Notes under the pieces: model-generated
What the model was told of the DNA's origin: nothing
The model's input: only the letters and a program-made list of their open reading frames with translations
Databases searched by the model: none
Assembly: GCA_964016885.1 (NCBI GenBank)
Contig: OZ024742.1
Location: forward strand, 211,234,001 to 211,298,000
DNA length: 64,000 bases
Direction of reading: 5' to 3'
Source: Eledone cirrhosa
Lineage: Eukaryota
Made by a program: the position numbers and the translations under genes
Shown here: positions 1 through 64,000 of the stretch, piece after piece
Layout: every line of letters starts with the position of its first letter
Position numbering within the stretch: the stretch's first letter is position 1

Positions 1-370
1 TGTTCATTTAATTTACGTGCTTGTTGCCAATTTCTATGTTTAGTCCTAGATTTGTTGTTTCTATAGGTGTGGGTAGTGCTATTAATATTAAGTGTGTTGT
101 TATATTTTGTATCTGGTATGTATTTGAGTCTCTCTTTATGGCCTGCCGTAAGTAAAGCTATGTTGTCGTAGTTAGCGTGTTCATTAAAAATCTCTAGGTT
201 AGAAGATAGGCGCGAGATTCTAAGGGATATACTATGTGCTATGGAGTTAATTATGGATCGAGGGTGATTAGAGTTATAATCAGTGTAAGGTAAATTTTCA
301 TTATTTTTATGGAAGGGTTCTATTAGTCCTGAGTTAAGGTTGAGCGATACAGCTAAGAAGTTAGCTTTTT
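1..370 (-). mobile_element. Penelope-like retroelement RT fragment
   Basis: Minus-strand translation ANFLAVSLNLNSGLIEPFHKNNENLPYTDYNSNHPRSIINSIAHSISLRISRLSSNLEIF aligns with the Penelope ORF at 2556-3524 (VNYLDVTLNLSNG...SNHPTSI...SLRLSRLSTNEHIF); abuts a (TA)n tract. Confidence 0.75.
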
Positions 371-371
371 A

Positions 372-413
<42 letters not shown>

Positions 414-567
414 ATATATCTCATGAAATAATACAGCTAATTTTCCACACAATACAATTAGTTAGCACCACAAACGTTTAATTAGGAATATACTCACTTA
501 TTTCCTAATGTTTGTTGAGTGAGTTGGGATTTGGCCGGAGTATCGCTATTAGCTTTCTCCGATAATG

Positions 568-598
<31 letters not shown>

Positions 599-599
<1 letters not shown>

Positions 600-1812
600 A
601 GACTAAAGTTCTAGTTTGTAGGAAAGAAAACAAGGCGGCGGTCCCTTCTGGGAAATGGTCGTGCTCGGTGTGTAGGAAAGGCGTAGGTAGAAACTCCATT
701 TTATGTCCTAAATGCAAAGTATGGGTGCATAAAAGATGTAGTGGGATCACAGGTAAGCTAACTAAGAACATAGATTTTACATGTGGCCGGTGTTCTGGTG
801 CAATAAGTAGCAGCAAGTGCCCACAAAATACTAGCTCTTTCAATTGCGCAGAGGGTTCTATAGAAATAGTGGACAGCTTCCGTTACCTGGGCGATAAAAT
901 CAGCAGTGGGGGAGGGTGCTCTGAAAGTACAGTAGCTAGAGTCAGAACTGGTTGGAAAAAGTTCAGAGAGCTTATACCACTATTAGCTGCTAAAGGGTTC
1001 TCCCTAAAAATGAAAGGCAGGTTGTACGATGCCTGCATACGAACAGCAATGTTGCATGGCAGTGAGACCTGGGCATTGTGTGCAGAGGATATACGCAGAC
1101 TAGAGAGGAACGAAGCTTGCATGCTCCGCTGGATGTGTAACAGTAATATACGTGAACGGCAAAGCATAAACGAACTAAGGAAAAAATTAGAAATAAGAGG
1201 GATCAGATGTTGTTTACTCGAGAGAAGGCTACGTTGGTATGGACACGTGATGCGCATGAAAGTCGATAGCTGTATAACAAAGTGCAGGGCAATAAAGATA
1301 GACGGTAGCCACGGAATAGGCAGACCTAGAAAAACCTGGGAGGAGCTGATAAACTCCGACCTCACACACTTACACCTCTCCAAGACAATGTCACTGGACC
1401 GAGACCTTTGGCGGTACTCAGTAACAGAGAAGACCCACCTTGCCAGTAGGCATCTCTAACAAAATACACCCCGTCCCACCACCCCCACCCCATCCACACC
1501 ACCCCGTTCTATGTAAAGTTATGTTGGTGCCGCGCCATCCAGGCCGAAACAAATGAGATCGTGTAGGTGTCACGACAAAAAAACACACAGTCCACGCTGT
1601 AATGTGGCCGTGTAGGCAACACGGTAAAAACCTCCCAGTCCCACACTGTAAATGTGGTTGGTGTTAGGAAGGGCATCCAACTGTAGAAAACCTGCCAGAC
1701 AGTCCTATGCGAGCAAGACAATCACTCTTGCCTCAAGTGGGACTACCCCCGTCCAAACCCATGCAAGCGTGGAACACGGACGTTAAACGTTGATGATGAT
1801 GATGATGATGAT
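599..1812 (+). mobile_element. 5'-truncated RTE-clade LINE (RT C-terminus, 3' UTR, (GAT)n tail)
   Basis: ORF 668-1459 has FRYLG, LHGSETW, RRLRWYGHVMRM and GRPRKTW motifs typical of RTE; ends in gatgatgat at about 1792-1812. Confidence 0.9.
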
Positions 1813-2150
1813 ATATACAAGGGATAACAATACGTCATTATGTGGAGCGATGGGGAACAATTACACACACGTTTATGGTATAAATGAAGTCGTAGACTAA
1901 TATTCTATTTAGGAAGCCGAATGATTCTCGGCTTCAGAGTTAAGAATAATGTAAATAAATTAGTAGAACGAAAATGACAGAGGTTGTTGAAATCAACAAT
2001 TAAATGTATACATACATGCATCCATATACGTACATACACATGCATACGCGAAAACACCCACCATGCAAGCATATACAAGCACATACACATAAACTCGCAC
2101 ATACATACGAACGTATACACCAAATACACATAAAAAAAAAAATTTTTTAA

Positions 2151-2184
<34 letters not shown>

Positions 2185-2555
2185 ATACATATAATTATAT
2201 AAACGTATATAAATATACACACATAAATACGTATATAACGCACGCACACACATACCTACAGGTAAATACACATATGTACACTAAACGTACGTCAATCAAA
2301 ACACTAAGTACACATATACACACCTTACATACGTGCAAACACGCATACACACACAAACACAAAATACACATATATATATATAATATAATATCTACAACTA
2401 TAACAAATACAAGCAAATATACATACGAGAAAGTATACATACCTTCACAAATCATACGGGTAAGGTATACTTACCTATACAAATAAGTAATGGTATCAAC
2501 ATAAAATATACTTAGCTACCACATCGAGACGTAAATTATCCGCGTATTGTCCGTA

Positions 2556-4771
2556 CTATCCGTTAGGGTATAATGTGGGGCTGTAATACAGGCAAGTTTT
2601 ATGCAATTTATGTTTACAAGCCGAAATTGCCTCAGATTTTTTGTTTAAGATGTGGTCATTGGCGTAGAGTATTTCCAGGGCTTCAGCGGCGCAAAGATTG
2701 CATGGTCTTTTATTTCCATTATACGATCTAAATTTAGCTACGATCTCCCAGTGTATCCTATATTGGGTGTGGTTGTCTTTTAGACTCCAGAAATAAGCTG
2801 AAAGTGACGTCATATTCCTTCTTAAAGGGTTAAGAAAAGAATGGGTATGCATGTAAAGACGCTGCTTGAATCTATTAGCGGTTAACCCTATGTAGGCCCT
2901 ACGGGAAGTGGGTGTTTCAACCTTACATTTGTAGACAATGTTACTAGAGAGGCATTTCCCGGATAGAGGGCAGTCAACCCGATTCCTACAATTACAGTTA
3001 GTACTAGCTACAGGGTTGCACGTGTTCCTACGGCTAAGTAATTTAGCTAAATTTGAAGCAGTGATGTTATGTGAAATGTTAGGAGTTATACAGTAAGATA
3101 TTTTAATGGTATTTCTATTAAAAATTTTATTATATTTATGTGCTGAGGGGAAATGCTTCATAAGGGAGAGAAAGATCTTAGCTAATGGTGTGGCCACCTC
3201 CATATTATATGGTGGGTTATACCATATAATTCGTCGGGATCTATTTTTCCTTGGTCTATGCACATACTTAGTATATGCTACCTTATCGACAAATCCACTC
3301 CGAGCAAGAGCTTCATTGTAATATGTGGAATGGTCGGTGAAAATATGCTCGTTTGTAGATAGACGGGAAAGCCTCAAAGAAACGTTTCTTACCAGGTTCT
3401 TGGTTATGCTGGTAGGATGGTTGGAATGCTTACTTATGTAATTAAGCGTATCATTCAGCTTTCTATACGGGTAGTGCAAGCCATTCGACAAATTGAGAGT
3501 AACGTCGAGGTAATTAACAACCAAGAGGTTGGCCTCAACCTGTATGGAAAGGTTGAAGCCTTTAAAGAAGGATATGAGTTCTTTTTCTGAACCTGTCGCA
3601 AGCGCGTGGACCGCACTTTGTCATGGTCAAAAGACCATCATCACGGTACAAACCACCGCCCATATTGGGGAATTCTTCCTTGATAGAGAATAGAAGCAAA
3701 AGGCCGATAAGATCAGTAACCTCCGCCGAATCGCTGGCGCCCATACTCACATCGAATGGGGTATTATTAGATTTTTTAGTTGAAATTAATCACCGACTTA
3801 TGGGCGTTGAGGATGACATCAACTTCGAAATCTTTAATCACCGTGAGCGTTTTAGCGAAATTGATAGCTCTAAGAAGAAGTGGTAAAATGATGGAGGGGT
3901 AGTAGTGTTATTGATGTCGAATTGGATAAAACGGCAACGTTCCTTGTTGCATATGCCATTGAACCAATCAATCACCGCGAAAGAATTGTTCCACAGTGCA
4001 AGAGGGGCCAAGCTTCTAATTTCAGGTATAATTCTATCTAAAATCCTTTTACTAAGTCTACCTAAATCGGACTTTGTAGGGTTAATAAGCTGAATAGAGG
4101 GGTTGTTGGCGAAATTGGGTTTGTGATCCTTCAGGGTAGAGTGGGGAGAAATAGAGTCCAGAGGATCAGTCCGATCCTGGTTGTTGAGTTCAGAGGTGAT
4201 TTTAAACCCAGCATCGTTGATATCATTAATGACACTCCGATTAGTTTTCCGGTAATCCTTAGTTACAGCATTATGTAGCAGTTGGTGGTAAGTACTGCAC
4301 TCCACTTGATATAGATTGCCAGTTTTGTCGGAGTGGACGTGCACGGCATTAGAATCCTTAATAGAGCGAACTCTATTCTTCGGGCCCTGCTGGAAGGAAT
4401 TGCTCCTATTCCGAAATTTGATAATCCGTATGAGTTCCAAGACATCGTTTTCAAAGGGTAGCAATGCTGGGTTACTCGGAGGGTTATTATAAGTTTTAAA
4501 CCAAAATTTATCCTGTTTATTGTCTGCTTTTTCCTGATTATCAAAATAAAAGTGATGCCAACACAACGTTTTAATGGACGAGTCTGTTTTCTGTATCAGG
4601 AGTTTTAGGTATGTCTTTCTGCTTAGTACGGGTATGTTCTTTGTAGAAATATTCAGATGTTATTTCTGCATGATGAATATAACTCAATAGAGTGCTGAAC
4701 CGAGGGAGCCAAATAGTAATAATAATAAATTTGAAGACTAAAATCCAAAGATAAGGATAAATATATATCAA
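2556..4771 (-). mobile_element. Penelope-like element (RT plus C-terminal GIY-YIG endonuclease), frameshifted
   Basis: ORFs 3838-4566, 3562-3750 (GGGLYRDDGL, YxDD) and 2556-3524 (CNCRNRVDCPLSGKC linker, IVYKC...AYIGLT, CNLCAAE). Confidence 0.9.
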
Positions 4772-4820
4772 ATATATAAGAACTCTAGAGCAAATATTTA
4801 TTAAAATTTATTAAAACAGA

Positions 4821-5140
4821 TTAAAGTTTAAGCAAAGAATTGCTGCTTTCACCCTTAATGGGATCTTCTGAAACAAAAAAATCAATCTGTGAACGCAGAA
4901 GTAAATATTTCGAAATGTTTTTTGTGTATGCAAAAATATCTGTCAGTGATGCATGTGATTATGTAATCGCCGGCCTAGTTTGTATAGATTTTGTTTTTGT
5001 GTATGCAAAAATATCTGTACACGAATATCTATATTAAAATAACATATTAAAGTTTAAGCAAAGAATCGCTGCTTTCAACATTAACGGGATCTTCTGAAAC
5101 TAAAAAAATCAATCTGTGAACGCAGAAGTAAATATTTCGA
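4821..5140. repeat. Partial direct duplication (~95 bp) upstream of the Penelope ORF, pseudo-LTR-like
   Basis: ttaaagtttaagcaaagaat...gcagaagtaaatatttcgaaa occurs at about 4821 and 5047. Confidence 0.6.
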
Positions 5141-5349
5141 AAAACGTTCAACCGAAGGAAAACAGGAAGACGATACTTTGGTTCGTGAAGACGTTCCCTG
5201 GCATAAGAATATATATATACACACACTATATATACATATATACGCACACACATTAATCGCGTCATAATGACGTAGTGCAGACAGCCAGACATACAGACAG
5301 ATATTTTAAGGGTGCAACGTTATAGCTATGTATCTATCTAAAAAGAAAG

Positions 5350-5545
5350 ACTAAGAATTATAGAGAGAGATCGCTAAGTCACCTAATGCGGTCCCTAGGG
5401 CATTGAAAATTTGAATTTTTTTCTCAAAACACTCACAGGACCATAAGTATTACATGTGTAAAGTTTGAAAACAATCGGTTGCGTGTTTCTCGAGTTTTAG
5501 TGAGCTGACAGACAGATAGATATTCTCTGTTTTAGATATATAGAT
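5350..5545 (+). mobile_element. Possible non-autonomous Helitron-like repeat
   Basis: aagtttgaaaacaatcggtt...gacagacag...tttagatatatagat resembles the 3' ends of short invertebrate Helitron-derived repeats (pattern recall only). Confidence 0.35.
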
Positions 5546-5806
5546 AATATTCTATAATATAATAAAGGGAGGAGTGCGGGACATCGTCCGTTTTATAATT
5601 GTTTATCCCTTTAGTAAAATAAGTTGGATTACTTTGAATAAATAATGAATGAATATTATGTAATTTATCTACTAAATTTCGTAGCTCTTGATTAAGCATA
5701 AATATTCTTATATATAAAGTATTGCTTATTTTAAGATTCACTTCTTAAAAATGTTCAAATGTCAAATGTCAACACTTCCGGTTAGCGCCCGTTATATTAT
5801 ATTATA

Positions 5807-5975
5807 TAGGGTCGGACGCTATGCTTTACAGAAAAGGGGTTACGGCCCTTTATGGTCTGAGTTCAAATCCCGCCGAGGTTAACTCTGCCTTTCATCCTTG
5901 CGGGGTCGATAAAATAAAGTACCAGTAATGCGCTGGCATAGTTGCTGGCCTTGTACCAAAAGTAGAAACAGTTAT
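5807..5975 (+). mobile_element. tRNA-derived SINE (5'-partial)
   Basis: B-box gagttcaaatcc followed by gcctttcatcc...gggtcgataaaataaagtaccag, shared with the copies at 12858, 21000, 28200, 29800 and 53326. Confidence 0.8.
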
Positions 5976-6276
5976 ATCATAACACTTATTACATCGCTTA
6001 TATAAACGTTCATATATTTGCATCGTTATATAAGGTTTATATTTAGGTCACTAATTTTCTACTTTATCATTTTATATATGCAGTTTATATATAATATCAT
6101 CTTTTTTTTAATGTATCATGGATTACTGTTACAGACTTCGTTCAATTTCTGTGCTTATTATCAATTACGATTTCATTTGACGTATCATATCAACATGCGT
6201 ATATATTTGCTTATAATATCAATATGCACACTACACATGCTAGCAGAAAACCATCTGAGGGTGGTTTTTCTGCTAG

Positions 6277-6690
6277 TAATAATTGTTTCTATTTTAGGCA
6301 CAAGGCCAGCAATTACCCAGTACATTACTGGGACTAATAATAATAATAATAATTGTTCCTATTTTAGGCACAAGGCCAGCAATTACCCAGTACATTACTG
6401 GGACTAATAATAATAATAATAATTGTTCCTATTTTAGGCACAAGGCCAGCAATTACCCAGTACATTACTGGGACTAATAATAATAATAATAATTGTTTCT
6501 ATTTTAGGCACAAGGCCAGCAATTACCCAGTACATTACTGGTACTAATAATAATAATAATTGTTTCTATTTTAGGCACAAGGCCAGCAAATACCCAGTAC
6601 ATTACTGGTACTAATAATAATAATGTTTCTATTTTGGGCACAAGGCAAGCAATTACCCAGTACATTACTGGTACTAATAATAATAATTTC
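6277..6690. repeat. Minisatellite, ~6 x 60-65 bp, derived from the SINE 3' end
   Basis: Unit (aat)n-tgtttctattttaggcacaaggccagcaattacccagtacattactgg(g/t)act matches the SINE tail at 12858-12910. Confidence 0.9.
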
Positions 6691-7244
6691 TGCTAGTAAT
6701 AATAACAATCATCATCATCATCATCGTTTAACGTCCATCTTCCACGCTAGCATGGGTTTGGACGGGAGTTTTCCCACTTGAGGCAAGATTGGTTGTCTTG
6801 CTCGTATAGGACTGTCTGGCGGGTTTATAAAAATAATATACATAATTAGTTTTTTATTTCATCTGGGGGACATCAACAATGGATATGGGAAGCGGGAATC
6901 TGTAGTAGTATGGCTTTAAAGCAGCTTGTATCTATTATCTATCATATCTATAGCAACAGCAACATGGCAACAGTAGTGGCAGTAATAGTGGCATTGGCAA
7001 GGGGTGAGGAGGTTGGGTAGTAGTAGATTGTGGAGGTTGTAGTAGTAAGAGAACTATAGTATTGGTGATTGTGGAGGTGGTTGTTGTAGTGAAGTAAAGG
7101 TGTCAGCAATAAAAGTAGTATTAGTGGTGGTGGTGGTGGGTAGCAATAGAGTGGGAGGAGCTATGGTGATTGTGTGGTGTGCCAACAAAATTGGTAGTGA
7201 CAATAATATCAGCAATGTTACAACAGTAGCTGCAGCAAAAGTGA

Positions 7245-7245
7245 C

Positions 7246-7296
<51 letters not shown>

Positions 7297-7325
7297 GGTG
7301 GTGGTGGTGGTAACAACAATAACAA
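7245..7325. repeat. (GTA)n/(GTG)n microsatellite
   Basis: Direct inspection; it explains the poly-T/V/H/Y ORFs here. Confidence 0.95.
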
Positions 7326-7329
7326 TTAT

Positions 7330-8670
7330 TTTTATGTACTGCCCCAAGGTCCAGCAAAAGGGGGACAATACAATAGACAGGGACAGTGGGGGTTTACACT
7401 GAAATCGAGGAGAAATAACAAACAAAAGAAAATTCCCCAATAGCGGGGAGGACCACATAGGGGAGATTTAGGAACCCCATAAATCCTAAATTACCCGAAG
7501 GTCCAAGAATATTTTAGGAGGGTGCCCCTCTCCCCTCCAAATCAGCTAGCCTACGGATGCATGGTCAGAGTAGGCCCATTTACACAGGCCATCTTCGCAA
7601 CATTGAGCCACCTTTTAACAAATGTACTGGAGGGCAGCACTTCCCTCTCCAATTTCCCCTTCTCTTCCAAGTGAAACTTGAAATAGTTGCTGAAGGATTG
7701 GCTGAAGAGGAAAGTGTCTGTCTTCAGTCCTTTCAGTCTCGTCCACCACACAACCTCTTTCACTACCACCACTAGACAGAGGAAAGTTGCCTGCCCTGCC
7801 TAGCCAAAAGAAAGCAGTGGGGCAATCTTCATGATGGGCTCTTATGATAACCAGATTCTTCCTACATGTAATAACAGCTGTTCGACATAACTCTACAAGT
7901 CAGTAATGCATGAACACTGGATGAGTGCATGCAGAACGGTCTTATTGATCTGCGCGCATCTTGGACAGAGCCATCTGAATGCACTTCCATGATTATAGAG
8001 TTTATCTCGAACTGGCAGTGCCAGTATTCCAGATGCCACGCGCCCAGTTTCAGTCTCTTCTTGACCCAGGACTGATGCTCAGTCAAAGAGACAAGCTGTA
8101 GAAAGGCCTATCTCACAGATGGTGACCACATATGTTCACCATTTAAGAATATTTGAAGATGCTGTAGCCTCAGAAAATGTTTACACATCATCAGCCATAA
8201 CACCTCACTAATGGAACCTGTCCTCACAACCACCTCACTAATGGAACCTGTCCCTTCCACAAGAAGTTGAAGAGCAAGCATTCCAACTTGGTGAGGTGCA
8301 AACAGGGGCAAGGCACAACAGTCAGGTGATAATAGATGACGAATGCGATGTACGTGTTCGCCACCTCCATCCCTCTTGGTCTATTTTCGGGTGTGAATGA
8401 CCACCCTGCTCGTTACCTCATCCTAGTTCTTATCCACCTGGAGGTCTGGTCCAAACCAGACTATGAGCAACTTCACCGGTCCATCCGTCCAGTGCCCAAT
8501 GATGCTATTGAATGGCATGGATTTGCCTCTCCAGGTGATGAGCTACAAATTGACTTTTCAGGGTTCAGTTTTGCTCCTGTCAACCTTTCATATTCTTCTA
8601 AAAAGTTGCCAACCACCTTGATTTCTGAGGTGTTCGACACCATCACGGTGATGCAGCCCATCCACATGCT
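7330..8670 (-). mobile_element. Degenerate L1/Tx1-like LINE 3' part
   Basis: ORF 8473-8667 ITVMVS...LEEYERLTGAKLNPEKS resembles the region after RT YADD; ORF 7862-8086 has an RPFC...SVHALLTC zinc-knuckle remnant. Confidence 0.6.
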
Positions 8671-8744
8671 GGTAAGGTAAATCTTTTTTGCAGGATGATT
8701 TTACGGTTCTAATCAATGGTGAGTTTACAGTTATGATAGACGTA

Positions 8745-9575
8745 CAGGTATACCTCGGCTTACGTCATTTTGAGTTTCATAATTTTTTAAGTTAGGGTGG
8801 TTTTTCTTAATATTATATGGCAAAAATAAACCTCGTGTTATGTCAATTGACTCAAATTTAAGTCACTCTGCAAAAAATATTAAACCCTAAAAAACCCTAA
8901 AAAAACAAAACATATAAAATCACATTTAACCCTTTAGCATTTATAATACTCTGTATTTACTATTGTATTTTCATGGTAAAGGCTTTATCTCACATAATAT
9001 TGAATCTATAAGATTTTGATATTATTTATTTAGAGAACAATACCTTAACATCAGTTTGAGTGACTAGTTATGGCCGGTTTTAACAGAGCAAGGTGAGAGA
9101 ATTTTGGCTGGATATGGCTGGTTTAAATGCTAAAGGATTAATCCTTGAAGATAAGAAGAGCAAGAGAATTCAAGGCACTCTCAACCAGTTTCTTCAGCGC
9201 GTTCAAATACAACATGAATCATCTACTACAGACGTTCCTCAAACATCAACGTCCACGATGTAACCGCTTCTTCCTATGCCAGCCCCAACAAGCAACATCA
9301 ACATCACCCATCAGAAGGGATATAGGATTAAAAATTATTTCTTGGTAAATTTAACATAGTTTTTTTTACTAAACCTGTCTTATTTAAAATGCTTACATAA
9401 ATTAAAGTGAACTGTAGTGTACAGTGCATGTAAGTTAAAGTAGAGTTAAAGTACAGCACTGGGAAATACCTATTAGTGGTTTATGGAGGGGAGGGGGCTA
9501 ATTCAGCAATTGTTGTTTTTCAACTTAAGTATTGACTTCTGGAACCAATTAATGACATAGGGTGAAGCAAACCTG
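8745..9575. mobile_element. Tc1/mariner (Tigger-like) non-autonomous DNA transposon
   Basis: ta|caggtatacctcggcttacgtcatt ... aatgacatagggtgaagcaaacctg|ta: imperfect TIRs with a TA TSD. Confidence 0.6.
8930..9137. mobile_element. piggyBac-like MITE
   Basis: TTAA|ccctttagcattta ... taaatgctaaagga|TTAA; a second copy lies at 10552-10760. Confidence 0.8.
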
Positions 9576-9707
9576 TATAGAGATTGTACTATATTTAACC
9601 AATATCTGACTAAATAAATGCATAAGTGCAGGCTAGTGCCCACCTTACATTCAAATGTTTGACATTATGGACAAATCAAAATTAAAATGTTTGAAAAAAA
9701 TAGTTAC

Positions 9708-9821
9708 CTGTATTTACCAGTTGAGATATCCCATATATATACAATCCGATCCCATCCACCAGTGGCCAGGAAGTGGTCATTTAAAGTTAGTGAACAACAA
9801 GAAACAATATTCTTGTGTGCT
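9708..9821 (-). CDS. WDR88: WD40-repeat protein (WDR88-like), exon 6 of those found
   Basis: acag| ... |gtaact; phase 2 to 2; AHKNIVSCCSLTLNDHFLATGGWDRIVYIWDISTGKYR resembles WDR88 AHSNAISNCC...WDK...W..TGEFR (recalled). Confidence 0.85.
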
Positions 9822-10207
9822 CTGTGTCATGAAACAAAATAAAAACTGTATCACAATAACACTTAAATTATTTGATCTCTTCTGACTTTTCATTGGATTA
9901 GGCATTAGTTGATATAATGTATTAATCTTCAGAAATAAAACCATTTTTATAAACATGGAAATTAGAAGGAGCAGTTAAAAAACGATTAGTTTCCTTCAGA
10001 AAAAATATTCAAGTTAGATAGGTATAGTAAGTATGTTCCTTAAATTTCTATAGGGTCAAATGTTTTTCATTTTTATTTTGAATGCACAAGAAGTAGGCTG
10101 TCAAACATATAGAAGTGTTGAAGAGGAATAATGGATTGTCTTGTTTATGACAAATTTACTATCTTTACACTTCATTTCATATTTTACTTTAAAAATGTTA
10201 TACTTAC

Positions 10208-10334
10208 AGCAGTGTAAGTGTGGTTTTGTTTGTTCTCAAATCATAAACTGTTACAGAACCATCAAAGGATGTAGAAATTAATTTATCATTCTCTTGTGTG
10301 AACTTTAAAGATGTTGGAGTTTTTCTGGACAGAT
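10208..10334 (-). CDS. WDR88: WDR88-like exon 5
   Basis: ttacag| ... |gtaagt; phase 1 to 2; DLSRKTPTSLKFTQENDKLISTSFDGSVTVYDLRTNKTTLTLL. Confidence 0.85.
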
Positions 10335-10551
10335 CTGTAAATAATAAGAAAAAGTCTTATTTTATGCAAAGAAAAATTAAGTCAGCTTTTGTTTATGTAG
10401 GATATTGTTTGAAATCCAACTACAGGTTCTCAATCCTTTATCCAAAACCCTCTGATTAGGAATTTTTAATTTGTTTTAGATTTTAGATACAAAAAAGACA
10501 CAAATACCTCACTACACCTGAGTGGAATAGGCAACATGTAAGTAGCATTAA

Positions 10552-10760
10552 CCCTTTAGCATACACATTACTCTATATTTACTATTGGATTTTTCACAGT
10601 AAAGGCTTTACTTCACATAATATCGAATCTATGAGATTTTGATATTATTTATTTTGAGAACAATACCTTAAAGTCGGTATGAAGGGCAAGTTATGGCCAG
10701 TTTGAACAGAAAAAGATGAGAGAATTCTGGCTGGATATGGCCGGTTTAAATGTTAAAGGG
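10552..10760. mobile_element. piggyBac-like MITE, second copy
   Basis: TTAA|ccctttagcat ... atgttaaaggg|TTAA; homologous to 8930-9137. Confidence 0.85.
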
Positions 10761-12260
10761 TTAAGGCAGTTTTGATACCTTGTTATGATTTTCAAATATT
10801 GGAATCATATATAAGAGATTATGAACCTTTACTTATATCATCATCCTCATCATCGTTTAATGCCTGTTTTAAGGGTTGGACATGTCGTTATAGACCGGTC
10901 AGAGAATCTGACCTCAGGATGGGCCAAGAGCCTGGCATAGGATCCTGCATTCAATTGAGTACATTATATAATGGCACCAACACAAGGGAAGTTGTTATGT
11001 CTTTGGCATAGCAGAAGAGTCTTTCTAATCCTTTGTTTGGTAGGTTTTCTATGATTGGATGCCATTTCTATCATGAACCAATTTACAGAGTATACTAGAT
11101 ATTTGTTTATCATGTAGATCATGAACATTAGGGACATTGACATGTCAATGGCACAACTGAAGACTCATCTTGACCCTGTGTTTCACAAGTTTTATACAGC
11201 TGGATGCCCTCCCTGGCACCATTCACTTTAAATTATGTTTCAAATAGTGTTTGATAATGAAGAGAAAGATTAGCCTTAGGATCAAGATAAAAAGATTAAT
11301 CTATACCAAAAGGAAAAGATAATTTATGAGTAAATAACCACAGTGACAGTGAAGTCCAAATAATGGACTGAAAAGTAATAAATTCAAACCTTAAATGATC
11401 AATATAAAAGTCATTCTTTTTTTTTTTTTTTTTTGAGACTTAAATGGCTAGCAGTAGAAGGAAGATTCAATTTTAACTCTTAACAAAATATATCTAAAAG
11501 TAGGTTTGTTAATTCATATGTATATTCTGTCTTTACTAGTGAGCAGATCGTTGTGAAAATTTGCAGTATTAGAGTAATGGTTTTAATTTTTAATGTGATG
11601 CAGTCGCAGCGCTGTTTTGTAATTTTCAAGAATGTTTTGCCAATGCCGTTTGATGTGGTACAGAGTTAAAGATTCTGGCCCAAAATTCTGTTGCTAACAC
11701 AGCTCTGTGTTTTAATCATACCAAAGTAAACTGATAATAGATGGTAAAATAAGTTAACTCTTTCAATGCCAAAACAATATGAAACCACCCTTGGTTCTAC
11801 GATACACAATTAGTTTGTCTCAGTTTTCCTTACTTCATCATTTAATTGATAATTTTTTGAAGGGTATCCAGCTGTGAAAACTATTGTGCAAGTAAAAATG
11901 GAGGAACGTGGCCTAGTGGTTAGGGTATTGAAATAATCTTAAGATTGTGGGTTCAATTCCTATCACAAAAATGGATGTAAAACAGAACTGAATTAACTTC
12001 TGTGAAGAGTAAATGACAAAACAAACTTCTTTGCCCACTTATTCCAGGAGGGTGGTGGGGGCAGAATCTTCAGGCATGCCTTCCAGCAGGTCTTGTCAGA
12101 ATCAATTGCCTCCAATTGATCCAACTGGATCCCAAAGCAAGACCAGCCAAGCTCAAAGATATTATCCAACCATCTTGCTCAGAATCTACTTCTGGGTCTT
12201 CTGTTGGTTGGTTTTGCCCGTAAAATTAACTTTCTTTTAAAAATATTTTATCATGCTTAC

Positions 12261-12399
12261 CCTGCATTTTATTAAAAACATTTGGGGCTCTTCTATCCCA
12301 GATTCTAATTTGATTATCAAGATCAGAACCAGATGCCAGCAGCTCTCCATCATGTGAAATTCTACAAGCCATGATAATTCCTCTATGTTCTCCATTCCA
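12261..12399 (-). CDS. WDR88: WDR88-like exon 4
   Basis: tttcag| ... |gtaagc; phase 0 to 1; WNGEHRGIIMACRISHDGELLASGSDLDNQIRIWDRRAPNVFNKMQ. Confidence 0.85.
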
Positions 12400-12857
12400 C
12401 TGAAATGATTCATTGGCAATGGGAGCATACATTAAAGAATATTCAAACAATCAGCAATCCCAAAGAATTTATCATATTAATGATAATTTTACTACAATGG
12501 AACTAGATGTTGCCTGAAAATCTGATGTTGGTGCTAGTGCTACAAATATTACTGGTACTATTACAACTAAAACTAATGATTGTCTATCAAATATATGAGG
12601 GGGATAGAGAAAAAACCTACTGTTACTGTTAGTTGTATTGCTTATAACTCTTCAGTATATCAATTTTTTGTAGGCTTTTTGTAATTGTCATCCCCACCAC
12701 CCCCAGCAAGCAGGGGCTCCATGACTAAAGCTATTTCACTTCACTAAAACATTTTTGTGATCAAGGCAAAGATGTTAGAGCATCTCCACCCAAAACTTAC
12801 ACTTCTTGATTTCTTTCTTTTTGATTACTTCAATCATTCTTACTATTCTATATTAAT

Positions 12858-13045
12858 TGTTTCTACTTTAGGCACAAGGCCAGCAATTACCCAGTGCATT
12901 ACTGGTACTTTATTTTATCGACCCCGTAAGGATGAAAGGCAAAGTCAACCTCGGCGGGATTTGAACTCAGAATGGCAAGGGACGTAACTATGCTGGAAAG
13001 CATAGCGTCCGACCCTCTACCGATACTGCCAATCCACCGCCCTTA
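12858..13045 (-). mobile_element. Full-length tRNA-derived SINE with 17-bp TSD
   Basis: TSD tactattctatattaat at 12841-12857 and 13046-13062; A-box-like tggcagtatcgg and B-box gagttcaaatcc on the minus strand. Confidence 0.9.
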
Positions 13046-13485
13046 TACTATTCTATATTAATATTTTGTAAACAGCCTAGTAGATAATCCATGCTACATT
13101 TCTTACTGAGATATTATCATTAAACCCATGCACACATATACACTTGGTCTTCTTCATGGCAGTTGACTCCTATTAATGATTTGTTATATTGCCATATTGC
13201 TACAATTTTATAACAAATCAATAGGAATGATAGTAATTTAATGATTGTGGGGAATGGGAAATCCCAATGATATCTCAATTAGACAAGACTTATTTATTAT
13301 CCAGAAGCTACTTGCACTTATGTATCTTGTATAAAACTGAGCCTCTAAAACAAAATAACTACATAACTTATAATAAGAAAGATACTGTAAACTAGAGTGA
13401 AAATAACCTTTCTCCTACTCAAGAATTTATATCAACTCCTTAACCAAACAGCAATGTAAATCCCTTTATTTGTAATAGTATAAAC

Positions 13486-14302
13486 CAGAGGTGGGGAACC
13501 TTTTCATATTGAAAGGCCACATTAAGTTACTTGTGATGTAATAACACCACATTCAAGAAACCATAATTATATATTTTTAAAATTTACATGAAAATTAATA
13601 TTTTATTCACAGTTGTATAAATAATGTTACAAATTGTTTATAATTCTTACAGAATGAAAATATAAACACAATTAATTATTGTTAGAAACCTTATAAATAT
13701 AATACATAAAAATATATAATCAAAACGAGAAAAAAAACATCAATTCAACACTAAGTGCGTCTATTGGTCACCCACCACAAGAGGCATCATAAATTTTTGA
13801 AGTAAGCCAGCATGCTCGCTGCATTACCATGGGTGATGGTAAAGCTAAGGCGCTGAAACAACCAAGCACCCTCGCGTGCTTGATCTGACACCTCGGTAAG
13901 GTGAGCCGCTAACGATGTCAAGAACTTCACTGTCAGCAGCCCAGCTTCACCAAACGTCTTGAACACCACAGGCTGGAAGAAATAGTTATTTGATAATTCC
14001 CAATATTTTAGGATATTATTCCATTCAGCAATGGAAGCAGTGACCCTCACATTTTTCACGGCATCTAGGATGTGGGACATTATTTTTTAAAAATCTAATT
14101 ACTATGTATCATTTATCTAAAAAACAGAAAAAATTTAATTTTGATGCTTGAAAATTTGAACTAAAACATGAGCAAACAGAAAGTTCTGAAAAGCCCTTAT
14201 AGTCTACAAATTTGTTGGAAATTTTTTATTTTTTCAAAAGGTCACACAGAATGACATAGATGACCACATGTGGCCCTTAACGTCATAAGTTTCCCATCTC
14301 TG
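13486..14302. mobile_element. hAT (Charlie-like) non-autonomous DNA transposon
   Basis: TIRs cagaggtggggaac / gtttcccatctctg; 8-bp TSD gtataaac/gtttaaac. Confidence 0.75.
13760..14080 (-). mobile_element. CRE-like non-LTR retrotransposon 3' fragment nested in the hAT element
   Basis: FQPVVFKTFG...REGAWLFQRLSFTITHGNAASML resembles the C-terminal restriction-like endonuclease end of CRE elements; homologous to 30340-30584. Confidence 0.6.
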
Positions 14303-15381
14303 GTTTAAACAATAGTATATCAAATTCAAGTTTCAAATGTTCTGTTTGAACAGAAACCTCTTAATTTTATGAATATTACAGCAGCAGCAGCAACAGCAAC
14401 AACAACAACAACCTGTTTCCAATTTAGGATAGACTGGTTGACAACAAAAGTAGAATAATATAAATAAAATGCTATATGTACTCTGGTTTTTAGAATAGGT
14501 ACACCTACAACACTGTATCCCTGCATATCATAAGAGGTAACTAAAATAGTTGGCATCAGGAAGAGCATGCGGCTGTATAATATTGTCTCAAAACATCCCA
14601 TCCAACCCATGCCAGGGTGGAAAGGTGGACATATAACGGTCATGATGATGATAAATATTTATTTTTTAAAAATGGTAAAAAATGGAAAGACTCATTTCTT
14701 CTATGTAAAAGATAAACAGCCATTGAAGACTGAAGTATTTTCTAGCTCAGATGAAATAGGTATAATCTAAGAAACTTATCTCCCCCCCCACCCCCACCCC
14801 ACTATAAAAAGATAAGTATGTATCATCTCCCTACACCCTCTCCACTATAAAAAGATAAGTCTGTATCATCTCCCTACACACTCTCCACTATAAAAAGTCT
14901 GTATTTGAATTAAATGTTGTTTGACTGTCTCTTCATCACTGTCAGTCAGAGGTGGAGAGATCTCCCAGATTGGTGAGATTGATGTTCAGCTTGAACATCT
15001 GGAGGTTGGTGTATGTAATAGAGATATAAGATGGGGAGGAATTCTAAAGTGTCGCAATTCTGCAGGGAACAGATTCTCTCTCAGGCTGTTAATGGTACCC
15101 TAGTGAGCCCAAGATTTCAACAGACACTCTCAAGACCACTGATTTACAGTTGGGCTACTTAGAAGGATCAATGCCGCAGTGACTGGAAATATTGACTCAT
15201 GCTCTCCTCTTTATGTTTCCCCATATGAAAATTGAAACCAAATGAAACTATGGAGCAATTTAAGAATCCCATGCATTAAATAGAATGAAACAATTAGTAA
15301 ATTGAATTCCACTGTTTAAAACAAACAGTATTGGTCAATCTAGAGAAAAGTTTTATAAACACAAAAATTAAAAGTACAAAC

Positions 15382-15445
15382 TATTTGTTTTTTCTTTTCA
15401 ATATTCCAGAGACGAACTTTTTTGTCATTGCCACCAGTAACAAAT
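15382..15445 (-). CDS. WDR88: WDR88-like exon 3
   Basis: cttcttttttttag| ... |gtttgt; phase 2 to 0; (E)FVTGGNDKKVRLWNIEKKKQI, which bridges exons 2 and 4 in frame. Confidence 0.8.
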
Positions 15446-16899
15446 CTAAAAAAAAGAAGGAAAGTACTGACATTTCATACAGTCAATTGAAATACATTTT
15501 AGACAAATTAAATATAAATCATATAAAACAGACATCTACAACATCGTTCAATGTGTCTTACTACAAACTAACTACTAAATTAATACTTCAAGATCTCTGG
15601 GCGGTAAATCCCCTTCAAAATAGGGGTCTAACATTTGATGTAACTTCTACAAGGAATACATTTTGAAATATTTATATGATTTTATACTAGAAAATAAATA
15701 TTTCCAAACCCCTGAAAGGAGCTTTAGGATTGATGTACCTAATGTCATGGTGTTAAGCAAATGACAAATAAATCTCCTACATAAGGATGCTGGACTCTCA
15801 CAGATGATATCTACAGGGATTTTTTGAGGTGCACTGAATTTAGGGCACTGCTCAAAGACAATAAAATTTCAGCAATAATTTTGAACTGATAGTCTAATTA
15901 ACTTAGTTATTTTATCTTTACAATTTCTTCTTGCTATAATTACATGAGAACAAATACTTTTCTGTGTTCAATAAAAAAATGATTCATAATTAGCTTTGCT
16001 TTAGAAGCTCTAGTCCAAAGTTAGTTTATCATCCATTTGCTGAGAAAATGATCAATATCGTCCCTCTAGAAATGTCTCCCCATATTCCTCACATGATAAA
16101 AGTCCACAACTCTGAAACAATTCAATTGTAGTTGAATTGCAAATGAAACTGCTAGTAAGATAAGGAGAAGGTCCTTCATCATCACCAACTGGGAAACATG
16201 TACAAACAATTTTAGGGTATAGAGGACTCTTAAGTCATGTCAGACAACCTCTCTAGTTCCATGCTGTAAAGTGGTTGGTGATAGGAAAGGCTTGCAACTA
16301 AGAAAAGAAATTGCCCCCACAAAAAATGAAAAGCACAACTTGTAACATACACACTAACTGTGAATACAGGACTAGTACTAATCAAAGTACATAGTGGTTG
16401 ATCTGTGTGCAAGAACGCTTTGACCATCATCAAGCAATCACACAACCACTTTTCCTTTCAGGTACAGAAAGCTGTTATCAAAAGACAACCCAACCACCAC
16501 CATCACTATCAGGTAACACATCCCAGGGATGCCATTCTTAATGTTGGCACACTGAAAGGTAGATCTGAAGAAATCATAGAGATGCTTGAGAGGAGACAAG
16601 TGATGTGTGCCATGTTCTGGCAGTGAGGTGGAGGAGAACATCAACCAACTAGTGACCTATGACTCTTATTTCCAATTTTCAAAATTTGTGGAAACAGTCA
16701 ATAATAACTACCACCTTTATCACTTCCAGGATTTCTCATTTCTCAGTGACAACAAATACAGTTTTTAAACTTTCACTCTCTTGTCACATAAGCTTTTAAT
16801 CCTTGAGAACTTTGATAAACGCATCATTAGTATCAGCAAAATGTTTCTCTGTCTGATATAAGAACCTCTTAGCTTAGTTTCTCAATTATAGGCTCCATC

Positions 16900-19200
16900 C
16901 ACCTCTTATCACTTGAATAGGCTACTCCATTGCATATCATATCAACTCTAGTGAACCCAAATATTAGCTTATACATGTATTGATGTTCAAACAAGATGGG
17001 TGGAGCTGTCTCTAACCAGTGCATCCACAGCATCACAAAGGGCACTCATATATGGCAATCACAAATGTCTGTCAGTAAAGATTCCAGCAGAAGACACCAT
17101 ATATGTGAGGACCAGATATTAGCTTAAGATTCAACATGTACATGCCAATCCACATTTTCAACTGCCAGCCTCACCATTGTGAAGTGTGTGACAAAACCAA
17201 TGGAGGTATCTTTTGAACATGAATTGCTGGAGGGAATCAATTCAGCAGCTGAATTTTGGAGTTTAACATAAAATCCAATGCACAATCAGAGAGGGTTCAG
17301 CAAAGGCAAAAATGACCAAAAACTTCCAACTTGAATAAATCCAATATTGTCATTGACCACATCTCACAGCTATATAGAAGGGTGGTGTGAACATGTGCTT
17401 GACAGATGTGGATTTCTGTGACCAGATAAATTTCTAATCTATACCAGAGATGGCTTTCAAGATGACAGAATGCAACATGTTGATACAGAAATCTATCCCA
17501 TCTTTACTTTGGCTTGTGGTAGAGGTGTTGCTGGGATACTTGAATTGATTGACTTCTTTTAGAATCTGAACATTGAGTATGACAAAGACTCTTTTAGAAG
17601 TTGAGATGCCAAGAGATAGTATTTTTGGTATGGATGCATTGATTTTCATGCCAACTAGCAATGTGTGGTCAGGGAGACATTTAATGGCGGATTGAAAATT
17701 GACATATTTATCACCAATTATCCCAAAGTTATCTGCATAATCAAGGTCAGTGATATGGAAGTCTTATCTCACAGTAACACCTAAAGAATCCTTCACGGCC
17801 TGCTCTACAATCTAATTGATGGCAAAATAGAATAGTTTTGGAAAGAGAGTACACAGCCCTGCTGGACACCTGAGTCAATTTCGAATTGGCCAGATTGCTC
17901 ACTGTAATAGCAAGTCTTTGCCTGTGTAGATCTGTAGTAGTCTTTTATTAGGATCAGCACCTTCACAGGCAACCCACGTGTGATTATGGTGTCTCAGAGT
18001 GTTTCCTGGCCAAACAGAATCAAAAGCTGCTGCAACATCCACAAAACAGATGATGGCTTGCTGATGGGAGCTCCAACATTATTCCAAAACCCTTTTCAAG
18101 TTGATGGTTTTATCTGAGCAATCTCGGCCACTAATTTGGTTAGGTGTGTTAATCACATTCATTTTGAAATCTTCATAGAAGAATGATAGTGAATATCTTG
18201 GTCACAATATCTACAACAGCACCTATTAGATTTCTTGAAGAAATAGAAAAGAACTCCATCACACCAGTCTTGTGAGAGAAGATTCCATGTCCCAGATGTA
18301 TGTGATCACATGGTGTAGACATGAGGTCAAAATATCAGAACAGATTTTGAAGAATTCAGTCTTGTTCTGCAGTTTTGGGATATCTTCATACACCTCCACA
18401 ACAGTTGGTGCATCCAATTTACATATGTAGAGTGTGGTGTTTGTGGAGTCTCAGTGTGTGTAGGTAGGCTGGTTGGCAGATGGGTCATAATTGACAAGAT
18501 TCATAAAATGCTCATGCTATTAGCTGAGATGCTCATCTAAGTTTCAAATAACTGTACCTTGGGCATAAAGGATCATTTAAATTGTGGTTGAGCAACACTT
18601 TGTGGTCAATTTTAGAAGTTGGTATAGTTTTCACAAAAGCCTGTGAGAAGCTGCTTACCCCATATCTAAAGTGATGGTGTGCCAGTATTCATTATTATAT
18701 GCATGAGCAGAGTAGACTGGCTGCCTTCTGAGAAACCTTTAATTTGTGGCACTACTGTTGAGGGCATGAGTGGACCTCTCAGTACGATACAGTATTTTCA
18801 ACTAAGCTAATTCTTGAGTCACTACCTCTTGTAGGCAGTGTTTGAGGTCGCACTAGTCATTTTCAGTTGTGGGTTCAATTTGTTCTAGTGTGTTGAAGCC
18901 ATCAAAATGGTTACACAGTTTTAGCTGAACACATGTGAAGGAGTCACTACATTTCAGTATCATACTTTTGGGCTTTGAAACACATGTGAACTTTCATCCA
19001 TACACAAGTATGATCTAAGCTGTTTTTACTGCCAGTGTCAACATCATAAGAAAATTAGCAGTCAATCATACAGCTGACGAAGCCAGATCAAACAAGGAGA
19101 TAGCCAATCTAACTGACCATGAAGCTGTTGTTTGAATATTATTGGGGCCATGGATATTTACTATCACTAACTGATTCACTAAAGTAAGGTTTACTAAGCA
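16900..19200 (-). mobile_element. Heavily decayed RTE-like LINE
   Basis: Minus-strand remnants DLDYADN, VGMKINAS, EVNQFKY and CFVDVAAAFDS. Confidence 0.6.
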
Positions 19201-19350
19201 TTTGCTATTAGTGCATCAATGAATGACTGTGAACTTACTAAGGATTCATCTATTGCTTGTAACACCTTTTCCTGTTAGGATTTCCAGTTGTCTGTGACAA
19301 TGAGACACTGGAGGATATCCTGTTGACAGCTACCCGGAGGTTACTGTAGA

Positions 19351-20560
19351 TCATCATCATCATCACCGTTTTACATCCGTTCTTCCACGCTAGCATGGGT
19401 TAGACGGGTTGTCCTGTTGTGGGCAGTGTCTGGTCGGCTGACCATGCCTTGCTCATACAGGAACTGATTTGGCTTGATTTCTACAGCTGGATGCCCTTCC
19501 TAACACCAACCTCATTTACAGTGAGTGCTGGGTGCTTTTTCGTGGCGCCTACATGTCCACTTTACAGTGTGGGCTGGGTGCTTTTTTGCCGTGGCACCTC
19601 CACGACCACCTTGCAGTGGGAGGGTGTGGGGGCATATTGTCTATAAGCTTCAGCTTGTACCTATGGGAGGTCAGGTACTCTGTATTACTGCGTGACGCCA
19701 GAGGTCGCGTTCGGGTGTCATCGCCTTTGAGAGGTGTAATTAGGTAAGGTCGGCTTTTATCACTTCATCCCAGGTCATCTTGGGTCTCCCCACTCCGCAG
19801 TTTCCATCGACTTCTAGTGCTCTGCACCTTTTTATGCAGCTGTCATCCTTCATACGCATCACATGTCCATACCAACACAACCGCCTCTCCTGCACACAGC
19901 ATTTGATTCCTCTTATGCTCAGTCTCTCTCTCAATTCATTTATGCTTTGTCGGTCGCGTATATTACTATTACACATCCATCGGAGAATGCAGGCTTCGTT
20001 TCTCTCTAATCTACGTAAGTCTTCCACCTTCAGCGCGCAGGTCTCACTACCATGTAACATTGCTGTTCGGATACACGCATCATAGTCTGCCTTTCATTTT
20101 GATGGGGAAGCCTTTTGCAGCTAGCAGTGGCAGTAGTTCCCTGAACTTCTTCCATCCCGTTCTTACCCTAGTTATTGTACTTTCTGAACACCCACCTCCG
20201 CTGCTAATTCTGTCACCTAGGTAGCAGAAGCTGTCTACTGTCTCTACAAAGCCCTCCCAGAGATTGGTGGTACTTGTTTCCTGTGGCTGTTTGCTGCTGC
20301 TGTCCCAGTACAGCTGCTGCATGTGAAGCCTTCATTCTTAATTAAGCTTCCTGAGATCCCGCTACATCTCTTGTGTACCCATTGTTTGCATTTGGGGCAG
20401 AGAATGGAGTTCCTACCTACACCTTTCCTACATACTGAGCAAGGCCATTTCCCTGAGGGGATCTGGGTTCTGTTTTCTCGTCTACTTACAAGGACCTTAG
20501 TCTTTGTCATGTTGACTTTGAGACCCTTTCTTTCTAGTCCCTGCTTCCAAGTTTGATACA
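19351..20560 (-). mobile_element. 5'-truncated RTE LINE
   Basis: ORFs 20244-20582, 20080-20322 and 19740-20060 closely match the RTE at 599; (atc)n tail at 19351. Confidence 0.9.
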
Positions 20561-20999
20561 TATTTGATACAAATTGATACATAGATTGCTATGACTGAAA
20601 TGTTATATAAAGTACCTTTTAAATGTATCCAACTAAGTGGGGAAATAGGTGGTCTCAGCACAACAGAGATGTGTTGGCCTTCTCATTGAGGTCAAAGGTC
20701 ACACCATGCCACCTAGAATCATTGTCAACATCACTATAATATAAGTAGTAGTCAACTGAGGATTGATGAATGTTAAGAGATTGATGGCCAAAGTCAGGTC
20801 ATCTCACTTCAGAGAAACACAGAACACCTACTCTGTACTGATATAACATATGCATGATTAGCATTTGCATTTCTACTGCCATCAACGTTTGTATGTTTTA
20901 GCATGTGAATAAATATCTTTCCCTGCAGGCTAACAGTCCAGCTTGCAGATTTATTACTTACTCTATTAGAAGAACAAGCACATTAGCTCCCACTGATGC

Positions 21000-21185
21000 C
21001 ACATTGGCAGTATCAGTAGAGAGTCGGACACCATGCTTTGCAGCATAGAGTTGCGACCCTTTATGATCTGAGTTCAAATCCTGCTGAAGTTAACTTAGCC
21101 TTTCATTCTTACGGGGTTGATAAAATAAAGCACCAGTATTATACTGGGATAATTGCTGGCTTTGTGCCAAAAGTAGAAACAATTA
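21000..21185 (+). mobile_element. tRNA-derived SINE
   Basis: ttggcagtatcagtagagagtcggacaccatgc...gagttcaaatcc...gtagaaacaatta. Confidence 0.8.
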
Positions 21186-22100
21186 TTCATATCAGATTTC
21201 CACATAACTGCATTATGAGGATTCATTAGAGATAAGGGTTATGCAAGCAGTCTCCTGCAACAAGCATACACACTTTGGGAATGTAGTCCATAACAGGACT
21301 CCTTGCCACTGAATGTCGACAGTTACAGGGCTAGTTGTGTCTCTAACACTTATTCTAAACATTAATGACCTTATTACAATAATTTCTATGTAAATTTTTA
21401 TGTAAATTAAACTTTCCTTTACTCCTTAATTTTCCACATACAGACACATCACACTGTATTGATTCTATGAACCTTAAATCTATCTTGAACTAAGACATTA
21501 TCTCTTTCAGAAGCTCTTTTAATACACAATTGCTACACATATCTGTAGTGAAGCTACTTGCTTTTGGCGTATTAATAAGCTATCCGTGCGTGATTTAGTT
21601 AAGTCAGGCCAATCGTAAGCCGCGCATGGATATATATTTCAATTTCTGCCCAAACAAAGATTTTCCCACTTCTTTCATATATACTCTCTCTTGCTGCTTT
21701 AATCGTAGAAAGATAAACACCATTTTTATCTTTTGCCGTTTGACCACTAGCCAATATGTAACGACAACAACACAATTTCAGCCTGGACAGCACCTCGGCC
21801 AATAAACCATACCTTGCTCGGCTTAAAACTCTTAATTTTGTTTGTTACTGTTTGTTTGACATGCCAGCTCAACTCAACTCTTTGTAATTAATTGTAAATA
21901 AAAACATGTAAAAATGTTATCGAAGACTTACAACTACTTCAACAAACATTCACTTCTCTCACACATAATATACGTAACATTTCTAGCCATAACAAATAAC
22001 CTAACAACTCCTCGTGTTCTAAAAGCAACATGCAACAACTACTTTATTGATACTTCAATACCCCGTGTACTATCATCTACAACACACAGCCATATTTACA

Positions 22101-22344
22101 AATGCATATGGAGTGTGTGATGAAATACTGTTTCTTTGATATATAGCAGGAAAATAATATTATGCCATGTTGGCATAATATTAATAAGAAAATTTATTTA
22201 TGCCGTGTTGGCACATTAAGAATAACAGCCTCTTATTCTTAATGTGCCAACACGGCATAAATAAATTTTCCTATTAATATTATGCCAACATGGCATATTA
22301 TTAGTTTCCAGAAACAGTATTTCATCACACACTCCATATGCATT
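22101..22344. mobile_element. Foldback/MITE-like palindrome
   Basis: A perfect 35-bp terminal inverted repeat (aatgcatatggagtgtgtgatgaaatactgtttct) and an inverted interior centred at about 22228. Confidence 0.75.
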
Positions 22345-23242
22345 AACAACACACAGCTAAAAGTCTTTACAATTTCTTGTAAACACTCATATAAATTACA
22401 TTGGAAAAAGTGCATTTCAAAGAATAAGTTTCTCTCTCTTCAGTGCTAGATAATGCTTCAGTCCTGATCACTTGCTAGCCACCAACTCACATATATAGGA
22501 TAGTGTTTGCTACAATAAACAAACATCCTAAACTGCATCACAAAGATGACCATCTGACTAACTTACAAAGACTCTCTCTTCAACCACTAAGTCATAGAAA
22601 AGCTGTTTTTCTTCTTGCTTATTCTTCTACTACAAAAGCCTTTTGCACCTCTGAAATGGAAAGTTAACATATTACCTCAACCAAAACCTTTCAATCATTA
22701 TCCTGTCTAAATGTTTCCCACAAAACACTTTCTTCAATCTCTTCTTTCCACAATTTTCTCACTACTTAAATTTTTCCTATAAATATCAGCCTACAAAAGG
22801 TCAGATTGATGGGAGTGAAAAAGGCTACTCTGTCACAATGTCCCTCTTTATTCAACTAAATGATAAAAAATTTAAGATTCCGAAATGGATTAGTGCCTTT
22901 ATAAATAGGTAAATTGAGTAGAATGCATTATATATATTTAAGAGTCCAAAGAATTTTTTTAAATGTAGTTTTATACTCATTCTTAGCATCCCAGCAGCAT
23001 TAACAGCACAGTTTTCTCACCTCTATCAGTTTCCCATTAATTAATCCAAAGCTAATATACCTTATTAGTTATAAGTTATTACTAATGATTGCTATAGGAT
23101 AACAATATTAGTCATCTTAACACAGAAACAACAAATATATTTCTGGGGACAAAGTGTTTAAAAAATGCTTATGCCTTTCTACATCTATTTCTATACAAAC
23201 AATGCCACTAATTTTGCTTAAGATTTGTCCATCACATAATTT

Positions 23243-23640
23243 TTTTACAATAACTAAATCTTATCTATATTCTATTAATATGAGTGATGAGTGATAAGTA
23301 TGTCTGAACTGTAGGGTGGTGGTAAGCTCCTGAAAAGCCATATTTACAATAACTAAATCTTATCTATATTCTATTAATATGAGTGATAAGTGATAAGTAT
23401 GTCTGAACTGTAGGGTGGTGGTAAGCTCCTGAAAAGCCATATTTACAATAACTAAATCTTATCTATATTCTATTAATATGAGTGATAAGTGATAAGTATG
23501 TCTGAACTGTAGGGTGGTGGTAAGCTCCTGAAAAGCCATATTTACAATAACTAAATCTTATCTATATTCTATTAATATGAGTGATAAGTATGTCTGAACT
23601 GTAGGGTGGTGGTAAGCTCCTGAAAAGCCATATTTACAAT
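23243..23640. repeat. Tandem repeat, 4 x ~99 bp
   Basis: Unit tttacaataactaaatcttatc...gtagggtggtggtaagctcctgaaaagccata. Confidence 0.95.
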
Positions 23641-24555
23641 TTAGTTTCGATTACTAGTCAAGCTGTTTATTTAAATTGCTTTTTTTCCTCTCTGGTTAGT
23701 ATGGTTGACACCTCTTACTTGCAATGGCTCTTTTAAATTCATTGGAATGTAGTGCAAAAGAGAACCAAAGATATAGTCTTTGGCAACATGATAATGCTTC
23801 ATTCTTTTTCCATTAGTGCTGAGTACCTTAGTACTCAAGGCAAGCTCACATGTACTCGGTTCTTATCCATAGATGAAACCTTTCTTTTCTAATGCAGTTA
23901 ATACTCTTGAGAAAGGTTTCAATGTCACAACTTCTTCATTGTGATGCTTGATGCAGCAATAATGTCCTTGCTGAGTTTGATGTGTTGGAGTTATTTCAAT
24001 TAAAGTTTGGCCAAATGCATACTCCAGGTTTCAAATTGTATGACAAAGCAGCCAGAATATTAGGGAAGGGAGGGGGGACTTAGCTATTTCTACTGTTTTC
24101 TGATATAAACGGTTTTAATGGTAAATTAAGTTGATGGTTATTTTAGTTTTGCTGCTGTAGGTGGTTTTATATGCTTGACTTTTTTTCATACTGATTTATC
24201 TACAGCCATAGCAACACAAATGCAATGAGCCTAACCTTGTATTAGATAAGAAATGATTATGAAAATACATGCCTGTGCTGTCCCCTCAATTATAGATATC
24301 ATCATCATCGTTTTACATCAATTTTTCCACACTAGCATGGGTTGTCTCAGTAAATTAGCAAATTTAGCAGCTTTAAAAGTACAGACACTTCTGAATCAAT
24401 AAAGCAATGTTCTATAGAAGCAACGTTCAATAAAGCAATGTTCTATAGAAGCAATGTTCAATAAAGCAATGTTCTATAGAAGATTTTTGCCATCAGAAAC
24501 TATTTTACATACGTCAATGTAATATCAATTTTTCAGAAAATTTAATGTAACTTAC

Positions 24556-24755
24556 TCCATATCATTTGGATTAACATGACCACATCGCATACCTTTAGTG
24601 GTGGGCTCTAGAAATGTTTCAACACATTTATTTGTTGAAGAGTTCCAAAGTTTTGCAGTTTTGTCATCTGAACAACTGAATACTAATTTATCTTCATTGG
24701 TGAATTGGCAGTAATTGACAGAAGACAGGTGTCCATTAAAAGTTTTGGATGTAAT
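24556..24755 (-). CDS. WDR88: WDR88-like exon 2
   Basis: atgcag| ... |gtaagt; phase 0 to 2; ITSKTFNGHLSSVNYCQFTNEDKLVFSCSDDKTAKLWN..., a clear GH...WN WD40 repeat. Confidence 0.88.
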
Positions 24756-25310
24756 CTGCATTAAAATAATGTTATAGTTTTAAAAGAAAATACTACATAC
24801 ACTTTCTTTCAACATCTTATATTCACTTTTCCACACCAGCAAGGTTTGGTTGGAAACATTTTCAAAAATCGTTTATAAAAAATTTTACAGTTGGATATCT
24901 TTCACAGCTACTACCAATAACCGTTTTTCATATTGGCCAAAATTGTTAAATAGAATAGTATGTCTTGCCTAAAGTGAAATCTTACTATTTTACTCCTCAT
25001 GATGCTTCTCAAGGAATAATTCAGTAAGAATACAGTGTACGAAAGTGAACTATTGAAAGTCCTATGGCTTTATGAAGAGATAATAAAGTTGGATAAATCA
25101 ATAGTTTTATTCTTAGTTTGCAGCTAAAAAACTGCTTCACAACATATTCCCGCCTTTTCCACCCACTTTTAGAATTCCATTTTGTTAAAATGACTCTGCG
25201 TTAATAGACATACACTCAACAGTGTCCAGAGATATTCCTCATCAGATTATTGTAATTATGTTATATGAGTTGTCTCCCTTAACATGCCCCTATATATATA
25301 TATATATATA

Positions 25311-25357
<47 letters not shown>

Positions 25358-25428
25358 GAATAATCGAGTATCGGAAAATCAGCTCACGAATTAACGATAA
25401 ACAATATCCGATATGATATTGTTTATCG

Positions 25429-25469
<41 letters not shown>

Positions 25470-25470
<1 letters not shown>

Positions 25471-26680
25471 CATCATCATCATTTTACGTCCGCTCTTCCC
25501 TGCTTGCAAGGGTGGGACATTGCAAACATTGGCAAACCTCCTACTCTCAGCCTCCCTGCGTGTTAAGTACACCTGACGTCTAGCTTCTCTCTTAGCGGCT
25601 GTATATCCTTCCCTACACCCACCCTTTTTCCAAGCCTTCCATGCTAGTCTTTTGTCTCTAATGGCCTTATCTACTGTGCTGTTCCACCACCAGGTCACTC
25701 TCTGTCTGGTTGGAGCTCTGCTCCAGCCACAAGTTTCATCAGTAGCCTGCAGTAAGTTGTCACGTAAGAAATTCCAGTTATTATCTGTCATACGTCTCTA
25801 AATCGTCTTCTTTTTCGTCATACACATCTTGAAGGGCTTTCCTAAATTTGTATTTTAGTGAAAGGTCTTTTAGCTTCCAGACCTTTCTTCTCCACACCTT
25901 CCTGTATGTCTCATTACATCTCTTGCTTACTGAGATATCACTAACGACTAACCTATGCTGTGGGGTACATTCTTCACTAGGGTATGCCTTGGTATTAGAC
26001 ACTATCTGCCTGTCCCGCTGCCTAACTAGTAAGAAGTCAATCTGGCTTATGTGCTCGCTAGATTTGTAGGTTATTAGGTGGTTAGCAGGTTTCTGGAAGT
26101 TTGTGTTGCAAATAGTCAGTGTACTTGCATCACAGAATTCAAGAAGTCTTACTCCTTCTTCATTTCTTGAGTCGTAACCGTGCCCACCATGTACCCCAGT
26201 GTAACCATCCTGGAGCTGTCTAACATGACCATTGAAGTCGCCTGCTAGCATAACAATGTCTCCGTCCTCTGTCATTGCGGTTGTTTGTGAAAGTTGCTCG
26301 TAAAAGCAGTCTTTCTCTTCTTTGCCTAGGCCTGCTTGGGGAGCATAGGCAGAGATGATTGTCAGTAGTCTCCTGCCTACAACTAATCTAAGCTTAATTA
26401 TTCGATTACTAACTCGAACTACCTCTATTGTCTTATTGATCCATCTCTCAGTCAGGAAAATGCCTATTCCCCCAACCCATCATCCTTACCTACCCAGAAA
26501 AGCTTATAGCTAAGATGTTTGCCTACAACTAGTCTCGCAGAGGCACCTCTCCATCTCACCTCTTGCACACATCCACATACCTTCTCTCTAGCATCTCCGC
26601 TATTTCAGCAGATCTACCTCCGAGAGTGCCAACATTAAGTGTTGCAACTCTGAGATGCGACGTCTTCATATTTTGTTGTT
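25470..26680 (-). mobile_element. Internally deleted RTE LINE (APE endonuclease joined to the 3' tail)
   Basis: APE motifs LNVGTL, ISAYAPQ, AGDFNGH and QIDFLL, then WWWN; the (atc)n tail with the RTE 3' end is at about 25470-25520. Confidence 0.85.
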
Positions 26681-27050
26681 GTTCCTATCTATTTGTTGCT
26701 GTGCTGATAAGCGTTTTGGCATTGATACACTGGTTGGATGCCCTTCCTAACACCAGCGCCACTTTACAGCACAGACTGGGTGCTTTTATTTGTGCCACCA
26801 GCACTAGAGAGGATGCCTTACTAGACTCAAGGGCCCTCTCTACCCCTCCATTTTACAACATGGTCATAAAAAAAACAAAAAAAACCCACTTATTGACACG
26901 ACACGCACACACACACACTCACACACCAACACTCATGCACACAAACTACAAACACACACGCCACTCACACAACAACACTCATGCATACAAACACACACAC
27001 CACTCACACACACATACATATATATATATTACCGTCATATATATATTACC

Positions 27051-27083
<33 letters not shown>

Positions 27084-27216
27084 GAAATAACCACGGTTAG
27101 TTGTGGTGTCTAGTCTGCATGAAGAACTCATTGTAATCCATATGCTGAAAATGTTGTAGGTTAAAATAAATCCCGGTAAACAATAAAACATCAAAAGGAA
27201 AACAGTTAAAGAAAAA

Positions 27217-27517
27217 ATAAGTTAAAACAATGAAATAAAAATTCAAGTCATTAGAAATATACTTCACTTCTTTACGATCATTTCTAGGTGATAATAATAC
27301 ATCAAACGTATATTTCGTTATCGATCTATTTCATTGCTTTTGACAACGGCTGATGATATACATGTAGGTAAATATATTCCTTATTTTATATTGTGTAACT
27401 AACCCTACATAGATCGATAACGAAATATGCGTACGTATATTATCACCAAGAAACGATCGTAAAGCAGTGAAGTATATTTCTAATGACTTGAATTTTTATT
27501 TCATTGTTTTAACTTAT
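27217..27517. repeat. Inverted repeat (~110-bp arms) with a degenerate hammerhead-like motif, probably a Penelope pseudo-LTR
   Basis: Arms at about 27217-27329 and 27408-27517; GAAACGATCGTA at 27450-27461. Confidence 0.6.
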
Positions 27518-28103
27518 ATATATACACACACATCCAACAAAATTAGGCTCACAGATTAACCTTGCTTAGGAGCTCTAAACATATCTTGAAATTGCATTTT
27601 ATATTGGTATAAGTTTATGAGTTAGTTACTTAACCTACATTTTCTATTTGACTTGCTTATTTACAGCCTCACACAAGTTCAAACTCTACCTACAGGATCA
27701 ATAGCTAAAATACTAGCAACCAACCAATACAAGCACTCAATTTCCATAATTTTATTCCTGTGGAAGTGCATTAAGAGAGTTTGACTTTCTAAGACGTTTT
27801 TTTTGTTTATTTTTGTTTTTTTCTCTCGCTTTGATTATATATTTTTGTATATTATATTTATAAGGTTCCTAACAACAATTAATTGATTATATGTATGTAT
27901 TTCTATTTAATCTTATATATTTGTTATATGATAATAAAAATTATCCAATCTGAAAAATGAGGCCGAAGGCGGCACGTCTAAAGAAGTCTCGCCAGGTGAA
28001 AAGACTAATGCAGCAGGTATCACACGTGACACCGCTTGCACCATCCAGTCAAGGGTATAGAGTTTTCCCCGTCACTCTTTCTTTTTTTTTCTTATGATTT
28101 ATA

Positions 28104-28778
28104 AAGGGGCTACGTAGCCGGTCCCGTCAAAATAGACAAACATACTTTTTGAACTTATTTTATCGGTAAACCCGGAAGCTTATTTTACCGCTAAAGAATG
28201 ATTTCTAGTATAGGCCCAAGGCCAGTAATTTGGGGGGAGGGAAAAGTATATTAAATCGTCCACAGTACGTTATTGGTGCTTTATTTTATCAACCCCGTAA
28301 GGATGAAAGGCAAAGTTAACCTTGGCGGGATTTGATCTCAGACCGTAAAGGGCCAAAACTCCATGCTTCAAAGCATGGTGTCCGACTCTCTACCGATACT
28401 GCCAATCCTCCTCCCTTTTTTGCCGCTAAATGATAAAGTGTTTTAGAAACCCAGGTACTCACTACTATTGTTAACACAGACGTAACTTTCTGCTAAAATT
28501 CTTAATTTCGAAAATACTTGACTCTGCTAAAATTCTTAAGTCAATGGAACTCAGTAGATGTGTGTGTATGTAACTAAAGCGTAACGTACCTTACGAATTA
28601 ACGAAACACAAGCAGAATTATAAGATGATGATTAATTGATTTTAACTGGTTTTTTAACAATTGATAGTGAAAAAGATTTCAAATTGTCTTAACACGGGCT
28701 GCAACTCATGGTGTCTGACACTCGTATTGGCTAAATAGCCTGGGGTCTATTTTACCGGGACCAGCTACATAGCCTCTT
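28104..28778. mobile_element. Non-autonomous TIR DNA transposon containing a SINE (~28200-28415, minus)
   Basis: ~34-bp imperfect TIRs aaggggctacgtagccggtcccgtcaaaatagac / gtctattttaccgggaccagctacatagcctctt. Confidence 0.7.
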
Positions 28779-29578
28779 CCATTTATAAATGTATTTTAAA
28801 TAAAATCACTACTTTTTACAAGTTTTTACGCTACACGACACAATCTAATGTGTTCGATTTTAAGAGGTAAGTTTAATTGAGAGCACACGAAAAAAAAGGG
28901 GAAAAATAATTATTTTCCACTGAAATCGATGGGAATGTACTTCTATAATAATACCGAAAACAAATTAGAAAAAAAAAAAGGAAAAGCTTCCATTGACGAC
29001 TGCCCGGGAAGGAAAATGTATCGAGTATGGAGGTGTGTCTCTTTTATAAGTATGAAACGAACCGTAGTGAAAGACACCTCCGCCCGGCCCGACAAATTGA
29101 AATGTGCGGAAATATTCGAGCGTTTTTTTTTTTTATGTCCGAAAAGTTAGAAGTTGGGTATTCCCATGACATATAAATTTATTCAAATTGAAGAAAAAAT
29201 CCCAAGTTAGATAATGTTCTTCTTCCATAGTACTGATTCCTGTCGTCAGGACCACGAAGCAGACTGGCCCTTAAGTTTCACTTATGGTGGTAGCATGACG
29301 AATAAGTTTACTTGCATTTCTTTCCTTATTGTGTTTAATCTCTATTTATCTATCTCTATCACTTTCTTGAGAACTATTTGTCTGTGTTGAAGTATAACCG
29401 CTATCACTGAGTAAATAGCAATGAAATTAATTCAAAATAAGGACAAATATCCTGAAAGATTACTGTTAGGTAAGTTGAGTTATTGAAATATATCGTAGTC
29501 ATTTGTTGTTAAATTATACTACTTCACTAAAATTGCGCTCAATAGTTTTATAACATGAAACAATAACAATACTCTGAC

Positions 29579-29683
29579 CTTAGTGTTGAGTGATTTCTCA
29601 GATACAGAGTACTGAATATATTCTTCATTTATATAGTCCGTGTTACGACGAATATGTTCAAAATCACCGACAACAAGTTCCAT
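29579..29683 (-). CDS. WDR88: Probable first coding exon of the WDR88-like gene
   Basis: aaacATG start; MELVVG...SEKSLNTK|gtcaga phase-0 donor joins exon 2 in frame (K|ITSKTFNGH, compare recalled WDR88 SK|IPFKILSGH); promoter motifs just upstream. Confidence 0.55.
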
Positions 29684-29719
29684 GTTTGTGATTTCGGCTT
29701 CGTGTACTACTGATTCTCC

Positions 29720-29744
29720 GTTGCTATGACAGCAGACCGGAAGT
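29720..29744. promoter_or_regulatory. RFX X-box-like motif plus ETS motif
   Basis: GTTGCTATGACAGC (29720-29733; consensus GTTGCCATGGCAAC) and CCGGAAGT (29737-29744), 40-60 bp upstream of the putative ATG. Confidence 0.5.
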
Positions 29745-29799
29745 CGGTGACACATACCCGTCTCCACTGTAAACCGTAATTAACAAACATTACGTTCCG

Positions 29800-29935
29800 A
29801 ATTCAAATCCTGCCGAGGTTAGCTTTGCCTTTCATCCTAACGGGTCGATAAAATAAAGCACCAGTAATGCACTGGGGTCGATTTAATTGACTTTCCCCTC
29901 TCCCAAATTTGCTGGCCTTGTGCCTATAGTAAAAA
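29800..29935 (+). mobile_element. SINE fragment
   Basis: ttcaaatcctgccgaggttagctttgcctttcatcc...gggtcgataaaataaagcaccag. Confidence 0.75.
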
Positions 29936-30339
29936 TCATTATAACGAGCATTTACGCAGTCGCTGGACCAGCCAGCAATAGCAGTCAAATATCCCTCAAA
30001 TCACAGCTTACAGCCTTATAAAAGAACACATTGGAAAATGTAGTCCCGGTGGGAGTACAAAATACTTAAGATGGGATGGTCAATGTTGGAATGCATTTGA
30101 TCTGCAAGAAAGTATATTTTTATTCACAGTTGCATAAAAAAAAACATAATATAATGCTTGCAGAACGAAAACACAAACAAATATAATATATACAAAGGAA
30201 AGGGAAAGGAGAAAAAAAAACACGTAAGCAGGTAATACACACATCTAGGACCACATACAACCATCGAAAAGGGTGGACAACCGAGCCGCTACCAGAGCAA
30301 AAGATAACAATATAGCGAGGAGCACTGGGAAACCTCTCT

Positions 30340-30584
30340 AATAATTTTTTAGGCAAGACAGCATGCTCGTAGCGTTACCTCGGGTGATGGCGAGGCTGAT
30401 GCGCTGAAACAACCAAGCTCCCTCGTGAGCATCACTAGTTTCCTCGGTTAGGCGAGCCGCCAGTGAAGATAAGAATCTCGCAGTCAGTAACGCAACTCCA
30501 CCAAACATCTCGAAAATGTAGTTGGCTGACAGATCACGGTATTTTAGGATTTTGTTCCGTTCAGTTGCTTTATCGGGGTGAGGT
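30340..30584 (-). mobile_element. CRE-like non-LTR fragment
   Basis: Homologous to 13787-14080 (NKILKYRDLSANY...LFQRISLAITRGNATSML). Confidence 0.55.
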
Positions 30585-32743
30585 TGTAGCGAAATTTGTC
30601 CACATTTCGAGCCCTGGGTGACACCTAAAGGTCAAATTCTAGGTCACCACTCTTTTGGCGTAAACAAGTTGATGCGTGGGCGATCTCTCGAGGCAGGGGA
30701 CAGAGGAAGCTGGCGATATAAATAGCCTGTACCAAGAGAGAGGAGGCTCAATCACCACGAGGACTACTGTAGCGAGATCTGTCCACGCCTTGAACATTGG
30801 GTGACACCTAAAGGTCAAACTCTAGGTCACCACCCTTTTGGTGTGAACAGGTTCATGTATGAGCTATCCCCTCAAGGTGGGAGACAGAAAGCGACAGGTA
30901 TATAAAGCCTATATTTTCCCACCTTAGACACAGAGAAATCGGAGCACCAGGATACAGACAAGCTATGTGAAAGATTCAGAGGTCTACAAACATACAGAGC
31001 GATCGGAGCAGTACGCTATTACTAGCTATGTAAAAGATTCACCGATATCTACAGGCCACAGTGGTCTACAGTCAACTACAGACCATTCAGAGGTATATAG
31101 ACCATTACTCTCTCTCTCTCTCTCTTGGTCGCAGACTACACCAGCCTCATGAACCAACAACAAAATAACATTGTCAACCTTCGCAACTAATGGTAATATG
31201 TTTATTGTTCATTTTGTCTGAAGTGAAGTAAACCTTTATATATAAACTAAATCGGCCATTCTTGTTATTTCATCTAATAACCGTGTCACCTCATCTAACA
31301 ATAACAATTTCTACTAATACCCTTCGTTAAATTGGTGAACCCGACGTGATAAAAAAAAAAAAAAAAAATAATACGAAGTGGTAATTAAAAAAAAAAGAAA
31401 ATCACAGGCAGCCTTTTGATTTGATCATGGCTTCTTTTGTTAATATCAACAACTTTCTCTTATTAAGCTTCTCATCTATATGGTACGATATGTCAAATTA
31501 TTCACCAGACTTCCATTCTACGGAATATTTACAGTGACTTCGCTTTGATTTTTCGATTCATTACCAAACACTTCACCACGTGCTTCGTAATATCCAACAA
31601 CAACAACAACAGACAATACTACTAGCTTCCTAGCAAGAGAACATCACATAAAGAAGAGAAAACTGAACTTTTTGTAAAGAACAATTATATAAATATATAT
31701 ATTTTTTTTTTACAGGTTATATATGAACGTTCATTTTTATTTTTTTATTCGTTTTACTGTATTATATGCCTATGTGAATATACACGTTTTGCATCAAACA
31801 CACATCATTTTCTTTGTCACACACCAACATGTTTTTGTCTATGGTATATTCTGGATTCGGTTGGGTCTCAGCGAGATCGCTTTTCAACTGGTCACGGTAC
31901 GGCAACAGCTATTAAACACATGAGAATCAACCCACGGTTACTATTCGCTTGGACTCACTCAAGCCCGCATGAACTCACTCAGACCCGCTTGGACTCACTC
32001 AGGCACGCAACTCAAAATTGCACACACTCATGTCATAGCGTAAACCTCGACTCACTGGAAGAGAATCTTACGTATGATTATACATCGAGAGAAATAGTCC
32101 TCTGTGTTATTATATCATAATCCGATACAGTAACTCCAACGTCCATCCATCCACACACAACAGTTCGAAAACATGATCACAACTTTGTATAGTTAGTTTC
32201 TTCTAAATGTTACACACACACATGCATACACAGTTATACGATTTTTTCTCTCTCCAAATTTCTCCGCACTAGAAATGCGGGCACAGTACCCACATTTTGT
32301 GTGTTTTGGGACGCTTCTAGAATCAGATTTCGCTACCCCTTTTATAATCGATCGCTGCTCCTGCATCGATCTGGTTAGGGAACTAATGTAGCGAGATCTG
32401 TCCACGCCTTGATTCTTGGGTGACACCTAAAGATCAAACTCTAGGTCACCACCCTTTTGGTGTGAACAGGTTCATGCGTGGGCTATCCCCTCAAGGTGGG
32501 AGACAGAAAGCGACAGGTATATAAAGCCTATATTTTCCCACTTTAGACACAGAGAGATCGGAGCACCAGGATACAGACAAGCTATGTGAAAGATTCACTG
32601 CTACCTTCAGACCTCAGAGGTCTACAGACATACAGAGCGATCGGAGCAGTACGCTATTACTAGCTATGTGAAAGATTCACCGCTATCTACAGGCCACAGT
32701 GGTCTACAGTCAACTACAGACCATTCAGAGGTATACAGACCAT

Positions 32744-32824
<81 letters not shown>

Positions 32825-35492
32825 TCGCAGACTACACCAGCCTCATGAGCCAATAAAAAAATAACATTGTCAATCTTCGCAACTAATGGTAATATGTTTA
32901 TTGTTCTTTTTGACTGAAGTGAAGTAAACCTTTATATATAAACTAAATCGGCCATTCTTGTTATTTCATCTAATAACCATGTTAATCCCATCTAACAATT
33001 TCTTACAATACCCTTCGTTAAACTACTACCATTGACTGCAACCACCAACAAACATTGTCTGGTCACTCGCTGCTTTCACATCAACAACAAAATAACATCG
33101 TCAACCTTTGCGACGACTCGTGGTAACTTATTTGTTGTTCTTTTTGACTGAAGTGGAGTAAATTTTATATCAAAAGTAAACCAGCTATTCGTGTTATTTC
33201 TTCTGACGATAACTACTAACTTTGCTTCGCTTCAATTGGTGACCCGACATTAGAACACAACTTTCTGAGCCAAGGATAATCACGCAACAATATGGAACAA
33301 TCGCCAGCATCATCGTCTGTACAAGCAGCAATATCCCTGCGGATACCGACATTATGGCCTCATGATCCTACCATTTGGTTCAGATTCATCGAGGCACAAT
33401 TTGAGACGCACCATATTTCGGCAGACAGGACTAAAATGTCCCATGTTGTCGGGGCGCTTCCTCCGGGATTTGCTTACAGCACCATCAGGCACATAATCTT
33501 ATGCCACATTTAGGTCCGAGCTTATAAAGCGGACATCCGTCTCACAGCAGCAACGGATTAATCAGCTGCTTTATTCAGAGGAGTTAGGCGACAAGAAACC
33601 GTCACAGTTGCTAAGACGCCTAAAGCAACTATTGGGAGAAAACACCATGGAGCCGGCCATCTTAAAACAGCTGTTCTTACAAAGGCTGCCACCAGCCACT
33701 CGCAGTATTTTGGCGGCCAGTGAAATATCCACCTCAATCGAGGAGCTGGCGGATTCAGCCGATAGGATCATGGAGGTGGCAGCACCATTGTCACTCGTGA
33801 CCCAGGACACACACACACACATCCCATAGTGAGCTCTTTTTCTTCCCCTCTTTCTTCCTCATTTTCTAATTCTTCTCCTTCTTCGTCTTCTGTTTTGGAA
33901 GTGGCGGCGCTCGAGGCTCGGGTGGAAGAACAGGCTGAGCAACTAAACGCTCTTATGGCTAAACTGTAGCTACAACCACGCAGCAACGCCAGCTCAACTC
34001 GACGCGCCTCCCATCAGCTCCCGCGAGACCCGAGTCGTACCCGGGCGACCGATCCGATGTGCTATTACCACCGTAAATTCGGCGAAAGGGCCCGTAAATG
34101 CCCATTACCCTGTTCTTTTTGGAGATGTTTCCGTTATGTGCCGGGAAACGTCGTGGCCAGGCAGTAACGGCGGCAACTACACCTGGCTCTTCCAAACCTA
34201 GCCGCTTGTTCCACATTAGCAACCGATCAACCGGTGTTCGTTTCTGATGGACACCGGAGCTGAGGTTAGCGTTATACCATCATCTCTGGTGCCAGGCAGT
34301 AGGAAACCCACAACAGTTCTTCTCAAGGCGGTAAACCATTCTGCTATACCCACATGTGTAGAAAAGTCCTTAACCCTTGATCTTGGGCTCCGCCGAGTTT
34401 TCCTGTGGGTTTTTGTCATTGCCAAGTTGCCGACTCCGATCTTAGGAGCGGATTTCTTACACCATTTCGGTCTCCTGGTGGACGTTAAACACAACAGACT
34501 GATTGATTCCACCACGGACTCCAATGTTCGCGGCATCAGCACTAAGGCACCCTCTCTCAGCCCAGTTTTTTTTAACCCGGTGCAGTCCGGCAGATACGAC
34601 GCTATCTTACGCAGGCACCCTGACGTCTCGCGCCCGATTTTTAACAGTCGCCCGGTGACCCCCAGCGTTACGCATCATATCGTGACTGAAGGCCCTCCGG
34701 TATCTTCTAAACCACGGCGACTCGCTCCTGACCGCGCTAAGATCGCTAAAGCAGAGTTCGATCATATGCTGGAACTGGGCATTGTTCGTCCATCCAGTAG
34801 CAGTTGGTTTTCCCCCTTCACATGGTTCCCAAGAAATCTGTGGGCGACTGGCGACCGTGTGGGGACTATCGGTTTCTTAACACACGAACAAAACCCGATA
34901 AGTATCCGGTGCCTCACATACAGGATTTCTCTGCTACCCTCCCCGGAGCTAGGGTCTTTTCAAAAATCGACCTCGTGCAGGCGTACAACCAGATTCCTAT
35001 TGAACCTTACGACATTCCGAAAACGGCCATTACAACTCCTTTCGGCCTCTTCGAGTTTCTTAGAATGCCATTTGGTTTACGCAATGCTGCATCGACCTTC
35101 CAGCGTTTCATGACACAGTAGTACGTGGTTTATCCTGTGTCTATGCGTATATTGACGATATGCTGGTAGCCAGCACATCCCATGAGGAACACGAAAGGCG
35201 TTCACATCAACAACAAAATAACATCGTCAACCTTTGCGACTCGTGGTAACTTATTTGTTGTTCTTTTTGACTGAAGTGGAGTAAATTTTATATCAAAAGT
35301 AAACCAGCTATTCGTGTTATTTCTTCTAACGATAACTACTAACTTTGCTCCGCTTCAATTGGTGACCCGACATTAGAACACAGCTTTCTGAGCCAACGAT
35401 AACTACTAACTTTGCTTCGCTTCAATTGGTGACCCGACATTAGAACACAGCTTTCTGAGCCAACGATAACTACTAACTTTGCTTCGCTTCAA
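30585..35492 (+). mobile_element. Gypsy LTR retrotransposon E (CsRn1-like): gag, protease and truncated RT
   Basis: 5' LTR 30585-33235, interrupted by element A; PBS tggtgacccgac at 33237; gag (LWPHDPTIWFRFIEAQF, LKQLFLQRLP); protease MDTGAEVS; [10 protein letters not shown]...MPFGLRNA...YIDD at about 35148; then the LTR 3' part resumes at 35201. Confidence 0.88.
30768..33022 (+). mobile_element. Non-autonomous LTR element A, inserted in the 5' LTR of E
   Basis: LTRs 30768-31331 and 32387-33022; tRNA-Trp-type PBS tggtgaacccgacgtgat at 31333; TSD ctac; ~1.05-kb non-coding interior. Confidence 0.9.
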
Positions 35493-35909
35493 GCTGAGGC
35501 TAAACAGCAACAAACAGGAGTTAACAAGCTTATACAAAGGACGCTCGCTATGGTAGAATTTTCAGCCAGCTGTTGAAATCACACGAAACAGTCTTACTTT
35601 ATAAAGGAAAAAACAAATAAATATCAGTCAATGTAGTAAAGAACAACAAATAAATAAAAAAATTCCATTATCTGAGCTTTTCATAAAGCTTAATGGATAA
35701 TCTCAGGGACTAGAACAGTTTTCAGGTTCTACTGCATTTCTATTCTGTCTGCAGAATACTTTCCTTGGGTATTTCTCCCGCAGCCGTATTGTTGATATTC
35801 ATAATCAACATCAATACATAAAAAAATAATGAAATTATTGCGTACAGTGCTCAGGTGCACTACAACTCATCAAAGGTGCATGTATAGTACATAGAATAAT
35901 GTACAAATG

Positions 35910-41934
<6,025 letters not shown>

Positions 41935-43015
41935 AATGTCAGGAAAGTAAACAGTGTATGAGTCATGATATACATGTGTTTGTGTGTAGGGAGGGGGTAT
42001 ATCAGGTGTAGTGCTGGCGAATTTCAGGAAGCATAGAGGTTTTAAAGGATGCAGTGTCTTGGCAGCTAACAACTGATGCAAGTAGTTTGTTCCATGCTTC
42101 AGAAACTCTGAACGCGAAAAAATGTTTCCTAAAGTCATGGGAGCTGTGCTGTTTTCTGACTTTGTAGGCATCCCACGTGTTAGATACATGGAAATCAAAA
42201 AGGTGCTCAGGGTTGTTGTTAATAATGTTGTGGGTGTTTACCAGGTCAGTTGCCAGACCTCGGAGCTTCAATGTATCCATGCCCAGGGAAGCAAGGCGTT
42301 CAGAGTATGGTAGATGCCTGATGGTGGGTATTCGCTTGGTTGCACGTCTCTGAACAGTTTCCAGGGGGTTAATGTTCTAAGCAAGATAGGGGTTCCAGAC
42401 CGGTGATGCAAATTCTAAGTGTGGCCACACCATGGCTATATACAACTTTAAATAGATAGCTGGAGAGCGGCTGACAAAGGTCTTGCTGAGTGATGCCAAG
42501 ACACCCTCGGCCTTCTTGACAATTTTAGAGATGTGCTTTGTCCAACGCAAATCACTGCTGACAGTAATGTCCAGGTCACGTTCACAAGAAGACTTCTTGA
42601 TATTAGTGTTTTGGAGGGTGTTTGTGGATGCTGGGTTTTTCCTACCAAAATGCATGGTGGTACACTTGTCCACAGCCAGCTTGAGTTGCCAGTCTGTGAT
42701 CCATTGCTGCATTGTATCCAGGTCTGATTGCAGGAAAGATCTAGTGTTCAGGATCTGTCCTTTTTATCTCAAGGTACAGCTTGATGCCATCTGCATATTT
42801 CAGTACTGTGGCATTCTTTAAGTTGACATCTATGTCATTAATGTATGCAACAAACAAAAGGGGACCAAGAACAGATCCCTGTGGTACACCAGATGACATC
42901 TCATACGGCGAAGAATGCTGTCCTTATCACTATTTCTATATCCTATATATATATATATATATATATAATAAAATAACAGGAGGCTGGACTGGTGTAATTC
43001 CTTAAAAGGTTTATT

Positions 43016-43073
43016 ATACTATGATCATTTCAATGGCCGGGTTCAGTATGAATCCGGTGACATCATCAGGTAT
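43016..43073 (-). ncRNA. Minimal type I hammerhead ribozyme, left arm of the inverted repeat
   Basis: Minus strand reads ATAC-CTGATGA-stem II-GAAA-TGATCA-TA-GTAT. Confidence 0.7.
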
Positions 43074-43237
43074 TCGAAATACAACAAAGGAATATAATAG
43101 ACAAAATCCATGGGACTGAAAATTAGAGACATGAGGACGACCGAACATTTAGCAGCTTCTACCCCGGTCGGCCGCCCTCAAAACTTGATTTTCAGCCCCA
43201 TGGATTTTCTCTATTACATACCTTTGTTGTATTTCGA

Positions 43238-43295
43238 ATACCTGATGATGTCACCAGATTCCTACTGAACCCGGTCATTGAAATGATCATAGTAT
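43238..43295 (+). ncRNA. Minimal type I hammerhead ribozyme, right arm
   Basis: Stem I ATAC/GTAT, core CTGATGA at 43242-43248, GAAA at 43280-43283, palindromic stem III TGATCA and an AUA cleavage triplet. Confidence 0.7.
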
Positions 43296-43540
43296 AATAA
43301 ACCTTTTAAGGAATTACACCAGTCCAGCCTCCTGTTATTTTATAATAATTAACTCCGTACTCGCACCACCAACTACACAAACGAAGACGGGTGAGTTGCA
43401 TTAAGTTGAGTACTCTCCATAATATTACATCGAGGTTGACCATACGGAATGACCAGTTCTATCCAGTGGTGACACAACAAACCTAAATAAGTATATATAT
43501 ATATATTTAAAAGAATAGAGGAGTAACACACGAGTTATGA

Positions 43541-44601
43541 TATATTGATAAAAGGAAAAGAAAATGCTGACAAATTGTTCCCAGTGAAAAATAGTTTAAT
43601 TAGGAATAAGTAAAAATGAGTAATAAGTATTGGTAAGCATTCAGTTTTAGTTTTAAGTTTTTACCGGTTGCGCATTTCTAATGCTTTTCAAAAATAATTT
43701 TGAGATAGAGCACCCGTGATGTTTGCTCTAATCTGATTAGTTTTGGAAATTCTACCTGTTTAATGCGAAAAAAGTGGCTCCAGATGTATTAAAATAAGTT
43801 TCGCGCCAATTCGTGTTGCAAAAATTCTTGTGGTCAAAACAATTTTGATTGGTCGGTAGAGGTCATGTGAATGTTAAAAATTGATATTGCGCCAAATGTA
43901 GGTTTGTCTCGGCTGATTGAGAAGTCACTGAAAAATAAGTCTTTTAAGACAAATATGTGTGTGTGTGTGTGTGTGTGTGTAGTAGTAGTAAAGAGGTTCA
44001 TTGTTGTGATAATGGTCAGTAGGGATGTGTGTGTGAATTGCAGTCATGTTGACAGGTCAACAGTTCAGGCGCCTATTAAGACAAGTGTGTGTGCGTGTGT
44101 GTAGCAGAGTAATTCGTGGTAGAGGGATCGGTCAGTATGAATGTGTCTGTACGTGTGTGGGGGATATTTTAACATGTTAAAAGATATTTTTCAGCTCTTG
44201 TCTTATACGGTGAAGTGTGTGTGTGTGTATGTCTCTTTGTATGTTAGTGTACGCGTGTGTATGTATATATGTGTGTGTGTGGGTGGACCAGTATTTTTGT
44301 GATACTGGTAAAAATGGTGTACATTATTCGTGTGTACGATATTTTCAGTAAAAACGATTCTCTCAAGAGAACATCAAAAACCTTAATAATAAAAGGTGTG
44401 AAATGATATATAGTATTGTCATAACACCAAGGTGTGTGTGAGTGTCCAGATTGTACGTACTGCAAGGGGAATCCATACAATACTATATATCATTTCACAC
44501 CTTTTATTATTAAGGTTTTTGATGTTCTATTGAGAGAATCGTTTTTACTGAAAATATCGAATAATGTACACCATTTTTACCAGTATCACAAAAATACTGG
44601 T

Positions 44602-44643
<42 letters not shown>

Positions 44644-45339
44644 TAACATACAAAGAGACATATACACACACACACACTTCTCCGTATAAGACAAGAGCTG
44701 AAAAATATCTTTTAACATGTTAAAATATCCCCCACACACGTACAGACACATTCATACTGACCGATCCCTCTACCACGAATTACTCTGCTACACACACACA
44801 CACACACACTTGTCTTAATAGGCACCTGGACTGTTGACCTGTCAACATGACTGCAATTCACACACACATCCCTACTGACCATTATCACAACAATGAACCT
44901 CTTTACTACTACTACACACACACACACACACATATTTGTCTTAAAAGATTTATTTTTCAGTGACTTCTCAATCAGCCGAGACAAACCTACATTTGGCGCA
45001 ATATCAATTTTTAACATTCACATGACCTCTACCGACCAATCAAAATTGTTTTGACCACAAGAATTTTTGCAACACGAATTGGCGCGAAACTTATTTTAAT
45101 ACATCTGGAGCCACTTTTTTCACATAAAACAGGTAGAATTTCCAAAACTAATCAGATTAGAGCAAACATCACGGGCGCTCTATCTCAAAATTATTTTTGA
45201 AAAGCATTAGAAATGCGCAACCGGTAAAACTTAAAACCAAAACTGAATACTAACCAATACTTATTACTCATTTTTACTTATTCCTAATTAAACTATTTTT
45301 CACTGGGAACAATTTGTCAGCATTTTCTTTTCCTTTTAC

Positions 45340-45346
<7 letters not shown>
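43541..45346. repeat. ~1.8-kb palindrome (two ~875-bp inverted arms, 57-bp spacer), probably Penelope-derived
   Basis: Left arm about 43541-44419, right arm about 44477-45346; the same ORF appears on opposite strands (43871+ and 45017-); (TA)n tracts on both sides. Confidence 0.9.
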
Positions 45347-45374
<28 letters not shown>

Positions 45375-45613
45375 ACCCCTAGAGTTAATGACATGATAAA
45401 ATGCAAATGGGATCGTATGCAGGGGTCCCCAGCTCCACCTGTAGGTCTGAGCCTCTGCTAGAGTATGGGCCGGTCAGGTACATGTCCAACCCTTGCTAAC
45501 AAGGAAAACAAACACTAAACAATTATGATGATGAATATATGTATATACAAACATATATATACATAACCCGTGCTAACGTGGAAAATGGACATTAAACGAT
45601 AATGATATATATA

Positions 45614-45691
45614 CAGGGTGTCCCCAAAAAATGCATGCACACTTCAACAGCATTCTAATCAAAGTGTTATACATTTTTTGGGGACACCCTA
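45614..45691. mobile_element. Tiny Tc1/mariner MITE
   Basis: ta|cagggtgtccccaaaaaatg ... cattttttggggacaccct(a)|ta. Confidence 0.7.
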
Positions 45692-46612
45692 TATGAGTTA
45701 ATCCTCTGCGAAACATGTGTAACAGTTCGATGCGCAATAAAAAAACTAAGTACATGTAAAACTGCCTGTACATCGAGTGCTCATATTGGCACCACCACCA
45801 GTAATTCACTGAATCAGATACACTACATATATATACGTAAAGAAGATCGTTATTATTCCGACCAGTCTATTCACCATCGACAACAACCCTAAATATACAT
45901 TACACCATCACTACACATATATATATACACTGCAGGCTACTGAAGAAACTTGCGGCTGGCGCAGAGCTCCAACCAGACAGAGAGTGACCTGGTGGTGGAA
46001 CAGCACAGTAGATAGGACCATTAGAGACAAAAGGCTAGCATGGAACGCTTGTAAAAAGGGTGGGAGTAGAGAAGGATACACAGCTGCTAAGAGAGAAGCT
46101 AGTCGTCAGGTATACTTAGCACGCAGGGAGGCTGAGAGTAGGAGGTTTGCCAATGTTCTGTGACGGGAAGATCAGAGGCGTGCGGTGTTCCACATTGCAA
46201 GGCAGTGTGTCAATGCAAATCAGGATGTTGTTGGAGATAAATGTGTCCGGAATGATGCCGATGTTCTTAGTGTCACGAATGATCAGAAAAAGGAGGCCTG
46301 AAAATGTCATTATGAGAGACTGATGAATATGGAGAACGAATGGGACAGAGAGAAATTACCCTCAGTAGACCCGACAGAGGGACCAGCTATTGAGATTGAC
46401 GAATATAGGCTCCAAGAGGCAATTAAGGAAATGAAAAATGGTAAGGCTGCTGGACCGTCTGGGATAGTTGCTGAGATGCTGCAGGCATCAAAAGTAGGAA
46501 CTAAACTGGTTGCACGCATCATCAATAAAGCTATATATGGTGGTGTCATACCCAAAGACCGGTGCAGCAGTATTCTCATAAATTGCTACAAAGGGGATGC
46601 TCTGGAGAGGAG

Positions 46613-46735
46613 TGTAGTGACCTACATTCTCATGGCTTTTAAATACATTTTCCTACGCTGATAGCGATTGGTTGAACTGAGCCAAACAACGTATGGAGAA
46701 TGTATTCAAGAGCCATCAGAATGTAGGTCACTACA
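46613..46735. mobile_element. 123-bp foldback mini-element, TG...CA ends, 4-bp TSD
   Basis: TIR tgtagtgacctacattct / agaatgtaggtcactaca; TSD ggag; removing it restores the RTE sequence LERSNYRGI. Confidence 0.85.
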
Positions 46736-47343
46736 GGAGCAATTATAGAGGCATAAAGCAGATGGATCAGGTTATGAAAGTAGCGGAGAGAATATTAGCG
46801 CAACTGATTAGAGAAAGAGTCAAATTAGGTGAGATACAGTTTGGTTTTGTGACTAGGAAAAGTACAACAGATGCCCTCTTCTTAGTGAGACAACTACAAG
46901 AGAGGATCTTAGAGAAGAATAAGCCACTATACTTAGCTTTTGTTGACCTAGAGAACGCCTTTGATAGCCTACTCCGATCTGTCATCTGGTGGTCCGTAAG
47001 TGTTGTGTACGGATTCCCAAGTAAGAACAAGTGTAAAGACGGTAGGAAGTTGTATTAAACAACGTAAGTATAACTGTACACAGGATGGCACGGAGCCGCA
47101 AGCAAAGCACGATGTATAGAGTATAGTGTCACATCCACATGCCCGTGCGCACACGTTGAGTCCAAGGTCTTATTGGACGGGCGAGCCAATCAATATGAAG
47201 ACTGTGTGTGATTGGCCGATGAGTGGCCAATAAGTGGCTGGAACGTGTTACGTGTAATGAAAGAAAGGGAATAAATACGGATAGGCGAGAATATGAGAGA
47301 AGCATTAATGTATACACAACATTTTCTCCCCTCTTTTTAAAGC

Positions 47344-50300
47344 TGTAGTGACCTACATTCCGCGGGCTCACATACATTCTATGTGCGTGATTTGGCTCAG
47401 CCAATCAGCGCCAGTAGAAGAGAATGTATCCCTACGCGCCCTGAGGGAGAAATTCCCTGCGAGGATTTGAAGGATCTATAGCGGGGATACTGGGTTGCAT
47501 GAACGTAACAAGGAATTCATTGTTTGTTTGTATAATATTTAATTAACAATGGTAGATAGTATAGTTGACATGTCAAAGATGAGGATGATAGAATGAAGCA
47601 AAGTTAGTAGTTACCGTTTTGATTGCCAGGCAAACGCGGCTGGCAGAGGACGCCTGGCTAAGGCCAGGCGCCTGTTGGCCAAATGAATGGCAGAGCCAAA
47701 TGAGAGGCTCTTGACCTGGTGCCGAAAAGGCAATGAGAGAATGAGAGCTTAAAGTTGTTAGTTTTATAGGGCTCTGACCGGAAGTTACAGAAAGGGCCCC
47801 ACTTCCCGTCCAGACGTTAATCCAAACAAGGGAGACAACCGCTACATAACCTCCCGCCAGAATTTTAGTGTATAAAAATCGAAATGAAAATATGTAGCAA
47901 GTTGGCGAGAATGTTGTAACAGGCATGAAAATTACGACAAAAGAATGTTTGCAAAAATCAATGATAGATATCAAGGTAGCCAACCGCTCTTGGCCAGAGA
48001 ACGACTGGACATCCATCCATCCATCACCCAAAGATACAATGTAATAAAGTAAGAGAAGACCTCAAAGTTCAAATGTACAAAATATAGTTCACAGGTGTGC
48101 AATCACATGACAGCAGGAAAGAAAGTGTGTTCCAGAGAATGAATGCAGGTGGTTTCTGTTCTGTGGTATATCGTGAAATTTCCAACCTCCGAATGGATTT
48201 TCTCACAGGGAGAGTGCTGCAAAAATAAATTCTCTGGCTTTGGTTGTTGGTGAAGCTGTGTTGATGTATTGCTGCTGTTGTCTCGCTGAGTGAGCGTATT
48301 CGGTGTTTAAATTCACAGTAAAAAAAAAAAAATTTTTTTCTTTTTCTTTAGAAAAAATGAGTTGCGCCATGTGCTAGAAATAGCAGCCGAATTTGATGGT
48401 CGATGTTGAGAATGCGTTGACCTGGAAGGGTCAAGAGGCCAGCGACCAGAGAAATAAGCATTCTTAATAAATGCGCGGTTATCAACGGTAAATTTACATT
48501 GTAAATTTATAAACCGGCAAATAGAAGAATATAGCTTAAGGCTGAAGAATCCTTGGCGAGAAATGTTATCTCTGGCGTGCGGCTATGTCTGTGAGTAGAG
48601 ACATCTCTGTGAATCGAGAATTTGTGCTGCCTACACGTGCCAATACAAGGTTGAAAAAAATAATATTTCTAACGCGCGAGAAAATGATAGTGCAATTTTG
48701 AAAGTGACAATGATGAAAAAGAAAGGCTTCACTCAGCATAATTATTGGTGTGAACTTTGGGAAAAAAAAAACTTGAACGATGAAGAAAACGATAAACAAA
48801 AAGGCAATGGTTCATCGAAAATAAATGTTCCTGTTGAAATGTTTTTTTAAAGAATATCGAATTTCTTTTTTTCCCTTTTTTTTTGTTTTGAAAGAGTTCG
48901 CTGTAAGACACGAGAAACATATATATATATCGTGAAATGTTTTTTTTTTTTTTGTTTTGAAAGGGTTCGTTGTAAGAAACGAGAAACATATATATATATT
49001 GGTGAAATGCGACAGTTAGTTGATGCGTGAGAGAAAAAGTCTGTCTGTGCGAATTCCACATGTGCGTGTGTGCGTGTCCTAGAGTATTTTCATAGTTTGT
49101 CGATAAATTTGCTGTGTATTCGTAATGTTACTCACACAAAACCAGATGTGGTATTTTTTTTTTTTTGGGGGGGGGGGGGTGACCACTTATAGCGATGAAC
49201 GGCTGCGTGTTCGTATCACGTCAGGGTTACCAATATAGCGGGGATACTGGGTTGCATGAATGTAACAAGGAATACATTGTTTGTTTGTATAATATTTAAT
49301 TAACAATGGTAGATAGTATAGTTGACATGTCAAAGATGAGGATGATAGAATGAAGCAAAGTTAGTAGTTACCGTTTTGATTGCCAGGCAAACGCGGCTGG
49401 CAGAGGACGCCTGGCTAAGGCCAGGCGCCTGTTGGCCAAATGAATGGCAGAGCCAAATGAGAGGCTCTTGACCTGGTGCCGAAAAGACAATGAGAGAATG
49501 AGAGCTTAAAGTTGTTAGTTTTATAGGGCTCTGACCGGAAGTTACAGAAAGGGCCCCACTTCCCGTCCAGACGTTAATCCAAACAAGGGAGACAACCGCT
49601 ACAGATCTCTCTCTCGCATCCTGAACTTCGAAGTTTACAATATGTAAAGGTGAGATTTGCACTTTGGCCCGCCGGCCTGCCTCGAGCCTGGTACAATGAA
49701 ACATTACTTTGTGCTACAACAAAATAAACATACATTTCATCTCACGAACATTCTTCTTGTTGGCGTTATTATCATGTTACTCGTTATCGATATGACTAAC
49801 ATATACTTCTACCAAACTGATTACTCGTGGCGCTTCTAACTATAACACAACAACCAGCTAAATTGGTGACCTGACGTGAGGAATATTTTAAATACAAAAT
49901 ATTCCTTTTAAAATTAAAAAAATTAGCAGTGTTTCAAAAACTTTTCGCCACGAGGAAATTTCAAAATGGTTACCACCAAGTACTTCTCTACTACCAGCCA
50001 TCAGCAGCAACTGACGCAGCATAGTGACACCTTTGTATTTAAACCGCCGCCAATACTGCCACAGCTTCGACACGGCTACAATAACAACTTCGGCACCATC
50101 AACAGCAGCGCCTACGACAACATTGTTGAAAGAAAAAAAATTAGCTGTATTTTCAAAATTATAGCCCGGAGACATTTTTTTTTTCTTTCAATACGGCTTT
50201 CTGCAATACAAACAAGCAAAACACCAAACTCACGTGGTGACTCTCAGCTTTTCGGCGTGCGACTTCGATTCTACAGAAGATTTACTGTGACTTTGCTTTG

Positions 50301-51511
50301 ATAACAACAACTCTGCTAGCTTCCTAGTAAGAGCGATCACAAAGACATTTTAAGGAAAAGAAAAAGCGAACTTTTTGTTAAAAAAACAATTCTTTCTTTC
50401 TTTCTTTCTCTTTTTACAGGCAATGTTCGGACATTTATTCTTTTAAAACTGTATTATACGAAAATTCATTTTCTTTATCATTGTATATATAACTGCATCA
50501 TTTTTTTTTTTACCATTGTATATATGACTGCACCCACACATTCTTTGCTGTAATACATGCCAGCATATGCACACATATTTCTTTGACACACACCAACATG
50601 TTGTTGTCGTTAGCATAACAACCTCCATCTTGTTACTTTACCCAACTCACTGGGAAAACAACAAATGGAACTGGACCTGTCAGCATTTCCACCATTTCCC
50701 CTACAGATTCAACTTACTTTTTTCTCTTCAAAGCAACCAGCCATTTTTTCCTGGCTGCCTAGCACTTTCGGCAATTCATCTGGGAGGCCGACATTTTCTC
50801 GCCTACCCACCATCTTCTTGCCAGCTTTGCTACACTTACCATAACAGCTATACAGCTCTGGTAAAGCATGAACAGCACCATCATTGACAACAGCTACTGG
50901 TAAACTACCATAACAGCTTCATCCACAGCTACTGGTACAACACTTACCATTAACATTTAATGCAAGAACAGCAACTTCGCCCATGTCAGACTTTATCCGT
51001 TTTCCTATGATCACGTATAAATATCAAAACAGCTAGTCATTTGCCACAGCAGCTCAACACGGCCCTTAGCGCCTCATTTTTCTTCTTGCGTGCATTCTTC
51101 TGTTCAATTATTTTTTCATTGATGTGCTCATTCAGCATTTTTCCTGCTGAATCAATAATCTGTATCGTCTTGCGACTAGGAAGGTGGTATTGTAGTGACA
51201 TACATTCCGCGGGCTCACATACATTCTCTGTGCGTGATTTGGCTCAACCAATCAGCGCCAGTAGAAGAGAATGTATCCCTACACGCCCTGAGAGAGAAAT
51301 TCCCTGCGAAGATTTGAATCTGTCTCTCGCATCCTGAACTTCGAAGGAACGACACGTACAATATGTAACGGTGAGATTTTCACTTTGGCCTGCCGGCCTG
51401 CCTCGAGCCTGGTACAATGGCACATTCCTTTTGTAATCCTTTTATGTTTAACTACAATCATACAAATTAACAAACATTACTTTCTCACTACATCTAAATA
51501 ACTCTGCTAAA
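47344..51511 (+). mobile_element. Non-autonomous LTR element B nested just inside the 3' LTR of the maelstrom element
   Basis: LTR copies start at 47344 (split by C, ends about 49862) and 51191; PBS tggtgacctgacgtga at about 49864; purine tract aggaaggtgg before 51191; non-coding interior; the 3' end is uncertain and I found no TSD. Confidence 0.75.
47477..49603 (-). mobile_element. Non-autonomous LTR element C inserted in the LTR of B
   Basis: Near-identical 370-bp LTRs at 47477-47846 and 49234-49603; TSD gatc; tRNA-Trp PBS at 49201-49232; PPT-like ggcgggagg next to 47847. Confidence 0.9.
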
Positions 51512-51793
51512 CGGTGATTAATAAAACTGCTACAATCCAACATGTTTGTCACACACCACATCAATTCTTGTTATGACCCGGCTAAAAAAAAAAAAAAAAA
51601 ATAATAATAATAATAATAATAAGATCTGGTGTTGTGTGTATATGGAAAAAAAATAATTAATTAGCAGTGCCCCATTTTCGTTGGAATGTGTCGACCAACG
51701 TACTACTCTCTTTTACATGCACATTGATCGACTTTCAGAGATTTCGTCTTTTTGCTATAAGATGCTTGGTATCTAGACAATTTTGCTTTAGCC

Positions 51794-51950
51794 TCAATAT
51801 CCGACGACTGAGCTTAATTTAGTGCGCAAGGGTCGACCTAAGAACAGTTCAGCCGGTGCTACTTCGGTCGCACTGTGGAGCGTCGATCGTAGTGTCTGCA
51901 GCGCCTTCGATACTGCGTCATCCCATGTCAGACCGTGAAGTTGTAGTGTT
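51794..51950 (-). pseudogene. Gypsy integrase C-terminal remnant, in frame with the maelstrom tail
   Basis: TWDDAVSKALQTLRSTLHSATEVAPAELFLGRPLRTKL matches the Gypsy integrase motif YRxTPHxxTGxSPAELLxGRxxRTxL. Confidence 0.8.
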
Positions 51951-53558
51951 TGAAATGTTGTGTCTGGTGGATTTTGGAAAACGGTTTCAAAGTGGAATGG
52001 ATTCTGCAGAACTTCGTTTTCTTCACATATACGATTTATTTCACTATCACACTCGCTTAAACTATTACATACATTAGCGTCATGACTACAACAATCAGAT
52101 TCGTTTTCAGATTTCGTTCCCAATGGAACGTCTACATTACTATCCAAATAACTGTGTTTTGCCGACGCAAAAGCAACGTCAGCGCTGGTAAGTGGTTTGC
52201 GGGGAGCTTCCAATTCATCATTTGAAGAATGAAAATTCGGTTGAACGTTAGAAGAGTTTTGTGTCGTGTTTTCAGACCAACGTTTGTTTCTTTGGGCAGC
52301 TGAGCGAGAGTTATTTTTTCTATTGCCGAAATGGGGAGGGTTTAACGATACGCCTTTACTTTTACTATCTTTCACGGGGCGGTGCTGAGGTGTGAGTGTT
52401 AATTCATAACATTGACGAGAGAATCTGACATGGCGTAAGCGTATCTTCGAATAATAGCTAAGCTACAATGAATAAGACTAGCCTGTTTGTGCCCAGGACA
52501 ACGAGTATTGGGTTCATAATCAAATGCAGTGGTTGTCAGCATGTCAAGAATTTGATATTTCGCTACTGGAAAGCCGCTATGTTTAAACAAATCCATGACG
52601 AGCTTTCTCAAGTGCATAAAGTTGAATATATTCCGATCTAGTATTTTCACTTCGTACTCAAAACCAATTCAAGCAGCTTTCATCCTCTTTGAAATCTTTC
52701 GACAAACAATAAAATTGTTTATTACGAGAAAATTTAAGCAAATTTTTCCACAGTTGAGTATAATCAGATGTGGCCATTTCAAAATTTTCTATGGGAATTT
52801 GGTGAGTGTTGTCACTGTGGAATTGCGCCTCATATCTGAAACCAACGGGAATTGGACCCGCGTTAATAAATTGGTGCATCTCTATACTAACACCTTCCTT
52901 CATATTGTATTCCAACATAGAAATTTCAACTGGTAAGCATTCGTCGTCTGAAGTCTTACAAAGTATCTGGAAATTCAGTAAGTAAAACTTTTCATATAAT
53001 ATATCAGTATTATGCGGCCATTTTGAGATAATATCTCGGTCTTGTTCAGCGTATTGTTTAGCAATTTCGTCGAGGGGTTCACAATGGTGAGAAATCAACT
53101 GCCCTGTACAATCCATACGCGAATCCTTTTTCTTATTGTTGGTGTTGTTATTCTTTTTACGTGAATTTTCTTTAACTTCACGAGACATTTTTTCATAAGG
53201 GTACTTTTCGTTTGCCGTCAGCAGCTTCCATTTGGAGCCAGCTAAAGTCACAACATCTGCTAAACCATGAGGGAAATTATGGCCATTAAGTTTCATCTCT
53301 TCCATTAAATCTTTCATATAATAATTGTTTCTACTTTTGGCACAAGGCCAGCAATTATCCCAGTGTATTACTGGTACTTTATTTTATCGACCCCGTAAGG
53401 ATGAAAGGCAAAGTTAACCTCGGCAGGATTTGAACTCAGATCATAAAGGGCCGTAACTCTTTGCTCCAAAGCATGGCATCCGACCCTCTACCGATACTGC
53501 CAATCCACCGCCCTTTCATATAATAATAAAAAGCTTTATGTATTTTATTTGGAGGCAT
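51950..53558 (-). pseudogene. mael: Intronless maelstrom-like CDS (HMG box + MAEL domain), disrupted by a SINE and two 1-bp indels
   Basis: MPPNKIHKAFYYYMKD...AGSKWKLLTANEKYPYEKM (HMG box); LPVEISMLEYNMKEG...HQFINAGPIPVGFRYEAQFHSDNTHQIP, DYEPNTRCPGH...HCSLAIIRRYAY and YELTLTPQHRP (MAEL domain, E-H-H-C-H-C residues present). Confidence 0.88.
53326..53512 (-). mobile_element. tRNA-derived SINE inserted near codon 15 of the maelstrom copy
   Basis: 15-bp TSD ctttcatataataat at 53311-53325 and 53513-53527; same family as 12858-13045. Confidence 0.92.
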
Positions 53559-53587
53559 GTTTAACGGTGTAGAGTTACAAACGTTCT

Positions 53588-54730
53588 CTAGCTTAGGCGA
53601 GATTCTAAGTGGGCCATGGCGTTACCACCTAACAACGGTTTACATTGCCCTGGGTCATAAACTGCAATCTTACAAGCGGAATTTATTTCTACCTGAATGT
53701 TGGTGAAGAAAAATCCGCGAATGCCGACAAAGTCATCAGAATAGCTCAAGAACTTGTAGGCGGTATGAAGTAAAGGCGACTGTCTGAAGTGTGACTGATA
53801 AAAGGTTTTGGCGACTATGGTAATTGGAGATGCTGAATCGAGCTCCACCAATAATATGTCATTTTTACCATCAGCCGACAGACTAACATGCCAACAATCA
53901 GCTTAAGAAGCTTAGGCTCATGATCATTCTCGGCAGTAAGCTGACTGATGATTGAATATATTGTAACATCGTTTTCGGTTTCTATTGCTTCTTCAATACG
54001 GTGAACTGTTTTGCCACGGCAGCACTTGGCAAAATGACCCCTCTTCCCACAGTTCCGACAAATTGAATTTTTGGCGGAGCATTGGGGAAAAGTTGCCTTA
54101 TGACCAGGATTCCCACACCGGAAACATTTGCTGTTGGATTGCATTGAAATTTTACTTTGCTCTAGAGCAACCTTATCAATGTTATGCTGTTCTTCTTGTT
54201 TGAAAGCCTTCACTTGAGACTTAATGCTTTCTTTGCAACGAACTATATTACAGGCTTTGTCGAAAGACAAGGTACGCGAATCCTTGTTTAAAAGCGCCTC
54301 TCGTGTACTATCGCTTTCATTGCTGGAGATTAGTTGCTGTATTAACATAGCGTCTTTAATTTTGAACTTAGACTTTCGTATTCACATTCGGTAACTTTTT
54401 TGCGCAGTTTTAAGATAAAACTATCAGCCGACTCACCGCGGTCCTGCGGAAGGCGACTGAATTGATGCCTCGCGAAGAAAACGTTTTGTGTTGTCCTCCC
54501 ACAGGCGATCGAGTTCGTAAATAGCTGCGTCCACATTCTTGAAATCGTGGCGACCGGCTTCACCAAGATAATGGCGCATTAAGGCATTTGGAGTCGTCTG
54601 TCAGCGCAATGGATGGGTTCAACACCGGAAGCGGGCTGAAGTAGTTGAACAATTCCTTTTTCCAAGATGTCCATTCCTGCGTGGTTGGTCGGGCGAATTC
54701 ACCAACCCAGAAGTAATCCAAGTGGGGTTG
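53588..54730 (-). pseudogene. gag and protease of the Mag-like element, frameshifted
   Basis: RHQFSRLPQDRGESADSFILKLRKKVTECEY; CFRCGNPGH...C and CRNCGKRGHFAKCC; protease VELDSASPITIV...PLLGGN. Confidence 0.85.
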
Positions 54731-57439
54731 ATTCATAGGGATTTTTCAGAAAATGATCCAATTTGTGAAAAAAATAGCAGGTAACCTCGGCGACGCCAAT
54801 TATTGTGTACGGATTCCCAAGTAAAAACAAGTGAGGAAGTTGTATTAAACAACGTAAGTATAACTGTACGCAGGATGGCACGGAGCCGTAAGCAAAGCAC
54901 GATGTACAGAATATAGTGTCACATTCACATGCCCACACGTTGAGTTCAAGGTCTTATTGGACGAATGAGCCAATCAATATGAAGACTGTGTGTGATTGGC
55001 CGATGAGTGGCCAATAAGTGGCTGGAACGTGTTACGCGTAATGAAAGAAAGGGAATACATACGAATAGGCAAGAAGCATTAATGTAGACACAACACTAAG
55101 GAAACTAGGTGTAGAGGAATGGCTTGTGAGGATAGTGCAAGCTATGTACAGAGGTGCTGTCAGTAAAGTGAGAGTAGGAATGGAGTTTAGTGAGGAATTC
55201 CAGATACAAGTAGGAGTACATCAGGGTTCGGTCCTCAGCCCGCTCTTGTTCATTATAGTCCTCCAAGCCATAGCAGAGGAGTTTAAGATGGGCTGTCCAT
55301 GGGAACTTCTCTATGCTGATGATCTGGTTCTTATAGCAGAATGAGTAGAGGAGCTAGAGAATAAATTCTGGCTATGGAAACAGCAGTTGGAATCAAGAGG
55401 ACTGAGAGTGAACATAGCTCAGACAAAAGTGTTGATAAGTAGAAGAGAGGACAAAACTCTGATTCCATCAGGGAAATGGCCATGTTTGATATGTAGAAAA
55501 AGAACTGGCATAAATTCTATAAAATGTACACAATGCAGATCTTGGGTACACAATAGATGTAGTGGGATAGCAGGCAAACTACGTATGCAGCAGATGTACA
55601 GGGAAATTTGACAGTAGTAATCGCATTAATAGACATTTTTTCAAATGCAGGTGGGTTCTATAGAAGTGGTTGATAGCTTCCGGTACCTAGGTGATCAGAT
55701 TAGCTTGGGAGAGTGTGTTCCGAGGCGATAGTATCTAGAATAATGACGGGTTGGAAGAAGTTTAGGGAGCTGCTTCCTGTTGACAAAGAAGGGTTTCTCC
55801 CTGCGTACGAAAGGTTGGTTATATGATACCTGTGTGAGATGCACGATGCTGCATGGTAGTGAGACATGGGCAGCAACTAGAGGATATGCAACAGCTGGAA
55901 AGAAATGAAGCAAGCATGCTCCGTTGGATGTGCAATGTCAATGTGCGTGAACGACCAAGCATAGATAAGTTGAGAGAGAAACTGTGTATAAGAGGCATAA
56001 GTTGTAGTGTGCAGGAGAGAAGACTGAGATGGTATGGACATGTAATGCGCATGGAAGATGACCGCTGGGTAAAGAAGTGCCAAGAAATCCCAGTAGAAGG
56101 AAGACCACGACAAACATGGGCGGAGGTGGTGAGAGACCTCAGATCGCTGAAGCTCACGGAGGAGATAACGAAGGACCGTGACAAGTGGAGAGATGCTGTG
56201 CTGAATAGGACCCGTCCAACTCTTGCAAGCAGGGAAAAGCGGACGTAAAATGATGATACATCTATAGAACAAATGCCTTGTAGTTAAGTAATGCACTCAG
56301 AAAACAAAGCATCTAGTTGACACGACCGTCGGATTCCAAACTCGTAAAAAATACATTTTTAAAAACAAAACCAATCATGAATTAAATGTCTATATTAGAA
56401 CTAAGACATCTCCCATAATCCCTACCTCAGACATCATCCATATATCCCAACCTCTAACCTGCTCTAAATATGAATATGGGAGATGGACATTTTCAAGCTG
56501 CAGCGTCAAATTACGTAGTTTCTGTGTAAGAATAGACATTGAATAATATCCTTTATTACCTGCAGTGACTACAACCCCATTACATAATAGGCCTTGCTCC
56601 ACCTTCACCCATATACCCTTGACATTAAACCCTCAAGATGATGTTGTCACTCATCAGGAGGCCCAGGTTTCAAATAGACATAATATACATACTCAAATGC
56701 AAAACATAATTAAGATTAAACGAATATATAGTAATCACTGCCAACTAATTAGAATGTGCTTTGCCGGTGAGACCTAAGATCGAAACATGTCCATTGCTTA
56801 AACAATTGGCTTTAAAAACTAGATCTACTCCTACCTCTATGGCAATTTAAAAAAAAAAATCCGATTCTCTAACTTAATTGAATGTATCTTTCTGGTTTGA
56901 GTTTTAGATCTTAAAACACACACAAAAGGAATTTTGTCCAGTAATTCCAGTTAATGGAATGTTTTAACTCACTATATTACATATGTAAGATTCTAATTTA
57001 TATTAACTATGTTTCATGGTGCACACTTAGTTTATTATCAATTTTTCAAGGGAACATATATGCATGCAAAACAGAGAATTAACGAAGTCATTAAAATGTC
57101 AGACAGAATGCTTTGCTGTATTCATTCAAGTGCAGAGCCGGAACGACTACAGCAAAGCCTTCTGGTGTGAACTTTACTTTTCAACCATTAGAGGTCAATA
57201 ATAAAAATATCAGACCATTACTGGGTTTCAATTCCTCTTCTATATCTCATCCTGGATGAAATCTACTATTTTCAAACCTGAAGAGGGATGGGTTCTGTGA
57301 GTTTTAAAATACCCAAGTATGTCACAACAGCACTCCTACAATTCCATCAGGAGTTACGGGTCCATACATATATGCATACACACAGATTATTGAAAATTAT
57401 TAATGTTGTAGAATACTCATTAAAAGAACTGACATCTAT

Positions 57440-57740
57440 AAATATGTAAGCACCTTTCAGTCATGAATGACCATGGATTTGTACCTAGAAAATTCCTCTT
57501 CAAAGCACAAGCAAAGGCAAGGTGTTTTTATGTAAAAACCAGCAGTCGCCCATGCCACCAATGTTGTCCAAGGAAAAAGAAAAAGCTGATACAGCTTGGC
57601 AACAGTTACATCACAACTCCTATTTTCCAGCAACGTGAAATAAAGTGCCTTGCTCAAGGACACCAGCTGCTCTGTGAATCAAACTCTCAATCCCATGATT
57701 GTGAGCTCAACATTCTAACCACTAAGTCATGCACCTTCAC
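57440..57740 (-). mobile_element. Second SINE family, decayed
   Basis: Minus strand: gtgcatgacttagtggttagaatgttg...gagtttgattc...gtgtccttgagcaaggcacttta; related to 63200-63560. Confidence 0.55.
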
Positions 57741-58969
57741 AATATGAATTAGTTTAACATTAAGGATGAATAAATCATTCAGAAATAAAGGCCTGACAAA
57801 TGACTACATTTTTATCCTGAAAGTTTCTACATTAATTAAAACAAGCTTAAATCTCATATTCTTCATCATTTTACCATTTAAAATCCATTATTCTTCATTT
57901 TTAGAGGTATATAATTTAAAAAGAACCTGAGCAAGATGTCAACAAAGTCATATATGCAGTTTAAGATGATTTTAGTAATATTGATTTGACATAGAACCAG
58001 CACTTAAATGACTTCAGTAATAGATATCCAGATGAAGTGACCAAACTGAAACTTTGAAATTACTCACACTTTTCTATCTAGAAAATAAAAATCACTCCCC
58101 ACCCACAAATAATCAGTGTTGATTCAGTTAATGTTTGAATGGCGTTTTAAATATGCATTCTATTCAACAGTACCAATCACACCTTCAACATTCCATCTGT
58201 ATGAACGATACTAAAATATCTACAAAGTTGTTACAAATCCACACTTTACACAGTGTTATATCATCATCACTGTTTAACGTCCACCTTCCATGCTAGCATG
58301 GATTAGACGAGTTGTCCCATTGTGAGAAACATCAGTTAGGTAACCACTTCTTGCATATACAGAACTGTTTCTGACTTGGTTTCTATGGCTGGATGCCTTT
58401 CCTAATGCCAACCATATTTACATCATGGACTGGGTGCTTTTTTATTGTGGCACCAAAACGACCAGTTGACAGGTTGGACTGGGTATGTTTTTATCATATC
58501 ACCAGCATGACCACAGAGTGGACCTTGTATTTTTGTTGTATATAGCTAAAACTACATTATCAATAGCTCAATTTCCTCTTCAGAACCAAAAACAGCTTTA
58601 GTTCTGATTCTATATTCCCATATTATTGAAATAAAAATAAAGTAAAAATAAAAAAACATTTATAAGGCCAATATTTTATTAGTTCATGTAGGTTCAATAT
58701 AGAATTATATAACTCAGGAGCAATGAATAGAAATCTCTAAAAATAGCAATATTATTTGCATATGATATTTTTTAGTAATATAGTATCTTTAAAAGAAAAT
58801 CATTTTAGTTTCATATTCATTTCTGATTGTTATAACAATGTATCATTGGATGAAAAACTAATTTTTATATAAGCAGATGAATATTTATATATGAATGCTA
58901 TATTTTATTTGACAATGAATAACATAGTTATGTTTCAACTATTTAGGATGAGGCCATATGTATAATGTG

Positions 58970-59053
<84 letters not shown>

Positions 59054-59259
59054 CACGTTTTGCTCTGTATTTTTTTTTTTTCCTTGTAAAGAAAATTTTT
59101 AACAGAGGACAATTTTAATATATCAGTATATTTTTAGGGGAATAATCATTTAAAAAGAAGCAACGTATATAGATTCAGCAATGTGCCTGATGTGTATGTG
59201 TGTATTGTCAAGCTCAGAATAGTGAAAAGCAACAGATGCACCACAATCAGGACTAAATA

Positions 59260-61945
59260 AAGAATAAAACAAGTTTATATGAAGATCTACAGATGACTTC
59301 AATAACAGATTATAGTGACTTCATCAATGGACATAGTAGTCAACACCAGAATGGCTACTTTGAAGTGTATGGTGACTAGAATTTTGCAATGTAATTTTCA
59401 AGAAACTGGCCAGCCATTTAATCACCAACCAATCAATCAGGCAAACACACGAGCCAGATTGACTTCTTGTTAATTAAAAATTGGGATAAACATGGTGACG
59501 TCTGTTAAGTCCTTTCTCCAAGAAGAATGGACTCCCCAACATAATTTAGTTATCTTTGATAAGAACAAAACAATCAGAATTGTAGAAAAGCTAGAAGAGG
59601 AGGAGGGTATGGAATATAAAAGACCTCACTGTTACATTTAAGTTCAGAAAAGCTCTAAGTTACATGCAGAATGAAAGAGAGGAGGGGATAAATACATGAC
59701 ATTGAGGACAATTGGAAGTTTCATAGGACAACTTACTGCAGGTTACCAATGAAATCAGTGGCTGGAGAAAGGTAGCAACTGGATTTAAAGGTGACTTGGT
59801 GGTGGAACAGTACTGTAGATAGAACCATTAAAGTTAAGAGACAGTATTGACTTGGGTGTTTAAACCTAGTGGAGTCCCTCTACAGGTATGAGACACAGTT
59901 GATTTCTTTCAGAGAAAAAAAGAGAGAGGAAGAATTAACCCTAGTACTGGACTGGTACTTTATCAACATCAGCAGAAGAGAACCAGGTCAAATACTCTAA
60001 AGTATTCTACCTGTTTTTCTTACAATTCTGTGAATTCATTACCTTAATTATATATATGTGTGTGTGTCTACACAAGTGGTGAATAGGCAGAGTTGTTAGA
60101 GCATCGTAGTATGTTTTTGCTCATTGCGTCTTGAGTTATTTAGACAGTTCTGAGTAGAGTTATATGAGAGGGGTTCCTCTAATTGAAAGATACACATACA
60201 CACACAAGAGGCCTCAAAATGTTATTATGAGAGACTGATGAATGTAGAGAATAAATGGGAGGAAGAGAAACTACTCCCAACCCACCCAACAGAAGGGCCA
60301 GCCATTGAACTTGACAGTTATAGGGTTAAAGAAGCAATCGGAGATGAAAAATAGTATAGCTGCAAGACCATCAGAGATAGTTGCTGAGATGCTAAAAGCA
60401 TTGGGAGAATAGGAGTCGAACTAGTAACCTGCATTGTCAATCAGGTAATCAGGACGGTGTCATATCCAATGACTGATGCAGCAGTACAATCGTAAATTGC
60501 TACAAGGGCAAAGGTGATGCCCTAGAAACTATAGAATAAAACTAATGGACCAAGTTATGAAAATGATGGAAAGAGTTATAGCACAACTAATTACAGAAAT
60601 AATCAAATTATACGAGATGCAGTTTGGTTTCATGCCTGGGAAAAGTACTACAGATGCCCTCTTTTTAGTGAGGCAACTACAAGAGAAATTCTTAGCCAAA
60701 AATAAGCCATTGTACCTAGCTTTCGTTGATCTAGAAAAAGCATTTGACATAGTACCCCAATCTATTATCTGGTCGTCCTTTAGGAAATTAGGCATAGAGA
60801 GCAGTGCAAGCCATGTACTGAGGAGCTACCAGTAAAGTGAGAGTAGGAAGTGAGTTTAGTGAGGAATTCAAGGTACAGGTAGAAATTTATCAAGGTTCAG
60901 TTCTTAGCCCACTACTATTCATTATAGTTCTCCAGGCTATAACAGAGTAGTTTAAGACTAGCTTCCCATGGGAACTTCTCTATGCAGGTGATCTGCTCCT
61001 TATAGCCAAATCCATTATAAAGAACCAGAAAATAAGTTCCAACTATGGAAACAGAATTTAGAGTGAAAACGCCCGAGAGTAAACTTAGCCAAAACTGAAG
61101 TGCTAGTGAGCAGGAGAGAAGATAAGACTCTGGTTCCTTCAGGAAAGTGGCCCTGCTCCATATGTAGAAAGGGAGTAGGCATAAACTTCATACGATGTAC
61201 ACAATGTAAATCTTGGATACCCAAGAGAGGTAGTAGGATAATGGGTAGACTAATAGGCATGGAAGATTTTGTTTGTAGATGCACAGGGTTAACCGAGCCA
61301 ATTATGTAAACCTATTCCAGCAACAGGAAAGACCCATAGAAGTGGTTGATAGCTTCTACTATCTAGGTGACGTAATTAGCAATGGAGGAAGGTGTTCTGA
61401 GAGCATAATAGCTAGAATAAGGATAGGATGGAAAAAGTTTAGAGAACTAGTCCCACTCTTGACTAGAAAAGGTTTCTCCCTACTTACAAAAGGACGACTG
61501 TAAGACACCTGCGTGCGAAGTACAATGCTGTATGGTAGTGAAACGAGATGTGATTGCAGATGACATGCATAGACTGGAGAGAAATGAAGCAACCATGCTC
61601 TGTTAGATGTGCAATGTAAGTGTGATAGAAAGGCAGAGATTGGATGAGTGGAAGGAGAAGTTGGGTTTAAGAGAAATCCAAGGTGGTGTGCAGGAGAGAA
61701 GACTGTGTTAGTTTGGACATGTGATGTGCATGGATAATGAACGTTGGGTGAAGAAGTACCAGTGGAAGGAAGCTGCAGTAGAAATAGACCAAGAAAGACC
61801 TGGGCAGAGGTTGTGAGAGCTGACCTCAAATAACAGACTCACAGAGGAGAGGTCAAAGGATCATGAGTGGAAAAATGGTGTGCTGAGAAGGACCCATCCA
61901 ACCCATGCTAACATGGAAAAACTGACATAAAAATGATGATGATGA
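59260..61945 (+). mobile_element. Decayed RTE LINE (endonuclease remnant through RT to tail)
   Basis: QFGFMPGKSTTDA, LAFVDLEKAFD, SGKWPCSICRKG and FYYLGD; tail gatgatgat at about 61935. Confidence 0.85.
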
Positions 61946-63199
61946 CATTACACACATATGCTTTTGTAGTGCTTGTGCCAGAATTTAAGATAATAGAATG
62001 GGCATTTCTTGAGATCAAGACTAGGAAGATACTAATTACCACTGGTTACTTCCATATTAACAATGATAATGATAGCATCTATGTTAAATGGAGACAGAGG
62101 CATTTAGTCAATCTAAATAGCCCACTCAGTCAACATCTGCTGAACAGTAAAAGGAAAAATGTGTACTCAACAGATAAAATAATATCTTAATAGATACTCT
62201 TAAGTGTACAGCTGTTCCATCTGATCCAAGAGTAGCGGGACTAATTTACTTAAACAGAAACTTGGAGAAGCATTTATATTAGCAGAAATTATGAATACAT
62301 ATCTCACAAACTATAGAATACTAACAGCATTTCCAGGAAAAATAGCCTCTTCTGGACCTGTGTAGATATATCACACCCCGCCTTGAAGCATATTCCTTCA
62401 TTATTTAGGAACAAAGTATAGCTAAATATTTCATCATCAAGAAAGATAAGGTTACCCCCAAATGTCCACATTGTGACAGAAAATCTCAATTGTGCCAAAC
62501 CAGTATGAAATATATCATCCACACCGGCATCAACTGCCCAAAAATGTCAAATACTAACTTTTCATGAAATATGAAATCACTATCATCATTGTTGTTTAAC
62601 ATTTATTTTGTATGCTTGTCATGTTATCAGGATGGAGTGGTCAGATGACCACATCTTGCTCATACGATCTGTTTTTGGCTTGGTTGGATGCTCTTTCTAA
62701 TGCCAACCTCTTTATGACATACTGGGATCATTTTATCTTGACTCTGGCACCACTGCCTTACAAGGTGGACTGAGTGTTTTTTGTTGCAGCAGCAGTATGA
62801 CACCTTGCAAAAACTATTTACAATATATCCACAGGAAAGATTGCCCTGATGGTCATACCAAAGGTACACCAGATCAAATTATATCTATACCTTAAAAGTA
62901 AAGCTCGCCAGTGGAACATTCTAATAAAAACAGCAATAGAATTGATGTTATTGTCTGGAGCAGGGAACAAAAGTCATGCACTGTTGTAGAAGCCAGTTAC
63001 CTTGCAGTTTAATAGTAATAATGCTGCACTTTTTACTTTCAGTAGTTTCTAGAACCCATGACTTAATGACATTCAAACCACCAATCAAACAGACATGATA
63101 AAAACTGTGGAACCTAATATTTTGTAGTTGTATGTGCGAGGTGATGATGATAGTAGGAATGCTCAAAATATATATATAGTAACTTTCAAAATATAGGTG

Positions 63200-63560
63200 T
63201 AGGCATGGCTTTGTGGTTAAGATGTCTGTTGAACAACTACATAGATCCAGTGTTGATCCCACTGTACCACACCTTTAGCAAGTTTCTTCTACTATAGTCT
63301 CCAAGTTGCCCAATACCTTGTGAGTATTTGGCAGGCAAAAACTGGGCAGAAGCTCAGCATATACGTCTCTGTGTGTTTATGTTTGGTAACACCAACAGTT
63401 GAAACAAAGAAGAGGGGGGTGGGGTGGCGTAGCTGTTGTATATTAATAAGGTAACTTGGCCATTTGATAAAATAGATACCATAATAAATACTCGAGTTGA
63501 TGTGATCAACTAAAACTCTTCAAGGCAATGCCCCAACATAGCTGCAGTCAAATGACTGAA
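63200..63560 (+). mobile_element. Second SINE family, decayed
   Basis: gtaggcatggctttgtggttaag...gtgttgatcccactg, a tRNA-like head. Confidence 0.5.
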
Positions 63561-64000
63561 ACCAGTAAAAGAATAGAATGTTAAACAATTAAAATGAGGT
63601 TTGGAAAAGGTAAAATAAATATTCAAGTAAAAAGACACTTCAATTTAGCTTGGAGTGTTTGAGAAAAATAAAAAGCAAATAAATGAAAAGTAAACAAAAG
63701 GTTATTTTTCAAAATATATTTTGCTATCCTATAGAATGAGATGATTTTATCATGTACTAAGAATATTTTATACTTTTAATTGAAGTCATTGAGTCGTTAT
63801 AAGCATCTTTATAAGTAAATGAGTTAAATATTTTTAGAATTTACTTTTAAATGCTTTAACAACTTTTGTAATACATATGCATGTGTTTGTTTTCACATAC
63901 AAAGGCAAATCTGAATAAGTTTTTAAAAAAGAAATGTTTAAAAAAATTATTAGTTTCAAAAGTAAAGGTAAAACTTGAGAATATATAAATTATATACAAA

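Follow-up and report, generated by a model that had tools for sequence, protein, structure and literature searches.

A Ty3/Gypsy retrotransposon copy of Eledone cirrhosa with host maelstrom in place of its pol core, a probable LTR-mediated retrocopy

Maelstrom (mael) is a transposon-silencing gene of the host that belongs to the piRNA pathway. In a 64,000-nt stretch of the Eledone cirrhosa genome (the whole stretch analysed, hereafter the window), a Ty3/Gypsy LTR retrotransposon copy on the minus strand carries this gene as cargo, which raises the question of how a silencing gene came to lie inside a transposon and whether the transposon gained anything by it.

The features of the element are collected in Table 1. 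The window copy has the two LTRs, primer-binding site (PBS), polypurine tract (PPT) and 4-6-bp target-site duplication (TSD) of a Ty3/Gypsy element, and most of the anatomy that an earlier note had read from this DNA was recovered. Both LTRs were found where the note had placed them and differ by 16 substitutions in 295 aligned nt (5.4%; K2P 0.057), the PBS-like site after the 5' LTR starts with TGG in 7/7 copies compared, and the two CCHC knuckles of Gag gave a Pfam zf-CCHC match in two stretches (E 1e-6). The proposed 5-bp TSD inside an RTE LINE agrees at 4/5 bases between its copies, and an uninterrupted RTE copy (L007) joins both element flanks with a 5-nt overlap at 3354-3358. The integrase C-terminal remnant, the PPT and the 3' LTR all match pol-bearing sister copies. 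ARAGORN detected no tRNA genes in the window. The window protease has no match of its own in Pfam or PDB; the sister-copy segment at the same position aligns over the aspartyl-protease domain that Pfam assigns to P0166. The stretch from the integrase remnant to the PPT is taken up by 4356 nt of nested repeats, consisting of repeat B, a high-copy family with units of about 390 nt, and LTR element C (47477-49603), a young insertion with LTRs 99.2% identical and a 4-bp TSD.

Table 1. Features of the mael-bearing element and its target site, in the 5' to 3' order of the element.
Feature	Position	Strand	Remark
5-bp target-site duplication, 5' copy, inside RTE LINE RT frame	55096..55100	-	RVT_1 on both flanks
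5' LTR, shorter than the 3' LTR by three small deletions	54801..55095	-	
PBS-like site, starts TGG	54785..54798	-	
gag, its frame disrupted by stops and frameshifts, with a pair of zinc knuckles at ~54130-54020	53890..54745	-	
Aspartyl protease region and start of PR-RT linker; window-only frameshift near 53613	53588..53889	-	
Start of captured mael: host leader of 29 nt, which stays open in the phase of the protease, then the first codons, ATG 53558	53526..53587	-	
tRNA-type SINE with 15-bp TSD, later insertion at the start of the HMG box	53324..53525	-	
Main part of captured mael, with HMG box, complete MAEL domain and some of the C-terminal tail, to codon ~468/550	51952..53323	-	
C-terminal remnant of integrase with an internal deletion; codon phase kept at the mael junction	51700..51951	-	
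Nested later insertions: repeat B, and LTR element C within B	47344..51699	-	
Polypurine tract, like sister copies	47322..47343	-	
3' LTR	47001..47321	-	
3' copy of the 5-bp target-site duplication, differing from the 5' copy at one base	46996..47000	-	

The sister copies reveal what mael has displaced. Eight sister loci have RT, RNase H and/or integrase sequence at the mael position, and a ninth has integrase-core pieces there. In one of them (L051), RVT_1, RT_RNaseH, Integrase_H2C2 and rve domains occupy the place of mael in the order PR-RT-RNase H-IN, with an RT closest to Ty3, and the replaced RT-RNase H-integrase core measures 2218 nt. The absence of RT and RNase H claimed by the earlier note was thus borne out by this sister and by a Pfam scan of eight element ORFs, which gave no match to either. 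The best PDB match of the family is Ty3 Gag-Pol (E 5e-53); relatives, some of them in flatworm records, are 34-38% identical and encode a single-ORF Gag-Pol of about 1300 aa, and gag and protease share one frame in 3/8 copies examined. The family therefore resembles single-ORF Ty3/Gypsy elements in the Gag-PR-RT-RH-IN order of its sister copies, TG...CA LTRs, PBS, PPT and 5-bp TSD, whereas the window copy lacks an RT, RNase H and integrase core of its own and is not autonomous. Its finer clade is presumably Mag-like, which we take as a candidate assignment.

The cargo comprises 29 nt of leader and about 468 of the 550 codons of host mael, and is ~96-96.6% identical over ~1.4 kb to the host gene, which lies on another contig. 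The maelstrom-like coding sequence noted earlier was confirmed by Pfam, where 52661-53383 matches Maelstrom (E 4e-22) as well as HMG_box_2 (E 2e-8) and a further part of Maelstrom is encoded in a different frame at 52402-52668, so that both an HMG box and a MAEL domain are present; the RG motif at the C terminus of the host protein is missing. The cargo is in sense orientation to the element, replaces pol rather than interrupting it, and comes with neither a poly(A) nor a TSD of its own. At the 5' junction, mael shares a 5-nt microhomology with pol (chance ~0.006); the ~2 nt of imperfect similarity at the 3' junction are not significant. Both junctions keep codon phase (chance ~1 in 9), and Mael reads through into the integrase tail in the window copy. 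The ATG at 53558 does stand 29 nt after a TAG at 53590-53588, as had been reported, but this stop is not the end of the protease: the frameshift near 53613 occurs in the window copy alone, and in a second copy the frame runs on from protease into Mael with no stop, which rules out a terminated protease followed by a separate mael ORF. The window mael has also decayed, being split at codon ~13 by a SINE of 202 nt and bearing a 6-nt deletion, a nonsense codon near 52660 and two 1-nt frameshifts near 52604 and 52407; the SINE, the stop and the frameshifts rule out an intact cargo.

The host coding sequence consists of one exon of 550 codons. The intronless state of the captured gene, to which the earlier note had drawn attention, is consequently uninformative, and intron loss cannot be used to prove that an mRNA was captured; without an intron in the host CDS, neither an RNA intermediate nor splicing is provable. 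The capture begins 12 nt past a likely splice acceptor and ends within the CDS. No second, intron-containing host mael was found among three PF13017 matches or six DNA matches, and none among the at least five matches of a strict search with oyster Mael; the same kind of search recovered short exons of Piwi genes.

Among 12 family loci with internal sequence, mael is present in 2/12 and pol remnants in 9/12, so that to speak of an LTR family carrying mael is an overstatement. The second locus (G000:C15:34762268-34764397, hereafter C15) has a 5' junction identical to that of the window in an unrelated flank, and it is this copy in which protease reads into Mael. No 3' LTR of C15 was present within the 20 kb read downstream. 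Its gag-protease clusters with L053 and its LTR with L066 (99% bootstrap each), neither with the window, and C15 has a (GAT)n 5' flank and the gag-protease lineage in common with L053. Because of these groupings, C15 is no simple daughter copy, and its sequence marks it as a truncated, mosaic locus that may have been copied at the DNA level. Two simpler accounts were rejected: L066 as the missing 3' half of C15, since the flanks form no TSD and L066 has pol sequence, and a segmental duplication of C15 and L053, since their flanks are alike only in the microsatellite. The third locus (G000:C2:99075104-99075491, hereafter C2) holds a 28-30-nt inverted LTR end and mael codons ~248-367; the insert is flanked by 5-bp direct repeats and starts exactly with the first bases of minus-strand strong-stop DNA. 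All three mael-bearing loci are broken. A 14-nt junction pattern had 19 matches, about the chance expectation in 3 Gb, and 2/19 fell at known family loci. In sequencing run X1, an exact contig spans the 5' junction with 30 letters on one side, and may stem from the assembly's own sample rather than being independent; run X4 gave a host-type mael contig with no gag-protease coverage, which carries no weight on expression.

The window and C15 have SINEs at the same mael site, which differ at 24/149 nt, compared with 23/393 in mael (Fisher P 5e-4). Their TSD lengths are unequal, there is an internal variant, and the TSD of this SINE starts with ATTA in 18/19 copies. Divergence, TSD lengths, variant and ATTA preference disfavour one shared ancestral SINE, which may nevertheless hold if the SINE of C15 decayed further and lost 13 nt. 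The two insertions thus look independent, and at the time the element moved its mael frame was probably still open.

Starting from the observed structure, both junctions, their codon phase and the three mael-bearing loci, we favour, at a rough probability of 0.7, an LTR-mediated retroposition of host mael of the type described by Tan et al. 2016, after which the chimera moved again once or twice and then died. A host mael transcript would have been packaged alongside element RNA at a time when a small family of single-ORF Ty3/Gypsy elements was multiplying in a burst; the reverse transcriptase would have jumped from element RNA to mael near codon 468 and returned at the 5-nt microhomology in the PR-RT linker, replacing the RT, RNase H and integrase core. 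The resulting chimera, presumably one Gag-protease-Mael(1-468)-integrase-tail reading frame, would have relied on helper copies for RT and integrase. The chimera may then have been copied at least once more, either through retrotransposition accompanied by recombination or through conversion at the DNA level, and have given one aberrant integrant, apparently with no lasting lineage, all copies having since decayed to pseudogenes. The open frame may have aided RNA survival and packaging rather than Mael function. Capture by template switching and mobilisation in trans are supported by the replacement of pol, the sense orientation of the cargo, the improbable microhomology at the 5' junction, the want of an own poly(A) or TSD and the same 5' junction of C15 in an unrelated flank. 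Of the earlier proposal that a spliced mael mRNA was captured by template switching and mobilised in trans, the capture is accordingly supported and the mobilisation likely, and splicing is beyond demonstration, the host CDS having no intron.

The retrocopies of Tan et al. 2016 (PMC5131818, as far as its available text goes) are alike in that an internal ORF has in part given way to an incomplete host transcript, the two LTRs remain, a junction has microsimilarity and the cargo lies in sense without poly(A) or own TSD; equal anatomy and re-mobilisation are known there, with two or more sites of insertion per switch. In contrast to the cases in that text, the present one is the first in an octopod, it involves a gene of the piRNA pathway, the polyprotein frame of the element is kept at both junctions, and the intron-loss test is inapplicable to a parent with an intronless CDS. 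Several points count against this favoured reading. Whole HMG and MAEL domains with in-phase junctions would not be expected from a purely random capture; the cargo belongs to a class that Drosophila telomeric TEs have repeatedly captured, with 8/9 capture events taking piRNA-pathway genes in the part of PMC13534243 available; the similarity at the 3' junction is slight; and C15 groups apart from the window copy.

Divergence data bear on when the capture occurred and whether selection followed. The cargo differs from host mael by 3.4-4.1%, the LTR age is 2.7% per LTR and the family tip lengths are ~3-6%, and the cargo age estimated from these sequences matches the insertion age. The mael copies diverge in a star-like manner consistent with neutral decay: dN/dS values against the host are 0.63, 0.83 and 0.97, none significant, 9/42 private changes are synonymous (P 0.45 against neutrality), and the window-host comparison gave P 0.12. 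The window and C15 have only two common differences from the host in 393 nt, one of which is the ancestral residue with the Argonauta protein as guide. For a one-off processed pseudogene, the earlier note had expected a single copy with dN/dS near 1; more than one copy is present, and dN/dS does not differ from 1. Because functional TE genes too decay neutrally after insertion, tip dN/dS is compatible with a brief function.

Such a function is unlikely, whether Mael, with its whole HMG and MAEL domains and no RG tail, served in frame at the RT position as a brief protein-level counter-defence, or the copies supplied piRNAs against host mael. If true, this would be a case of a transposon exploiting a stolen piRNA-pathway protein, in an LTR element and in a host that is not an insect. 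An effect at the RNA level, past or present, in which mael copies give rise to piRNAs against host mael mRNA, is quite unlikely. The identity of the cargo to the host gene lies above the limit of roughly 80% at which targeting is lost in Drosophila (PMC13534243, available part), and the captures of nxf2, piwi and aub provide precedents. As in these TART-nxf2-type captures, a retrotransposon carries sequence of a silencing host gene with identity sufficient for piRNA targeting; those described there, however, measure 140-235 bp and sit in active families of higher copy number, for which piRNA data and counter-evolution of the host are reported, whereas the present case, known from sequence, is a dead LTR element of low copy number that holds ~1.4 kb with complete domains. 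Neither a family-wide, high-copy cargo nor accelerated host evolution was found here: at most 3/735 nt of host mael have changed since capture, as judged against both copies, which gives no evidence of escape evolution or acceleration in the captured region. Recurrent capture of piRNA genes in this genome is also not supported, since no intronless or TE-like Piwi-domain copy was found in 17 matches at four multi-exon loci. The word 'mael' is absent from PMC13534243.

At the protein level, a Gag-protease-Mael fusion processed at the RT position would have released a tail-less Mael to shield element RNA or act as a dominant negative, thereby aiding the family burst, a scenario that we consider very improbable. 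It draws on the shared gag-protease frame and single-ORF relatives, the open protease-Mael and Mael-integrase readings of C15 and the window, the independent-looking SINEs with a frame probably open at the time of movement, and the description of MAEL as an RNA-binding module (PMC4408791, available part). Nevertheless, the phase match may be due to chance or to RNA stability, the copies have almost no shared stem and hence no period under selection, copy number is low, and no Mael-TE fusion was found elsewhere in protein databases: none among 1147 long candidates (a weak test), a TE domain by Pfam in 0/36 long or offset MAEL proteins (36 of 150 listed representatives; 778 matches at E 0.001), no match of the family's sequence to 159 proteins (0/159), and no MAEL in the Gag-Pol relatives (0/7). 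Positive support was found for none of the decoy, dominant-negative or piRNA roles once suggested, given few shared derived changes, neutral decay and a nearly unchanged host gene. Highly improbable, too, is a DNA-level accident in which double-strand-break repair in a resident Gypsy copy used single-exon host mael as template and later DNA-level copying made the other loci, for although the intronless host CDS leaves an RNA intermediate unprovable and C15 alone, by its missing 3' LTR and its likeness to L053, would fit, the capture starts just after a likely splice acceptor, ends inside the CDS and lies in sense, the strong-stop start and 5-bp TSD of C2 point to mael sequence as a substrate of RT and integrase, and the cargo age fits the insertion age.

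The bdelloid rotifer elements Juno and Vesta are likewise LTR retrotransposons with a DEDD-fold gene, whose likeness to Maelstrom is remarked on in the available part of PMC5408684. Their DEDDy-exonuclease ORF3 is an extra ORF in complete elements, family-wide, far from host genes and endowed with catalytic residues, whereas the present cargo is a recent, true mael copy in place of pol.

A search of the openly accessible literature listed no paper on an LTR element with mael as cargo. The LTR-mediated retroposition favoured here brings cephalopods into the range of LTR-mediated gene capture and places mael among the few piRNA-pathway genes taken by retrotransposons, captures so far described, in the literature examined, only for Drosophila telomeric non-LTR elements. 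The sharp junctions and known copy-specific sites open the anti-silencing idea to a direct small-RNA test. The locus records a real but short-lived, failed gene capture with no sign so far of a host disarmed, a snapshot of transposons sampling host defence genes rather than a new system.

The window (G000:C3:211234001-211298000, from a genome assembly of 3.0 Gb) contains a Gypsy element that has genuinely captured maelstrom (mael), a gene of the piRNA pathway; both junctions of the captured sequence are in phase, and the capture is seen at three loci. Most of the anatomy proposed in the earlier note was recovered. Both LTRs were confirmed, and differ by 16 substitutions in 295 aligned bases, with three small deletions besides in the 5' copy, and Pfam matches identified gag with its two zinc knuckles and, in the stretch after the protease, the maelstrom-like cargo (HMG_box_2 and Maelstrom). 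The window protease gave no direct profile match and was aligned to the Pfam aspartyl protease via a sister copy. The 5-bp TSD described inside an RTE LINE also stood, with 4/5 bases identical and the flanks contiguous, with a 5-nt overlap, in an intact RTE copy; the RTE RT frame is split by the element and gives an RVT_1 match on both flanks.

Two further sequences are later passengers in this Gypsy copy. Repeat B is high-copy with units of ~390 nt, often paired elsewhere at ~2 kb (1574 candidates); no TSD marks its left boundary, where ~95 nt are missing from the 3' region of the Gypsy copy. The LTR element within it contains no ORF over ~160 codons and is probably non-autonomous and recently active.

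Nested sequences and other repeat features of the window
Feature	Position	Location	Characteristics
Nested later sequence (repeat B)	47344-51699	between integrase remnant and PPT	4356 nt; without counterpart in sister copies
Young LTR element	47477-49603	inside repeat B	LTRs ~370 nt, 3 differences (99.2% identical); 4-bp TSD
Small element	46613-46735	within RTE	41-nt terminal inverted repeats; ends resemble those of repeat B
Large imperfect inverted repeat	44000-44894		arms 83-202 nt, complementarity 83-99%

The captured mael is 96.4-96.6% identical to the host gene over a stretch that begins 29 nt upstream of the ATG and ends near codon 468. Missing from it is the C-terminal RG motif common to four cephalopod-like proteins (P0001-P0004); RG motifs bind Tudor proteins. 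The 5' junction falls in the PR-RT linker with codon phase kept, and shares 5 bases between pol and the host mael leader, which a random switch reaches in 0.6% of trials. At the second mael-bearing locus, C15, the unedited sequence is open from the protease across nine leader codons and on into Mael. The protease stop at 53588, formerly taken as the end before a separate mael ORF, proved to follow a window-only frameshift near 53613. At the 3' junction of the window copy, Mael passes into the integrase tail in a single frame with only ~2 similar bases; chance alone would put both junctions in phase in roughly one case out of 9. Gag and protease are in a common frame in 3/8 copies, and Gag and RT lie in one protein in 7/7 relatives from the protein search. 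The original chimera would thus have been one Gag-protease-Mael-integrase-tail reading frame.

Host mael is an intact 550-codon ORF in a single exon (G000:C4:184539943-184541595, or L002:1462-3114 in the excerpted locus), and among named homologs of its product the best is the Mael of Argonauta hians (71% identity), which places the animal among the octopod cephalopods. Because the host CDS itself has one exon, capture of a spliced mael mRNA, as initially suggested, is not demonstrable; a likely splice acceptor lies ~40 nt upstream of the ATG. Mael genes of other animals contain introns, and the four Piwi-domain genes in the assembly are all multi-exon, in contrast to the single-exon host CDS; octopod host mael possibly arose long ago as a retrogene and displaced its parent. 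Profile, protein and DNA searches found no further host-type mael in the assembly, and the 40 kb read around host mael held no LTR or gag of the window Gypsy family. In related organism B, one contig (run X5, guessed to be DNA) spans the mael CDS unbroken. A separate protein, P0015 (857 aa), has two Maelstrom and two HMG stretches, reflecting either tandem duplication or a faulty gene model.

The LTR search of the assembly yielded at least 32 matches at 19 loci, and 18 were read, leaving out a 36-nt match on contig C14. At least 6 are solo or partial LTRs and at least 12 retain internal sequence; among the latter, as lower bounds, 8 hold stretches of RT, RNase H and/or integrase, 1 holds integrase pieces, 1 (L053) is rearranged and keeps only gag-protease, and 2 carry mael. 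Locus L051, whose best PDB match is Ty3, has RVT_1, RT_RNaseH, Integrase_H2C2 and rve at the exact position of mael in the window copy. The Gag of the family may be Mag-like. Stops or frameshifts occur in 8/8 gag-protease copies examined. An internal inversion plus deletion (L053:3502-5408) ends 8 nt short of the mael junction position, and this copy may have held either pol or mael. The LTR pair of L057 differs by 1.6%, versus 3.7-9.1% in five other pairs, which reflects either a younger insertion or LTR-to-LTR conversion. In L052, pol contains a 1.3-kb inserted non-LTR-like fragment, presumably of the restriction-like endonuclease type.

The C15 copy (C15:34762268-34764397) has an LTR, gag, protease and the 5' junction of the window copy in an unrelated flank. 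Mael breaks off near codon 135 in this copy, and the 20 kb read downstream contained no 3' part. The gag-protease of C15 pairs with L053 and the LTR with L066, each at 99% bootstrap, and neither groups with the window. C15 is therefore a mosaic, produced by recombination with a helper RNA, by descent from an aged master copy or by copying at the DNA level. The third locus (C2:99075104-99075491; L060:5100-5491), ~390 nt long, comprises the inverted last 28-30 LTR bases followed by mael codons ~248-367, with its right end at a cryptic LTR-terminus-like site and 5-bp direct repeats (TSD) on both sides. This structure suggests that reverse transcription went astray and integrase joined the product, which would place mael sequence inside the element's particles.

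A SINE interrupts the window mael at codon ~13, and the sequence has also lost 6 nt in one deletion and acquired a nonsense codon and two frameshifts. C15 mael carries a SINE at the same site as that of the window (53324-53525). This very abundant tRNA-type SINE has a TSD starting ATTA in 18/19 near-full copies (window plus 18 others), and the family has a target-site preference. The two insertions differ at 24/149 nt, compared with 23/393 in the adjoining mael (P 5e-4), have TSDs of unequal length and differ in one internal variant. The same site seems to have been hit twice, and the insertions are probably independent; therefore, the element probably still had an open mael frame at the time of its move. 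Relative to host mael, dN/dS is 0.63 for the window (47 changes, P 0.12), 0.83 for C15 and 0.97 for C2, and 9/42 private changes are synonymous, matching the neutral prediction. Differences from the host common to window and C15 number 2 in 393 nt, of which one is the ancestral state judging from the Argonauta protein, and those common to window and C2 number 1 in 342 nt; therefore, the copies have almost no common cargo lineage, and host mael has hardly altered since.

Literature searches for an LTR element carrying mael and protein database searches for a Mael-TE fusion found none, both being weak negatives. LTR-mediated retrocopies have the same anatomy, including multiple insertion sites that go back to a single switch (PMC5131818). 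For Drosophila telomeric elements, capture is reported of nxf2 (10.1101/2020.02.20.957324) and of piwi and aub, with 8/9 events including nxf2 (PMC13534243); unlike the window element, those captures are short pieces carried by families that thrive, and piRNA evidence exists for them. The DEDDy ORFs of rotifer LTR elements are only distantly Mael-like (PMC5408684), and metazoan MAEL is described as RNA-binding, and as nuclease-inactive in Bombyx (PMC4408791).

Nothing points to a maintained function of the captured gene, and a brief Mael function is compatible with the neutral tips. The mael capture is low-copy, old and dead, and that a transposon-borne Mael was used against silencing is unlikely, at roughly one chance in six.

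Follow-up and report, generated by a model that had tools for sequence, protein, structure and literature searches.

How did a copy of maelstrom (mael), a piRNA-pathway gene, come to lie inside a retrotransposon of the mollusc Eledone cirrhosa, and is it working cargo or a relic? The copy lies in a 64,000 nt stretch of contig OZ024742.1 (assembly GCA_964016885.1, forward-strand positions 211,234,001–211,298,000), here called the window and numbered from its first letter. A first-pass annotation of this sequence had described a nearly intact open reading frame (ORF), restored by three repairs, and had suggested selection on the cargo within its transposon family.

The mael copy is enclosed by a Ty3/gypsy-type LTR element, which occupies 47,001–55,095 on the minus strand (Table 1). 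Read along that strand, the element consists of gag with two zinc knuckles, a protease-like region, maelstrom and an integrase tail; mael stands where reverse transcriptase (RT), RNase H and most of the integrase should be. Family copies with the parental arrangement carry the RT, RNase H and integrase domains in the same two-point interval, and the window's integrase-tail peptide is found after the rve core in one of them (L033). The parent family has the order gag-PR-RT-RNase H-integrase, which we take to be a marker of the Ty3/gypsy type, together with LTRs, a primer-binding-site-like stretch and a polypurine tract. It has no env-sized frame: only 433 nt separate the integrase-tail landmark from the 3' LTR in L033. 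The protease-like region, for which no Pfam match was obtained, is presumably a protease by its D-S-A motif and its position before RT. ARAGORN found no tRNA in the 64-kb window.

Table 1. Positions of the parts of the chimeric element and of the breaks in its mael copy (window coordinates).
Feature	Positions	Strand	Basis or remark
Target-site duplication, left copy	46996..47000	.	4/5 letters match 55,096–55,100
3' LTR, Ty3/gypsy-type	47001..47321	-	89–95% to LTRs of family copies; 16 mismatches/295 columns against the 5' LTR
Polypurine tract adjoining the 3' LTR	47322..47338	-	by sequence; L031 and L036 have one at the same place
Other repeats that inserted later (nested), lying between the integrase tail and the 3' LTR; outside the capture	47344..51574	.
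C-terminal integrase sequence of the parent element, continuing the frame of the mael tail	51701..51954	-	78–85% to five family copies
Captured maelstrom: 29 nt leader and host codons 1–468, broken; ATG 53,556–53,558	51958..53587	-	host gene alignment, Pfam
Single-base frameshift near 52,409, host codon 318	52408..52410	-	alignment to host gene
Single-base frameshift near 52,606, host codon 252	52605..52607	-	host alignment; X1 contig with 0 differences, 0 gaps across
Premature stop, host codon 235, upstream of 3/4 zinc ligands	52658..52660	-	host alignment; X1 contig
SINE of a very abundant family, at host codon 13; 15-nt duplication 53,311–53,325 and 53,513–53,527	53326..53512	-
5' junction: 5-nt microhomology common to parent pol and host mael leader	53583..53587	-	chance of at least 5 nt = 0.006
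gag (two zinc knuckles, 53,815–54,381) and protease-like region, frameshifted	53588..54780	-	zf-CCHC; 8 private indels
Primer-binding-site-like stretch, begins TGG directly after the 5' LTR	54781..54798	-	by sequence
5' LTR	54801..55095	-	LTR comparison
Target-site duplication, right copy; LINE-like repeat split by the element	55096..55100	.

Other repeats surround and interrupt the element. The nested insertions include a ~390-nt repeat with many genomic matches, one copy of which is interrupted by a unit of 2.1 kb; this unit has direct repeats of 370 nt at 47,477–47,846 and 49,234–49,603, which are 99% alike. Outside the element, 44,000–44,894 holds a long interrupted inverted repeat (arms of up to 202 nt, 83–99% complementary), and 34,216–40,757 on the plus strand holds what appear by eye, from protease-, RT- and integrase-like frames, to be remnants of one or two more Ty3/gypsy-like elements.

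The one intact mael found in the genome is on C4 (C4:184,539,944–184,541,596; L004:4945–6597), a single-exon frame of 550 aa. In a DNA-level search of the genome with this host gene, the only additional matches are those in the window, on C15 and on C2. Within 30 kb of the C4 gene there is no LTR, gag or pol, simple repeats accounting for all the similarity, and we rejected the idea that it is a further copy of the element family. The closest named protein is the mael of Argonauta hians, with 71% identity over the whole length. Metazoan Maelstrom, in the accessible text of PMC4408791, comprises an HMG box and a MAEL domain with an ECHC zinc site. The C4 protein has both domains in one open frame, as a functional Maelstrom should, and aligning it by sequence to the solved MAEL chains 9NHC, 4YBG and 5AF0 places the zinc ligands at E146, C288, H291 and C299. 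The window copy differs in that its frame is broken, stopping at codon 235, and in that host codons 469–550 are absent.

Vertebrate mael genes have many introns, and the C4 gene has a single coding exon; it may therefore itself be an old retrogene. The mael coding sequence of organism B (run X5) is also one exon, with one unbroken contig over the gene; it differs from the host gene at 122 positions in ~2000 nt, and upstream by 51 differences and 20 gaps in 356 nt. Among the pieces listed for organism B there is no piece of a second mael copy, which carries no evidential weight. The same holds for run X4, a run of a kind not on record, in which one 2003-nt contig matches the host gene without a difference, apart from 33 unaligned letters at its 5' end, and neither the element's gag nor its integrase tail is covered.

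Alignment of the window copy to the C4 gene gives 47 mismatches in 1431 columns (96.7% identity), and Pfam returns Maelstrom (E = 2e-22) and HMG-box matches at 52,658–53,320. The identification as mael thus stands; the near-intactness, on the other hand, is what a 3%-diverged pseudogene looks like. The copy departs from the host frame at four breaks—the SINE, a premature stop and two single-base frameshifts—and additionally has two in-frame 3-nt deletions. Two of the three repairs previously proposed correspond to breaks seen against the host gene, namely the SINE with its duplication and the frameshift near 52,409. The third, a T indel in the run at 52,660–52,663, is in comparison with the host the premature stop, and the other frameshift lies ~55 nt further on, near 52,606. 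The assertion that no other stops occur is contradicted by the in-frame stop, which makes four breaks rather than three, and the frame of about 520 codons is not all mael: the host match ends at 51,958 (codon 468 of 550), the remainder being integrase tail. At codon 13 the copy has gained 202 nt, consisting of the 187-nt SINE and one copy of the duplication. On the 3' side of the SINE, the longest open piece is 219 aa; the window copy is thus predicted to encode at most that piece, without the start of the HMG box and without three of the four zinc ligands.

The retention of signature residues had been offered as a sign of conservation. The ECHC ligand codons are indeed present, but three of them lie beyond the stop, within the frameshifted stretch. 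LPVE, FHSDNTH, HCSL and the RC.H pattern are likewise found; RCPGH as such is not the conserved form, its G occupying a position at which the host and 10/10 orthologues have an aromatic residue. The six-letter signature E-H-H-C-H-C invoked does not appear in the accessible text of PMC4408791, which defines ECHC. In any case, survival of all six signature codons is expected by chance, since its probability is (1 − 34/463)^6, or about 0.63 (calculated by hand).

Substitutions in the window copy show the pattern of unselected decay. Firstly, 12 of the 47 are silent, where neutral simulation with the observed spectrum gives 10.9 ± 2.7, and one stop is seen where 2.3 are expected. Secondly, of the 34 changed codons, 14 fall at positions where the host and three cephalopod orthologues agree, compared with 14.5 for changes blind to conservation; Argonauta matches the host at 21 of the 34 changed residues, the copy at 2, and has another residue or a gap at 11. 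A dN/dS of 0.3 or below is rejected (P = 5e-4), while 0.5 is borderline (P = 0.055). The three available clocks, i.e., the divergence of the cargo from the host (3.3%), the LTR pair (2.7% for each LTR; Table 1) and private changes in the window's gag-PR (42/1190), agree on about 3% per lineage. One comparison counts against the neutral reading: ~1430 nt of cargo contain 2 frameshifting indels, as opposed to 0–7 in ~1200 nt of the gag-PR copies, which is slightly few (P about 0.13, calculated by hand). The suggestion of selection on the cargo is thus not borne out, and the divergence from host mael fits neutrality, the very outcome that the first-pass annotation had named as telling against it. 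Four lesions and a set of changes consistent with decay in the absence of selection together make the copy most probably a fossil, not a working counter-defence.

Two further insertions carry mael. The C15 copy has a 5' capture junction identical to that of the window, has private breaks of its own, and is cut off near codon 140. The C2 insert (C2:99,075,1xx–99,075,491; L037:5105–5492) measures 387 nt, of which 350 nt are mael codons 253–367; it also holds 28 nt of the family's LTR end, inverted, and 14 unassigned bases. Its boundaries are TG...CA and a perfect duplication of 5 nt, as if it had integrated via a cryptic end inside mael. No small break is common to the window and C15 (131 codons) or to the window and C2 (115 codons). 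Letters that two copies share against the host occur at 2 positions (C15) and 1 position (C2), compared with 17 private changes in the window, 11 in C15 and 13 in C2 (the C2 alignment and codon counts being those of a realignment with stricter gap costs). The earlier proposal that the frame was intact at insertion fares well here, no disabling mutation of this kind being shared. Since neither C15 nor C2 shares a small break with the window, the cargo was probably open when it moved, and each copy then decayed.

Both the window and the C15 copy have a SINE at codon 13 (C15:34,763,876–34,764,032). A single shared insertion at this site is nonetheless the less likely explanation, including one followed by conversion. 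A comparison of the SINEs over 155 columns shows 20 differences, which exceeds the 7.3% seen in gag-PR (P = 0.009); their 5' ends and duplication lengths are unlike; and a variant present in the C15 SINE, matched exactly 27,037 times in the genome, is absent from the window SINE. For the C15 SINE itself, the genome search yielded no close relative (best match 86% over nearly the full length; its 28-mer is unique). Across the 1405 coding bases captured, ATTATTAT occurs at the insertion site and nowhere else, and the site resembles the SINE tail. For these reasons—divergence beyond that of the flanks, the subfamily variant, the unlike ends and duplications, and a tail-like target—the SINEs were probably inserted separately, in parallel, and likely belong to different subfamilies.

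The element family is small and old. A genome search with gag-PR gave 11 matches, nine of them long (the window and C15 among these) and two of them short fragments; with 12 LTR-end matches, the family amounts to about ten to twelve insertions. Near-identical young copies are absent among these, gag-PR pairs differing by 4.9–9.9%. Mael is carried by 2 of the 9 long gag-PR matches and by the C2 insert, i.e., by about a quarter of the family insertions found. Five of the seven copies with sequence across the 5' junction are parental there; the capture is not fixed in the family. In the gag-PR tree, which is star-like and gives no order of copying, C15 groups with C1a (98/98) and the window does not pair with C15. 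Several family copies—L032 (C1:435,405,5xx–435,407,4xx), L030 and L035—contain inverted LTR pieces, possibly the products of autointegration. L032 breaks off before the capture junction, at a distance of 13 nt, and its grouping with C15 (98/98; 9 shared columns) makes it a possible further descendant of the chimera, the fourth.

The window element is very likely an instance of LTR-mediated retroposition, a known process. As described in the accessible part of Tan et al. (2016, PMC5131818), which counts maize Bs1 among the retrocopies, it involves replacement of internal ORFs, microsimilarity at the junctions and secondary copies with one switch point. The window element has its internal ORFs replaced by partial mael sequence, both LTRs and a 4/5 target-site duplication; the C15 copy has the same 5' switch point, and the C2 insert adds a third site. 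Loss-of-function changes in older copies are a further likeness (14/21 in PMC5131818). The retrocopies in that text come from flies, mosquito, zebrafish, chicken and mammals, whereas the present case is molluscan; it also differs in that the cargo is a piRNA-pathway gene and the pol frame is kept at both ends.

On this evidence we consider it very likely that the broken mael, which takes the place of RT, of RNase H and of the bulk of integrase in the element, was captured by template switching, that it was likely re-mobilised non-autonomously to at least three sites, and that it decayed neutrally. Several points weigh on the other side: the lack of introns in the host gene, the features of the 3' junction described below, the retention of the pol frame at both ends, the slightly low number of frameshifts, the placing of C15 with C1a and not with the window in the gag-PR tree, and the sizeable proportion of mael-bearing insertions in so small a family. 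The proposed sequence of events is as follows: (i) germline mael mRNA would have been packaged together with the element's RNA in its particle; (ii) two template switches between the co-packaged RNAs would have occurred during reverse transcription; (iii) the resulting gag-protease-Mael-integrase-tail frame would have been open at capture; (iv) intact relatives would have mobilised the chimera in trans, as a non-autonomous element; and (v) each inserted copy would then have decayed neutrally.

Alternatives to template-switch capture with neutral decay concern, in turn, the breaks, the route of capture and the use made of the cargo. Were the breaks assembly errors, as had been suggested for the homopolymer indels, the copy would in truth be open. 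The breaks were checked against contigs of sequencing runs, not raw reads, and runs X1–X3 may derive from the sample behind the window assembly. X1 contigs reproduce the stop (52,612–52,730, 0 differences) and the 52,606 break (52,505–52,641, 0 differences, 0 gaps) letter for letter, which refutes the error reading for both; nor can a homopolymer error account for a 187-nt SINE with a target duplication. At 52,409, a window-type contig is listed in 0/3 runs of X1's sample, which leaves the suggestion some room there; the contigs listed carry host-type letters, including at six neighbouring substitutions. Overall, the probability that assembly errors explain the breaks is negligible. As to the route, repair of a DNA break could have copied an intronless host gene into a resident element without going through RNA. 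Because the host coding sequence lacks introns, their loss cannot serve as proof of an RNA intermediate, and the 3' junction, which has no clear microhomology, shows a cluster of about five mismatches to the host within the final 20 nt of mael (51,958–51,980). The captured piece, however, is in sense orientation, starts 29 nt upstream of the ATG, immediately inside a candidate splice acceptor, and brings no host flanking DNA with it; internal ORFs are replaced, the pattern reported for template switching in the accessible text of PMC5131818. We regard capture at the DNA level as very unlikely. Highly improbable is the reading in which the element kept Mael, or a truncated Mael released by protease, as an anti-silencing protein. 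It would fit the preservation of the pol frame at both junctions (a 1-in-9 chance event, odds by hand), by which one open chimeric frame was likely at capture, as well as the lack of a common small break and the slight shortage of frameshifts. Neutral-like substitutions and the rejection of a low dN/dS contradict it, and all three element-borne copies (3/3) are broken or truncated; for the period after integration this reading is refuted. The only 3 shared changes in 246 codons leave almost no lineage time in which selection could have left marks. Moreover, we found no retroelement domain in 16 of 150 listed mael relatives (of 774 matches), picked for length or late match start, and no mael fused to retroelement proteins among proteins of 964–2750 aa, the latter being weak evidence.

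Counter-defence could alternatively act through RNA, with the insert yielding antisense piRNAs that would cut host mael mRNA; this route needs no open frame. There is precedent in the telomeric retrotransposon TART of Drosophila. According to the accessible portions of PMC7785250 and PMC13534243, sequences of nxf2, aub and piwi were captured on repeated occasions, and the captures go along with antisense piRNAs, a raised copy number and accelerated evolution on the host side. Both cases involve a retroelement holding high-identity sequence of a host gene needed for retroelement silencing, and here the piRNA-pathway source is matched above 90% (96.7%). Perfect matches to the host extend over 629 of the 1382 26-nt windows of the cargo, and the share of mael-bearing insertions in the family can be cited in the same sense. 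A comparable idea, processed pseudogenes as possible antisense piRNA sources in marmoset (accessible text of PMC4105748), likewise relies on a dead copy similar enough to pair with its parent's mRNA; that the window locus is transcribed or acts as a piRNA cluster is hypothetical. TART, however, is a non-LTR element with captured fragments of 140–235 bp and a raised copy number, while the window holds 1.43 kb in an LTR element with few, decayed copies. TART hosts, on the same sources, evolve faster at the captured genes, whereas host mael shows no sign of acceleration or escape: at most 3 host-side changes are found in 246 codons, against 17, 11 and 13 private ones in the copies. Neither family amplification nor fixation of the capture is observed. 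Taken together, these points make RNA-level counter-defence quite unlikely. We also deem quite unlikely a scenario in which a mollusc LTR element took nearly all of mael in frame as a counter-defence, first produced a tail-less, protease-released Mael that disturbed silencing during a brief burst of copying, and now serves as a source of antisense piRNAs against the one host gene.

Read as template-switch capture followed by neutral decay, the window element offers a clean mollusc example of a gene captured by an LTR element and then re-mobilised. It also suggests an encounter of mael mRNA with the family's RNA in germ cells. Among the literature listings searched there is no report of a transposon-captured mael. 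Were counter-defence true, this would be the first anti-silencing capture of a piRNA gene by an LTR element, and the first outside Drosophila, in the literature found in this way; if antisense piRNAs from the copy were shown, TART-type counter-defence would extend to LTR elements and to molluscs. More generally, this case adds to the question of what leads transposons to take up piRNA genes, selection or opportunity; opportunity fits here, the capture having decayed without spread and without host escape.
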